Of a stretch of DNA of 64,000 nt, positions 1 to 64,000 are shown piece by piece. Source of the DNA: the human T2T-CHM13v2.0 reference genome, Homo sapiens. A program made the position numbers and the translations under genes. Location of the stretch: the NCBI RefSeq assembly GCF_009914755.1, contig NC_060935.1, one strand, 5' to 3'. The notes under the pieces were generated by a model. That model worked only from the letters and a program-made list of their open reading frames with translations. It was not told the origin of the DNA and did not search any database. Positions within the stretch are counted from its first letter, which is position 1. Every line of letters begins with the position of its first letter.

Positions 1-50
1 GTGCAACAGAAGAGCCTGAGTCGAATCCAGATCTCCCCTCTCCACTGTGA

Positions 51-551
<501 letters not shown>

Positions 552-1819
552 TGAAAAAGGGAATTAACTTTGGACACAGACAGAATAATGCAAATCTTCA
601 GTTTTGGTTTAGAAAATCTGAAACCTGCAGTGGGGAATACAGAAAAGAAGGAAGTAGAAGGAGTCTGTCCCCAACCCCGCCCCTTCCTTTTTTCTCTCCT
701 CTGGAGAGAGAAGGGATTAGGAGGCCTCCTGGAAAGGAGTCCCTTTCCTGTGATCAAACTCACCCCTTCCCTCCACCAGAGCAATTACAGAGCCTCCGGC
801 CTGGAACCTTCCTCACCGGCCTGGAGGAGACACCATTCTGCGGACAATGGGGGGAAGGAAAGGAAAGCAATGCCGCTGCCAATGGTGCGGATGACTTCCT
901 CAATGCCAGACTTGCTTGCACTTTCAAAGTCCCTCCTCGGAGGTCCCCTGGTAGGACCTGGAGATAGGATGTGCTTTCACTCTTTACAGACTATTGTCCA
1001 GGAAAGAAAGTTTCAGACTTTCTTAGGCAGGGAAGGGCCCTCTGACTGTGAATTTATTTGGAAATTTGAAAGAGAAGAGAGTCTTATCCTAGGAAGTGTT
1101 CTTTTTCTTTCCCCCTGGATTTGACAGGCCAGGCAACAGCAATTATCCAAACCACTGCTCTGCACCAAGAGGCAAACCACAGGAAAAAGAAACCCGAACA
1201 AGCAAGGAGAATAGAAGTTCCCCAAAGCATGCCTTCTTGTTTTTCTCAGAGGACAGTCTTTTCATTCATGTTTTACAGATTGGTCCAACAAGTGCAGTTC
1301 TTCTAGTCTCCTATCTAGATAAGCAGGATATTAGAAGGAATAGGAGAGGCCTGCAAAAAGCTATGATAGGGTGGAAATAGGATAGGAGAAACTGAAAAAA
1401 GGGGAGGCGTGCGCTCCAACACCTCCATAGCCCTTGGGGACGGGCTTAGTTTCTAATGAGAATACAGAAGGCCCATGTCTCAATAGGCCCCGAAAAATAT
1501 TAATCCAGCCCAATATGAACAGTCTGCTAATTATATGACTGGGCCTGCTTAGGAGATCAGGGCAATATTACATTCAGAGTACTCAGTTTAGGAAGATGAC
1601 ACAGTGTAATACATACAGATTTCCATCATTTCTTTTATTCCTCATTTGGAGAGGCAACAGGGCTGAGATAGACATGTTAGCGATGGCTAGATTGATTGAT
1701 TTATTGACTGAATGAATGGCCTGCTTTAGGCAGCGGGAACACTGAATGAACATTTTAAAATCAGCTGGTATAGGTCAGGAACTGTGCAGGTTGCTGGGAA
1801 TGGGTAGATGAAAAGACAT

Positions 1820-2171
1820 TGCTATGGTTTGGCTGTGTCCCCACCTAAATTTCACCTTGAATTGTAATCCCCATGTTTCAAGGGTGGGACCAGGTGGAGA
1901 TAATTGAATGGGGGGGTGGTTTCTCCCATACTATTCTGGTGGTAGTGAATAAGTCTCACGAGAGCTGATGGTTTTATAAATGGGAGTTCCCCTGCACAAG
2001 CCCTCTTGCCTGCCACCATGTAAGATGTGACTTTGCGCCTCCTTCCCCTTCCACCGTGATTGTGAGGCCTCGCCAGCCATGTGGAACTGTGAGTCAATTA
2101 AGCCTCTTTCCTTTATAAATTACCCAGTCTCAGGTATGTCTTCATTTGCAGCATGAGAACAGACTAATACA
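1820..2171 (+). mobile_element. THE1 (MaLR) solo LTR
   Basis: tgctatggtttggctgtgtcccca ... agactaataca; 5-bp TSD GACAT at 1815-1819 and 2172-2176. Confidence 0.9.
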
Positions 2172-2648
2172 GACATGGACCTTGGCTGTAGGGAGTTTGC
2201 ACTGTAGTGACGGCAAGAGCTCACGTGATCCATTTTAAGATAGAAGAGCGAGCTCAGGCAGAGGAACACAGAGCCAGGATGGTCCATGCACGGAATCTGG
2301 CCCTGCCCTTACTTTCTCCAGGAGCATGGGCTGGGTCCCTCTCCTCCCTAATCCTCACTTTGCTCATGTGTGAAATGTAGATCAAGTAAGTTCTACACTC
2401 AGAGGTCTCTTGTGAAGATTAAATGAGAAAAGGCATGGAAACTGCCTTTGCACACAGCCTGGTATATCCTGATGTCTGCTGATACTCTTATTTTTATGTT
2501 CCTTGACATTCCAAATCTGCCCCAGGGAGAATTCCAGGACAGCTCTGGAGAGGAAGTGATCTTTGAATCCAACCTTGAAATCACCCTAGGAGATGCAAAG
2601 AAGGTGACACCAGTTAAGAATAAGATGTGTACCCATTTTCAAATGTTC

Positions 2649-2943
<295 letters not shown>

Positions 2944-2987
2944 CAAATCTTCTCAGTTCTAAATGGCTGTGATAAAAACTACATTGA

Positions 2988-3287
<300 letters not shown>

Positions 3288-3761
3288 TTGCATTGACAAT
3301 TAATTTGTTTATGGAAAGCCAGTTATCCAATGATGGTGAACAAATGCAACTTGACTGTATAATACTTATTTTGGTTTTGGACCAAAGTCACCATTAAATA
3401 TGCCAAGTTCTTGTTCAAGGAAACAGCTAATGTCGTGGACTTGCATCTCATTTGTAGTTGGTTCTCCCTGAAAAGTCAGTGGTGTGGGAGAAATGATACT
3501 TAGTCAAAATCATCAGTGAAAATCATTGCTTGGATCATCCCAAAATATAATGAACAAAAGTGATATTTATCTGCCACATTGAGAAACATTCACCATATCT
3601 CAATAAGCTCTCCTCAGCCAGTTGGTCCTTTTGTGGTTGAAAAAAGTGCCATATCTTTGGTTGGGCATCCAATAAAATATGGTATTTAGGGGCTACCTGT
3701 ATGGAAAATCCATATCCTTAAAGGTTAGCTCACCAGGAGGATGTTGAGAAATGGCACAAGG

Positions 3762-4062
3762 GGCTGGGCGCGGTGGCTCATGCCTGTAATCCCAGCATTT
3801 TGGGGAGGCTGAGGTGGGTGGATCACTTGAGGTCACGAGTTCGAGACCAGCCTGGCCAACATGGTGAAAGCCCATGTCTACTAAAAATATAAAAATTAGC
3901 CAGGTGTGGTGGTGGGCGCCTGTAATCCCAGCTACTAGGGAGGCTGGGCAGGAGAACTGCTGGAACGCAGGAGGCGGAGGTTGCAGTGAGCTGAGATTGC
4001 ACCACTGCATTCCAGCCTGGGTGACAGGCAAGACTCTGTCTCCAAAAAAAAAAAAAAAAAAA
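3762..4062 (+). mobile_element. AluS
   Basis: Alu consensus with poly-A tail. Confidence 0.9.
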
Positions 4063-4816
4063 GGCACACAGGAATTGGGTTGGGACTCAGTAGATCAGTA
4101 GATTTAGATCTCCCAGCTTAGTCTCATCTCCATAGTGTGGGTGGAGTAGTACTCACACTATTTAAATTATTTTTATTTCACTACCTGAATCCCCTCAGCA
4201 AGTATAGTTTAATTCACCTGAGTAATACGCTTATGCGAGGGGATTTCTCCATGGGCCTTTTGTTTTTGCTCCTGCTGGTGATCTGATTTTAAATGTGAAC
4301 GTGCCATTGCTAAGAGTTTTTGTTCTATGTATTATTCTGTGTGGAAAATTTCTTAAATGGGATTATTGAAGTATACTTCATTATTTATCTTCTGGCAATT
4401 TATCAACAACAGCAAATATCATTCATTATTGTTTGGAGGACAGAACTATTTTTATATTCTTTAATTAAAAATGGCTTTGACATTTTCAAATTCAGAGGGA
4501 AGTTGATAATTTAGTGCTGTATGATAGGACCTTTAGTTGGTCTGAATGTCACATAATTGTACAAATTGCTGTTAAAGTATATTATTACTTATTTTCTGAG
4601 AGGTAGAGGGACTTGGTTATCCTGGGATTGCATAATTATTGGTTCACTAGAACTACAGATGAGTGAAAAGAAGGGTTAGATACTCTCTAGTTCACTTTTC
4701 TTCCAGTGCAGGGAACATTCTATGGGGTTCCGAACAGATATAATAAGCTCATAATAACAGTGGCCATTGATTGAACTCTTTCTATCAAACAATGTGAAAA
4801 ACATTAGTAGAGGTGA

Positions 4817-6048
<1,232 letters not shown>

Positions 6049-7502
6049 GGTGGCAAGAAGTATCAAACTACTAGATCCTTGGGATTGTGCTTTGTACTGG
6101 GGTGTATTTTTTCCAACAATCCTAAAAATCATTTGAATAGAGATAGCAATATATATCTTACCCATTTGGAAATGCACAGAGATTCAGGAGTGTTCACATA
6201 GAAACAGAAGATCATTGGCTTTTGTCCATTCCCAACGCCAGTGATCTGTTTTTCTTGACTCTTTTTGATCTGTGTTTCTGAATGTGTTGATATACTGCGC
6301 TACTGGTGTGCAGGATGATTTTAAATGTTGCACAGATGAACATTAATAGTCATCTATTTTAATATGTATTAGGAAAAAGCCCATAAAACAATGAAGCCCA
6401 TTAAAACCCCATGGTTTCTTGGATAGTATTACATAGGGTGAAGCTAATTTTATTTCAGTAAAAAATATGCAGGTCAATTTAAATAAAAAAATAGATAATA
6501 GTATAAATGGCTTGTGGCTACAGTAAAAATGATGATGGTACTTGAATGTCCAAATTAATTTAAGTGATATATGTGTTCATAGATACCATTTCATTTTAAC
6601 GTGGTTCTGCTGGTCAGAACAGTCTTACGATGGGGGTGGTCTCCAGGCTTCACCTTGTGCCCACTGGCTCTGTTTGGTTCCTCTGGGCTCACACACAGGG
6701 AGCTACGTATGTCTCTCTCATTTCCTTTGGTATGTTCTCTGGGTTAAATGTCCCCAGCTATCTGATCTGTTCCCTGCGGGCCTTGGCCATTCCTGTCCTG
6801 GCCTTTACTGGCAGTCTCTATTCTAAAATGTGGGCATCCCACATGAGGTCCAGCTTCTCCTGAGATCCCCGGAGGTGCAGCTGCTGTGATGGTGACCTTG
6901 TTTAGCAGATGCTCCCTGCAGTCCAAACTCCCACCCATCGTCCTGCCCTTTGATCCATTTCCCATGAACTGCTTACCTCAGTTTTCTCATCTGTAAGATG
7001 GAGAGATAACTGTAAGTGCTTAGCACAGTGTTTACTAGCACAGACTACTGCTATTACTGTCAAGTCACTTTTCCTTTGCTGCCAATAGGTCATTTTCTGT
7101 TTATGGCTTCTTCAGTATGAACTGATCAACTGTAACTTGAAAATTTCCAGACTTAGGACTTTTGGACTCATAGTGAAAGGATCCTTTCCCAATTCCCTTG
7201 ATCGGTTTTTCCTTTAAAAAAAAAAAAGATATTTGACATCTTTTCACTTTCAAGTTCAGTTTCTCTTCTCCTTTTTTTCTGGGTGATGGTTTATTATTTA
7301 AAAAATTTCTATGTATATGTGATTTAAAAGTAAACCCACGTAGCTGAAAATGTCTCATAGGTTTTTCTTGCATTTTCAGTTGACCCATTCACTTTGCAAA
7401 TCTTTAGAGTATTATATTTAAGACAGCTTGCAGCTGTTTTCTTATATATATTTTACATGACAAAATTATATTTAAAACATATTAAACTTTAAAAAACCAT
7501 AG

Positions 7503-7751
<249 letters not shown>

Positions 7752-8667
7752 TAAAAAAAGAAAAAAAAGTGTTTACAGGACTTTAAATTGAGAAACTTAA
7801 ATATCTTTACATATTCTGTGTTCCTAATTTATTTTTGCAGCAGTAATTATTTCAGCTGTCTTTAGTATTGACATGTTGGAACCTCGGATTAATTTGTGCA
7901 TGGATATATTTAGAGCCTTTTACTTGACAAGAATCATGTATATCATGACTGAATTTGTAATTTCCCAGCATGAGACCCAAATTAATAGACAGTATTTAGA
8001 TTCTAGGCAACGATGCATTATATAAACCAGCATCATTTAGGGAGTGGCAAAGACTCTCTCCCCACCAGTTCTGTGAACTTGGGCAAGGTGTGTAATCTTT
8101 CTGAGCCTTAATCTAATTAGACCCTTTCTCCTGTAACCCAGAGGGGGTGTTAGTAAAGTTGGTGTGAAAAAAGTCAATTATTGTACTGATGCAATTTGGG
8201 TGAAACTGTGAAGTTCAGTGTTCACATGATGGTTGTGGAGACACTGAACCTTAATCCTTAGGCCAGGGATTCAAAGTTTTTTTTGACTCTCATGTTGAAC
8301 GTTGTCTAAAGTGCAGTGTGCCCTAGTTTTTAGGTAATTCTGAGAATTCTAAGGCCCTTGCTGGAATAATTAATGAGAATATGAGATTTCAGCAAATTAG
8401 GGCCAGGAGTCAGTGCTCTCAGCATGGAAGAATCTCACCTCCAAAAATTTTATGTGGGTTTTACACATTAAGCAAGCATAGGTGAGGTGCAGTGAAGGGG
8501 AAGTGATGGCTGTCAGTCGTTTGGCCAGGTTCCTTTGCATACAGGGGAGCTAGTGGGTGTATACCAGCTGAGACAGCTGAAGGAGGAGAACATGAAGAAT
8601 AGTTGGAAACTATTGAACCTCCAAGATTTTTCTGTCTTTGTTAACAACTAGCAGTTACATGCTAGCA

Positions 8668-9273
8668 TTATTTATTTATTTAGTTAGTTAGTTAGTTAGT
8701 TCTTGAGATGGAGTCTCACTCTGTCACCCACGCTGGAGTGCAGTGGCATGATCTCAGCTCACTGCAACCTCTGCCTCCTGGGTTCAGGTGATTTTCCTGC
8801 TTCAGCCTCCTGAGTAGCTGGGATTACAGGGGCCCGCTACCACGCCCAGCTAATTTTTGTATTTTGAGCATGTTGGCCAGGCTGGTCTTGAACTCCTGAC
8901 CTTGTGATCCCCCTGCCTCGGCCTCCCAAAGTGCTGGGATTACAGGTGTGAGCCACTGTGCCTGGCCTTATTTATTTATTTTTGAGACAGGGTCTCACTC
9001 TATCACCCAGGCTGGAGTGCAGTGGTGCAGTCATAGCTCACTGCAGCTTGGAACTCTTGGGCTGAAGTGATTCTTCTTCCTTAGCCTCCCCAGTAGCTAG
9101 GACTATAGTGCCACCATGCCTGGCTAATTTAAATTTTTTTTGTGTGTGTGTGTGTGGTGGAGATGGGTTCTCACTGTGTTGCTCAGGCTGGTCTTGAACT
9201 CTTGGGCTTAAGCGATCTTCCCATCTTGGCCTCCCAGAGTGCTGCGATTACAGGCGTGGGCCACCACACCTGT
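8668..9273 (-). mobile_element. Tandem AluS (with TTTA/TTAG tail) and AluJ
   Basis: Two Alu bodies at 8703-8967 and 8983-9273. Confidence 0.85.
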
Positions 9274-10382
9274 CCTGTGCTAGGCTCTTAACGTCCTTCC
9301 CAGATGTTATGTCCCTTCCCTTGGTGGCTGCTGCTTTCTGCCACATTTTACCTTGCCGTTCCGCACCTTCTACCATGTCTCCTTTTCCAGCCTCATTCCC
9401 TGAGATGTAGCCGGAGTTCCAGTTCAGCCAACCTGCCCGTTGTTTTCTCTCCTGGAACTGGGTGTTTGAGCCTCCTGCATGGAGTGTTCTTCCTTCCCAG
9501 CTAAAGTCCTGGTCATCCCATTTCCATCTGAAAGGCCCCCTTGTTCATGAAGCCTCTCATGGTCCTTCCCCCTACCCCAGCCAGGTATACTTTCTCTCCT
9601 CTTGGAATTACCCTATAGGAAGAACATGGTGGCTTGACCTGGGTTCCAGTCTCACCCATCTGTTTACCTGGGGAGTGATCTTGAGTGGGTCAATTTATGT
9701 TCTCAGTGCCTTACAAAATGGGGCAGAGGATACCTAACCCCCAGGAGCTGGTGTGGCTGGGGTACCTTACACAGGGCCTGACTGTAGTAGCTTCTCTCCA
9801 AGCATTGGTGTCTTACCTCTTCTGTTTCTCTAATGGTGTTTTGCACATTCATTGTTGTATTAGAGTTTGTTTTTTTGTCTTACCTTGTTTTAATAAATTA
9901 TAATCTTATGGGAGATGACACTGTCTTTTCTTTGTTTCATATATAAAAAGTGTTTTGCTGATATACGTAGAATCAAGTTGGTCTGGAGTTACTCTGGATA
10001 AGGGATGAAATCAGGGAGCTCTTGTGTTCAAAGGGGCCTTCTTCCCTTTTTTGGTTCTTTCTCCTCATTTTTTAGCTTCCATTTTTACTTCCTTTAGTAT
10101 TGAGAAAGTACCAGGCTCACTTCAAAGAGTTGACTTCAAAGCTCCCACCAGCTCAGACATACTTGCCACTGAAGCCTGTAGGAATTGGCATCAATGGAAG
10201 ACCCTGTGGCGGTTGCATTTAAGATTTTTTTTGGGACTTCTATTTTTATAATTCTTTTAAATGGTAAAGGGGGAGGGTTACAAAATATCTGCGCCTTTAA
10301 GATATCAAACATAAGCCAGTGAAGTTCCAAAAAAAAAAAAAAAGATGTCTTAGAGAAATGAAAAGGATTTTACAATTGGTAG

Positions 10383-10708
<326 letters not shown>

Positions 10709-11571
10709 AAGTCTTTTTTCTTTAAAAAAAAAAAGGTTACTTTTACTGTTTTGTCCTAGTTACAAGATCTTAGGACAGAAATAAAGCCTTAACTTGTATG
10801 TAACATTTTCCAAGATGGCTAAGTGGAGTTGCAGGTTACATAGCAGAAAACAGAGGCTTGGGCCTGTTGAGACCTCACACCCAGTTCTTCTTGGAGCTGT
10901 GGGTGTGGGCTGAAAGAGAAGACAGGGAGATTAAAGACCAGTGATTTCCCTCCATGGACCCTTTGATGCTCTTGTTTGTTGACTTTTTGAGGCTTGGAGT
11001 GACCGACTCTTCCAGGAATGAGAAATGGAATCCCTCCCAGTTTTGATGGTCGTCCCAGGACATATTTCCTGAAGGCCTACTCTGTGTCTCAGCACCATTC
11101 CAGGACTCCCCCCGACAGCCTTACGGAGCGTGCTACAGTCTTCCTGATCCAATATCCTGCCACCTGCCCACTCATTCACCCTCGGCCCTACCCCATGCCT
11201 TTGCACGAATCTTTCCAGCCTGAGCAGCCTGAGATGGGTCTTTTTCCCTGCTCCGAAATCCTGACCTCATAATGGCTCATGAATCCCTATTCAACCTTCA
11301 AGACCTGGTTCAAGGGTTAAATCCTTTAAGGAGACTTCTCCTGATTTTTCCCCAGCTGGTTGCTTTGTTCTCCAGCGATTTGTAACCTTGTGAACAAATA
11401 TTCTACTCATTTTATTCTACTGGAATGATCTATTTACACTTATCTCCCTGCAAATTGTATCCTGCCCTTCAATGGCTAAGTGAATGGCATAAACAGATGC
11501 TATAGGAATTGAGACTAAGTTGGAGCTGGGTGATCAGGGAAGGTTTTAAGGAAGAGATCTGGGACAAATAG

Positions 11572-11958
<387 letters not shown>

Positions 11959-12184
11959 TAGGAGACAAGGGTGGAAAGGTGTCCTGGAGCCCTACAGAGA
12001 TGGGCTTCAAGTGCCAGCCAAGGTGTTTGACCATTTTTAGAAGAGGAATGAGATGATTAAAGTGGAACTTTTAGGAAGAGTAGGAGTGAGCGGGATGGAT
12101 TTAAAAGGCGGAGTGAGAGGCATCAGGAAGGCTGGGTAGGAGAGCATTGCTACAGTCTAGGAGGGAGGTGGCAGGGGTGTAGAC

Positions 12185-12523
12185 CAGGGATCACAAAGCA
12201 ATGGCTTGCCATCTGCTTCTGTATACCCAGAGAGCTAAGAATGGTTTGTACCTTATTAAATGGTTGAAAAAATCAAAAGAATATATGCTGTGATATGTGG
12301 AAATTCTGTGAAATTCAAATGTCAGTGTCTGTAAATAGTTTTTTTTTTTTTTTTTTTTTTTTGTGGAACACAGCCATACTTTTCATTTATGCATTGTTTG
12401 TGGTTGCTTTCACACAATCATGCCAGCCCTGAGTAGTTGCTGCAGAGACCATATGGCCTGCAAAGACTAAAATATGTACTTATGTACTATCTGGCTCTTT
12501 CCAGAAAAAATCAGCAGACCCCA
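12185..12523. mobile_element. MER58-type hAT-Charlie DNA transposon
   Basis: gagctaagaatggttt ... gaaattcaaatgtcagtgtc ... ggaacacagccat ... gagaccatatggcctgcaaag. Confidence 0.7.
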
Positions 12524-12598
12524 GGTGTAGACCAACCAGGGTGAATGAGTGTATGACTGGAAATGCAAAGACGGGCAGGATCAAGGGACAGTTTAGAG

Positions 12599-12814
12599 CA
12601 GGGGTGTCCAATCTTTTGGTTTCCCTGGGCCACACTGGAAGAAGAATTGTCTTGGGCCCCACATAAAATACACCAACACTAACAATAGCTGATGAGCTAA
12701 AAAAAAAAAAATCACAAAAAATCTCAAAATGTTTTAAGAAAGTTTATGAATTTGTGTTGGTCTGCATTCAAAGCCATGGTGGGCTGCATGCGGGCCATGG
12801 GTTGGCCAAGCTTG
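12599..12814 (+). mobile_element. MER30 hAT MITE
   Basis: caggggtgtccaatcttttgg ... ttggccaagcttg; perfect 8-bp TSD GTTTAGAG. Confidence 0.88.
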
Positions 12815-12958
12815 GTTTAGAGGCGGATGCAGTACGGGAGAGTTTTCCCTTCTCTTCTGATGTAACTCCATGTCTTGGTGGCGGTGTTCTAGATGTAGGC
12901 ATCTTTAGGCAGGGGAGTGTGCGTGGAAGGGTGAAAGGGTTGTGCCTTCATGACGCTC

Positions 12959-12986
12959 GTGTGTGTGTGTGTGTTTGTGTGTGTGA
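12959..12986. repeat. (GT)n microsatellite, interrupted
   Basis: Seen directly. Confidence 0.9.
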
Positions 12987-14509
12987 GTGATGCTGAGCTA
13001 GTCTTAGAGTAAATGCAGACACTGGATGGTAGCGAGTTCAGTGCAGTTTTTATGGAGGGACAGCTTGCTGCCTGCTGATGAAGCCGGACAAGACTGGGTA
13101 GTGAAGTCAAAGGCCCACACCTAACTCTGAGGCTCTTGGGGGCAACTGTGTTGTGCAGAGAAGGTAGGAGGGCAGAGGAAGAGGAGGAGCGGCCCCTGGG
13201 AGAATGCCTTCTACCCAGCTGCAGCTTCTCAAGGGTGTGTTTGCGTCTGACCTAAGGTGTTGGAGCTCTTTGTTTCTGGCTGTGTTCAGGCTTTCCCCCG
13301 CTTGCCTTTAGGGGAAGCTGATGACTGCTTTAGCGTAAAGAGAGGGCCAGGAGGTCAACTTCCCTACAGTCCCGTGCCTGCTTCTGGGTTGGGGCTGGGG
13401 AGAGTGCTGCCCACTGAACTCTCTAAATGTTAAAAGATACAAAGAGGAAGCACAGAGTGAAAAGGGAGACCCCAGAGGACAGCAGAACATCCCGAAGCAT
13501 ATCCCCCATCAGAGAAGAGGCATGATTTTCACCTGGCTTGCAGGTGCAGGATGGGCATCTCAGATGCTGTGAGTCTGAGGGCAGATGCCCATCAGTCCAG
13601 GACAGTTCCTGGGGACAAAAGCCTCTTCTCACCTTTAGAGAAATTAAGTCTTATTGGTAGAAAATATTTTAGAGAGGTTCTGGTCTAAGCCTCTCATTTT
13701 GCAGATGAGAAACTACCCAAGGCCCAAGATGGATGGATTTATCAAAGCCGGTTGGTACTGGAACTTGGATTTAATTTCAGGTCTTTTATTATTACTATGG
13801 AACAAATCTTAACTTTTTCAAGTGCATACCATGTGCCCGGCTATGTGCTGGATGTAGATGCTTTATCTGCAGGTTTAATCTTCACTACAACTATGGGAAG
13901 TAGCTATTGTCTCTCTTTTGCAAGTGTGAAGAGTGAGGCTTAGAAAGGCCAACTTGCCTGTGATCGGGTAACTCAAGAGGGAAATTGGATCAGAGTCCAT
14001 CTGAGACTGACTCCAGAGCCAATGTTCTTAGCCAATAGGGGCACATAAAACTGTTCTGAGTGGCTTCCTAGCTCCTGTTTCCAGTGTCCAATCCATTCTC
14101 GGTTTCTGTTCATTCATCAGATGTGCACTGAGTACCTGCAAGAAGTCAGAAGGGTGTTGGGTTGGTGAGGACAGATTGTATACCATCTTGGCTTTGGCCG
14201 AGCCAAACAGAATGCCAAAGATCGGCAAAGATAGGGAATGATTGTTCTTGGCCTCAGCTCCACGCTCCCCTCCTCTGTAAAACTGCCCCTGACACCCCGG
14301 CAGGATTGAATTCCTCCACCTTTAAGCTCCCAGAGTACCTTAGCTCTGTCTTTAGCACTTCACACTGTGTCATGCCTCCCCTTGGGCCCTAAGGCCAAGA
14401 GCATGTGCCATTTATTTTTGTATTCCTACTTCTATAGCCCAGTGCATATTGGGGGCACTCAGGAATTGCTGAGCGAATAAAAGAATGAATGAATACAGAC
14501 CCAGATTGT

Positions 14510-14696
14510 CAATGATTCTCAAACCTTATTTTACAAAAGAATCACTTGAAAAGCTGGTTAAAGATCAAAACTCCTGAGCCCTACTCCTGGTGATTGACTC
14601 CTAGGTTTGGGGTGGGACCCCAGAATCTGAATTTCCCGGAAGCGCCCAGGTGTTTCTGATGCGGGTGGTCTGCAAACCACACTTGCAGCAACCCTG
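14510..14696. mobile_element. MER5A-like MITE
   Basis: caatgattctcaaac ... gaatcacttg ... ggtttggggtgggaccc ... ccacacttgcagcaaccctg. Confidence 0.7.
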
Positions 14697-15789
14697 GCAC
14701 AGGTGCCCAGCCTTCTGGAATAAAGACAGGAACTAAGCATTAAAAATAGCACGCCATTCATTTGCTTGTGCCGAGCCGCCAAGTGCCCCCTCCTGCCGGC
14801 GACAGGTCCGGATGTGGGCCAGTTCTCAGCCCAGGGAAAATGAACAGTGTCTTCTCCGTGGTGCCCAGAACAGTCTGAGTCAGTGGAATGTGCTGGCCAG
14901 TCAGGCAGAAGGGAACTTCCACTTCTTTTTTAAAACCTTGGTGGAAACTGTGCTGGCAAGGCAAACAGGGAGGAGAGGAAGCTCCATGTGGGGCTTGGGC
15001 TTGGCGGACGACTTGGGGCTGGCCGGACTTTGGGTGGCCGCCGAGGACCATTGCTAAATATGCCCCTTTCGTCCTGAAATAGTCACTTCCCCGGCTGGCT
15101 TTTGTGTTGGTCGGTCGCCACAAATGTGTGGCTGTTGTTCAAGGAGGCCTCCTGGGATATAAAAAGAGAGAATGGGGCCAGGCTGCGGCCAGGGCTGTGT
15201 AGGAAGACAGGAGAGCTGCCTTTTCTCCTGTCCCACCACGGACTCATTGTAAGATTCAGAGGGAGTGGCTTCTGGGCCCTGGGTTTACTTTTCCATCTGT
15301 AAAATGGGTGGGGGGAAGGGGCAGCATCATAAAGCTTCTTTCTTCTCCTGAAAGGGATCTTTTAAGGCCCATGTCAAGATTGAACACAGGGCTCTGTTGT
15401 TGGGCTGATGCTACTGATGAAGTCTCAGGAAGCTCGAAGTTTGTAGTTAACTCTTTCAGGGTAGATGTGGTGAATAGTCTCTTGGTATTGTGTTGATGGT
15501 GGCCCACTAGAACAGAAGGTCCCAGAGGGCAAGGGCTTGGTCTTTCTTCTTCCTCTCTGTATCCCCACTGTTTAGAACTGGGCTGGGTGCAGAGTAGTCT
15601 CCATAAATGTTTATGGGGCCAATATCTCCAAATATTGGCACCTACTAAGCGTCAGTCCCATCTCTCTTTTGTCTTCTTCACAGGTTTAACTTGCTGTTTG
15701 AGAAGAGGCGATATGAGGAGCAGGGCATTTTTGGAGGAAGAAACTTTACCTCTGTTTTCAACGTTTCATCCAGTTTCTCTTCTTTTTAC

Positions 15790-16257
15790 TTATTTGGAGA
15801 CATGGTCTTACTTTGTTGTCCAGGCTGGAGGCTGAAGTGCAGTGGCACAATTATAGCTCACTGCAGCCTCAAAACACCTGGCCTCAAGTGATCCTCCTGC
15901 TTTAGCCTCCTGAGTAGCTGGGACCACAGGCTTACACCACCATACCTGGCAAATTTTTTTTTTTTTTTTTTTTGGAGAGGCAGAGTCTTGCTCCGTTGTC
16001 CAGGCTGGAGTGCAGTGGTGTAGTCATGGCTCGCTGCAGCCTCTGTCTCCTGGGCTTAAGCCATTCTCCTGCCTCACCCTTTGAGCCTCCTTAATTTTTT
16101 ATTTATTTATTTTTTTTTTGTAGAGACAGGGTCTCATTATGTTGTCCAGCCTGATATTGCTATTTTTTTTTTTTTAATGGCGATGTAGTAATCTTGCTTT
16201 GTTGCCCAGGCTGTTCTGGAACTCCTGGCTTCAGGTGTGTGCCACTGTGCCTGGCCC
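15790..16257 (-). mobile_element. Nested or rearranged AluJ fragments
   Basis: Two right arms and split left arms separated by T tracts. Confidence 0.75.
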
Positions 16258-16685
16258 AGTTGCTCTTTACATGGTGGAATATCAGAGGTTAAAGACTTGG
16301 TAAAAATTCATGCGGTGCAATAAACCATGTATTACATAATAGGGGTGACACTTGTTAACTTCTCCCAGGCTCAGTTTCCTCATGTGTAAAATAGGTGAAT
16401 AGTATCTACCCTCCAGGAGTTGTACAAGGCTCATGTATACATAGTGTATGTGAATGTGCTGTATGGGTGCAAGGGGTTGCAGAAGTGATAATGTGTGTAA
16501 ACAGATGGTGTGGTTGGCTCATTGGAGGGGTGGAGGCCCTAAGTGAGATGACCTCTGAGGTTTACTCTTCCTAGAGTAGTTGGAAAGCAATTCAGCCTCA
16601 GTGGTAAGCTCTCAGCTCTTCTAGGGCAGGTCCCTCTTCCACCACCCTGTGTCTGCAAGCATTTTGGTATTAAGTTGTTTTTCTA

Positions 16686-16982
<297 letters not shown>

Positions 16983-17565
16983 TATTATTTTTCTAAAAAG
17001 CTCTTATTTTATTGTGAAACACTTAAATTAGCAAATCTCAGGCTTGCTGAATAAGGCTTCCCAGGCAAACCACATCCCACATGTGCAAATGTCTGGTGAC
17101 ACAGTGCTTCATTTTTTTCCACTAGTACTTACTACTACCTGACATTATAGTGTAAGTTTACTTGTCTATTTGTGTATGGTCTGCCTCTCCTATGAGAATG
17201 TGAGCTGCATGAGGTCAGGACATTGTTTTGTTCACTCATGAATTCCCAGCACCCAGGACAGTGTCTGGCATGTAGTGAGTACCCAGTAAATATTTGTGGA
17301 ATGAATGAATGAATACTTAAGTGGGTGGGAAGTTCTTGGACCTTAGTCTAGACCCATGGTTCTCAAAGAGTGGTCCTGGGACTCTTGGGGATTCCTGAGA
17401 TCCTTTTAGGGATCTGTGAGGTCTGTGAGGTCAAAGTATTTTTATAATAATAGTAAACTATTTGTCCTTTCACTCTCATTCCCTCATGTATGCAAATCTC
17501 AGTGAACTGATATTTTCCAAATAACCAATGCATAAGGCCACAAAGCCATGCAGGGTAAAAAGAGC

Positions 17566-18389
17566 TATGAACAAAAGTTTTCTAGAGAAGAATTTGGAGG
17601 AAAGAGAGTTTATTCTAGTGAACAGATCGCAAACTGGGAGATGCTGCGTTGGTGTAAAATGAAGGTGCATTCCAGAGAGCAAAGAGAGAATCTAGTTTTT
17701 TGTTGTTGTTGTTGTTTTGTTTTTTAAATTTTGAGATGGAGTCTTGCTCTGTTTCCCAGGCTGGAGTGCAGTGGAGTGGCGTGATCTTGGCTTATTGCAA
17801 CCTCTGCCTCCGGGTTCAAGCGATTCTCCTGCTTCAGCATCCCGAGTAGCTGGGACTACAGGCACTTGCCACCACGCCCACACACCCTACTAATTTTTGT
17901 ATTTTTAGCAGAGACGGGGTTTTACCATGCTGGCCAGGCTTGTCTCGAACTCCTGACCTCAAGTGATCTACCCGCCTCAGCCTCCCAAAGTGCTGGGATT
18001 ACAGGCATGGCAGAATCTAGGTTTTTATAGCAAAATTTCTGGCCCATGTCCCCAATCAGGTTTGATTATGCAAATGAAGGGGGCGGGTCAAACTTGCTTA
18101 GTTCTGATTGGCTGACACAGCTGAGTTCTGATTGGTGATACAGCTGAGCCCTGATTGGTTGATACAGCTGAGCTCTGATTGGCTGAAGCAGACGAGCTCT
18201 GACTGCTTGGTTCATGTGAGCTCTGAAAGTCCCAAGTCAAAAGGGTGTGGGGTTTTGTGAAACTTGGAGTACGTAGTGTGACCTCTAGTCAGCAAATGGC
18301 CACTTGGCTGTATTTTAAATTTAGGTACACTTTGCTGCTTGGGGTCCATCTTGAGGGGATTGCCTTTTTCAGGTTCATGTTTGTTCACA
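17566..18389 (-). mobile_element. ERV1-class solo LTR (subfamily uncertain), interrupted by an Alu at 17696-18011
   Basis: Inverted termini t(a/g)tgaacaaa ... tttgttcaca; 4-bp TSD GAGC (17562-17565, 18390-18393); CCAAT repeats and TATA on the minus strand. Confidence 0.75.
18100..18200 (-). promoter_or_regulatory. Array of four ~24-bp units, each with a CCAAT box (three also with a CAGCTG E-box), inside the LTR
   Basis: Units agttctgattggctgacacagctg / agttctgattggtgatacagctg / agccctgattggttgatacagctg / agctctgattggctgaagcagacg. Confidence 0.6.
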
Positions 18390-18858
18390 GAGCCATTCAA
18401 AGTGCAGTGGATACATTATAAATTGTACAATTATTTGTAATTAAAAAAAGAACAACAGCAAAAAACCCAAAGTGCAGTGGATGCAAAGACCAATGGATTT
18501 TCATGTAACAGAATATGAAAAGTTCACCGACACAGTTTCACATTCCACGATGCAGAGAAGTTTTTAATAACTGCCATCCACATGTTGAGTTTTGGTGTAA
18601 CAGCAAAGAAAAATATCCACAACTACTGAAAAGGCTGAGAAAATACTCCCTTTCTCAACTGCATGTTTTTGTGTGAGTCCAGAATTTCTTTACATTATTG
18701 TAACAGAGTGAACGCAGAAGCAAATATGAGAATCCAGCTGTTTCTTACTAAGCAGACATTAAAGAGATTTGCAAATATCTAAAATAATGCTATCTCTCTC
18801 ACTTTTTTTTTTTTTTGTATTGGAAACATCATTTTCCATACAATGTCATTTATGTTAA

Positions 18859-19198
<340 letters not shown>

Positions 19199-19728
19199 CA
19201 ACAGATTTATTATAAGCAAAAGCTCTTTGGGGTCCTCAATAATTTTAAGAGCATAAAGGAGACCAAAAAGTTTAAGATGTGCTGGTCAAGACAGAGCCCT
19301 GTGGACTATGGAAGGGATTGAAGCCATTCTGTGGATCCTATAGGCTTCTTTTCTAAGCGAATGATTAGTGTTTATTCAGTAGCCCTATGTCAGGTGGTTT
19401 CTGTATGAATGAGAGGTTTGCCTTTCCAGCTGCGGCGGGGCTTTGGGCAAGTTGCTGTCTCTGTGCTCCTTCGTTTGCTCATGTGTTAAAAACTGGCCCA
19501 GGGGTCTGGGGGTGGGGTGGTAAGAAAATGGGTTGAGTCTCCTTCATCTCTAACATTTTCATGTTTAATTCTTGGAACCTCCACTTGTTAGCTCTGTTCA
19601 CTCCTCTGAAAGAGATTGGTGAGAATTGAAACAGTGAAAGAAGATTTTAGAGAAAAGGTGACATGTAAAGCTGAACAAGGGTTGCCTGTGAGGCAGGCAA
19701 AAAGGACATTTATTATATTTAAAAAAAA

Positions 19729-20014
19729 TTTTTTTTTTGAGACGGAGTCTCTGTCGCCCAGGCTGGAGTGCAGTGGCATGATCTCGGCTCATTGCAACCT
19801 CTGCCTCCCGGTTCAGCGATTCTCCTGCCTCAGCTTCCCGAGTAGCTGGGATTATAGGCACACACCACCATGCCTGGTTGATTTTTGTAGTTTTAGTAGA
19901 GACGGGGTTTCACCATGTTGACCAGGCTGGTCTGGAACTCCTGGCCTCAGGTGATCCACTCGCTTCGGCCTCCCAAAGTGTTGGGATTACAGGCGTGAGC
20001 CACCGTGCCCAGCC
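19729..20014 (-). mobile_element. AluS
   Basis: Alu consensus; flanking repeat aaaggacatttat. Confidence 0.88.
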
Positions 20015-22767
20015 CAGAAAGGACATTTATATGTGGGGACCACTGCATCTTGCAGATGGGTAAACTGAGGTAGCGACAGGTGAAGGCTCAGTTACATTCA
20101 TCCTGGGTCCCAGACTGTCTCCAACCTGTAGCCTGAAGCTTTGTTTCCTTCCTCCCTAGCCCAGGATGACAGCAGTGACCTTCCATGGGATCTTTTCCTG
20201 GGATTTATTGAGCCACTGAGGTCATTGGCCTCAGGCCACCTGCGTCTCTCGACTGACCAGTTATTCTTCAAGGAAGACACTGTGTGTGTGTGTGTTTTAG
20301 TTGCTCTTCTATAACTTCCGGGTGCTCTTCTCAGAGCAGCAGTGCTTTAAAAAATGTCTGTGTGTGTATTTCCCCACTTTGAGCCATGAAATATGTTCAG
20401 TCTGTTTTTTTTCTAGTCCAAAGTATTTCCATATCATTGTGCACCTGAGGAAATGCATACTTTGATAGAAAATGGACAAAAAAGTTGTATTGGTAGAATT
20501 AAATGAACTAATGCATGTCAAGCACTGAGCACTTTGACTCAATAGTAATAATAATAATAATAACACAATGTATCATTATGATAGTGTTATATCTCTTTAG
20601 CAATCTTGATAGTTGACTTGTATAATTCACAGTACAGAAGCTTATTCTAAAACTAAAATGCTTTGGTTCTCCTGTGTGCCAGGAACAGCAGTAAACTTTA
20701 TGTCCTAAGATTAGTATGGTTGGAAATGCATGTGGCAGTGGTTCCCAAACACTGGTGTGCAGATGGAACACAGCCCGTGAAGTTTTCAGCGGTCCTTGTT
20801 AAAAAGAGATAAAGGAAAGAGATAAAGGATAAAGTGCTGAGATTCTCGTGAAGCTAAATGAAGCTAAATAAACATCCTTCAATGAGAATATGTCCTTCCT
20901 ATAGTTTTTGGAGGAAAATATTTCCTTTTGTGAGACAAAAGTGTTAGTAGGTGGTAAGTACTTTTTATTTAGCATAGTACAAAGTTGTGGCCCTCTGTCA
21001 ACCCTTCACATTTTGGTGTGTGTAATGTTTGAAACTGCATTGGTCTGTAAAATCCCAAACCCAGGTAGATAAAACCAAGAAGTGACAGGGCTGGAAGGGA
21101 TCTTAGGAATTAGTTCATAAAGAACTTCAGGCTCAGAGAAGACATGTGAGTTGCCTAAGGTCACACAGCAAATCTGAAGCAAATCAGGGCTAGAAACCCA
21201 TAGACGATGGTCATGAGCACTGGTTTTGAGTCATCCATTTGAACACACCTGTGTTCAGATTCTACCTCTGTTACTTATGAGCTGATTTCTTACCTGTGAA
21301 AGTGGGATACCTACCCAAGGGGTTCACGGGAGGATTTAATAAGATGATTTGGATTAGGAAAAACTGACAAATTTCCCCTTCCTTCTTCTCCCTGCCTTCC
21401 CCTCACCTGTTAATAAATAGATCCTTGTGAAAGGTCAGTGAGCAGCATCAGCCAGAAGGGCTTTGTTTTCAGCAAGGTCCCTGCATGTATGATTACAATC
21501 CTAAGTAATATCAGCTGTTGCTTGCGTTGGTTTCTCAGCTCTCTCTTGGTGATCTCTCTCTTTAGCTGTTGAATGAGTTCAAAGATCTAGGAAGAGCTTT
21601 GAAACCCCTCTAGCAGCATTTCTGTCTCCAGTCCCAGCACAGGTCTTTGGAGGATGAGATAAAAAGGGTTTTGCCCAGGGTCAAATGCTGTGTACACGCT
21701 TGGTCACTCTTCCCTTTCTTGAGATGACATGTCCCCTTCTTGGAGACCCAAGATGATTGACAACAATAACATTCCTTTACAACGTTTTCTTCTCATCTAG
21801 AGCACTGGGAGGCTGCCTTTTAACAGAGATATCACAGAGTAGCAAGCATGCAGACATTCTCATGACATCCTGGCAGATATCAAGACCAAAGAACATCCCA
21901 TGTTCCCTCTTGAAGGCTTGTAATAACTGCCATAAATTATCTTGTGGGAATGGAGTGGCCCTGGCCTAAGCTGTGCTGTACCGGACTCTCCTGGTGACAG
22001 TTTTAGTGGCTGCATATGTTTGCAGAAGAAGGAAGCGTGGTAACTTGGCAAACAGCTCCAAACGCTCCTGGCTTGCTGCCACAGGATTGTCCTTGAGACT
22101 TGGGCACAGTGATGTGTGAAAAATGCCCACCTTTGCTCTTGGTGTCCAGTGGGCCTTCTATGGGCCCTCTATAGAGGTCATCACCTGGGGATTCCTGACT
22201 CTGGCCAGGTCCTGAGGTCTTTCCATGTTACTCTCCATGTTACTTGAGTAACATAAGAGCTTCTTATGGCTCTTATGTTCTGCAGGACGGATGAACTAGG
22301 TACCCAGGACAGGTCTGTTTGTGCACAAGGCTGTCTCCTTCTCCCCCTCCTTGGTTTTTCTACTGAGGCTTTGTTGTGCTTGGCTCAGGGTGATGTTAGC
22401 AAATGCACTCTCCACCCTGCTGTGCCACATTAAGGAAACGCATGTTGTATTGGCTTCTGCCAAGTCAGCTCACATGCTTTGTTTTAGTGACTCTGTGAAG
22501 AGCTCATCATCTATTATTTATTCAGGTAACACACTTCTATCTCCTAATTTCGGTGCTACTCCCATTTTTCATCCCCGGTTAGCGTGCTGTGCGCCAGGAG
22601 GGCTGCCTGTTGTCTTTAAGAACCACTTTGAACATTTTTGCTTTGGTTATTTATTCATACCAACATGTTGTTGTTAAATGACGTGAAATAAAACCCCATT
22701 TTAAAAAGAAATTGTAAAAGGAAGCTATGTCCTGTGTGGAAATCATGACAAGCCCAGAAACATGTTA

Positions 22768-23085
<318 letters not shown>

Positions 23086-25489
23086 CCACACACAACAAAA
23101 AATAAATATTGCCTGTACCTATCACCTGAGGAGCCCATTGTTAATGGTTGTGTGTCTTTTTAGTCTTTTAAAAAATGTGTTAAAAAATGTAGTTGTCATA
23201 ATGTCCGTATATAAATTTTTAAGTGGAGTTGATAGATTTCATTTGAAGGGCTGCTGTGTCATAAATGTAAAATGCTTAGCAAGGTGCTTGGCACCTGGAG
23301 CTGTTCACAGTAAATGGAAGGAATTTTTATGGAGGGTGTAAGGTAGAGTGGGCTCCTGAGCCAGACTGCCCTGTTCCAGGCCTGGCTCTGCTATATCTGG
23401 CTGCTAGAGCCTCGAGCCAGCCATTGAAGTGCAGTGCCTTCATTTCCCCACCTGTAAAATGGGGGTAATTATCATATACCCCAAAGTGCTGTCATAAGGA
23501 TTTAATGAAATATCCCATGTAAGATCCTTAGAGCACTGCTGCCGGATGGTCATCTCATAGTAGGTATTGGTTGTTATTATTCAGGAAAATGTTGGAAAAC
23601 ACATTTTTAAACAAAGCTGGTGTTCAGTCCCCTCCCTCCCCCCAACCAAGGAAACTCTCTTTAATTCCCAGTCTGCTGTGATTCAGTGCTGGCCTGGGAG
23701 CAGCCCTCGAGGGCAGACACAGCACTTGTCCCCTACCCAGCACAGCACCTGCCTGTGCATCCTTAGCTGATGAATGAGGCTCACAGCCCCAGGCGCCCTG
23801 CATCCTTCCCTTCTTTCTGGTACCCTCTTTTGTCTCCTCCAAACACTTGCTACTCAGGCTTCAGGGAGGAAGTAGGAAGTAGGAGGTGGTTTCTCCCTCC
23901 CAGACCCCCAGCTCACACTGGTCTTGAAGGGCGTGGCATCTGACAGAGCCCGGTGGCTGGTTTTCACGTGTCTCCTGAAGCCACCCCTAAGGAGAAGGCT
24001 TCGATGTCATCTTCTGGTCAGAGCCGAGCACAGTGGTCCTCTTCAGAGACAGATCCGTGCAGCAGGATGGCACCTCTGTTGTCCTCCCAGACTAGCAGTA
24101 GGTACACGTGGGCTTCGCAGGCTGTTTTCTGCCCTGGAATGCTGCTGTTTTTTAGACCCAGCATACCTCAGTGTCAGAGAAGGCTGGTTTGTTTGAAACG
24201 GTCAGAATGTCATAAATACCTTATGATGAACATTTTCCCAATTCGCTTAAATTCGAGAGGCCAGGAGTGTACCTTTCCCTTTCCTGAGAAGAGCATGGGC
24301 CACTGGCTTTTCCATCTTTGGTTCTCTCAGGTGCCTGTGCCCTGGAGCTGTCCGTCCCCTGGTCCTGCCCGCCTGGTCCTGTGGCCAGCACTCTCCACTG
24401 TGAGTCATTCAGGCCCAGTCCTTGTCCTGGTGGTGCATCTGCCTCATGATGTCAAGCACTGTGGGAAAGGCACCCAGCCTGCCCCACTCCAAAGGATGAG
24501 TATGGGGAGGTGGTGGTGCTTCTCAAACCCAAGGCTGTTTGTCATACCACATTCCGAAGACTTCAGATGAGGGCATTTACCTGTTTGCCTAGGAGGGGTT
24601 CTTCAATCTGCAATCCAGCAAACCCCTCCTTGATGAAAGGCGGAGGGTGTGTGGGCTTTTAGGGAACAGTTGTGCCCCGAGGAGGAAGGCGGGGCAATGT
24701 TAGGAGCCTCTGTGCCTTGGAGCTGCAGGCGAGTTGTCTGGTCTTGGGTGATTCCCTTCCTATGTTTGCATCTCAATTTTCCCTCTTGTAAAATGGAGCT
24801 GAGAGCATCCCTTATATCACAGGAATGTCATTAGGATTACTTAAGGTGTTGGAATGTTTCCTGGCCTAGGGGAAGAGCTCAGTAGAAGCTTGCTATTGCC
24901 CTAATATCATTACTATCCCAGATATGCATTTTCTTGTTATTTCCCTGTTAGGCGTTAAGTGTGTGAAAGTGTGTGTGTATATTTAAAAGGTCAAAGTAAA
25001 ATTCTTTAGAACCTTAGGGCAGGATAGCTCTTGTTTAGTTAGGGGTGTTTGGTGACTGCTGGAGAAGTCACCTACCCAGCTGATCTTACAATTACTGTCT
25101 GCTTAAAGGCAGCTCTTGACTTGGCCTTCTCTAGGGGAAAAACATGTAGTTTATGCAACTTTTCTTTTCCCTTTCTGCTCTGGATTTGACCTTTTGTTCC
25201 TTCAGGTGATTGAAAAAATTCGAAAAGTCACCTGTTTCCTCAGAATTGCTTTAAGACAAGACTAAGTGAACCAACAAGAATGAAGTCAGCTTTTTGGAAA
25301 TACCTCCCAAGAGGCCTTGCTCTTTATGCAGGACTGTTATTTCAAAGGATGGTGTCCCCTCCCCAACCATAAGAACGATCCAAACCTGTTTTCTGGGGCC
25401 CAGAGTTTGCTGAGGATAGGACTGGGCTGAAGCTTTCATTGCTGGTCTGTGGGGTAGAGGTAAGCCTCCCCTGTGAAGCTGGTAGGTTA

Positions 25490-26271
<782 letters not shown>

Positions 26272-26830
26272 TGAGTTTGACTTTTTGAAAATATTCCACC
26301 TATAAGTGAAGTTGTGCAGTGTTTGTCTTTATGTGTTTAGCATATTTCACTCAGCATAATGTCCTCCAGGCTCTGATGGGCACTTGGCTTGTTTCCATGT
26401 CTTGGCTATTGTGAATAGTGCCGCAATGAACATGGGCAAATTGCCGTGTTGAGTTAAGGAAGCTCTTTTCCAGTCTGAGTTTGCAAATAGCTTTTCATAT
26501 ATGAGCGTTGAATATTATCAAATGCTTTTCTGCATTCACTGAGATGACTTTATGTATTTAAAAAAATCTGATGGCCTATATTTTCTATTTCTAAACTACT
26601 CGTGTATTCCTGGTATAAATCAACTCAGTGTGTTACTCTCGTTTTTATACATAGCTGGATTCGTTTTCACTAATATTTTGTTTGAGATTTTTGCCTCAGT
26701 GATCATGTATGTGATTGCTCTGTAACTTTTCATTCACATTTTGTCCTTGTCTGTCCTGGTATCAAAGTTATATTGGCTTCATAGAATGAGGGAAATGTTT
26801 ATCCTTCTAAAAATATTTAGTAGAGTGGTC
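26272..26830 (-). mobile_element. Old L1M fragments
   Basis: attccacctataagtga ... tttcactcagcataatgtcctccagg ... ttggctattgtgaatagtgccgcaatgaacatgg; tcaaatgcttttctgcat ... ctggtatcaaagttatattggcttcatagaatgag. Confidence 0.7.
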
Positions 26831-29122
26831 TAAGATGAGAGTGTAAGTGAGTAAACTTTCTCAATCAAATATTTTGTGATATGTTTCAGGAATTTCATTA
26901 CATGTTTGGTTCAATTTTTAAAGCATTTCTTTTTATTATTTAAAACTTTTAGCATTGGTGACCATCCATGTGCTGCTTTTATTGCCAGCTTAACTTGTTT
27001 TTATGACATCTTCAGGAAGAAAACCTCTGCTGTCTATTTAATGGAGATGAATTGTTAAACTTTTACCATTTGCAACTACACGTCTCTATGAGTCAGACTT
27101 TTATTGATCGTGTACAACTAAATGAAACCCGGAAATGAAGGAAATGTAACAAGCGATTTTATGTATTTTTTGTTTGCTCAAATTGCCTTTATAAAATAGA
27201 TTGATACTCTATAATAAGCAAATGTTGTGAATTTGGAATTTTCAAATTGAGGCTTACTAATAATGTTAACTATTTTATCCGAGTTTATTTGGGTTTCTTA
27301 TAAAATGTAATTTCTCAAGAAGATTTTGCTGCCCTAAAAAAAAAAAAAAGAAAAAGAAAAAGACAAAAAGGGAAGCCACTGGTTGCTAATGGCTCCTGCG
27401 GCTCTGACGATCCTCGATGAAGTGTTCTTTGATTAAGTGTCAAGATGAGTGGTGCAGACCTTTGACAGACACATGATTGTGGTTGGAGAAAGCCCAGCAT
27501 TAACTGCTGACCTTGCCATCTGTGAGCAGGTGTTGAATGAGCTCAGTTCCCTCCCAGCCCTTCTTTTTCCCTGGTGGGTCATTGGCTCCTGAGTAAGATA
27601 GATGCATGCAATAGAAGAGCTGTTAATAGCATTTACTCTTTCTTAATCCTTATTAATCCCATTCATATTTCAGTGTCTGAAACTTGGCAGGATGTCAAGA
27701 AGCCACAGTGCAAGTAGGGAAATTGAACAGCAAGGACCAAGTACAATGTTCCCCTGATATTTAATTTGCTAAAACATGTAAGAAGAAGAAAGTTCTTACA
27801 TTGTTAGGTCCCAAAGAGAGTGCCACTAAGCAACCTTGCCAAAACCACCTTGCTGGAGCTTCTTATTATCTTTTTTTAGCGAATGGCAATAAAGTCATTT
27901 TGTCAAGCTAACCAAGTACCATAATGAGATCTTTGTGGCATAAATTAACCGAGTGGGGAAATAACTTTGACAGGGGTTGATGTCCGAAATGAAGTGTTGT
28001 TTGTCTGATGTCAAGCCTGTGGGGAATTTGAACCTTGCACTCTTTCCTGATAAGACATTAACCTCTGCATGGGCTTGCTGGCCCAACCTTTTGATTAACT
28101 GGACCTATTTTCTTGTAGATCTAATACAAGGATTTGGAGAACCCCAGTAAAATGCTGGAGGGACTTAGACTCTGATCTCTATTGGGATGTGTCAAATTGG
28201 AGATTTGGTGGGCTTTTCTGCCGTGTTTACTGCGATGGGTGTGTGTATTTGAAGTCTGTATGTGGCCTTTAAGGATGTGTTTGGGGCGCAGAAGTTCTGG
28301 GTAACAGAGAGGCTCTCAAACGTTAGATTTTGGATTAGACTTTGGGTCAACTTCAGGGTAGCAAGAGGATGGATACCCGAGAACATGTTTTCTCCGACTT
28401 CCTGGCCCCTGTCTTCTAAGTTCTGGGTAGTGATGGGTCTTTGGAGGGGCAGCCCTTTCTGCCATGTGAATCTTTGCCCAGCCCTGAGGGGGTGAGGGCT
28501 GGCCAAGGGAGCCGGGCCATGGTCGGAGAGAAGGCTGAGGCTCCTTGAGAAGCATTTGGAGTTTGAGTCAGTTGTGTCTTTTAAAAAAATTACCCATTTT
28601 GGACTTGCCTGTGGAAGCAATTAGAGAGATCACAGGACCGTTTCTGATTCCCAATTCTGTCCAGTGTCTATTCAGAAAAATAGAAAACAGTCAACTGGAA
28701 CAGGGGATTATTTGAGCACACACAGAGTCCTGTTGTCTCAGCAGCGTGCCCTCAGACAATTTGCCTTTTAGTGAAGTTTAAGCCCATGAAAGGAAATAAA
28801 AAGTGTTTTATTAGATGGCAAAGAAAGATGGACTGGACTTATGAGACTTTGAGAATTTTTGCTTTTTCTTTGTTAATGCAAACTTTGGAAGAGAGCAACT
28901 CTTTCTGTAATGCAATTTATTTGTACAATGTGGTAGTTATTGTTAATAGCTAATAATGATCTTCAACTGGGTAAAATACCATTGTGTGTTTGAGAGGGAG
29001 AGAGAGAGAGAAGGGTAGGAGGAGAGGGAGAATATCTTTTGTTCAAAGCCAAATGTTGCTACTTCTGAAGACGAGTGCACCTTATGGGTATAGCCAGCTA
29101 TAATGTTTATCAAACATATACT

Positions 29123-29498
<376 letters not shown>

Positions 29499-30287
29499 TG
29501 AATATGTGGAAACTGACACTTCAGGAGAATTGGTGGCTCACCCATGGCATTCAGCTAGTGGGTTATGGGGCAGAGACTCAAACTCAGCCCTGACTCCCAC
29601 AGCATTGTTCTTTTTCTGTAAATTGCTGACTTACTCAGTTGATCACAGTTCATTGCCGTTTACAGAATTTGTCTGCACCCATTGTGCCTTTTAAGTGTCG
29701 ATTTTCTTTCCTGAAAGCACACAAAGCAAAGCACGGCTCTGCAGTGTGACCCACCGTGTGCTGTGTGGACAGATGATGCTGGTCAGCAGGCAGGAAAACG
29801 ATCTGCCAGGCGCTGGGGGTGGGGCAGAGGATTGTTCTTCCTGACCTTGGTATGAAAACCGTATGGAGTTCTTAGTGAGGAAAATCACTCTTAGCCCAAA
29901 TTCCTGCGAAGGCCGATGGGATTGTTTTTAAGATTTGTTGGATTGCTGGATTTGTTGAAGGGAGAACTGGAAGAAGCTATCAGAAGTTTACAGGGCATCG
30001 GAGGGAGACACTCCCTTTGGCCACTTTCTCCGCCAAAACTATCCTGGTTTTAGCCCAACAGTTTCCCACGCCCGCCCCCACCCCCACAACCTTGTTTGTT
30101 TAAAGACCATTAAAGAACGTCTTCAATTTATTCTGGATTGAGTTTTCCTCAAACCAAACCACCCCTCAGTTCACCCCCCAGAGCTGTTGAGGCCCTTCCT
30201 GGGGGCTTGTGGCTGTGGCTGCCTCAGATCAGAGCAGACCCTGGGCTGCATCATCCTTCCACATTGTCTCTCTAAAGTACCTGAAGC

Positions 30288-30435
30288 CAGTAGTTCTCAA
30301 ACTTTGGAGAGGGTTTTGAGTCACCTCGAGAGCTGATAAGAACAGAGGCCCAGATTGAAGTTGAATAGTGCTGGGCCTTTGTTTTTACCAAGTTCCCTGG
30401 ATGGTTCTGCTACCTCCTAGCCTGTGAGAACTACT
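30288..30435. mobile_element. MER5-type hAT-Charlie MITE hosting MIR3161
   Basis: Terminal inverted repeats cagtagttctca ... tgagaactact and a palindromic interior. Confidence 0.75.
30324..30400 (+). ncRNA. MIR3161: pre-miRNA hairpin MIR3161 (mature arm about 30333-30355, CTGATAAGAACAGAGGCCCAGAT)
   Basis: Arms gataagaacagaggcccag and ctgggcctttgtttttacc are near-complementary. The sequence is recognised from memory as hsa-mir-3161, which is annotated in PTPRJ intron 1. Confidence 0.85.
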
Positions 30436-31077
30436 CCTTTGTGATTTCTTGCCATTGAAATTTTTTCTCACCTTCTTCTTGGCTTGAGTGCTCTTCTGGG
30501 TTCCTTCCGGCTGTCCAAATCAAATTTAATTTTCACACCCAGACCTTGTCCCTGCTCTCATCCTTCAGCCCACCCTCCTGTTCCCCATTCAGCCAGACCC
30601 CCTGCCAGTCAGTTCAAGTGCTAGGCATGGGGTATCGAGTCTCAGGCCGGTCCACAGACATTCCAGCACCTGGTGGTAAGAGGTGAGTGCTGCGTGGACC
30701 CACTGAGGAAGGCTCTGGCTGTGCTGGGGGAGGGGAGTTTATGCTCGTCCTCATAGAAGGATAAGCAGGAATTAAGTGGGCAAAGGAGGGAGTGAGGAAG
30801 CTCTCACTTTCTAGGTAGTAGGACCAGCATGAACCAAGGTAGGGGATGACAACATGGCTCATTCAGGGAATTTGAGGTATGTTGATACATGGAAAAATGT
30901 ACCTGAAATGTGAGTCCTGCTTTTGTGACTCACCCTTTCCTTTACATAAGCATTGATTTACATCTGTTGTTTTTTAAGATAGTGTGTATGTTGAAAAGTT
31001 CAGAACAAGATCAAGTGGAGACATAAAATGGTAAGATGTGAAAAGTTGTTCTTGCCAGATTAAATGGTTCCACCTGA

Positions 31078-31380
<303 letters not shown>

Positions 31381-31947
31381 GAATTTTTTTTTGTTTTGTT
31401 TATTTATTTCTTGGTTTTGCTGGCCTTTAAGCAACCCAAGACTAGGGGGCTTTCACTCCGTCCCTAGAGAGCTCAAAGGGCCTGACTTAGGGGACACAGT
31501 CAGTGAAGGGGATGAATGAATGAGTTTCAGATCCAGGTGTTCTGGATAAGTCACTTTACCTTTCTGGGCCTTTTTCCTCAACTCCAAACAGAGGATGTCG
31601 GTATAGACAATCCCTAGGATCTTGTCCCCTTTATGACTGATCACACAGTTCCACTGCTTGCCCTTGAGGCTTTGGTGTCCGCGCATGCCTATTCAGTCTG
31701 ACCCACAAGAGGCCAGGCCAGCTCTGTTCCAGGCCCTGAAAATCCCATTAAAACTCCACTCACTAGCCTGTTCCCTGGGGGTGCTGAATCAGCATTTAAT
31801 GGGGAAGGCCACGAGCTAGGCTCTGGTGGGTAGGAAGTGTGTGACTTCTCTTACCTCAACAGTTTCTACTGTAACTAGCGGGATAAGGTAAATCTATGGA
31901 AATGCAAGGCTTATGCCGAGGCTCACAGAGTGGGCCAGGCTGCATAA

Positions 31948-32362
<415 letters not shown>

Positions 32363-32754
32363 TTTATCTCTTAAATAACCTGTATTCATTTGTTCCTTCC
32401 CATGTCTTATCCACCAAAAATCTCCAATTGGAAATTCAGACAAGGATTGAGACCCTGTGTTCTTAAATTGGGTTGATTGAAATCTAGAAACAATGATAGT
32501 AATAACAGAGTTATCTTCTCTCGAACATCTGCCTCCTGCCTGATGTTATTTCGCTTAATTCTCTCAAGGGCTTGAGGAGAGTCCTGCCATAATCCTTCCT
32601 TTCAGAGGGGAAGATCGAAATTTAGCTCAGATCTCAAGCTAGTAATCATCAGAACCAGGATATAGAATCAGGACTAGACCACATGGTCCCTGCTCTGAGC
32701 TGCTGCGGGTCCATCCCTGTGGCTCTGTCCAGGGTAAATGGATGATTCAGGGGA

Positions 32755-33072
32755 AGGGTCAGCAAACTATAGCCCATGGGCCAAATGCAGCCACTGCTTG
32801 TTTTTGGGTGGCCCAAGAGCCAAGAATAGTTTCCACATTTTTAAATGGGTGGAGAAAACAAAATCTACAAAGAATAATGTTTCATGACACATGAAAATTA
32901 TGTAAAATATACATTTAACGCTTGTAAGTAAAGTTCTGTTGGAACTCAGCTACAGTCGTTAGTTTACATATCATCGATGGCTGGTTTCGCAGTACAAGGG
33001 CACAGTTTAAAGCCTGCCAGGCCTAAAATGTTTACTGTCTGGCCTATTACAGAAGACGTTTGCTGACCCCTG
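32755..33072. mobile_element. MER58-type hAT-Charlie element
   Basis: TIRs agggtcagcaaact ... gtttgctgacccctg. Confidence 0.78.
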
Positions 33073-34159
33073 ATTTAGGGCATTCATGAGGCTTGATGAG
33101 ATGTTGAAAATCAGCTGTCTCCTCCCGTCACTCTCTTCTGATTGTGGGTAGGCTCTGGTGCACCAGCTCTCCAGTGATCTCCTATCTGATGCTCAGAGTT
33201 CTTTTTCCATTGCATGGATGTCAAATAAAAGTGTCTGCTTTGTGGCATTTCTGGCTTGAGAGTACCTGCCCAATGTGATTTGCCAAGGTGCCATTTTATC
33301 AAAAGTCTTAGGATGACTGGATGGGTTTGCCTTGAATTTGTTTTGCCTTTGCTGATGGTTGTATTTAGGTTATCATTGAAAGAGGATTGCAGAACAGCGG
33401 CAGTTTCCTGTGCTGTCTGGATTGAAGTTGAATAATGCCCTAACTTTTAATTGAAAGGGACTGTTGTAGGCGGGAGACTGTCTAAGAGCTGACCTGTCAC
33501 CACCACCTGAGATGTCTGAGCCCACCCTTGGACTTTCTTGGCACGTGGGGAAGAGGGGGCCTGGGTCCTGGGCTCCCACCTAAACTCAGCAGACCCCACT
33601 GGCAGGTGTGTGTTGTGGGGGTGATGGAGGCTTTTTGGAGGGCATTGAGCTCCTTGGGTGGAGGTGGGGTGGCTGCCTTGGGGGCTCAGTGCAGCTCTGG
33701 CCATGATGGACAGAAGGAGACAAGAATGTAGCTTCTTGTTCTGAGAACTTCAGCCCAAGTTCCTCCTTTCATGCAGCAGAATCCAAGACACTGACTTGCC
33801 CCTCTCTGCTGTTGAGGCTTCTGTGTTGCAGAGATACCTTCTGGCCCTGCTTTATCCTAGTGAGGCAGCTCACCTCTCCCGTGTTTCACTGCTCGAACTC
33901 TCCTTCCCAAGGCTGTGCTAGTGGTAGTGATGACAATAATAGCTACTATTTATTGTGTGCCCCTCGTATGCTAAGTGCTTCACGTAGATTATATAATTTA
34001 ATACTTGTCACAACAGTCTTATGAGGTAAATACTGTATATATATTTAAAAAGACTATTTTTAGAGCAGTTTTAGGTTCACAGCAAAATGTAGAGGAAGTT
34101 TCACAGAGATATCCCAAGCACCCCTTGCCATTTTCTCTTAGTTATGAAAATGATCAAAT

Positions 34160-34449
<290 letters not shown>

Positions 34450-35958
34450 GATCAAATAGACTTCCAAGTGCCCATGTCTCAGGTTCAGTACTGATCAGCA
34501 TTTTACCCTCCTTTGCTTCAGCTCCCTCCTGTCATTGCTCATTGCTGAGAGTGGGTAAGGGGCTTTCTCAGGTTCCTGTAGCTGGTAGGATCCCGCTGTC
34601 CTCAAAGTTCCTGCACTCAGTGGCTGACGGTGCCAGGTGACTCCCCCTTTTGGGGTCCATGACATTTGCTGCTGTTTCTAAAGCCCCTACTGTGTGCTGC
34701 TAATCCCCTCACCAAGCTTGCAGAGCGGATGGTAACTGACAGGTGAAAAAATGCAAGAAGTTAGGTCACGGGTCCGGGGACATCCTGCTAATAGGTGGTG
34801 GTGCCAGGCTTCAAACTCAGGCCTGACTTCAAGTCCCGCAGCTTCTCTGCCCCACCCTGTCTCTGTCCTCCTCACCTCTGTAGTGTGGTGGGACTCGGTG
34901 GGGTGGTCGTTTGACTGTGGGAACTTCTGTTTGCAAAGCCTTGGAAGGACCCAGGTGACTGCAGATAGTTCCGTGAGAAGCATCTGGGACTGTTGACCTC
35001 ACTGCTGATCTTCCTTGTGAGCCTGTGATAGGGCTAACCCTTGGCTTTCTGGCCAGAGTGTAGACAGAGACCCGATTAGCATTTTGTGGTCAGTCAGAGG
35101 CAGTTTGTGAACCTGGAACTTGGAAGCTGGTTTCCTCCTCTGGGAGGGATGTGGAGCCTGGGGAGCCAGGAAGGCATGGACTGAATATACACCCAGCTGG
35201 GCAGTGGGGAAGGGAGGATTCCGTGGGGAGCTAGCCCTGAACACAGCAAGCATTTGGTAAATGGTGCCTGTTAGCTGTTTTTATCCGTATTCTAAGGTGG
35301 ACGAGCGGCGCAGGAGAGAACTGGTAGGATTAATGGAGTGGTTTCATTATTCAGATTTAAGTGCATGCAGCCAGAAGTCTTCAACTGAAGAATTGAAACT
35401 CTCTGCTCTTTTTTGGGGGTCATGGTGGCAGTGTGAGGGGCTGGTTCATGAGTGAGGAGAAAAGGTAGTGGCAGGCAGAATGGTACATTTTATATTCATA
35501 TTGTGCACATTATTCACACCTGACATGGGCCAGAAATCCTCTCCTAAGAGAGACACTTGGAAAGTAAACAGTTTGTTAATCATTTCAACCCGTGGACTTT
35601 GGTTGCAGGGTGCATTTTGATCAAGGGTTACAAACACCAATGTCTTCAGGGACATTTGGGGACATAAATAAAGGGAATGGACAAAAAGATGGAAAAGCAT
35701 ACTGCCTCTCAGTCTTTCGCATGCTCATGTTTGATAGAGAAAATCAACATCGTGGGGGCAGTGTTGCTTGGCAACTGCCATTTGTCCTCAGCGTTGGGGT
35801 GACATTACTAGGGAATGGCTGTGAACTCCAAGCACTTCCCCCCGGGAAGCGAGGCTGACACTCAGATCCAATTCATGTCTTTAATGTGGCCAAATGAGAA
35901 AGCCAGATGTATTTCTGAGAAGCCAAAAAACAAGATTTAAAAAATGCTATCTCCCTAA

Positions 35959-36260
<302 letters not shown>

Positions 36261-36724
36261 TCTATCTCCCTAATTTTTAAATACTTAAGATTTTAAGAAA
36301 CATCACAGGTCAAGCAATGCATGGCAGTGGGCTAGATTCAGACAGGGGAGCCTCAATTTAGGACCCCCAGATTTATCATACAAGGTGGAGGAAGGGTTCA
36401 GATAGGGACTTGGGGATTGCCAACTCTGACCCTCTCTTCAGATGAAGAGATTAGCCCTGTGGAGGAGTCCAGGATTTGTATTTTAGTCTTGGTACTGGGT
36501 GTTCTGGGTTGAGTTGCTAGACCATTCTGGGACAAGTTGCTAGACCATTCTGGGACTTACTTTCTTCCTCCATAAAGTCAAAGGGTAGGTAGATCACACA
36601 TTTTTAAAGTGTGCTCCTTGAGGTGTGTCAGGGGTTCCATAAGCATTTGCTTTCAGTTTTATTAAAAGCAGCCTGTACTCTCAAATTTGAGTATATTTGA
36701 AATTGTAATGAGAGCAGTTGCTCA

Positions 36725-37060
36725 GGATGGAGTGTGGTGGCTCATGCCTGCCCCACACTTTGGAAACCTGAGGTGGAGGAAACCTTCAGGCCAGGAGTTT
36801 GAGACCAGCCAGGGAAGTATAGGGAGACCCCATTTCTACAAAAAACAAAAATATTAGCTGGGTATAGTGGGACACATGTGTAGTTTGAACTACTCGGAAG
36901 GCTGAGGCTGGGGGATCGCTTGAGCCCAGGAGTTTAAGGCTGCAGTGAGCTATGATTGTGCCATTGTACTCTGGCCTGGGCCACAGAGTGAGATCCTGTC
37001 TCAAAAAAACAAAAAACAAAACAAAAACAAATTAAAAAACAAAACAAACCAAAAAAACCA
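36725..37060 (+). mobile_element. AluJ
   Basis: Diverged Alu (gatcgcttgagcccaggag) with an A/C-rich tail. Confidence 0.82.
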
Positions 37061-40000
37061 ACCAACACATTTGCCCAAATAGTGAATCACATCAAATTTT
37101 AAAATTCGCTGGAAACTATCTGCTTCTTAATTTGATTATACATCAATTATGTTCAAAGTAAAAAACAAGGTAATTTGAAACAGCTGCTTTTATCCAGGTG
37201 TATACACGGTGTATACATACACAGATATGTATGAAATGTGGAACTCTATACCCGTATGTATGGAGTTCCTCATAAGAGTCTTTTTGAGAAAATAGTTCCA
37301 TTGCTAAAAATACCCAATGGAAACTTCTGGCCTGGGATTTCCAAGTTCACCCTCGGCTGTGCGTCTCAAAGTCCACACAGCCTCACCAAAATAGCCCTTC
37401 TGGGTACTTTTTTCTGTGTGTTCTTGGAGGAGGCCATCGTGCCTCCAGCTCCCTAAGGCGGAAGATGAGCCAGCGGGGATCTTTGCAGGGTGGTTGGTTC
37501 TCGTTCCTTCCACCGAAGCCTTCCATGGCATTTTTGGGACCTGGAATTGTGAATTATTCTGCCTCTTCCCCACAGTCCCTGATGACAGCATGAAGTTCAG
37601 AGAGTTTATTTGCAGATGAGGCAGGGAAGCCGGCCTGTTCTCATCTTGCTGTGCCTGATGCCTTGTGCTTGGGGCACTGTTCACTGTGCTGCCTGCTGGC
37701 CTGCTTGTCTCTGCCTTTTGGACGGGAGATAGGCCACCCCACAGTGCCACACCTGCCTTCAGGGAAGCTTTTGGGTGTTCCTTGTCTGGCTTCTGGGTTC
37801 AGTGGGAGGGCCCACCCAGCCTGTCATTTTAATGATTTACCTTAGAGGAGCCAGTTTTATAGGGAGTTGTTGGATAATCTTCACAAGGCAGATAAATGGG
37901 AGAGCAGGAAGAATGATGGCCTTTCAGAGTTGAAATCTGTGCTGCTCCAAATCCCATAAACTGCTATTTGATTTTAAACATTGCTTGAAGCGGTTCACAT
38001 TTTGGTTAATTACGTCAGTGGGTAAAAATAACTATTGTCATATGGTGTGTGGGCTTGGCTTTAGAAGGATAAAGAGTCTATTGTTACCCATTGTGCTATT
38101 CAGTCACTTATTACCCATCCTTAAAAGCCCAACGTGGATAACAGAAAACCTGGAGAGCTTTGTCACTTGCTGAAATCCAAGCTGCCCTGTGAATTTATCC
38201 CCAAACACTGCTCCTTTTGAGAAACTTGTACAAGCTGCCTTAATTCAGTCAATTCAAATGGGTTGATGGGGGCTGTTCCCAAGGCCCAGGACAGGCAGGG
38301 GTTTGTGACCTGCAGCCCTGGAACTGCCTTTGGGTTTCATGGTCTCAGTTGAGACCTGCCCAGGGTTGAACCAGCTTAGTGCTCCCTGGGGGTGGTTAAG
38401 TTCAAGGACTTCAGGGTCCGATTGACCTTGGGCTGAATCTTGACCTGGGGCTGTAAGATGCTCGGTCAGGACCTTAACTTTTCCAAGGCTCGGTGTCTAC
38501 ATCTGGAAAATGGGGATAAACACAGTTCCTCCCTGCTGGGATTATTGTAAGGCTTGAATGAGATGATAAATACAACATCTGACTTGCGACTGGACGGTAG
38601 CAAAGGGTTTAGTTAATATTATAATAAGTAGAATGGAACAGCATTAGATTCTCACACAGGGTCACTATGTTGTTTTCTCCCATTCTACCCCTGCATATTA
38701 CCCTGAAGCACCCCCAAGCCTCTCCCTCCCCATCCCTCAAGCCCCTCCCTCCCCATCCCCCAAGCTCACCAGGTCCTGGCGCACCCAGATCTTTCACTGC
38801 TTTTCTTGCCTGTGAGCTCTTGGGGAGTCAGGACCACCTTAAGCACCCTCTGCATCTTTGGCACCTAACCTGGGGCCTGGGGCCCTGCAGGGCCACAATT
38901 AGCAGCATGGACAACAGCATGGACGGAGAGGGTCTCAGAGCCTGGAGAGCTCCTAGGGGCTGGAGCAGTCACAGGAAGTCACCAAGTGAATTGAAGGGTG
39001 GTGGCTTTGGAGGTTCAGTGAGGCAAGAAGAAGGCTGTTAGGCTGGGAATTAAGGAACCTTGTGTTGTTCGAGTCTCAGGACAACTCAGATATGGGGTCT
39101 GTATTGCAAATGCCCCTGCGTCATTTTACAACTGATGAAAACAATGGCTCCACGAGACCCTCAAGTGCCAGAGCTCATGAGTGACAGTGGAAGTTGAACT
39201 AACCTTTTAACCACCCTAGTCCACACCTGTCAGGCTGACGGGCTTTCAGTGGTGATGTGTTGGGAGCTCTGTGCCGCAGATCTCTGTGTGCTCCTGAGAC
39301 TCTGCCCGCCTGTCTCTACCCTGCTGTGCCCACTAGGAGGAGGCTGACCTTTATGTTCTACACCAGTGGGTGCCCTTGGTCTCCAGCTTCCAGTGGGCCA
39401 GTCTGGCGAGAGACCCTAGCTGGAGATGAGGGGAGGTAGCCTTGGCCTCTCTCCTTGCCCTTCCTCGCTGCTGCTACCCCAGGATTCTTGCCCATCCCTT
39501 ACTGGTTTTCCTTAACCCCACCCTCACCCTTGAAAACAGACTCTTTAAAACTCTCCTCACTCACCCTCATTGAGTGTGTCATCTGCTCCAGCTAGGATAT
39601 TGGCTAATACCGCATGTTTCAGAAAGAAAAATTCGCAGTTCTATTTATTTTTTTACTGTGGATTGAAGGGAGAGGCAACCAGGTATATGGATGAAGGAGT
39701 AGGGCCTGGCTGTCACCACTGGTGTTCACAAAAGGCTCCCGTTTAAGTCCTCTTATATTCCAAATGAGGGGTTATAGGTCGAGTCAGGGCGTTGCTCTAA
39801 CAGAAGCAAAACCAAAAATACACGGCCGTAGATACAACCCTGTTCTGGTACTTCCTAATTTTGTGTGTACATGTGTGCACCTGGAGCTTCAAGAAATGAA
39901 AATGGAAATGGCCTGAGTGTTTCTCAGCCCTAGGATGAGGCTGTTTCTGTGATTTAGGGCTGGAGGTTATGAAGACTTGGTTTACAATATGCACAGTACA

Positions 40001-40253
40001 GAAGCGGGGAAGTCAAGGTGTGCTGGGCAAGGAAACATCTTTATGTGACCCACAAAGAGTGAAGCAGAGGGAAGAACCAGAAGTTATTCTGGTTTGCAGA
40101 CTGGGAGACAGGTTTAATGACACAGTCATGTCAGAGAGAGGGGAAGAGGAGAATACGTAGGGGGTCTGTTTTGATGTGTATGTACATGTAGGATTTTCAT
40201 GTAGAGGAGTTGGGGAAAATTTTAGAAGTTTTAGGTGTAAATGCAGCTGGTAA

Positions 40254-40613
<360 letters not shown>

Positions 40614-41328
40614 TAGTTTTTGAGTGGGAAGAATCTAGTGTTCAGAGTGGACCACTGATGTCATAGCTGCAGGTTTGGCTGAATTGGGATGGTGCAGAAA
40701 GCCGTGTTAACCATTTCTTTTTCTCTGAGGCCTGGAGGAGGATCCTTGTGACTGGAACCACAGTTGGGACTGGCAGTGGTTTTTCCTGCTGGCAAGGAAA
40801 AAAAAAAAGAGAAAAGAAAGAGTTCGACTTATCAGCACAAAGAAAGGAGGATGTGAAACTAGAACCATCTCTAGGGCAGTTCTAGCAATGAACAAGGCTG
40901 GAAGGCTCACCGGCGAGGGGTTTCCCCTCAGGAAAGGGGACAGAGAAGCTTCCACCTCCTGGGTAGCATTGGGTGTTCCTGGGCACATCTGGGTGACTAA
41001 CGGGTTTTCTGCCACACAACTGGGGTATATAGGGAAGTCTTTGGCCAGAACTGTGGGCCGTACTGCATTCTTCCCGTGTCTGTCACTGCTGAGTCGTGAG
41101 CTTGATCTCTTTTCTTAGTGTTTGCTCCTTTTGTCCAGCTATGGGGGCCAGCAGAAGCTTTGGGTCATCTGTACCAGTGACTTTGCTGTGAAGATGTAAG
41201 GGAGAGTGGTTGAGGTCAAGATCTGGGTTCTGGTTCTTGTGCCTCCTCTCTGGCTGTGTGTCCTTCAACAAGCTGCTTACTGTCTCTGGGCCTCCGTGCC
41301 CTCTGCAACTGGGTTGTTGGTCTATTTA

Positions 41329-41636
<308 letters not shown>

Positions 41637-43601
41637 GTTATTCAAAAAATACTTTGGAAAACAATGCTGGGGAGAGTATGAGCTTCAGATTGCACATTGG
41701 TTTCTATCAGGAGGATCTGAGCCTCGGTGGTGTTACCTGTAAAATGGGGATAAAAATACCTCACAGGGTTGCAGTGAAGATGTAAGGATGATGATGATGA
41801 CAACAGCAGCTCAAATAGATCATTTAACTTAATTCTCGCCAAAGCAAGGCAGATACAAAGATCATCCTGTTGGCAGATACAGACAGGGAGGGACAGAGAG
41901 GTTAATTAAGCAAGCTACCTGCCCGCAGTTACATGGCCAGAAGCAGTGGCACTGAACGACTTCCTTCAGGCGGTCTGAGTCCAGGTCTCAGCTCTTAGCC
42001 ATCACTCCATGGTTCTGTGCTGAGACAAGGGATGTAGAAAGCCCAGCACAGTGTCTGTTACATAGTAGGTGCTTAGTAAGTTAGAGTTCCTTTTTATCCT
42101 CAGAATGCGTTTGCAAGTATAGCCTCCCACAGTGCTTTTACTTTAATCTTTCCCCTTACTGGGCAAAAAAATGTTTGCTGCCCTGTGCGACTTGCCTAGC
42201 TATTGACTTCTCTTTTTTCTGCCTCTCTCCTATGATCCATCCTAGACTGTGGATTGAGGCTCAGCCTAGATTAAAGGGCAGGGGCTGGAGGAGGAAGATG
42301 AGCTGAAAAAGGGTAGGCCTGAGGCGCGAAGGAGTTGATGGTAGGGTGGAAGGTGGGAATGGGAAGTTTGAGAATTGGAGGACCTGGGGGCAAGACTTTC
42401 CCCCTCTGGGCTCGTTCTTTCCTTCCTGTGCCGTTTATTGAGTGCCTACTGGGTCCACCATTCTAGGCATGGGGCACAGACAAGATCTCTGTTCTCATGG
42501 AGCACACAGTGTGGTTGGAGGAGTCAGTGATGGACAGAGAGTGAGGGGTGTTGGTTTCCATGGCTGCTCGGAGAAGGACTTGCTGAGGAGGTGGCGTTTT
42601 GGGCAGGCCATGAAAAGGTCTGGGCAGAGTGTGTTTGTGGGAGGGAATAAATATGTAAAGGCTCTAGGGGAGAATCAGTTTCGAGAATGTGAGGGGGCAG
42701 TGAGACCAGAGGGGCTAGTGGGCTGTGGCTGAGTTTGAATTTTATTCTAAGTGTCATGGAAAGTAGGAGGACGGTTTTTTCCACCGGGGTCCTTTTTGAT
42801 TATTTTATTCTTCGTGACGATCCTACTTAAAAAAAAAAATCTTATTCACCAAAAAGGTGTGTTTGTGAAACAATAGAGTGTACAACCTTGAATCACTTTA
42901 GATTTTTAAAGTATAGGGAAACAATTATGGATCACAATGAATATCCTTGAGGGCTGCTCCCCTCCCCAGCTGACACTGTCAGCTAAACCTTTAAGGCCTC
43001 TTGTGTGTCAAGCATTAATTCTTCCCAAAGCTGCTTGACATGTGATTAAAAATTTTTACTGCCACCTACTGATGGAAAGAAGAAGATGAATTTTTGTACA
43101 ATGAAAATCCCAAACACAGTGGATTTCTGGTTTCCACTGTGCTGTCAGGACTGGGAAATGGGTCTGGGGAAGGGGTGTGCTGGGCTTGGTATCCCCCCCA
43201 CCCAACCCCCTTTTTTTGGCCCTGACAATCTGGTCTCTGCTTCTGTGTCCTTCTGCTTCAGCTCATCGCACAGTGGGTGGAGGGAGGTGCTGACCTGGGG
43301 AGTTGCTCCGGGGAGAGGGCTGGAGGTGGGGGGATGTGTCTGGGGAGAAACACTGGGCACTGGGAGTCAGCAGCCGCCAGCCCCCACATAACCCAGTTAA
43401 TCCTTTGTAATTGACCCCGAGGTTGCAATGATTCCCTGTGTTTAATGTCCCAAGACGGCCTAACCCTGACCAGCAGACCTTTGCTTAATGTGCTTCTTAC
43501 CACCCCACCCCCATTATTAAATCCTCAACTGCTTTATTTCTGATTTGCATTTTCCATGGCTGAATGAATCTGCTGACTTCCGTTTTCTTTTTCTGTTTCA
43601 G

Positions 43602-43620
43602 ATCCTGTGCGCAGGTGGCA
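43602..43620 (+). CDS. PTPRJ: PTPRJ exon 2, a 19-nt microexon (ILCAGG + 1 nt; end of signal peptide)
   Basis: Polypyrimidine tract and ...tttcag|ATCCTGTGCGCAGGTGGCA|gtgagt. The translation matches the known PTPRJ N-terminus (...RLGQ-ILCAGGT-PSPIPD) and joins exon 3 in frame (A|CC = Thr). Confidence 0.93.
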
Positions 43621-43658
43621 GTGAGTACCCTTTTCCTCTCTATTCTTGTGTTGTTCGC

Positions 43659-43677
43659 TACTGCCCCCTAATGGACA
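43659..43677 (-). promoter_or_regulatory. Candidate CTCF site
   Basis: The minus strand reads TGTCCATTAGGGGGCAGTA, a close match to the CTCF core CCASYAGRKGGCRS. Confidence 0.5.
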
Positions 43678-43736
43678 CACAGCAACATTAACAGCAATGT
43701 GAAATGCTAATTTATTAAAACCTGCTCGGTTTCCAA

Positions 43737-44085
<349 letters not shown>

Positions 44086-44453
44086 TGAAAGAAAAAATTT
44101 TAATTAATTGTGCAATCATGATGAAAATTTATATTTTCTGTAATTTTTTTCTAGCCTCATCTGTGGGCGATTTAACTTAGTTGAAATTGTAATACATTAT
44201 TTGTATATTGTTTATGTGCTGTTATCCTTTAAGTATTTTCTTGTGTTGCTACATTGCCCTTTTGTTGCTACATTGCTACATTTAAAGAATGGGGTGGAAG
44301 ATCGTCATAACCTTTGGAAAATGAGACCTGGACTCCCGCATGTTTTGCTTTCATGCACAGGGCTGAGTCCCAACTGCTGACAGTGCTGGTTCATTCCCTG
44401 GTAATAAAATGAGAAAAATAAGGATATGACTAGAAGTTTTTTAAGGAAGCTTA

Positions 44454-45000
<547 letters not shown>

Positions 45001-45228
45001 TCATGGAAGCATATATGGGCAGATCTTGCTGAAATCTTCTAATAAAGCAAATCTCAATTAATAATGGTAATTAGAGCCTGTGCAAACAATGGGAAGAGTA
45101 CTGCCGTTGGTTTTTCTTCCTGTTAATTAGTTTAATAAATAAACTGGTGGGTACCTTGTACAGGCTTGAATCACTGCTGCAGAAGAACACTTCTATTCAA
45201 ACATCTACCGTAGGTAGTAGAATTGCGG

Positions 45229-46310
45229 GAAACAGAAATCATGAGCTATTTTAACTGAAAGGATTTACCCTGGGAAGTGAGAGTTTACAGAGTCATTGGA
45301 AGGGCCGCTGTATTAGTTTGCCAGGGCTGCTGTAATAAGATCAAGGTCTTGGGGGTTAGGACTTCAACATATGAATTTGGGGGTGGCGGAGCACAAGTCA
45401 GCTCATAACAGCTGGGGAGGAGGCTTTAGGCCTGGCCCTGAGAAATTACTCCCAGACTAAGGCTGCAGAACTGACCCCCTAGAGAGTCACCACCTTGGTC
45501 ATAGACAGCAAGCAGAGAGGGAGGAATCAGGAAGTCCCTGCTGTAGTTGCTGGATCCAGCGGTGAATGTTCTGAGCTGTGATCCTGGGATCAGGAAGCTG
45601 CAGCCACTGCCACAGTGTTGGTTCTAGAGCCAGGCAGCATGAGATCCAGTCATCGCATCCACACTACAGCTATAAGAAGGAGGAAGGGCAGAAGGTTGTG
45701 CTCCACCCTTTAAGGACACTTGCTAGAAGTCAGACAGAACGTCTGGTCACACTCTGTTTGACAGAAGTTAGTCACATGCAACATCTAGCTGCATGGGAGG
45801 CTGGGAAATGTGGTCTTTGTTCCCAACAGCTATGCATATACAGGGCCAAAAATCTCCAGGAGTATGATGAAGGGAAAATGGGGGAATGGAGTTTGGGGGT
45901 CAAGAGTGGTCTCTGCTGCACCTCCCTGAACAGAGACTCTAGGAGACTAGTAATGAATTCAAGATAAAGCAGCCAGTGTGGCCAAGGTTCTCCTTCAGTG
46001 CCTGAGCTCTTGGCCATAGGAGCTCACGCCTCCTCTCCTTTCCTGTGAATGACTGTGTGCAGTGTAAGCATGGAGCTTCTGCACTCTCGTGGCCAGGTAC
46101 TCTCCATGTGGCCAGAAATGGCAGTTTCTGAGGGGCTCATGTTGTAGGTGATGATACAAAGAAGAGAAAGAGAGGGATCAGTTTTTCCAAGTGTGCATTT
46201 CATTTCAGTGTAAATATTTTGTGAGGTGGGGCATCCCTGTCTCCTGGAGAAATATATTTTTAATCTAATTGTTTACTTTCTTTGCATAGCCCCTAGTCCA
46301 ATTCCTGACC
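45229..46310 (+). repeat. Intragenic duplication, copy A (end of intron 2 plus exon 3 start)
   Basis: Colinear with 62645-64000. By-eye counts: 11 mismatches in 120 nt at 45961-46080, and 2 in the last ~70 nt before the acceptor. Confidence 0.95.
45309..45410 (-). mobile_element. Internally deleted paralogue of the MLT1 LTR at 62726-63108
   Basis: Same two termini in the same flanking context, but only 102 bp long. Confidence 0.8.
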
Positions 46311-46526
46311 CTTCAGTAGCAACTGTTGCCACAGGGGAAAATGGCATAACGCAGATCAGCAGTACAGCAGAATCCTTTCATAAACAGAATGGAACTGGAA
46401 CACCTCAGGTGGAAACAAACACCAGTGAGGATGGTGAAAGCTCTGGAGCCAACGATAGTTTAAGAACACCTGAACAAGGATCTAATGGGACTGATGGGGC
46501 ATCTCAAAAAACTCCCAGTAGCACTG
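46290..46526 (+). CDS. PTPRJ: PTPRJ exon 3 (237 nt), Ser/Thr-rich N-terminal ectodomain segment
   Basis: tttgcatag|CCCCTAGTCCA...AGCACTG|gtaagc; encodes PSPIPDPSVATVATGENG...ASQKTPSST (within ORF 46226..46618). Confidence 0.96.
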
Positions 46527-46943
46527 GTAAGCATAGGCTTTTCTGCCAGTCATGTTTCTTAAAGGAAATCGGTAGAATTTATAAATGTCATGTTTTCCAA
46601 ATACTGTTCTTCTTTTAATTACCTAAGAAAATCTTTTTAAAAATTTTTATAAAGATAGTAATGCATATTCATTATATAAAACATAGACAAGAAAAGAATA
46701 ACAAGTAAATCATTAACTGGAGATAACCATTGATCACTTGATATACGAGTTTTATAATTTTAAGATATATGCATGCCTGTGTGCATATGTATATACATAT
46801 ATATGTTTTATTTTGTTTTACAAATATCAAGGTCATCCTTTACATGTAGCTTCTCACCAATATATTACAAATATTCTTCCCTGTTAGTATATACATTTCT
46901 ACAGGACAGTTTTAATACCTGCCTGGCATTCTATTTTCTAAAT

Positions 46944-47134
46944 CAGGGTTGGCAGATAATAATGGTCCTTGGGCCAAATATAGATCACTTTCTGTTTTTG
47001 TAAGTAAAGTTTTATTGAGTCTGCCTATGGCTGCTTTCATGCTAGAATTGAGTAGTGGCAATGGAGAATTTGTGGCTTGTAAAGCCTGAAATATTTATTC
47101 TGTGGCCCTTACAGAAAAACATTGCTGATACCTG
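46944..47134. mobile_element. MER58A-like MITE
   Basis: cagggttggcag ... aaagttttattg ... gcctgaaatatttattctgtggcccttacagaaaaacattgctgatacctg. Confidence 0.7.
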
Positions 47135-47154
47135 GGTTAGATAATTGATTCTAA

Positions 47155-47500
47155 AACTGTGGTTCAGAGATCTCTAGGGGTCTCCTAGATTCTTTCAAGG
47201 TATTTCTGGGTATTGTTTTCATAATACTACTAACATGTTATTTGGCTTCTTTACTCTCATTTTATCATGAGTGTACAGTGGAGTCTTGCAGATTCTATAT
47301 GATTTGGGATGACACTGTCACTCTTACAGCTAATGGAATGTATGCTTTCATATTGTTTAAAAAACTTTATCTTTTTTATTTCTAATACAGTATGGTAAAT
47401 ATTAATCAATATAACCCATATAAACAAAAATTCTCCGGGAGCCTTAATAATTTTTAAGAAGTTAAAAGGGCCCTGAGACCACAGTGTTTAAGAATTACTT
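47155..47500. mobile_element. Charlie1-derived non-autonomous element
   Basis: Ends resemble those of the element at 17356-19284 (taataatttttaag ... ccctgagacc ... tttaagaattact). Confidence 0.6.
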
Positions 47501-47699
47501 GTCTAAAAGCATTGTAAATTATTTAACTGCTCCCCTGTTGTTGGGAAGGTAGATTATTTATTTATAATTTTTCATAAAAAACATTGTGATACAATAGTTT
47601 TGTTAGTTCTAGAAGTATTGATAAAATCACATACACAGTTAAAATAAGTCATTGAATTATTTCTAGGGTAATATGAGAAACTTTTAGAAATTCCTAAGG

Positions 47700-48022
<323 letters not shown>

Positions 48023-48059
48023 TTAATTATTGTTACAAAAATTTGGGCTTAGAGGTTGG

Positions 48060-52280
<4,221 letters not shown>

Positions 52281-52395
52281 AATATTGTTAACTGTGCTTT
52301 CTTTTCTGAACTTAAGAACTTGCTTTTCCAAAACCTTCCCAGAATCCCTGTATGAATCAACAAAATTTAGTTCTTAACACATTTCTCCTTCTTTA

Positions 52396-52812
<417 letters not shown>

Positions 52813-52865
52813 TTATAAAGAGGAAATTCAAGCTTGGAGGGGCCTTCTGGCATGACGTTTATTGA

Positions 52866-53238
<373 letters not shown>

Positions 53239-53869
53239 TCCTGCAGTTTTTTTATTGATTGGATGAATGTTTGTATATCCCATGAGCCAGATGAGGCACA
53301 CTGTCCATGCACATAGCAAGATGGTAACACTTACACCATCTTTACTCTTTTGGGATTAGTCCCAAGCTCCTTGAGAATGACTGCCGTATCACCTGGGTTT
53401 TACTCTTCGGTTTCTGGTTGTTACTCCTCAGTCTTCAGCTCAATTAGGATGCATCCATTTGGTAGTTTTACAGTTAGTAACCCTGATGGCTTCCACTGGT
53501 TTACGATCTTGTACATCTAAGATGATGAAACTAAGGTTCAGAGAGGTGAGATGACTTTGAGTAAAATTGCATGGTGAGCAACTAGCAGAATTGGACCCTG
53601 AAACCAGATTTCTAATGTCCAAATCTTGTCCCTTGTTTATCATATCATGGTGGTTCAATAATAATTCTTCGTGTTTAGTGTGGTGTACTAGAGCTATCAA
53701 CAGAGAAACTTGAGACTGAGAGGTTTGAAGGGACTAATTCTAGGTCACACAGCTAATGGATGGAGCAGGTCTTTAATCCCAGATCTGGGTTCCAAGACCA
53801 GTCCTTTTCTCTTTACGCTGCTCTGCCCCTGCTATCTTTATTTCAGAAAACCACTGAGCTTCCTTCTAG

Positions 53870-54240
<371 letters not shown>

Positions 54241-54537
54241 GGTCTCTTTTTGTATCAGCTTCTATACAGACTTAACCCCATTTTTAAGTCACAGCCAGCA
54301 TGGTCAACTTCTGTCAGTTTTGCTTCTGTTCCAAAGGCTTCTGTTTTACTAACATACACACATACATGTATGCATATGGATTTAAATAAATTCTGGTGCA
54401 GGGAAGTCTAGGAGGCAAAGAGAGATAAAACTCTGTGATTGGAAAGTCACTTCTGGAAACTAGACATATAGAGCAGACCTCACTCTTACATTTCTTTTTG
54501 AAGTGCAATAATTTTTTTTTTTTTTTTAACAATATAG

Positions 54538-54801
54538 GGCCCAGTCCTGTGTTTGACATTAAAGCTGTTTCCATCAGTCCAACCAATGTGATCTTAACTT
54601 GGAAAAGTAATGACACAGCTGCTTCTGAGTACAAGTATGTAGTAAAGCATAAGATGGAAAATGAGAAGACAATTACTGTTGTGCATCAACCATGGTGTAA
54701 CATCACAGGCTTACGTCCAGCGACTTCATATGTATTCTCCATCACTCCAGGAATAGGCAATGAGACTTGGGGAGATCCCAGAGTCATAAAAGTCATCACA
54801 G
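54538..54801 (+). CDS. PTPRJ: PTPRJ exon 4 (264 nt), fibronectin type III domain
   Basis: poly-T...aatatag|GGCCCAGT...ATCACAG|gtaaga; GPSPVFDIKAV...LTW...GLRPATSY...WGDPRVIKVIT has the FNIII Trp and Tyr-corner motifs. Confidence 0.97.
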
Positions 54802-57147
54802 GTAAGATGACTGGCTCCCAGGGATGATGACAAACCATTTCTTATTATGGTGTATTCTAGGGCCTTGTCCGTTCAAGTTGCCTGTTGGAAAGAGAATGGT
54901 TTTCATAAACTAGAAGAGGAGAAAAGGTGCTATGTTGTTTCAAGCCTGGGATTTCTGGTGGCCACATCATTCAGTATTAAGGCCCTATGTGTTTTGGGAA
55001 GTTCTAACTACTTCTGTTTGGTTTTTAAAATCTTTTGTTATTGTTGGTTAACACCTACCTTTCTGTTAAGACTCAGGAGTAGAGACTTCCTTAAAAACGC
55101 GTGTCTTCATGGTAATTACCAGCCTTTTAAGCTCCCAGGAAATTGATGCTGTGTTTATATTCCCAGGAGTTTCTGTTGGGCAGGAAAGTTTGGTGTATTT
55201 TATAGGGGAGTGTGTGTTTCAAATGAAATAAGAGTTTGATGATATTTAAATTTTAATTCAGATTTGACAGTTTAGATTTTGATTTATCTTAGATGTCAAT
55301 ACCGAAGCCATCTATTATAGCTGCAAACTTAGCTTTTTTTTTAAGCTGAAAAGAACCAAACATTTTAAAAAACAGGTGGAGAAACTTTTTTAAGGTGAGG
55401 AGAACCAAAAATTGAAGAAAGAGGTCCTCTGTTAGTTTTCTGATCTAGGGGGCTGGGGAGTGTGATCTCAGGGGCTGGAGTCGGCCATGGGCGCCTGAGC
55501 TCTTGGAGCCCACGGCTGGAGGTGAACGAGGTCCAGCGTGGAGCAGCAAATATGAAACCAGTGGCTTCCGACATTTTAAGTCAGGAAACTATTTCTTTAA
55601 ACAAAACCTTGCCCAGGAGCCCAAAAAGTAAAAATAAAAAACTGGAGAGAAAAGAGCCAAAGAAATGGGAGTCACGGGCACCCTGACAAAACTCCTGGAG
55701 CTCCTCAGAGCACTATTTTAGGGGGGAAAACCTGCCATAAAGGTTTGCTCTGTTACATTGTGAAAGAGAGGGAAAGGAGAGCACAGAGAGATGACAGAAG
55801 AGAAGAGAATGAGAGAAAAGAGCATAGAACTTGGAAATGGTCATGAGGACAAGGTGACCCCGAGGGGGTGGCTGTGGGAAAGGGGATGCGGAGGTGCAGG
55901 AAGCACCGGTAGAGGGGCTGAGTGTCCTTATCTAGCTTAAAGCCCTGAGCACAGGGCTGCATGGGAGCAGGTCCATCAGCTGCTGCGTATTGAGCACGGC
56001 ACATGTGCCTCTCTGTCCTTAATGTTATTTTGTCCTCACAGTAACCCTGGGGGCTGCAGCAGAAGACACTGTAATGTGGAGAAGTTAAGTTTCTTCCGGT
56101 GTCTCAGAGTTACTGAGTATCAAGTGGTGGGGCTGGAACCCGGAGTCTAACTCTAGACCACTGTGGTGCAGTGATGTTCATAACAGCTATCCACAGTCAC
56201 CGAGCTGGGAATTTATTGGTTCTGCATTACTTAATAAAACAAAAAGACGCATGACTGACCTGATTTAGAACTCTTTGCATGAGAGACATGTGCTGTGAAG
56301 AATCATCTTACCGTTTCGGAGCTGGACGGTGCCTTAGAATCATCTAGGCCGATGTCTTTACCTTCAGGCCCCTGCAGCCCTCAGGAGGGGTTTTGCTCTA
56401 TCTGCAGCACTACCTGTGCTTTTCTGTACATGAAGCTGCAGCCCTGGGTTCTCCTGTCCCCACTGCTACCAGGAGTGTGTGTTCTTGAGCAAGCCCCCCT
56501 GCCTCTCTGGGTCTTCGTGTTCTTATTGGAAAAGTGAGGGGAGTGCATGTCATTTTGGGTGAAGTGGTTTGACTTATGTCACCATCAACCAAATAACGCG
56601 ATGGGAGGAAGGTCCAGGATATAGTGGAGATGGAACGTCTTCTGAAAAATCCCCTTGGTGCTGGGATATTGAATGTGCTGCTTACTTGAAATGTCTTGGT
56701 AATTTAAAATGATATTATTTGCATTATCTTGAATTGAGACCTTTAGATTAGTAAACAGTCACTTTATTTGAGGCTTTGTTCCTGATATCTAAAACACATA
56801 CAATTAAATGCTACCATTTAAAAGGGACAGTTTAGAAGAGTGTCCAGTCACTATTGGGGTTAATCTTGGAGAACAGTGTGGATCCTAAACAATTTCAGTT
56901 TTAAGGTTTTTTTCTTCTCTTCCGTGTTATTATTTTCTCCCCCAGCCCTGCTGTGAAATGATGGAAATGCATTGGGCTCTGATAGAAAGGAAGTATTTTT
57001 AGTGAGTCACATTGGGACATCAGTGACCTCAGTCATTCTTTCTTTTTTTCTTTTAAAACGCGCTCCCAGCACTGAACCCCAGTCATTCTTAATGAAGGTG
57101 ACTGCATATATCTTGTTCCATTAATGCATGTTGTATTTTTAAAATAG

Positions 57148-57405
57148 AACCGATCCCAGTTTCTGATCTCCGTGTTGCCCTCACGGGTGTGAGGAAGGCT
57201 GCTCTCTCCTGGAGCAATGGCAATGGCACTGCCTCCTGCCGGGTTCTTCTTGAAAGCATTGGAAGCCATGAGGAGTTGACTCAAGACTCAAGACTTCAGG
57301 TCAATATCTCGGGCCTGAAGCCAGGGGTTCAATACAACATCAACCCGTATCTTCTACAATCAAATAAGACAAAGGGAGACCCCTTGGGCACAGAAGGTGG
57401 CTTGG
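57148..57405 (+). CDS. PTPRJ: PTPRJ exon 5 (258 nt), fibronectin type III domain
   Basis: aaaatag|AACCGATCCCA...GGCTTGG|gtgagt; EPIPVSDLRV...LSW...GLKPGVQY...; codon CAA at 57357-57359 is Gln276. Confidence 0.96.
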
Positions 57406-58502
57406 GTGAGTTACAAAGGGTACCTTCCGTCTCCCTTACTGGTTCTTACTTTCAGTAACTAAATGTTCTAAAAAATAAATTGCTCTTCCATGTGTATGGA
57501 GATTTAGAATTTATAAAGGGCTTTTCCTCCACATTTTAGTTTGATCCCCCACCTGCATGAGGAAGGAAGGAAACGTGTTCTGATTTTACAGGGGAACACA
57601 TTGGGGCTGAGAACAGCAATAGGAATTGAAACTTTTTAGAGTCTGGCACCCAGGAAAGTTAGAGGCCCCTTTAGCTTTCTATCTAACAGCTGTGTCAACC
57701 CAAGTTGGGCCTTCAGAGGAACTTATCACGTCTGCTGGTTGATGTTGGCGTTGTCATTTGCAGGTTTCATAGCATTTGCAGAGGATCCCCAGGATAACTC
57801 CATGAGGAGGACAGGCACTTAATCTGCATTTTATACTTAAGAAAACAGAGCTACAGAGTGGGTGTCAGGATCCTTGCTTGCGAGTGACAGAAACCAGACT
57901 TTGGATAGCTCAGACAGAAGGAACAATTTATTGGCTCATGTGGATTTTCCTGCTAGCGGGAGGCCTTAGAGAAAGAGATGAGGCAATTCTCATCCCTCCC
58001 TCTTGCTTCTTTCTGTTCATCAGCTTCATTCTCAGAGCAGCTCCCTCTGCACACTTAAGGAGCCCAGCTGCTCCTGTTTCACACCCTGCAGCTGCCTCAC
58101 CAGCCAGCTGCCCCACCAACCAGGGTCTGGTCCAGGGAAACGTGTCTTGAGTGGGGTCTGATTAGCAAAGTCTGCTTCACAGAGCTGTCCCTGGAAATCC
58201 ATGCTGGGACAGGAGAAGATAACAACCCAAAGAAGGGAGAATGACCTGAAATAAGCAGAGTTTGAAAGAGAAGCACCAGATATCTGTGGTGCTACTGGAA
58301 TAACAGTACAAATGGAGATGGAGCTATCAGGCCTTTTTATGGGGCTGCCTCTCTCTCTGGAGGAGGAAGGGAGCAGATATTGATGGAGCACCAACTGTGG
58401 CCACTGTCTGATGGCCATCTGATGGGGTTGGGGCTCCGAAGGAAAATGGGGGATGTGTCCCTCTTGTGGTTGATGTCTTTTTGTCTCCTGTGCTTGAAAC
58501 AG

Positions 58503-58721
58503 ATGCCAGCAATACAGAGAGAAGCCGGGCAGGGAGCCCCACCGCCCCTGTGCATGATGAGTCCCTCGTGGGACCTGTGGACCCATCCTCCGGCCAGCAG
58601 TCCCGAGACACGGAAGTCCTGCTTGTCGGGTTAGAGCCTGGCACCCGATACAATGCCACCGTTTATTCCCAAGCAGCGAATGGCACAGAAGGACAGCCCC
58701 AGGCCATAGAGTTCAGGACAA
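58503..58721 (+). CDS. PTPRJ: PTPRJ exon 6 (219 nt), linker plus C-terminal half of an FNIII fold
   Basis: gaaacag|ATGCCAGC...AGGACAA|gtaggt; DASNTERS...GLEPGTRYNATV...IEFRT; codon CGA at 58604-58606 is Arg326. Confidence 0.96.
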
Positions 58722-59948
58722 GTAGGTTGAACTTTGTAAAATGGTGGCAGCCAGAGTTTCCTAGCACAATGTTCTGTCTCCTGTGATTCTGATTCTGAGT
58801 GATTTCTTGCATAACAGCTAGTTTTGATGTCAGAGGGAGCTTCCTGGAGGAGATTTTGGACAGAGCAGATCTGCTCAGTTTCTTCTTAACTCCATGGGCA
58901 GTGCACATCTCTCATTAAGTGAAATCAAATACATGGAGCAGCCCCTGTGTGCGGGCACCAGGCACTGCCTCACGCCATCTTTCACAGCTTTGCGTGGTGG
59001 CTGATGAGACAAACTGGCATCATACTTTCCTCTTAAAAACAAATAATCATTGCTTGTTTTTCCTTTGCTTTGAGTTAAGAAAGTTATGAAAGTGAGTTTC
59101 ATTTTTTCACCCGCCTTGTAATTCATACCGATCTTTCTGTTGAAATGCTTGTTGACATGCACATTGCTGCTTCCTCGCTATAATTTATCAGCACTTTCAC
59201 TCTGTAAGTTCACCAATATTTGGAGGCTTTGGTGAAAAGAGCGGGAGGTGAACACATTTGGGAATACTTAGAGGTAGTTACTGGCCAGGCTGTGTTACTT
59301 GTACAGGGCTAGAAGTTTTGGCAAGACATTGGTGAGAAGCCATTCTGTAAGGAATGACAGTTTTTCCTGGTATCCATGTTGAAGGAGGGTCCATTTGTGT
59401 CCTTCCTTCCCTTTGTACTTGTTTTGCTAATGTGGGAGTGGGTGGGGAGGATGCGGCCGTAGGACAGGCTGCCTGACCTCATGGGGCCTGCAGTGACCTG
59501 GCAGGAGTGGCAGGTGGGAGGCTCTCGGGTGAGGAGGGCTTGGATTCCAGAGGGTGGGTTAGTTGGAGGAGGAGGAAGGGGCTCCTATGTGGGTGCGGTT
59601 GGCAGTGGTGGGGTGTCCTGCACATGGTAAGCTTGCGTGAGAGAGTGAAAGGGGCTGAAATCTGGTCTGTGTGCCCTGCGTCAAGCCATGCACCCAGGGC
59701 TGGGTCCAGCCAGGGGAAGGTCCCTTTGACTGATTTGCTAAAAGGACTTGTAGATTTGTGTGGGCCTGGGGTCCCTGCTTTTTAAAGCAGTTTGAGCAAA
59801 AGCAAAGTAGTAGTGATTACATCTCAGGCTCTTGGTGGTGTGAATTCACACACATCCTGCTTTGGGTTGAACTGTCTTCATGCTTGGTAAATAATCATTA
59901 TAGTAGCCTTTCCCTCTCTATAAGGGGCGAGTGTGTGTGTATAGATAA

Positions 59949-60309
59949 GTCTTAGTCAGTTTGGGCTGCTGTAACAAATGGCCATGCACTAGATGGCGTA
60001 AACAATGAACATTTATTTCTCAGGGTTCTGGAGGCTGGAAGTCTGAGACTGGGGTGCAGCATGGCTGGGCTCCGGGTGAAACACCCTCTTCCTCTTCCAG
60101 GTTGCAGACTCCCTGGGTCTTCACGTGGTTGAAGGGGTGAGGGCGTGGTTTCTCTCCAGCCTTTTTGATAAGGGCACTAATACCATTCAGGAGGGAGGTA
60201 ATTCATGATCTAATTACCTCCCAAAAGCCCCGCCTCCTAAAAGCATCACATCAGGGGTTACAATTTCAACATAGGAATTTTATGGGGACAGAAACATTCA
60301 GTCTGTTGC

Positions 60310-60311
<2 letters not shown>
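59949..60311 (-). mobile_element. MLT1A-like MaLR solo LTR
   Basis: gtcttagtcagtttgggctgctgtaacaaa ... ttctggaggctggaagtctgag ... ataagggcactaat ... aacattcagtctgttgca. Confidence 0.78.

Positions 60312-60340
<29 letters not shown>
60312..60340. repeat. (CA)n microsatellite
   Basis: Seen directly. Confidence 0.95.
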
Positions 60341-60343
<3 letters not shown>

Positions 60344-61300
60344 TAAACACACATTTCCACCCACCCCAGAGCACCCTGCACTTTTCAAGTGACTAGTTAG
60401 GTGGGGCAGGGTTAAGGAAACCATCAGAGGACATTGTTGAGGCACCCAAGACACGACAGAAAGCCACCTCTAGGGCTGAAGGGCTAGAGGAGGACAGGGT
60501 GTTTCTGGAGCCCAGTGAGAGCTGGGGCAGTGGTGGACACAGCTGTGTCAGGACAGGAGGCCCAGAGCAGGAGGTGATGGAGGAAGGCACTGACTCCTTT
60601 CTCCTGTGGCCCTTCAGGGGCCTGCCCATTGGCTCATAGTGGAACCCGGTCACAGCCCATGTGGCAAGACCCCCCATGATGCCTTGCACAAGGTCAGCCT
60701 CCTGGGCCCAGAGCAGGTGAGGGAAGGGCAGTGGATATGTCGGGAGGGTGGAGTGGGCAGGTGGTGAATAACTGGCACTCGGGTTATCTTTTCTTGAGGT
60801 TAGGATTGCTCTCCAGTTTTATAGGTGAGGAAGCTGAGCTCAAGTGGTTTTCCTGTGGCCCACCTGGGTGTCATAGCAGAGTGAGCCCTGGAACCCAGGC
60901 CTGCCTCGTCCTGACTTCTGTGATCTCGGGCGATCACATAGATCGCAGTGTTCGCTCTTGCATCATGTGTGTTTGACAACTTTTCTGGGTGCCCCTGGCC
61001 CTAGGGTAAGACATGCATAGAGTCCAAGTCATCATTTAGGTCAAATCTCTAAAGTCAACTTACAAAAAGGAACAAAGAATAACCCTGCAGGTGCCATTGG
61101 CCAGGTTGTTTCTTCACCGCCCAATGATGCCTGACTTTGGCTGGGACCGTCATGCTTTCCTAGCCACGGTTGATGGTGCAGAGGAGGAAGGAACACTCCC
61201 CCAGGAGAGTTTGCTGGGCTTGACAGCATGCCCTGATGACCTCTCCCTCCCTCTGCCTTGGCCGTTCTGGTTATTTTGAACTCCTCTTGTGTTCTCACAG

Positions 61301-61564
61301 ATGCTATTCAGGTTTTTGACGTCACCGCTGTGAACATCAGTGCCACAAGCCTGACCCTGATCTGGAAAGTCAGCGATAACGAGTCGTCATCTAACTATAC
61401 CTACAAGATACATGTGGCGGGGGAGACAGATTCTTCCAATCTCAACGTCAGTGAGCCTCGCGCTGTCATCCCCGGACTCCGCTCCAGCACCTTCTACAAC
61501 ATCACAGTGTGTCCTGTCCTAGGTGACATCGAGGGCACGCCGGGCTTCCTCCAAGTGCACACCC
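61301..61564 (+). CDS. PTPRJ: PTPRJ exon 7 (264 nt), fibronectin type III domain
   Basis: ctcacag|ATGCTATT...CACACCC|gtgagt; NAIQVFDVTAV...LIW...GLRSSTFY...FLQVHT. Confidence 0.97.
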
Positions 61565-62725
61565 GTGAGTTCATGCCTGGCTCTCACCACCCTTTCCTGC
61601 TGTCCTGCTCCGTGCCAGGCCCAGACACAGGATGCATGATGTAGTAATGGTGACTGTTGGCTGACCACACGCCAAGCTTCGTGTGACATGCTTTCCTTGC
61701 ACTGGCACATTGTATGCTCACAACAGCCCTGTGATGTGGTTGGAAGTAGCCTTATTTTATAGATAGGAAGCCAAGGCTGAGAGAGGTGCTAGACAGGTAT
61801 CACAGCTGGAAAGTGGCAGAGGTGAGATTAAGCCTCTGGTATTTCTCACCTGGAGCCTGCGCTTGTAACTCTCTTTCCAGTGTGGAGGAGACCTAGAGTG
61901 AATTGATACAGGGAGACAAAAATGACCTGGTATTCATATCCCCTTGTGTCTTGGGTGCTGACATTATAACGAATCACTGGCACAGCTGTATCTCATCTTT
62001 GTTTGTTTAAATGTCCCTTAAAAATAAGATTTTATGCAGCAAATAAAAAGCTTTAGGTTTCAAAGAAGGTCCGATAATGTAAAATAAAACAGTAATGGTG
62101 CACTAGTAGTACAGTGGTATAATATTGATTATATACTATTAAACAATAGTAGTGACACCAGCACTGCATTTTGCACTGTGCCATGAGATTTATAGACACT
62201 GTAGTGGCCTCCGAGGTAGGTATTGGGGTCCCCTTTTACAGATGAGGAAATGACACCCTGATGGCTGAACAGTTTGCCCAAAGCCACAGAGCTAGTGAGT
62301 AGCAGAGCAGGACTTGAACTCAGGGGTGTGTGGCTCTGGACCCAGGCTTATCCCACAAGAATGTCCATTCCTTCGCAGGAAGCACACCTTAGCATTCTTA
62401 TAGATGTATTTTGGACTGGATCTTTGGGAAAATGAAATATGCTTGCATTTCTTTACCTTTTACTCTTTTACTATTTATTAGTTAGGATTAGGTTCAGCCA
62501 CGAATAACACCACCAAAAACAACAACAACAAAACCCAAGTATCCATGGCTTAAACAAGACAGGGGTTTATTTCTCTCTCCTGTAACAGAAGCCCAGTGCT
62601 AGGCAGGATGGGGATGATAGAGGTTATCCAAGGCTCAGTTGTATGAAACAGAAACTGTGAGCTATTTTAACCAAAAGGGATTTATCCTGGGAATTGAGGT
62701 TTTGCAGAATCATTGGAAGAGCTGG

Positions 62726-63108
62726 TGTATTAGTTTGCTAGGGCTACCAGAACAAGTACCAAAGGCTGTGTGGCTTGAACAGAAATAGACTTTCTCATAG
62801 TTCTGGAGGCTGAAGGTCAAAGATTAAGGCAACGGCAGGTGTGGTTTCTTCTGAGGCCTCCCTCTTGGCTTATAGATGACTGTCTTCTCCCTCACATGGT
62901 TGTCCTTAGTCTGCGTGTGCCTATGCCCTCATCTCCCTTTATAAGGACACCAGTCTTGCTGGATTAGGGCCTACCTTCATGACCTCACATTAACTTAATT
63001 ACCTCTTTGAAGACCCTGTCTCCAAAGACAGCCACATTCTGAGGTCTTGGGGGTTAGGACATAAACATACACATTTGGGGGTGAGGGAGCACAAGTCAGC
63101 TCATAACA
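62726..63108 (-). mobile_element. MLT1 (MLT1B/C-like) MaLR solo LTR, full length
   Basis: tgtattagtttgctagggct ... ttctggaggctg ... ataaggacaccagtc ... cagctcataaca. Confidence 0.8.
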
Positions 63109-63979
63109 GTTGAGGAGCAGGCTTTAGGCCTCGCCCCAAGAAATGACTCCTGGACTAAGTCTGCAGAACTGACCCCCTGGAGAGTCACCACCTTGGTCAC
63201 AGACAGCAGAGGGAGGAATCAGGAAGTCTCTGCTGTAGTTGCGGGATCCAGGGGTCTATGTTCTGAGCTGTGATCCTGGGATCAGGAAGCTGCAGCCACC
63301 GCTGAGGTTTTGGTTCTAGAGCCAGGCAGCGTGAGCTCCAGTCATTGCATCCACACTACAGGTATAAGAAGGAGGAAGGGCAGAAGGTTGTGCCCCACCC
63401 TTAAAGGACACTTCCTAGAAGTCACCCAGTACCTCTGCTCATGCTTCGTTGAGCAAAACTTAGTCACATTGCAACATCTAGCTCCATGGGAGCTGGGAAA
63501 TGTGGTCTTTGTTTCCAACAGGTATGCACACACAGGGCTAAAAATCTGGGTGGGTATGATGAAGGGAAAATGGGGGAATGGATTTTGGGGGTCAAGACTG
63601 GTCTCTCTCTGCTGTCCCTCCCTGAACAGAGGCTCTGGGAGGCTAGTAATGCATTCGAGATAAAGCAGCCAGTGTGGCCAAGGTTCTCCTCCAGAGCCTG
63701 AGCCCTTGACCACAGGAGCTCACGCCTCCTCTCATTTCCTGTGAATGATTGTGTGCAATGTAAGCACAGAGCTTCTGCACTCTCATGATCAAGTGCTCTC
63801 TCCATGGCCAGAAACAGCAGTTTCTGAGGGGCTCATGTTGTAGGTGATGATACAAAGAAGACAGAGAGAGGGATCAGGTGTCCTAAGTGTACATTTCATC
63901 TCAGTATTTTCTGAGGTGGGGCATCCCTGTCTCCTGGAGAAGTATATTTTTAATCTAGTTGTTTACTTTCTTTGCATAG

Positions 63980-64000
63980 CCCCTGTTCCAGTTTCTGACT
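63980..64000 (+). CDS. PTPRJ: PTPRJ exon 8, first 21 nt (truncated by window end)
   Basis: tttgcatag|CCCCTGTTCCAGTTTCTGACT gives (P)PVPVSD in frame with exon 7. Confidence 0.9.

What the first reader, a model, noticed from the sequence alone, without database searches (positions are those of the whole stretch)
46290..46526. Exon 3 looks like an FNIII domain that decayed or was repurposed into a mucin-like tip, with exon divergence outrunning the intron
Seen: the first 21 nt of exon 3 (CCCCTAGTCCAATTCCTGACC) and exon 8 (CCCCTGTTCCAGTTTCTGACT) differ at 5 positions. All 5 are first or second codon positions (PSPIPD versus PVPVSD), while the adjacent ~70 intronic nt differ at only 2. Exon 3 has no Trp or Tyr (the FNIII core residues), is 26/79 Ser+Thr and has four N-glycan sequons (NGT, NTS, NDS, NGT). 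It still ends in GSNGTDGAS, echoing the FNIII F-G loop NGTEG seen in exon 6. From the recalled PTPRJ protein, exon 8 contains AESF and GPNGTEGASRT, which match exon 3's AESF and GSNGTDGASQK. Inference: accelerated protein evolution turned a folded module into a disordered, glycosylated extension. CD148 exclusion from close cell contacts is known to depend on ectodomain size, so this could tune signalling or shield a pathogen-binding surface.
Basis: partly seen in the sequence, partly recalled or inferred. Interest (0 to 1): 0.8.

Follow-up and report, generated by a model that had tools for sequence, protein, structure and literature searches.

The report
Decayed fibronectin exon copy in PTPRJ
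Exon 3 of the human phosphatase gene PTPRJ (CD148) is an old internal copy of the gene's own exon 8 that has lost its folded fibronectin-type shape and now encodes a floppy, sugar-bearing tip on the receptor.

Summary
Exon 3 (46290-46526) and exon 8 (63980-64237) lie inside a ~2.5 kb intragenic duplication, 45229-47696 versus 62645-65967. The exons align end to end: 29 of 78 residues are identical, with two in-frame gaps.

Exon 3 has lost the FNIII hallmarks:
- no Pfam fn3 hit;
- no Trp or Tyr and 10% hydrophobic residues;
- AlphaFold2 pLDDT of 23-37;
- apparently unmodelled in crystal structure 7U08.

It is not a mucin, because it has no tandem repeats.

The claim that the exon outruns the intron is only partly right. 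Mismatch is 11.0% in the upstream intron, 36.3% in the exon and 25.6% in the downstream intron. Fourfold sites (7 of 21) fit the downstream intron, not the upstream one. Pairwise dN/dS is 1.19, CI 0.65-2.24.

An excess of amino-acid change on the exon-3 side is real (34 versus 3). It suggests positive selection but does not prove it.

Across mammals this N-terminal slot is unusually changeable.

The parts
46290..46526 (+). PTPRJ exon 3 (237 nt, phase 1-1). It is a decayed copy of exon 8 and encodes a 78-residue disordered, acidic, Ser/Thr-rich peptide with four N-glycan sequons.
   Evidence: It aligns to exon 8 over its full length (151 of 237 nt, 29 of 78 aa, in-frame gaps of 9 and 12 nt). 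It has no fn3 hit at E<=10, and pLDDT is 23-37.
45229..46289 (+). Upstream intronic arm of the duplicated segment, paralogous to 62645-63979. It looks secondarily homogenised.
   Evidence: 830 of 933 aligned nt are identical (89.0%) over 45344-46289; the mismatch-rate change-point falls at 46295; the full-length match occurs at only two places genome-wide. The exon-8 copy has about 265 extra bases at 62777-63041.
46527..47696 (+). Downstream intronic arm of the duplicated segment, paralogous to 64238-65967 (beyond the window; read from L003).
   Evidence: 795 of 1068 aligned nt are identical (74.4%).. An Alu at about 64584-64919 is present only in the exon-8 copy. An Alu at about 47699-48005 abuts the end of the homology.
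62645..63979 (+). Upstream flank of exon 8, the paralogous arm on the parental side.
63980..64000 (+). First 21 nt of exon 8. The exon continues to 64237 outside the window and encodes an intact FNIII module, the parental copy.
   Evidence: Pfam fn3 E = 4.6e-5. pLDDT is 91-95 in the model. The module is present in 18 of the 20 mammalian models fetched.
43602..43620 (+). Exon 2 (end of the signal-peptide region, ...ILCAGG). It sits immediately before the variable N-terminal slot.
   Evidence: Annotation supplied with the finding; protein context.
54538..54801 (+). Exon 4, the first folded FNIII domain (FN1). It marks the downstream boundary of the variable slot.
   Evidence: fn3 E = 3.6e-9; pLDDT 75-90; 7U08 modelled from about residue 84 of the chain.

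Best explanation
Exon 3 arose when a ~2.5 kb piece of PTPRJ holding exon 8 and its flanking intron was copied into the slot between the signal-peptide exon and the first FNIII exon. The copy stayed in frame because both exons are phase 1-1.

In the lineage leading to monkeys and apes the copy lost the hydrophobic core of the FNIII fold, including the conserved Trp, the Tyr and the I-I-I-G-G-L strand. It became an intrinsically disordered, acidic, Ser/Thr/Gly-rich peptide with four N-glycan sequons. It now forms the membrane-distal tip of CD148.

This decay predates the split between New World and Old World monkeys. Later, roughly in the stem of the anthropoids, about 1 kb of the upstream intron was homogenised between the two copies. 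Gene conversion is the most likely cause. The converted tract ends at the exon edge, probably because the exon was already too diverged to recombine or because conversion into it was selected against.

Inferred, not shown: the tip acts through bulk, charge and glycans rather than through a specific sequence. It adds height and glycocalyx to an ectodomain whose size governs its exclusion from close cell contacts. It evolves at or slightly above the neutral rate.
For: Duplication:
- The alignment is collinear from 45229-47696 to 62645-65967.
- The flanks match full-length at only two places genome-wide.

Parental copy: the exon-8 module was found in 18 of the 20 mammalian models fetched. In the other two, gibbon has only its last 24 residues and the red colobus model skips the exon. 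An exon-3-like copy occurs only in a subset.

Fold loss:
- No fn3 hit at E<=10, against hits for all 5 neighbouring exon peptides.
- 0 Trp, 0 Tyr and 10% hydrophobic residues, against 19-36% in the neighbours.
- pLDDT 23-37 with no secondary structure. In the same 26-sequence job FN1 scores 75-90 and the exon-8 domain 91-95.
- The 7U08 construct contains the peptide at residues 4-81, but only 193 residues are modelled, and 192 of them align within 84-329.

Direction of change: 34 of 49 amino-acid differences are on the exon-3 side, 3 on the exon-8 side and 12 undecided.

Two-layer history:
- Mismatch is 0.110 upstream, 0.363 in the exon and 0.256 downstream.
- The change-point lies at 46295, and upstream versus downstream differ with Fisher p = 4e-17.
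- Fourfold sites (7 of 21) differ from the upstream rate (p = 0.0056) but not from the downstream rate (p = 0.28).

Decay older than the monkey split: the marmoset and squirrel monkey peptides share the derived C-terminal states (SGANDS......GTDG..SQKT.SS).
Against: - Lemur models (Eulemur, Propithecus, Daubentonia) have a different N-terminal domain in this slot and no exon-3 copy. The copy could therefore be younger than the downstream-intron distance suggests.
- The downstream intron is AT-rich (30% GC) with many gaps. Its 25.6% mismatch may be inflated by misalignment; the best 100-nt windows show 17-19%.
- The rabbit and marmot copies resemble their own exon 8 (78 of 85 and 48 of 67 residues). 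This fits either ongoing conversion or independent duplications, and I could not tell these apart without their DNA.
- That the conversion tract ends within 6 nt of the exon edge is a coincidence unless one of my two added assumptions holds.
- No functional data on the exon-3 peptide were found or produced.
Confidence: 0.6

Rival explanations
1. A single, fairly recent duplication occurred in the stem of the anthropoids, dated by the upstream intron (K about 0.12). A burst of positive selection then remodelled the folded module into a glycosylated disordered tip. On this view the exon truly outruns neutral intron divergence.
For: - Upstream intron K is about 0.12.
- Lemurs lack the copy.
- Exon 3 carries primate-type exon-8 states such as GASQ.
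- Amino-acid changes are 34 to 3 on the exon-3 side.
- Neutral simulations at K = 0.12, 0.31 or 0.45 never reached 49 amino-acid differences in 3000 runs each.
Against: - The downstream intron is 25.6% diverged, 2.3 times the upstream value (Fisher p = 4e-17).
- Fourfold sites are 33% diverged and reject the upstream rate (p = 0.0056).
- Pairwise dN/dS is 1.19 with a CI that includes 1.
- New World monkeys already carry the decayed state. A duplication dated by K = 0.12 would leave only a few million years for all the decay.
Confidence: 0.2
2. Purely neutral decay. After the duplication the extra module was dispensable and drifted at omega = 1. Only the reading frame and splice sites were kept, because a stop codon would destroy the whole receptor. 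Its present composition is a by-product with no function of its own.
For: - Pairwise dN/dS is 1.19 with CI 0.65-2.24.
- Human-Old World monkey identity is 81-82%, about what neutrality predicts (14-15 of 78 differences against roughly 11 expected; the 6.5% genomic divergence is recalled, not measured here).
- New World monkeys have a further ~21-residue deletion.
- The vole model lacks the exon altogether.
Against: - Neutral simulations need K of at least 0.6-0.76 to reach the observed 49 amino-acid differences (P = 0.017 at K = 0.60 and 0.19 at K = 0.76). That is above the downstream-intron distance (0.31) and at the top of the dS interval.
- All four sequons are kept in the 6 catarrhine sequences examined, although this is not statistically compelling.
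- The exon has stayed spliced in for more than 40 million years.
Confidence: 0.15
3. Recurrent overwriting. The slot originally held a different N-terminal domain, seen in lemurs, sloth, anteater and bat (call it FN0). It was overwritten independently in anthropoids and in Glires by ectopic copying from exon 8. On this view exon 3 is a replacement, not an addition.
For: - FN0 sits exactly between ...CAGD and FN1 in Eulemur, Propithecus, sloth, anteater and Myotis.
- No FN0 relic was found in the window or in the human genome with the lemur peptide.
- The exon-3-type label needs 3 changes on the tree, and the rabbit and marmot copies pair with their own exon 8.
Against: - The negative searches are weak. 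One query was used, and the tool itself warns that an empty answer shows nothing.
- No flanking homology that could drive such an overwriting was demonstrated.
- Predicted gene models may omit exons.
Confidence: 0.25

Closest known systems
Fibronectin type III domain (Pfam PF00041), specifically PTPRJ's own exon-8 module
   Same: They share ancestry, shown by the flanking-intron homology and a full-length exon alignment. They also share the P-x-P linker start, AESF, the VE..TN stretch and the G-x-NGT-x-GAS loop.
   Different: Exon 3 lacks the core Trp and Tyr and the hydrophobic strands. It has no fn3 profile hit, is predicted disordered and is apparently unmodelled in 7U08.
The N-terminal O-glycosylated region of CD45 (PTPRC), encoded by alternatively spliced exons A, B and C (recalled knowledge; CD45 and CD148 size exclusion read in passages of PMC10815196)
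   Same: Both are disordered, glycan-bearing tips on top of FNIII-type domains in a large receptor phosphatase whose ectodomain size controls exclusion from close contacts. Both evolve fast.
   Different: The CD45 region is Pro/Ser/Thr-rich, O-glycosylated and alternatively spliced, and it is not known to derive from an FNIII exon. Exon 3 of PTPRJ is in the selected RefSeq transcript, has four N-glycan sequons and no repeats, and has a traceable FNIII parent.
Duplicated genes whose introns are homogenised by gene conversion while the exons stay divergent, for example the primate red/green opsin genes (recalled: Shyue et al. 1994; Zhou and Li 1996; not read here)
   Same: Intron similarity exceeds exon and synonymous similarity, with a sharp step at the exon boundary.
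   Different: Here the paralogues are two exons of one gene, only one flank is homogenised, and one copy has lost its fold rather than being kept for a distinct folded function.
Disordered loop within FN3-2 of CD148 (N278-D327), described from AlphaFold and 7U08 in PMC10815196 (passages read)
   Same: It is another non-folded stretch inside the CD148 ectodomain. The same model gives it low pLDDT (25-38 at residues 388-438 of the chimpanzee sequence).
   Different: That loop is an insertion within a domain and has been described in print. The pre-FN3-1 peptide is explicitly left out of that paper's figures, and I found no statement of its origin.

Membership tests
Fibronectin type III domain (PF00041) | Significant match to the fn3 sequence profile | tested here: not met
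   0 families at E<=10 for the exon-3 peptide. Exons 4, 5, 6, 7 and 8 give fn3 E-values of 3.6e-9, 1.6e-3, 1.2e-4, 8.4e-8 and 4.6e-5.
Fibronectin type III domain (PF00041) | Conserved core Trp (strand B) and Tyr (strand F), plus alternating hydrophobic strands | tested here: not met
   0 Trp, 0 Tyr, and 8 of 78 residues in VILMFWYC. Trp to Gln, Tyr to Asp, and the I-I-I-G strand deleted or replaced.
Fibronectin type III domain (PF00041) | Seven-strand beta-sandwich fold | tested here: not met
   pLDDT 23-37 with no strands, while 4 neighbouring FNIII domains fold confidently in the same job; the peptide is apparently unmodelled in 7U08. Caveat: the alignment is shallow for this segment.
Fibronectin type III domain (PF00041) | Descent from an FNIII-encoding exon (homology) | tested here: met
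   collinear 2.5 kb duplication including both flanks. blastp of the exon-3 peptide against the exon-8 domain gives E = 1.7e-8 in a small database.
Mucin-type (PTS tandem-repeat) domain | Tandem repeats rich in Pro/Thr/Ser | tested here: not met
   no tandem repeat inside 46290-46526. S+T 32%, Pro 7 of 78.
Mucin-type (PTS tandem-repeat) domain | Dense O-GalNAc glycosylation | not testable with these tools
   One literature search listed no paper giving O-glycan sites in this peptide. Supplements were not opened.
Gene-conversion tract between paralogous segments | A block of significantly lower divergence than the adjoining paralogous sequence, with a defined boundary | tested here: met
   change-point at 46295, mismatch 0.110 against 0.276, log-likelihood gain 48.9. 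Upstream versus downstream Fisher p = 4e-17.
Gene-conversion tract between paralogous segments | Tree discordance: converted parts group by species and unconverted parts by paralogue | not testable with these tools
   No primate or other mammalian genomic DNA was available. Only proteins could be compared.
Positively selected exon (omega above 1) | dN significantly above dS on the relevant branch | tested here: inconclusive
   pairwise dN/dS 1.19 (CI 0.65-2.24); 34-to-3 asymmetry, and neutral simulations fail for K up to 0.45 but not at K = 0.76. A branch test needs outgroup DNA.

The most novel reading that the evidence does not exclude
The membrane-distal slot of CD148 is a hotspot of module turnover in mammals. 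An ancestral Cys-framed domain (FN0) was repeatedly replaced by copies of exon 8 in anthropoids, rabbit, squirrels and jerboa. In anthropoids, positive selection (omega about 2-3 on the stem branch) then turned the folded copy into a disordered glycan-bearing cap. Gene conversion kept erasing intron divergence up to the exon edge. If so, this is a datable, step-by-step case of a folded extracellular domain being adaptively converted into an intrinsically disordered glycosylated region. A plausible driver is pressure on ectodomain height or glycocalyx, or pressure from pathogens.
Probability: 0.2. Interest if true: 0.65.

Novelty: new member of a known kind. Interest (0 to 1): 0.42.

Why it matters
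CD148 is a major regulator of Src-family kinases in platelets, T cells and phagocytes. Its exclusion from close contacts is attributed to the size of its ectodomain (passages of PMC10815196; abstract start of PMC2173795 in the listing).

The first 80 or so residues of the mature protein are usually left out of structural descriptions. Knowing that this tip is a decayed copy of exon 8 has three consequences:
- It explains part of why the domain counts quoted for CD148 disagree (9 from UniProt/PROSITE and 8 from AlphaFold in Table 1 of that review; the exon-3 peptide is counted as a domain in neither).
- It warns that mouse and vole-type models, which lack the exon, and lemur-type proteins, which carry a different domain, are not equivalent to the human protein at the tip.
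- It offers a natural series for testing how tip length, fold and glycans affect segregation and signalling: intact FNIII in rabbit, half-decayed in marmot, disordered in humans, shortened in New World monkeys, absent in vole.

It is also a clean case for the general question of how folded domains become disordered regions.

Tried and rejected
- Relic of the lemur/xenarthran-type N-terminal domain (FN0). tblastn of five FN0 peptides against the window gave only chance-level hits (best E = 0.15). A six-frame search of the whole human genome with the Propithecus peptide found nothing, and the tool warns that an empty answer shows nothing.
- Distribution of FN0. The third protein search with the FN0 peptide returned only 2 proteins, both lemurs. 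Pfam gave no significant family for FN0 (best E = 0.025).
- Flanks as an interspersed repeat family. Rejected: full-length matches occur only at the two PTPRJ places. Only short internal pieces (about 45681-45823, 47020-47135 and 47213-47507) match elsewhere.
- Hidden compensated frameshifts as the cause of the amino-acid divergence. Rejected: free DNA alignment (151 of 237 identical) and codon-constrained alignment (87 differences in 234) give the same identity.
- Tandem repeats in the exon: none.
- Rfam over 44000-49000: no family at gathering score.
- Placing the anthropoid exon-3 clade on the exon-8 tree. Unresolved: it is a long branch attached at an open polytomy.
- Literature. Searches for PTPRJ with 'exon duplication', CD148 with ectodomain and mucin-like, PTPRJ with FNIII and positive selection (0 papers), CD148 with N-terminal and binding site, PTPRJ with O-glycosylation and PTPRJ with primates and rapid evolution found no description of the origin of exon 3. 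Two reviews were read in passages only (PMC6017057; PMC9818648) and say nothing on it. Subscription journals and supplements were not covered.
- Earlier findings of this scan were not open to the session.
Full report
**1. What is there**

The window is part of human PTPRJ (CD148/DEP-1). Exon 3 (46290-46526, 237 nt) has a good acceptor (...tttctttgcatag|CC) and donor (CTG|gtaagc). Read in phase 1 it gives a 78-residue open peptide.

Only 21 nt of exon 8 lie in the window. I located the window in its own genome, fetched 10 kb around exon 8 and read the whole 258-nt exon from there.

**2. The observation checks out, and the homology is much larger**

A self-comparison of the region shows one collinear paralogous segment, 45229-47696 against 62645-65967. 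It comprises:
- about 1.06 kb of upstream intron;
- the whole exon;
- about 1.17 kb of downstream intron.

The exon-8 copy carries extra sequence: about 265 bases at 62777-63041, an Alu at about 64584-64919 and a short Alu-like piece near 65774-65895.

Genome-wide, both flanks match full-length only at these two places. Only short internal pieces hit old interspersed repeats. This is therefore a segmental intragenic duplication, not two insertions of one repeat family.

The exons align end to end with two in-frame gaps of 9 and 12 nt. Identity is 151 of 237 nt and 29 of 78 residues.
- 5 differences in the first 21 exonic nt, all at codon positions 1 or 2;
- 3 differences, not 2, in the last 70 intronic nt;
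- no Trp or Tyr, Ser+Thr 25 of 78 (26 of 80 with the split codons), and four sequons;
- AESF and GPNGTEGASRT in exon 8.

**3. Exon 3 no longer encodes a fibronectin domain**

Several lines agree.
- Pfam finds no family at E<=10. The five neighbouring exon peptides all hit fn3.
- Hydrophobic residues are 10%, against 19-36% in the neighbours. The peptide is acidic, with 10 Asp/Glu and 3 Lys/Arg.
- Eleven non-anthropoid exon-8 sequences served as outgroup. Of the 49 amino-acid differences, 34 are changes on the exon-3 side, 3 are on the human exon-8 side and 12 are undecided (binomial p = 1.2e-7). The changes include Trp to Gln, Tyr to Asp and loss of the I-I-I-G strand.
- AlphaFold2 was run on the 653-residue chimpanzee protein with a 26-row orthologue alignment. 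That protein differs from human by 1 of 78 residues in this peptide. The exon-3 peptide scores pLDDT 23-37 with no secondary structure. In the same model FN1 scores 75-90 and the exon-8 domain 91-95.
- The crystallised 7U08 construct contains the peptide at chain residues 4-81. The entry has only 193 modelled residues, and 192 of them align within residues 84-329. I infer the peptide has no density, but I did not see the deposit's list of missing residues.

'Mucin-like' overstates the case. There are no tandem repeats and only 7 prolines among 78 residues.

**4. Does the exon outrun the intron?**

Yes on the raw numbers, but not for the reason proposed.

| Region | Mismatch |
|---|---|
| Upstream intron | 103 of 933 (11.0%) |
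| Exon | 86 of 237 (36.3%) |
| Downstream intron | 273 of 1068 (25.6%) |

The two introns differ from each other (Fisher p = 4e-17). The exon exceeds both (p = 2.8e-18 and 0.0013).

A maximum-likelihood change-point in mismatch rate falls at 46295, 6 nt inside the exon. With two change-points the rates are 0.11, then 0.40, then 0.255, with breaks at 46293 and 46476.

Fourfold-degenerate sites differ at 7 of 21. That is incompatible with the upstream rate (p = 0.0056) but compatible with the downstream one (p = 0.28).

Nei-Gojobori estimates are dS 0.45 (bootstrap CI 0.25-0.76), dN 0.54 (0.41-0.71) and dN/dS 1.19 (0.65-2.24). In codons 1-62, pS is 0.39 and pN 0.41.

The outlier is the upstream intron, which is too similar. 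The simplest reading is a later homogenisation, probably gene conversion, of at least 1 kb of upstream intron. It stops where the already diverged exon begins.

**5. Is there still a signal of selection?**

Possibly. Almost all amino-acid change is on the exon-3 side. Splitting dS equally therefore gives a rough omega of about 2 for that lineage and about 0.2 for exon 8. This is my arithmetic.

I ran simulations starting from exon 8, with exon 3 neutral and exon 8 at omega 0.2:
- at K = 0.12, 0.31 or 0.45, none of 3000 runs reached 49 amino-acid differences;
- at K = 0.60, P = 0.017;
- at K = 0.76, P = 0.19;
- K = 0.31 needs omega of about 3, and K = 0.45 needs omega of about 2.

So there are two possibilities. 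Either the exon pair is considerably older than both flanks, or amino-acid change exceeded the neutral rate at some stage. With 78 codons and no outgroup DNA I cannot decide between them.

In recent evolution exon 3 is not exceptional. Human versus Old World monkey identity is:

| Segment | Identity |
|---|---|
| Exon 3 | 81-82% |
| Exon 4 | 85-86% |
| Exon 5 | 83-89% |
| Exon 6 | 86-89% |
| Exon 7 | 85-89% |
| Exon 8 | 89-90% |
| Rest of the ectodomain | 93% |
| Transmembrane and cytoplasmic part | 99-100% |

The whole membrane-distal half of the ectodomain evolves at about the neutral rate.

**6. Timing**

New World monkey proteins carry a shorter peptide of about 57 residues. It shares many derived states with the human one (SGANDS......GTDG..SQKT.SS). 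The decay therefore predates the catarrhine-platyrrhine split.

The upstream K of about 0.12 corresponds to roughly that time or slightly earlier. This is an inference from recalled primate divergence values. A duplication dated by the upstream intron would leave almost no time for the decay, which again favours a two-layer history.

The downstream K of about 0.2-0.3 places the original copy somewhere between the haplorhine stem and the common ancestor of primates and Glires. This too is an inference.

**7. The slot is changeable across mammals**

I compared full-length orthologues from the protein database.

| Lineage | What sits between the signal peptide and FN1 |
|---|---|
| Catarrhines | The 78-residue peptide |
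| New World monkeys | A shortened version of it |
| Rabbit | An intact FNIII, 78 of 85 residues identical to rabbit's own exon-8 domain |
| Marmot | A partly deleted copy closest to sciurid exon 8 (48 of 67) |
| Jerboa | A fragment of such a copy (N-terminally incomplete model) |
| Vole | Nothing |
| Three lemurs, sloth, anteater and Myotis | A different Cys-framed domain (FN0) |

The second bat model, Saccopteryx, did not match the FN1 anchor used to read this slot, so I did not score it.

On a protein tree the rabbit and marmot copies pair with their own exon 8, while the anthropoid peptides form one long-branch clade. This means either continuing conversion from exon 8 in each lineage or repeated independent copying into the same slot.

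I found no FN0 relic in the window or in the human genome. These are weak negatives.

**8. How it most likely works**

Shown: a disordered, acidic peptide bearing glycan sequons sits at the far tip of the CD148 ectodomain.

Inferred: it contributes bulk, charge and glycans rather than a specific binding surface. Three facts point this way. Its sequence drifts at about the neutral rate, it tolerates large deletions (New World monkeys), and it is absent in some species.

CD148's exclusion from close contacts is attributed to ectodomain size (passages of PMC10815196). Whether this tip matters for that exclusion has not been tested.

**9. What is known**

The AlphaFold-based review of receptor phosphatase ectodomains describes the 49-residue loop in FN3-2. 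It explicitly omits 'the sequence preceding FN3-1' from its figures (passages read).

Six full-text searches, plus passages of two further reviews, turned up no statement that this peptide derives from exon 8. The library lacks most subscription journals, and I opened no supplements.

**10. Verdict**

The exon and its disorder are already annotated facts. What is new here is:
- its origin as a decayed copy of exon 8;
- the one-sided intron homogenisation;
- the lineage-specific turnover of the tip.

This is a tidy evolutionary case of moderate interest. The claim of accelerated adaptive evolution remains open.

Noticed in passing
Proteins P0027 (Ictidomys) and P0028 (Marmota): The squirrel and marmot PTPRJ models carry 4-5 tandem, near-identical copies of the FN1 (exon 4) module. 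This is another lineage-specific exon amplification at the distal end of the ectodomain.
   Followed up: no
Proteins P0047, P0034, P0036, P0038, P0041 and P0042; window 43621-54537: Lemurs, sloth, anteater and Myotis have a different Cys-framed N-terminal domain (..ATEIHF..PENxS..PGTxYxFxFxNGSSxCCQ..) in the slot where humans have exon 3. No relic was detected in the human window or genome. It has no significant Pfam family (best E = 0.025).
   Followed up: partly
window 58503-58721 (exon 6); residues 388-438 of model mdafd66f84b32: The first half of the exon-6 peptide is predicted disordered (pLDDT 25-38). This matches the N278-D327 loop described in PMC10815196, which carries the Q276P and R326Q polymorphisms at its ends.
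   Followed up: partly
L003 about 4584-4919 (= window coordinates 64584-64919); window 47699-48005: An Alu is present only in the exon-8 copy of the duplicated segment. Another Alu abuts the 3' end of the homology in the exon-3 copy, so it may mark or mask the duplication breakpoint. The subfamilies were not determined.
   Followed up: no
window 45300-45345 versus 62740-63045: A repeat that I recognise from memory as MaLR-LTR-like is shared by both copies. It is about 265 bases shorter in the exon-3 copy, so it predates the duplication.
   Followed up: no
Proteins P0009, P0010 and P0022: Predicted isoforms skip exon 4 (orangutan X2, chimpanzee isoform 7) or exon 8 (red colobus X2). This fits the cassette-like behaviour expected of phase 1-1 FNIII exons.
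   Followed up: no
Proteins P0014 and P0019: The baboon and macaque models have an odd Cys-rich stretch (…MCISCV…/…ICISCV…) inside the exon-8 domain where other primates have ITQEGAG. It could be a real local frameshift pair or an annotation artefact.
   Followed up: no
window 46478-46526: The last ~50 nt of exon 3 diverge at the same rate as the downstream intron (0.255 after the second change-point). They contain a 23-nt patch with 22 identities covering the NGT sequon, which I counted by eye in the alignment. This may be a small conversion patch or a constraint on the sequon.
   Followed up: partly

What the first reader, a model, noticed from the sequence alone, without database searches (positions are those of the whole stretch)
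45229..46310. PTPRJ exon 3 and its upstream intron are a recent intragenic copy of intron 7/exon 8
Seen in the sequence: 45229-46310 aligns colinearly with 62645-64000, about 17.5 kb downstream. By-eye counts give ~89% at 45411-45540, ~91% at 45961-46080, and only 2 mismatches in the last ~70 nt before the acceptors, which both read gtttactttctttgcatag|CCCCT. The match crosses repeat boundaries and includes unique-looking sequence and the splice site, so independent transposon insertions cannot explain it. Inference: ~10-15% intronic divergence points to a duplication (or conversion) within primate evolution that created a new first ectodomain exon. From memory, and unverified here, mouse Ptprj runs from the signal peptide straight into the first FNIII domain, which would fit exon 3 being a lineage-specific gain.
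Basis: partly seen in the sequence, partly recalled or inferred. Interest (0 to 1): 0.85.

Follow-up and report, generated by a model that had tools for sequence, protein, structure and literature searches.

The report
PTPRJ exon 3: decayed exon-8 copy
Exon 3 of the human phosphatase gene PTPRJ, with about a kilobase of intron on each side, is an old internal copy of the exon 8 region whose coding part has lost its folded domain, while the intron in front of it was re-copied much later.

Summary
Copy A (45229-47615) matches copy B (62645-65745, running past the window end) colinearly through the upstream intron, the whole exon and about 1.1 kb of the downstream intron. No third full-length copy exists in the genome.

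Exon 3 is a same-frame, same-phase copy of exon 8, which encodes a fibronectin type III (FN3) domain. It no longer matches the FN3 family, is 10% hydrophobic, and is predicted to be unfolded.

Divergence is a mosaic:
- upstream intron K2P 0.12
- exon 0.52
- downstream intron 0.24-0.31

One change point sits at the splice acceptor (46290-46310). A single recent duplication cannot produce this. I read it as an older unit, roughly 60-90 Myr by internal repeat clocks, whose upstream intron was later homogenised by gene conversion at about AluS age.

The exon is not a recent gain. New World monkeys already carry a degenerate version. Rabbit, pika, beaver, marmot, mole-rat and manatee have an exon-8-like first domain that groups with their own exon 8, which indicates concerted evolution or recurrent duplication. 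Its absence in mouse therefore looks like a loss.

No non-human DNA was available, so the deep origin stays open: before primates or on the primate stem. This is a new example of known processes and of moderate interest.

The parts
45229..45328 (+). Copy A, 5' end of the duplicated unit (intron 2). It holds unique sequence and the start of an old interspersed repeat, and pairs with B 62645-62745.
   Evidence: 84.2% over 101 columns; K2P 0.173 (0.096-0.287); no homology upstream of 45229 or 62645.
45329..45343 (+). Scar of a 297-bp internal deletion of the old repeat in copy A. Copy B keeps the whole element.
   Evidence: B 62746-63041 has no counterpart in A. B 62725-63110 matches many genomic copies over its full length.
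45344..46289 (+). Copy A, upstream intron block (3' part of intron 2), the low-divergence tract. I read it as a later gene-conversion tract ending at the acceptor. It holds a shared old repeat at about 45681-45825.
   Evidence: 933 aligned columns, 89.0% identity, K2P 0.120 (0.097-0.146). Change point at 46295, support interval 46290-46310. Repeat sub-part.
46290..46526 (+). PTPRJ exon 3 (237 nt, phase 1-1), a degenerate in-frame copy of exon 8 (258 nt). It encodes a polar tail rich in N-glycosylation motifs instead of an FN3 domain.
   Evidence: Same frame open; indels of 9 and 12 nt; 29 of 78 residues identical. K2P 0.517. No Pfam family at E<=10. 10% hydrophobic, 4 N-x-S/T sequons. pLDDT<50.
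46527..46774 (+). Copy A, first part of intron 3. It pairs with B 64238-64489 (outside the window) and is unique sequence.
   Evidence: 79.8% identity, K2P 0.241 (0.175-0.331); only B matches it in the genome.
46857..47615 (+). Copy A, second downstream block. It pairs with B 64985-65745 (outside the window) and holds shared old repeats at about 47020-47135 and 47213-47507. Copy B has a private Alu (64596-64903) between the two downstream blocks.
   Evidence: 75.1% identity, K2P 0.309 (0.262-0.367). Colinear match. Repeats. Alu.
62645..63979 (+). Copy B, upstream block (3' part of intron 7), including the complete old interspersed repeat at 62725-63110.
63980..64000 (+). Start of PTPRJ exon 8 (63980-64237 by the annotation). 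Copy B continues to about 65745 beyond the window.
   Evidence: L002 and L009 were read beyond the window. The exon 8 peptide matches Pfam fn3 at E 4.6e-5.

Best explanation
A 2.4-kb unit made of exon 3 and about 1 kb of intron on each side is an intragenic paralogue of the exon 8 unit 17.4 kb downstream. Exon 8 is a symmetrical phase-1 exon encoding one FN3 domain, so a copy placed after the signal-peptide exon stays in frame. In the human lineage the two units did not diverge in one step.

(1) Shown: the exon's 3' end and the downstream intron carry the older layer (K about 0.24-0.31). Inferred: this dates to roughly 60-90 Myr ago, from internal repeat clocks.

(2) Shown: the upstream intron, up to the acceptor, is far more similar (K 0.12). 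Inferred: it was homogenised later by non-allelic gene conversion, at about the age of the bulk of the local Alus, probably near or after the platyrrhine split.

(3) Shown: the exon core is the most diverged part (K about 0.5, dN/dS about 1.2). It escaped that conversion and lost every FN3 core residue. Inferred: it became an unfolded polar cap, rich in glycosylation motifs, at the membrane-distal tip of CD148/DEP-1.

Inferred from protein models only: the same first-domain slot in Glires and Afrotheria is kept similar to the animal's own exon 8. Exchange between this slot and exon 8 therefore appears to be a recurrent property of the gene, and the slot probably predates primates.
For: Colinear homology runs across intron, exon and intron: 45344-46774 vs 63042-64489 at 80.4% over 1478 columns, and 46857-47615 vs 64985-65745 at 71.4% over 791 columns. 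Only two full-length copies exist in the genome.

The exons share frame and phase, have indels of 9 and 12 nt, and have identical acceptor and donor cores.

The mosaic is quantified: K2P 0.120 (0.097-0.146) upstream, 0.517 (0.389-0.657) exon, 0.241 (0.175-0.331) and 0.309 (0.262-0.367) downstream. A three-segment model improves log-likelihood by 56 over one segment, with change points at 46295 (46290-46310) and 46477 (46464-46524).

Internal clocks: non-CpG half-distance is 0.055 upstream against a bulk of 3-8% for local Alus. The B-private Alu is at 8.6%, and the downstream half-distance is 0.12-0.15. In the shared old repeat of the downstream block, A-B is K 0.293, against B-other median 0.429 and other-other median 0.407. 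Upstream, A-B is 84-89% identical while that repeat is 72-76% identical to other copies.

Loss of fold: 0 Pfam families for the exon 3 peptide at E<=10, against fn3 E 4.6e-5 for exon 8 and 9.6e-8 for the rabbit first domain. Exon 3 is 10% hydrophobic with 1 aromatic residue, against 31% and 6 in exon 8. AF2 gives pLDDT<50 for residues 146-230 of P0002, where exon 3 is 154-231, while the FN3 domains score 80-95.

No purifying signal between the copies: mismatches are 32, 29 and 26 of 78 at codon positions 1, 2 and 3, and dN/dS is 1.19 (0.62-2.47).

Age of the exon: marmoset and squirrel monkey carry a shorter degenerate orthologue that shares derived motifs, and the tamarin model reads the same exon in another frame.

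Concerted pattern elsewhere: the first domain is 91.7% identical to the animal's own exon 8 in rabbit, 84.5% in pika, 78.6% in beaver, 70.1% in marmot and 83% in manatee, yet the rabbit and pika first domains are only 69% alike. The tree pairs each with its own-lineage exon 8 with starred support, and one clade of all first-domain copies is rejected (delta lnL 193, p-AU 1.7e-6).
Against: No non-human genomic DNA was available, so the conversion is inferred from divergence within one genome only. The defining cross-species test was not done.

The dates rest on local Alu and old-repeat divergences plus recalled ages of repeat families, and they are rough. The downstream layer could be as young as about 60 Myr, which falls on the primate or anthropoid stem.

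Part of the downstream block is old repeat and T-rich sequence, where misalignment could inflate K. The unique part 46527-46774 still gives 0.24.

The tract end coinciding with the acceptor to within about 10 nt is unexpected for a random tract end and needs selection or luck.

The exon's K exceeds the downstream intron's, so it needs either faster-than-neutral change or an older, never-homogenised core.

The tree joining catarrhine exon 3 with anthropoid exon 8 is slightly better than the free tree (lnL +2.9, p-AU 0.62). This fits a primate-age origin of the exon as well as it fits my reading.

None of the 115 models of 800 aa or more carries both the lemur-type first domain and an exon-8-like first domain. 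That is awkward for long coexistence of two first exons.

No relic of the lemur-type exon was found in window 1-109000.
Confidence: 0.62

Rival explanations
1. There was a single duplication on the primate (haplorrhine or anthropoid) stem, independent of the Glires and Afrotherian copies, and no later conversion. The three divergence levels would reflect local rate differences: a slowly evolving or constrained upstream intron, a fast downstream intron, and a positively selected exon. This is essentially the first reader's exon-birth reading.
For: Lemur, galago, sifaka and tarsier models have a different first domain and no exon-3-like unit. The exon 3 peptide search found only catarrhines: 19 of 21 hits are named, all catarrhine, and 2 are unnamed and identical to the query. 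A tree with catarrhine exon 3 joined to anthropoid exon 8 is not rejected and is marginally better. The downstream half-distance of 0.12-0.15 overlaps what the oldest local Alus suggest. No model holds both first-domain types.
Against: Upstream and downstream K differ 2 to 2.5-fold with non-overlapping intervals over 933, 238 and 730 aligned sites, and the shift is abrupt at the acceptor. No annotated regulatory element covers the upstream block or its partner (hub annotation). Excluding CpG sites does not change the contrast. Parallel insertion of the same exon into the same intron in Glires, Afrotheria and anthropoids would be needed.
Confidence: 0.25
2. The first-domain slot is one ancient exon of the array. 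The cysteine-rich FN3-like first domain of lemurs, bats, cetaceans, xenarthrans and marsupials would be its old form. In several lineages it has been overwritten by exon 8 sequence and then left to decay. On this view human exon 3 is the latest decayed overwrite, not an added exon.
For: The two first-domain types are mutually exclusive: 32 models have the cysteine-rich type, 8 have an own-exon-8-like copy, 17 have catarrhine-type exon 3, and none has two types, out of 115 models. No relic of the cysteine-rich exon exists in the human gene. The cysteine-rich domain is FN3-like, and its best profile match among PTPRJ exon types is the exon 8 type (93.4%, 50 columns), closely followed by the exon 9 type (93.0%, 23 columns). 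Own-lineage pairing of first domain and exon 8 is seen in five lineages.
Against: Conversion needs flanking homology, which would have decayed long ago if the slot is that old. The profile preference for exon 8 is marginal. The manatee and elephant copies are multi-exon (exon 8' plus exon 9'), which looks like fresh duplication rather than overwriting. Nothing here tests locus identity.
Confidence: 0.1
3. The shared block is only a set of interspersed repeats inserted independently in both introns, or an assembly artefact.
For: Old repeats do lie inside the block, at 62725-63110, about 45681-45825, about 47020-47135 and about 47213-47507. In the last of these, A-B identity (71% by blastn) is no better than the best unrelated copy (72%).
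Against: Only A and B match over the full length in the whole genome. Homology covers unique sequence, the exon in frame and both splice sites. The repeats sit at colinear positions, and in a joint alignment A-B (K 0.293) is below every A-other (minimum 0.313) and B-other (minimum 0.362) distance. 11-40% divergence excludes a collapsed or doubled assembly.
Confidence: 0.01

Closest known systems
Internal duplication of symmetrical phase-1 module exons (exon shuffling or duplication in FN3/Ig-repeat receptors, including the R3 receptor phosphatases PTPRB, PTPRJ, PTPRH, PTPRO and PTPRQ). Recalled general knowledge; PMC5604967 passages describe the R3 group as having 8-9 FNIII-like repeats.
   Same: One FN3 domain per phase-1-1 exon, so a copy stays in frame. 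Exon 3 and exon 8 share frame, phase and splice-site cores.
   Different: The copy is dispersed (17.4 kb away, before exon 4) and not tandem. It still carries recognisable intron on both sides, and its product is no longer an FN3 domain.
Non-allelic (interlocus) gene conversion and concerted evolution between nearby duplicates, as described for globin genes. Recalled knowledge, not read here.
   Same: A contiguous block has much lower paralogue divergence than its neighbours, with a sharp edge. Paralogues group by species rather than by copy in Glires and Afrotheria.
   Different: Here the homogenised part is intron and the coding part is the most diverged. The tract edge coincides with the acceptor. 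Cross-species DNA evidence for the human tract is missing.
Exons more diverged than their introns in primate duplicated genes. Examples are the morpheus/NPIP family (recalled) and 'Accelerated exon evolution within primate segmental duplications', PMC3906575, seen only in the search listing with the start of its abstract.
   Same: Exon K (0.52) exceeds K in both flanking introns (0.12 and 0.24-0.31), and dN/dS is about 1.2.
   Different: This is a single exon inside one gene and not a gene family. Part of the contrast comes from later homogenisation of one intron. Positive selection was not shown (ratio interval 0.62-2.47).
Decay of a folded repeat domain into a disordered, glycosylated region such as a mucin-like stalk or cap. 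General concept, recalled.
   Same: Loss of the Trp and Tyr core, 78% G/P/N/Q/S/T/E/D residues, 4 N-glycosylation sequons, and no confident fold.
   Different: The ancestry is still readable at DNA level through the flanking introns, which is unusual for such regions.

Membership tests
Intragenic duplication of an exon with flanking intron | Colinear similarity in the same orientation through the upstream intron, exon and downstream intron | tested here: met
   45229-47615 vs 62645-65745 in three colinear blocks
Intragenic duplication of an exon with flanking intron | Exactly two copies in the genome, so not an interspersed family | tested here: met
   Whole-genome searches with 45420-46310 and 46290-47640 return only A and B at full length
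Intragenic duplication of an exon with flanking intron | Same reading frame, phase and splice sites in both exons | tested here: met
   Frame 2 is open in both; indels of 9 and 12 nt; acceptor 24 of 24 identical; donor core CTG|GTAAGCA shared
   Only sub-parts are repeats. Upstream A-B is 84-89% identical against 72-76% to other copies. In the downstream repeat, A-B K 0.293 is below all A-other and B-other distances.
Non-allelic gene conversion tract | A contiguous block with significantly lower paralogue divergence than adjacent paralogous sequence | tested here: met
   K 0.120 (0.097-0.146) against 0.241 and 0.309; change point 46290-46310; delta lnL 56 for three segments against one
Non-allelic gene conversion tract | In cross-species trees of the tract, paralogues group by lineage, while outside the tract they group by copy | not testable with these tools
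   No non-human genomic DNA is held. At protein level, first-domain copies group with own-lineage exon 8 in rabbit, pika, beaver, marmot and elephant, but that concerns the exon in other lineages and not the human intron tract.
Fibronectin type III domain (Pfam PF00041) | Match to the family profile | tested here: not met
   Exon 3 peptide: 0 families at E<=10. Exon 8 peptide: fn3 E 4.6e-5, 24 bits (cut-off 25). Rabbit first domain: 32.6 bits.
Fibronectin type III domain (Pfam PF00041) | Conserved core Trp (strand B) and the Tyr-x-Phe/Leu 'PGT.Y.F' stretch. The motif names are recalled. | tested here: not met
   Where exon 8 has LAW, exon 3 has ITQ. Where exon 8 has GLFPGTKYCFEI, exon 3 has GESSGANDSLRT. 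Exon 3 has 1 aromatic residue against 6 in exon 8.
Fibronectin type III domain (Pfam PF00041) | Predicted beta-sandwich fold | tested here: not met
   AF2 of P0002 with a 36-row alignment: residues 146-230 have pLDDT<50 and no strands, while neighbouring FN3 domains score 80-95. The alignment is heterogeneous in this region, so this is supporting evidence only.
Segmental duplication in the usual catalogue sense (at least 1 kb at 90% identity or more; threshold recalled) | At least 1 kb at 90% identity or more | tested here: not met
   The best block has 933 aligned columns at 89.0%, and the whole unit is about 75-80% identical
Primate-specific new exon | Exon present in primates and absent, even as a relic, in outgroups | tested here: inconclusive
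   Present in catarrhines and platyrrhines. Lemur, galago, sifaka and tarsier models lack it. Glires and manatee have an exon-8-like first domain in the same slot. Orthology of the slot cannot be tested without DNA.

The most novel reading that the evidence does not exclude
The membrane-distal first domain of PTPRJ is a recurrently rewritten cassette. Across placental mammals the slot after the signal peptide would have been repeatedly overwritten or re-seeded from the exon 8 FN3 unit by ectopic exchange, and then released to decay at or above the neutral rate. This would give each lineage its own tip: intact FN3 in lagomorphs, half-decayed in beaver, marmot and manatee, a disordered glycosylated cap in anthropoids, nothing in murids and carnivores, and the old cysteine-rich domain elsewhere. 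The human upstream tract that stops exactly at the acceptor would be the footprint of the latest exchange, trimmed by selection at the exon edge.
Probability: 0.3. Interest if true: 0.6.

Novelty: new member of a known kind. Interest (0 to 1): 0.4.

Why it matters
CD148/DEP-1 is studied as a tumour suppressor, a regulator of platelets and immune cells, and a receptor for ligands and antibodies. Its large ectodomain is part of size-based exclusion models. Papers on this were seen only as search listings with abstract starts.

The residues encoded by exon 3 have no counterpart in mouse, and the first domain differs in kind among mammals: unfolded cap, intact FN3, cysteine-rich domain, or none. 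Results obtained with the N-terminal tip, such as epitopes, ligand sites and ectodomain length, therefore cannot be carried over between species without checking.

For genome evolution this is a compact, readable case. A folded-domain exon has turned into a disordered segment while its intron ancestry is still visible. One intron was homogenised up to the splice site while the exon diverged faster than either intron.

It also warns against dating an exon's birth from the best-matching flank alone.

Tried and rejected
1. Transposon-only explanation: rejected.

2. Extension of the homology beyond 45229 or 47615-47630: sensitive blastn found nothing except Alus.

3. Relic of the lemur-type cysteine-rich first exon in the human gene: tblastn with 7 peptides against window 1-109000 gave only weak hits to other FN3 exons (best E 0.004, at exon 6).

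4. A single clade of all first-domain copies, and a clade of catarrhine plus Glires first-domain copies: both rejected by AU test. The groups were chosen after the first tree had been seen. Five rows were dropped before the tree: B_Nomascus (mis-extracted), and A_Thomomys, A_Nannospalax, A_Saimiri and A_Callithrix (short or partial).

5. Alu subfamily naming: not possible without a repeat library. I used non-CpG divergence from a consensus of the 55 local Alus, computed inside a script and not printed. Ages attached to these values are recalled and rough.

6. Positive selection on exon 3: dN/dS 1.19, but the interval 0.62-2.47 includes 1, so it is not claimed.

7. Direction of the upstream conversion (A to B or B to A): no test was possible. 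The first six codons of catarrhine exon 3 look more exon-8-like than those of marmoset, which hints at B to A after the platyrrhine split, but this rests on very few residues.

8. Literature: searches for PTPRJ with 'exon duplication' (1 paper, unrelated), with 'fibronectin type III' plus 'positive selection' (0), with 'gene conversion' (4, unrelated), and with five duplication or exon-gain terms (none of the 15 papers listed, out of 210 holding at least 2 of the 6 terms, contained PTPRJ) found no description of this relation. Passages of PMC3183016 and PMC5604967 say nothing on it. Subscription journals are not covered.

10. Only gene models were available for other species. Several are truncated or mis-framed (for example the tamarin P0034 and Sciurus carolinensis P0091, which skips from exon 2 to exon 8), so absence in a model is weak evidence of absence in a genome.
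Full report
**Observation**

The reported similarity is real. blastn aligns 45344-46309 with 63042-63999 at 87.1% over 971 columns, and 45229-45328 with 62645-62745 at 84.2%. The 24 nt around both acceptors are identical, and the last 70 intronic nt differ at 3 sites.

A whole-genome search with 45420-46310 returns only itself and copy B at full length. Only about 45681-45825 belongs to a multi-copy old repeat.

The 297 bases that B has and A lacks (62746-63041) are the interior of a complete old interspersed repeat at 62725-63110. That repeat has 4163 first-look candidates, 40 of which were scored, at 72-76% identity. Homology begins about 80 bp upstream of it in unique sequence, so copy A carries a deleted version of an element that was already present. 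I recall this element as a MaLR-type LTR; that name was not tested.

**Extent**

Reading beyond the window shows that the homology does not stop at the acceptor. 45344-46774 matches 63042-64489 (80.4% over 1478 columns), and 46857-47615 matches 64985-65745 (71.4% over 791 columns). A private Alu in B (64596-64903) lies between these blocks.

Nothing further matches on either side apart from Alus. The unit is therefore 45229-47615 against 62645-65745: exon 3 and exon 8, each with about 1 kb of intron on both sides. A search with 46290-47640 again finds only B at full length, although old repeats lie at about 47020-47135 and about 47213-47507.

**The exon**

Exon 3 (237 nt) and exon 8 (258 nt) align in the same frame and phase. 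Their two indels are 9 and 12 nt, their donor cores are identical, and 29 of 78 residues are identical.

Exon 8 encodes one FN3 domain (Pfam fn3, E 4.6e-5 for the lone exon). The exon 3 peptide matches no Pfam family even at E<=10. The core Trp and the PGT-Y-x-F stretch are gone.

| | Exon 3 | Exon 8 |
|---|---|---|
| Hydrophobic residues | 10% | 31% |
| Aromatic residues | 1 | 6 |

In addition, exon 3 is 32% Ser+Thr and has 4 N-x-S/T sequons.

An AlphaFold2 model of the chimpanzee isoform P0002, built with a 36-row alignment of orthologues, gives pLDDT below 50 and no strands for residues 146-230, where exon 3 is 154-231. The following FN3 domains reach 80-95. The alignment is heterogeneous there, so I treat this as support and not proof.

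**Mosaic divergence**

| Block | Aligned sites | K2P (interval) |
|---|---|---|
| Upstream intron | 933 | 0.120 (0.097-0.146) |
| Exon | 237 | 0.517 (0.389-0.657) |
| Downstream intron, first block | 238 | 0.241 (0.175-0.331) |
| Downstream intron, second block | 730 | 0.309 (0.262-0.367) |

Excluding CpG sites changes little.

A three-segment model beats a one-segment model by 56 log-likelihood units. It places the change points at 46295 (support 46290-46310, which is the acceptor) and at 46477 (46464-46524). Identities in the three segments are 89.0%, 59.3% and 74.9%.

Between the exons, mismatches are spread evenly over codon positions (32, 29 and 26 of 78). dS is 0.45 (0.24-0.79), dN is 0.535 (0.40-0.71), and the ratio is 1.19 (0.62-2.47). 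There is no sign of purifying selection on the pair, and dN lies above the downstream intron's interval.

**Dating from inside the genome**

Non-CpG divergence of the 55 local Alus from their own consensus is mostly 3-8%, with an older group at 10-18%. The B-private Alu is at 8.6%.

Half the upstream distance (0.055) sits in the bulk Alu range. Half the downstream distance (0.12-0.15) lies above the private Alu and in or above the old Alu group, once the subfamily differences of that group are allowed for.

In the old repeat shared by the downstream blocks, A-B K is 0.293. This compares with B-other median 0.429 and other-other median 0.407, so A-B is about 0.7 of the family's pairwise depth. 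Upstream, A-B is 84-89% identical while that repeat is 72-76% identical to other copies, which is about 0.4 of the family depth.

With recalled repeat ages, this gives roughly 35-50 Myr for the upstream block and roughly 60-90 Myr for the downstream block. These figures are rough.

**Other species (protein models only)**

The exon 3 peptide finds 21 proteins. Nineteen are named, and all are apes or Old World monkeys. Human and monkey versions are only about 81% identical.

Two region searches returned PTPRJ orthologues across mammals. The sequence between the signal peptide and the exon-4-type domain falls into distinct kinds:
- **Catarrhines:** the 78-residue degenerate unit.
- **Marmoset and squirrel monkey:** a shorter degenerate unit sharing derived motifs with it. 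The tamarin model reads the same exon in another frame.
- **Lemurs, sifaka, galago, tarsier, bats, mole, cetaceans, camel, sloth, anteater and marsupials:** a different, cysteine-rich FN3-like domain.
- **Rabbit and pika:** an intact exon-8-like FN3 (Pfam fn3, 32.6 bits for rabbit).
- **Beaver, marmot, gopher, mole-rat, jerboa and manatee:** partly decayed or partial exon-8-like units.
- **Mouse-like rodents, carnivores, pig and ruminants:** none.

Of 115 models of at least 800 residues, 32 have the cysteine-rich domain. Eight have an upstream copy resembling their own exon 8 (one of these, P0023, is doubtful). Seventeen have the catarrhine-type exon 3. None has two kinds.

**Concerted pattern**

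The first-domain copies resemble the same animal's exon 8 far more than they resemble each other.

| Species | First domain vs own exon 8 |
|---|---|
| Rabbit | 91.7% |
| Pika | 84.5% |
| Beaver | 78.6% |
| Marmot | 70.1% |
| Elephant | 92.9% |
| Manatee | 83% |

By contrast, the rabbit and pika first domains are only 69% alike.

In a maximum-likelihood tree (49 rows, 85 columns, five short or faulty rows dropped), each first-domain copy pairs with its own-lineage exon 8 with starred support. The copy label needs 6 changes on this tree.

One clade of all first-domain copies is rejected (delta lnL 193, p-AU 1.7e-6). So is a clade of catarrhine plus Glires copies (delta lnL 128, p-AU 1.1e-5).

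Independent insertion into the same slot in both rabbit and pika is implausible. Exchange between this slot and exon 8 therefore seems to be a standing property of the gene.

The catarrhine copy sits on a long branch. Joining it to anthropoid exon 8 gives a slightly better likelihood than the free search did (+2.9, p-AU 0.62), which neither shows nor excludes a primate-age origin.

In Afrotheria the copies are multi-exon (exon 8' with exon 9'; the elephant has more), which looks like separate duplication.

**Interpretation**

Firm: exon 3 is a descendant of the exon 8 unit and is no longer an FN3 domain. One event cannot explain the three divergence levels.

Most likely: an older unit whose upstream intron was later homogenised up to the acceptor by non-allelic gene conversion, with the exon core escaping and changing at or above the neutral rate.

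A tract end within 10 nt of the acceptor suggests selection against tracts that entered an exon. For example, decayed sequence copied into exon 8 would destroy a structural domain. This is inference.

Whether the slot predates primates (my preference, about 55%) or arose on the primate stem independently of Glires (about 40%) cannot be settled without non-human DNA.

Two results sit awkwardly with long coexistence of two first exons: no relic of the cysteine-rich exon exists in the human gene, and the first-domain kinds are mutually exclusive. This keeps an overwriting model alive. That domain's best profile match among PTPRJ exon types is the exon 8 type, but only marginally.

**Function (inferred)**

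The exon supplies an unfolded polar extension rich in glycosylation motifs at the tip of the ectodomain. It may add length and glycan bulk rather than a binding fold. No experiment or paper seen here addresses this.

**Novelty**

Searches of the paper library for PTPRJ with duplication, conversion or selection terms found nothing on this relation, and passages of two CD148 papers were silent on it. Subscription journals are not covered.

The processes involved are all known: module-exon duplication, gene conversion and domain decay. This is a new, well-preserved example in a much-studied human gene. It has practical weight for comparing human and mouse CD148 and for dating exon gains.

Noticed in passing
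P0023 (Ictidomys) residues 1-307 and P0022 (Marmota): Ground-squirrel and marmot PTPRJ models (1513 and 1562 aa) carry several near-identical tandem copies of the exon-4-type FN3 unit. This is a separate, apparently recent exon amplification in the same ectodomain.
   Followed up: no
Exon 8 units of Papio and Chlorocebus (P0009, P0012); human counterpart at window 63980-64237: Old World monkey exon 8 reads ..CISCV(Q/R)EVAW.. where apes and New World monkeys read ..QEGAG.S.VE.. This is a short replaced stretch with 2 extra residues, like a compensated frameshift inside a structural FN3 domain.
   Followed up: no
Exons 3-8, window 46290-64237; Human and baboon ectodomain exons are only 81-86% identical in protein, while the cytoplasmic phosphatase part is nearly identical in the sequences. 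The whole ectodomain evolves very fast in catarrhines.
   Followed up: partly
P0094 (manatee) and P0025 (elephant): Manatee reads signal peptide, exon-8-like, exon-9-like, then exon 5 type, with no exon 4 type. Elephant reads exon 9', 10', 7', 8' and 9' before exon 4. These are multi-exon N-terminal duplications in Afrotheria.
   Followed up: partly
First domain of P0027, P0032, P0033, P0035, P0093, P0064 and others; Lemurs, tarsier, bats, cetaceans, xenarthrans and marsupials share a cysteine-rich FN3-like first domain ending ..CCQ.V.T. It has no detectable relic in the human gene. Its best profile match among PTPRJ exon types is the exon 8 type (93.4%).
   Followed up: partly
Residues 391-438 of P0002, the first half of the exon 6 product, window 58503-58721; The N-terminal half of the exon 6 product is also predicted unfolded (pLDDT<50). 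Exon 6 is short (219 nt) and only 19% hydrophobic, so it may be a second partly decayed unit inside the array.
   Followed up: no
Window 44537-44847 and 47700-47995; Two comparatively young Alus (non-CpG divergence 4.7% and 3.6%) bracket copy A within about 400 bp and about 85 bp. Neither is present at copy B, so they are later insertions and not the cause of the duplication.
   Followed up: partly
Predicted models P0002, P0004, P0012 and others, N-termini; Many predicted PTPRJ models start about 115 residues upstream of the MKPAAREA.. start with a conserved Arg-rich extension (MTRGGGSGSS...RRRRRRRR...). This implies an upstream in-frame start in exon 1, which lies outside this window.
   Followed up: no

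What the first reader, a model, noticed from the sequence alone, without database searches (positions are those of the whole stretch)
45229..46310. PTPRJ exon 3 and its upstream intron are a recent intragenic copy of intron 7/exon 8
Seen in the sequence: 45229-46310 aligns colinearly with 62645-64000, about 17.5 kb downstream. By-eye counts give ~89% at 45411-45540, ~91% at 45961-46080, and only 2 mismatches in the last ~70 nt before the acceptors, which both read gtttactttctttgcatag|CCCCT. The match crosses repeat boundaries and includes unique-looking sequence and the splice site, so independent transposon insertions cannot explain it. Inference: ~10-15% intronic divergence points to a duplication (or conversion) within primate evolution that created a new first ectodomain exon. 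From memory, and unverified here, mouse Ptprj runs from the signal peptide straight into the first FNIII domain, which would fit exon 3 being a lineage-specific gain.
Basis: partly seen in the sequence, partly recalled or inferred. Interest (0 to 1): 0.85.

Follow-up and report, generated by a model that had tools for sequence, protein, structure and literature searches.

The report
PTPRJ exon 3: decayed exon-8 copy
Exon 3 of the human phosphatase gene PTPRJ is a heavily remodelled internal copy of the exon 8 cassette, and its surrounding introns look much younger than the exon itself, which suggests an older exon whose flanks were later made alike rather than a recent exon birth.

Summary
About 2.4 kb around PTPRJ exon 3 (window 45227-47638) is colinear with about 3.1 kb around exon 8 (62641 to 65768, past the window end). 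This is the only long match in the human genome. Exon 3 is homologous to exon 8 alone (BLASTP E=1e-10). It no longer matches the Pfam fn3 model and is acidic, Ser/Thr-rich and poor in hydrophobic residues.

The block is a mosaic:
- Upstream intron: 12% mismatch.
- First 165 nt of the downstream intron: 13%.
- Distal downstream flank: about 21%.
- Exon core (46295-46475): 40%.

Silent sites in the core are as diverged as replacement sites (dS 0.45, dN 0.54). This does not fit one recent duplication followed by adaptive protein change. It fits better an older duplicate whose flanks were later homogenised by intragenic gene conversion that stopped at the exon core, as described for L/M opsin genes.

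Simulated neutral decay of exon 8 never gives exon 3's composition, so the exon was shaped by selection.

Whether non-primates have exon 3 could not be tested. One figure legend (dog protein aligned over 97% of the human length) hints that they do. This is a new member of a known kind, of moderate interest.

The parts
45227..46289 (+). Copy A upstream flank (3' end of PTPRJ intron 2), colinear with 62641-63979
   Evidence: 89.0% identity over 933 aligned columns for 45344-46289 (K2P 0.120). The segment 45227-46294 has 127 mismatches in 1055 columns.
45311..45411 (+). Remnant of an old interspersed repeat in copy A (both ends kept, about 297 nt of the interior missing). The same element is complete in copy B.
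   Evidence: alignment; window 45344-45411 has many genomic copies at 81-89% identity. The name (MaLR-type LTR) is recalled, not tested.
46290..46526 (+). PTPRJ exon 3 (237 nt, phase 1-1): decayed copy of the exon 8 FN3 cassette, encoding an acidic, Ser/Thr-rich segment that precedes FN3-1
   Evidence: 34% identity, E=1e-10 to exon 8. (no Pfam family at E<=10). (10% hydrophobic residues, 32% S+T, 4 N-x-S/T sequons). (present in PDB construct 7U08).
46295..46475 (+). Exon core: island of high divergence inside the similar flanks
   Evidence: 72 mismatches in 181 columns (p=0.398), with change points at 46295 and 46476; still specifically homologous to the exon 8 core (z=7.5; 0 of 500 shuffles reach the score); all 8 silent differences lie here.
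46527..46762 (+). Proximal downstream flank (start of intron 3), similar to the start of intron 8
   Evidence: 46527-46691 vs 64238-64403 is 87.4% identical over 159 columns (K2P 0.139). alignment.
46757..46856 (+). TG/TA-rich simple sequence, present at the same relative place in copy B (about 64476-64578)
   Evidence: weak 'mir-297' hits, far below the gathering score, at corresponding places in both copies..
46857..47638 (+). Distal downstream flank of copy A, colinear with 64985-65768. It holds two discrete old repeats (about 47021-47130 and 47213-47494).
   Evidence: 78.3% identity over 618 columns (K2P 0.260). The repeat edges are sharp at query positions 687 and 968.
62641..63979 (+). 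Copy B upstream flank (3' end of intron 7), including the complete ~385-nt old interspersed repeat at about 62726-63110
   Evidence: discrete edges, 4168 first-look candidates genome-wide, and the 39 other scored copies are 72-76% identical.
63980..64000 (+). First 21 nt of PTPRJ exon 8 (an FN3 cassette, 258 nt in all). Copy B runs on past the window to about 65768 (chr11:48301768).
   Evidence: The fn3 hit is 24.0 bits (E=4.6e-5), just under Pfam's 25-bit cut-off.

Best explanation
Exon 3 of PTPRJ arose by intragenic duplication of the exon 8 FN3 cassette, together with about 1.3 kb of upstream and 1.1-1.5 kb of downstream intron. The copy landed in intron 2, about 17.4 kb upstream of its source. 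It then lost the FN3 fold and was driven by selection towards a hydrophilic, acidic, Ser/Thr- and sequon-rich segment that now caps the ectodomain in front of FN3-1; disorder and glycosylation are inferred. The duplication is older than the similar introns suggest: at least as old as the distal flank (K about 0.25) and, on the exon's silent sites, probably older than primates. The high similarity of the adjoining introns (K about 0.12-0.14) is secondary. Later non-allelic gene conversion between the two copies homogenised the flanks and ran a few nucleotides into each end of the exon. The exon core was spared, either because conversion there would destroy one of two different functions or because its divergence blocks the tract.

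Shown: the homology, the mosaic of divergence, the silent-site excess, and the non-neutral composition. Inferred: gene conversion as the cause, the ages, and the function.
For: - Homology and uniqueness.
- Mosaic: mismatch fractions are 0.120 (45227-46294, n=1055), 0.398 (46295-46475, n=181) and 0.210 (46476-47640, n=1014). Proximal downstream intron 20 of 159 against distal 134 of 618, P=0.010. Upstream against distal, P=2e-8.
- Silent sites: dS 0.45 (0.25-0.76) against dN 0.54. Codon positions differ at 32, 29 and 26 of 78. 4-fold sites differ at 7 of 21, P=0.0056 against the intron rate. All 8 silent differences in identical-residue codons fall among the 17 core codons; none falls among the 12 at the exon ends. 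Core pS is 0.50, against 0.61 for the ancient pair e4/e9.
- Repeats shared by both copies show one co-duplicated block.
- Selection on exon 3: 0 of 20,000 simulated neutral descendants of exon 8, at each of four divergence levels, reach 10% or fewer hydrophobic residues. At most 0.07% reach 32% S+T.
- Precedents for similar introns with divergent exons through conversion plus selection: abstracts of PMC3213168 and PMC3728101.
- Hint that the exon is older than primates: the legend of S6 Fig in PMC6126841 gives dog against human as 73% identity over 97% of the length, while exon 3 is 5.9% of the protein.
Against: - No non-primate sequence was seen. The dog hint is a legend, not an alignment.
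- The silent-site tests rest on 17-29 codons in a low-complexity region where some identical residues may be chance alignments. Against the distal-flank rate the excess is weak (4-fold sites P=0.16; third positions P=0.014).
- Divergence within the exon is patchy. In the last 49 nt, the first 28 nt have 3 mismatches and the last 21 nt have 9 (hand count on the alignment). This also fits local rapid change on a young background.
- Conversion between copies that were already 13% or more diverged, 17 kb apart, is inefficient by general knowledge, and two tracts (or one tract with the core restored) are needed.
- Directional selection on exon 3 is shown, so part of the exon's excess divergence is adaptive and not a sign of age.
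- If the mouse really lacks exon 3 (recalled only), a secondary loss has to be assumed.
Confidence: 0.55

Rival explanations
1. One reading: one duplication within primate (or early euarchontan) evolution created exon 3 as a new first ectodomain exon. The exon then changed several times faster than its introns, under strong selection, while it was turned from a folded FN3 domain into a disordered cap.
For: - Flank divergence of K 0.12-0.14 next to the exon.
- Composition shift that neutral decay cannot give, so strong directional selection did act.
- dN is at least as high as dS.
- Patchy divergence in the 3' end of the exon, with no silent change in 9 identical-residue codons there.
- Recalled, unverified: mouse Ptprj lacks this segment.
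Against: - Third positions (26 of 78, P=3e-6 against p=0.13) and 4-fold sites (7 of 21, P=0.006) are far more diverged than the adjoining introns. Selection on the protein does not predict this.
- Silent differences are as frequent in unchanged codons of the core (8 of 17) as third-position differences overall.
- The distal flank is twice as diverged as the upstream flank.
- The dog legend hint.
Confidence: 0.27
2. One old duplication and no conversion: the differences in divergence reflect local mutation-rate differences, or purifying selection on both copies of the near-exon intron sequence (for example splicing or enhancer elements).
For: - The last 70 nt before both acceptors match at 67 of 70, as expected for constrained splice regions.
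- The distal flank is AT-rich (GC about 35%) while the upstream flank has GC about 49%, so the mutational regimes may differ.
Against: - The low-divergence stretch is about 1.1 kb long and evenly about 89% identical in 100-column blocks, far beyond usual splice-site constraint.
- The contrast persists at non-CpG sites (0.109 against 0.250).
- No annotated enhancer or silencer lies in either copy.
- It leaves the 40% mismatch of the exon core unexplained.
Confidence: 0.1
3. The shared block is not a duplication: independent insertions of the same interspersed repeats happen to lie next to two FN3 exons.
For: Both flanks do contain old interspersed repeats with many genomic copies.
Against: - The A/B match runs colinearly through at least four separate repeats, a microsatellite, unique spacers, both splice sites and the exon.
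- A and B are much closer to each other in the upstream repeat than copy B is to other genomic copies: about 85-87% between A and B, against 72-76% for the 39 best other copies.
- Genome-wide there is no other long match.
Confidence: 0.01

Closest known systems
L/M (red/green) opsin paralogues: introns homogenised by gene conversion, central exons kept apart by selection (PMC3213168, abstract read)
   Same: Divergence between the paralogous copies is significantly higher in exons than in introns. Conversion tracts lie mostly in introns. Selection against homogenising the functionally distinct exons is invoked.
   Different: In the opsins two whole genes lie in tandem and the case rests on many species and individuals. 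Here two exons of one gene, 17 kb apart, are compared in a single genome, and the diverged exon has lost its fold rather than shifted a few tuning sites.
[quoted passage not shown]
   Same: A mosaic of high- and low-divergence regions between duplicates, read as conversion plus selection for a new function in the island.
   Different: Different organism and scale, and population data were available there. Here the mosaic is inferred from one pair of sequences.
Internal exon (domain-cassette) duplication in FN3 or Ig arrays, as in the R3 receptor phosphatases (general knowledge; FN3 counts of 8-18 in the review PMC10815196, passages)
   Same: A symmetric phase 1-1 exon encoding one FN3 unit was duplicated within the gene. 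The PTPRJ FN3 exons fall into two alternating sequence types.
   Different: The copy is not adjacent to its source (exons 4-7 lie between them). It no longer encodes an FN3 domain.
Mucin-like N-terminal region of CD45 in front of its FN3 domains (review PMC10815196, passage)
   Same: A Ser/Thr-rich, presumably glycosylated, unstructured cap at the tip of a large phosphatase ectodomain. Ectodomain size matters for exclusion from close contacts (CD148 truncation experiment in bioRxiv 10.1101/2023.08.23.554524, passage).
   Different: The two are not homologous. The CD45 region is alternatively spliced from several exons. Glycosylation and disorder of the exon 3 segment were not tested here.

Membership tests
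Intragenic exon (cassette) duplication | Two exons of one gene are homologous at protein and DNA level, more closely than to any other exon | tested here: met
   BLASTP of e3 against e8 gives E=1e-10. In the 9-exon matrix, e8 is e3's only hit below E=0.01. The core DNA alignment has z=7.5 against 2.1 or less for five other exons. Genome-wide, the e3 peptide finds only itself and e8 (2 matches from 7 candidates).
Intragenic exon (cassette) duplication | Flanking intron sequence is co-duplicated and colinear | tested here: met
   colinear from 45227/62641 to 47638/65768. The only large differences are an Alu in B and an internal deletion of a shared repeat in A.
Intragenic exon (cassette) duplication | Same intron phase, with length a multiple of 3 | tested here: met
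   The exons are 237 and 258 nt, both phase 1-1.
Fibronectin type III domain (Pfam PF00041), asked of the exon 3 peptide | Match to the fn3 profile | tested here: not met
   no family at E<=10 for e3. fn3 is found for e4 (37.1 bits), e7 (32.8), e8 (24.0), e6 (22.6) and e5 (19.1); the last three are under the 25-bit cut-off.
Fibronectin type III domain (Pfam PF00041), asked of the exon 3 peptide | Hydrophobic core residues typical of the fold | tested here: not met
   W, F, Y, I, L, V, M and C together make 8 of 78 residues (10%), against 30-36% in e4, e5 and e7-e11; e3 has no W, Y, C or M.
Concerted evolution by non-allelic gene conversion with a divergent exon island | Significant mosaic of divergence with sharp boundaries | tested here: met
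   change points at 46295 and 46476 (log-likelihood gains 26.8 and 13.6, threshold 11.6). Fisher tests.
Concerted evolution by non-allelic gene conversion with a divergent exon island | Silent-site divergence of the exon exceeds intron divergence | tested here: met
   with small samples. The excess is significant against the near flanks (P=0.006 and 3e-6) but weak against the distal flank (P=0.16 and 0.014).
Concerted evolution by non-allelic gene conversion with a divergent exon island | Tree conflict across species: introns group paralogues within a lineage, exons group orthologues | not testable with these tools
   No non-human vertebrate DNA is reachable. The protein searches reached only chimpanzee fragments.
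Lineage-specific (primate) new exon | Absent from outgroup species | tested here: inconclusive
   Searches found no non-primate N-terminus. The legend (dog aligned over 97% of the human length) hints at presence. Mouse absence is recalled only.
Lineage-specific (primate) new exon | All neutral sites of the copy are of primate-age divergence | tested here: not met
   Distal flank K2P 0.26 and exon dS 0.45, against near flanks at 0.12-0.14.
Alternatively spliced cassette exon | Transcripts both with and without the exon, frame kept | tested here: inconclusive
   All 4 of 4 human RefSeq transcripts include exon 3. One chimpanzee partial model (P0001) joins exon 2 to exon 4 in frame, with junction codon AGG = R. 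No expression data.

The most novel reading that the evidence does not exclude
Exon 3 was born in the primate or euarchontan stem from a folded FN3 cassette. Within a short time it was rebuilt by strong directional selection into a disordered, glycan-bearing cap, at several times the neutral rate and at all codon positions. That would be a dated, traceable conversion of a folded domain into an intrinsically disordered region, lengthening the ectodomain of a phosphatase whose size governs its exclusion from cell contacts.
Probability: 0.25. Interest if true: 0.6.

Novelty: new member of a known kind. Interest (0 to 1): 0.38.

Why it matters
It explains where the unannotated N-terminal segment of human CD148/PTPRJ comes from. 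Structural reviews treat these residues only as "the sequence preceding FN3-1". They are a former FN3 domain, copied from the fifth one (UniProt numbering, recalled).

It also gives a clean single-gene example in which intron similarity misdates an exon. Anyone dating exon births from flanking-intron identity would place this one in primates, while the exon's own silent sites say it is older.

If the segment differs between primates and rodents, mouse models and anti-ectodomain antibodies for CD148 would not carry over directly. Ectodomain size has been tied to CD148 function in T-cell triggering.

Tried and rejected
**Cross-species presence of exon 3 (the decisive question) was not obtained.**
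- The search for homologous proteins with the exon 3 peptide found nothing in its size range.
- The frame around exon 4 found one chimpanzee fragment.
- That fragment as query found a second chimpanzee fragment, plus horse and otter proteins that match exon 1 only.
- All 3 searches are used. Each left out candidates known from samples alone (2, 6 and 135).

**Literature: 10 of 10 searches used.**
- 'PTPRJ' with 'exon duplication', with 'fibronectin type III' and 'exon 3', with 'gene conversion' and 'intron', and with 'primate-specific' gave nothing on this duplication. I found no description of it in the held library.
- PMC7725344 (passages) treats only the signal peptide.
- PMC3398958 and PMC9578707 (passages) were irrelevant.
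- Closed supplements may settle the matter: S1-S2 Figs of PMC7725344 and S6 Fig of PMC6126841.

**Other points.**
- Rejected: a closer donor for the exon core elsewhere in the genome (none).
- Rejected: an ancient two-exon block duplication pairing e3-e4 with e8-e9 as the sole explanation. e4/e9 silent sites are near saturation, but the flanks are far too similar.
- Rejected: RNA families in either copy. Nothing reached a gathering score. The SRP-like hit is an Alu and the 'mir-297' hits are a microsatellite.
- Rejected: annotated regulatory elements as a cause of flank conservation (none in either copy).
- The 'masked_repeat' table misses the old repeats, so it cannot stand in for RepeatMasker.
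- Repeat names (MaLR-type LTR, hAT-type element) and the clock calibrations are recalled and were not tested.
Full report
**1. The observation**

45344-46309 matches 63042-63999 at 87.3% over 974 columns, and 45229-45328 matches 62645-62745 at 84.2% over 101.
- 45411-45540: 111 of 130 columns.
- 45961-46080: 109 of 120.
- Last 70 nt before the acceptors: 67 of 70, so 3 mismatches rather than 2.
- Both acceptors are identical over gtttactttctttgcatag|CCCCT.

I added 10 kb beyond the window (L001). The match then resumes after the exon: 46476-46691 with 64187-64403, and 46857-47494 with 64985-65634. Hand inspection puts the outer edges near 45227/62641 and 47638/65768. Copy A is therefore about 2.4 kb and copy B about 3.1 kb. 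The size difference comes from an Alu present only in B, and from about 297 nt of an old repeat that is complete in B but internally deleted in A. No other pair of PTPRJ exons between window 40001 and 74000 matches at the DNA level; every other hit in that self-comparison is Alu-like.

**2. Not a repeat family**

I searched the whole reference with the upstream flank. The only long matches were the query itself and the exon 8 region. The remaining 38 of 41 listed matches were pieces of 130 nt or less from two short old repeats (40 of 350 candidates scored). The downstream flank behaved the same way, with short pieces from two discrete elements (40 of 418 scored).

The element at the left end of copy B (about 62726-63110) has sharp edges, 4168 first-look candidates and best copies at 72-76% identity. 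A and B match each other there at about 85-87%. A TG/TA microsatellite also sits at the same relative place in both copies. So the block is one co-duplicated unit that already carried several old interspersed repeats. The names of these repeats (a MaLR-type LTR, a hAT-type element) are my recollection only, because no repeat library was available. The 'masked_repeat' table does not list them, so it cannot be used as RepeatMasker.

**3. The exons**

Exon 3 (46290-46526, 237 nt) and exon 8 (63980-64237, 258 nt) are both phase 1-1. Their peptides align over the full length at 34% identity (29 of 85; E=1e-10). Among nine ectodomain exons, exon 8 is exon 3's only relative below E=0.01. Genome-wide the exon 3 peptide finds only itself and exon 8.

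Pfam's fn3 model hits e4, e5, e6, e7 and e8, although e5, e6 and e8 fall under the 25-bit cut-off. It finds nothing in e3 even at E<=10. Exon 3's peptide has 10% hydrophobic residues against 30-36% in the folded units. It also has 32% Ser+Thr, four N-x-S/T sequons, net charge -7 and GRAVY -0.99.

The segment is present in the construct of PDB entry 7U08 at chain residues 4-81, directly before exon 4.

**4. The mosaic**

This is the main new result: the exon is far more diverged than its introns. Careful global alignments give:

| Region | Identity | K2P |
|---|---|---|
| Upstream intron | 89.0% of 933 | 0.120 |
| First 165 nt of downstream intron | 87.4% of 159 | 0.139 |
| Distal downstream flank | 78.3% of 618 | 0.260 |
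| Exon | 64.6% of 237 | 0.494 |

The contrast holds at non-CpG sites. A likelihood change-point scan over 2250 ungapped columns places the boundaries at 46295 and 46476. The mismatch fractions are 0.120, 0.398 and 0.210. Fisher tests:
- Core against upstream: P=2e-17.
- Core against distal flank: P=3e-6.
- Upstream against distal flank: P=2e-8.
- Proximal against distal downstream: P=0.010.

The core is still truly homologous to exon 8's core. Its alignment score has z=7.5 (0 of 500 shuffles reach it), against z of 2.1 or less for five other FN3 exon cores.

**5. Silent sites**

If the copy were recent and the exon had diverged by selection on the protein, silent sites should look like the introns. 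They do not.
- Nei-Gojobori dS is 0.45 (bootstrap 0.25-0.76) and dN is 0.54 (0.41-0.71).
- The three codon positions differ at 32, 29 and 26 of 78 codons.
- Third positions exceed the intron rate (P=3e-6). 4-fold sites differ at 7 of 21 (P=0.0056).
- Of 29 codons with identical residues, 8 carry a silent difference. All 8 lie among the 17 in the core; none lies among the 12 at the two exon ends.
- Core pS is 0.50, approaching the ancient pair e4/e9 (0.61). Other FN3 exon pairs are at 0.63-0.89.

Caveats:
- The samples are small.
- In a low-complexity region some identical residues may be chance alignments.
- Against the distal-flank rate the excess is weak (P=0.16 for 4-fold sites, P=0.014 for third positions).
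- The 3' end of the exon is patchy: by hand count on the alignment, 3 mismatches in 28 nt are followed by 9 in 21 nt.

**6. Selection on exon 3**

I simulated neutral point substitution from exon 8 at mismatch levels of 0.13, 0.25, 0.37 and 0.50, with 20,000 runs at each level.
- The hydrophobic fraction never fell to exon 3's 10% (0 of 20,000 at every level).
- Ser+Thr reached 32% in at most 0.07% of runs.
- The frame stayed free of stops in 36% of runs at the lowest level, falling to 5% at the highest.

Exon 3 is therefore not a drifting pseudo-exon. It was pushed towards a hydrophilic, glycosylatable composition while staying open. All four human RefSeq transcripts include it, and the chimpanzee copy differs at 1 of 78 residues.

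**7. Most likely history**

The simplest account that fits all strata has three steps:
- A duplication of the exon 8 cassette into intron 2, at least as old as the distal flank (K about 0.25).
- Remodelling of the copy under selection.
- Later non-allelic gene conversion that homogenised about 1.1 kb upstream and about 0.2 kb downstream (K about 0.12-0.14), entering a few nucleotides into each end of the exon but sparing its core.

On recalled calibrations of the human-lineage neutral branch (roughly 0.03 to the Old World monkey split, 0.055-0.06 to the New World monkey split, about 0.1 to the strepsirrhine split, 0.15-0.17 to the eutherian root):
- The near flanks date to about the anthropoid stem.
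- The distal flank dates to around the origin of primates or somewhat earlier.
- The exon's silent sites point earlier still, with wide error.

The pattern has precedents. Significantly higher exon than intron divergence, with conversion tracts in the introns, is described for L/M opsins (PMC3213168, abstract). 'Islands of divergence' under conversion are described for GOT1 paralogues (PMC3728101, abstract).

**8. Other species**

This is the decisive test, and I could not run it.
- The protein word search reaches only proteins of 0.55 to 1.75 times the query length, and single exons are short.
- Three searches gave two chimpanzee partial models, plus horse and otter exon-1 read-throughs.
- The only outside hint is a legend. 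[quoted passage not shown] Exon 3 encodes 79 of 1337 residues (5.9%). By my understanding of BLAST defaults (recalled), a 79-residue gap would split the alignment and hold coverage to about 94%. So the dog protein probably has an alignable exon 3 segment.
- That would make the exon older than primates, and the recalled absence in mouse a loss. I treat this as suggestive only.

**9. Rivals**

Selection clearly acted, and the 3' end of the exon shows replacement changes without silent ones.
- Rate heterogeneity or constraint on the flanks without conversion (about 0.1) does not explain an evenly 89%-identical kilobase or the exon core.
- Independent repeat insertions are excluded by the colinearity.

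**10. Function (inferred)**

The exon adds about 79 acidic, Ser/Thr-rich residues with four sequons to the tip of the CD148 ectodomain. This is comparable in kind, though not in ancestry, to the mucin-like tip of CD45 (PMC10815196, passage). Shortening the CD148 ectodomain abolished its effect in a T-cell triggering assay (bioRxiv 10.1101/2023.08.23.554524, passage). An added glycosylated cap could plausibly change size, charge or ligand access. Nothing here tests that.

**11. Verdict**

- This is a new member of known kinds (exon-cassette duplication; intron homogenisation with a divergent exon island).
- I found no description of it in the held library.
- Interest is moderate.

Noticed in passing
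P0001 and P0002 (chimpanzee NCBI partial models); window exons 43602-43620, 46290-46526, 54538-54801, 57148-57405: Chimpanzee 'PTPRJ isoform 8, partial' joins exon 2 directly to exon 4, skipping exon 3 in frame; the junction codon A|GG = R was checked on the window. 'Isoform 7, partial' joins exon 3 to exon 5, skipping exon 4. The phase 1-1 ectodomain exons may therefore act as optional cassettes. All four human RefSeq transcripts keep both exons.
   Followed up: partly
L001:1032-2241 (window-equivalent 65032-66241); window 46895-46910; L001:2848-2930: The terminal exon of the short soluble isoform (NM_001098503) starts inside copy B's downstream flank. Its acceptor (…tttctacag|G) is conserved at the matching place in copy A, where an in-frame stop follows after three codons. 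It is conserved again in a third ~80-nt copy 1.9 kb further down intron 8 (88% identity to B). Copy A may therefore carry a latent terminal exon after exon 3.
   Followed up: partly
window exons 46290-64000 and L001 exons 9-11: The FN3 exons alternate between two sequence types: e3, e5 and e8 begin P-x-P-V/I-S/P-D, while e4, e7 and e9 begin x-x-V-F-D-I/V. This suggests the array grew by ancient duplication of two-exon units. e4/e9 is the best-scoring pair (51.6 bits), with silent sites near saturation.
   Followed up: partly
window 61196-61556: RefSeq annotates a 'silencer' that covers PTPRJ exon 7 (61301-61564) almost exactly. No such element lies in either duplicated copy.
   Followed up: no
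P0003 (horse) and P0004 (otter): These 'uncharacterized protein' models contain the PTPRJ signal peptide preceded by about 115 Arg/Ala/Gly-rich residues, then read on into non-PTPRJ sequence. They look like exon 1 read-through models. The upstream extension matches the extended signal peptide discussed in PMC7725344.
   Followed up: no
/data/chr11.tsv.gz 'masked_repeat' rows; window 45311-45411, 47021-47494, 62726-63110: The masked-repeat table lists Alu-like repeats but none of the old interspersed repeats found here by genome search. A stretch without a masked row is therefore not necessarily unique sequence.
   Followed up: yes
window 46757-46823; L003:2476-2578: Weak Rfam hits to mir-297 and mir-3149 (24-36 bits against gathering scores of 90-100) fall on a TG/TA microsatellite in both copies. 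They are almost certainly composition artefacts and not microRNA genes.
   Followed up: yes
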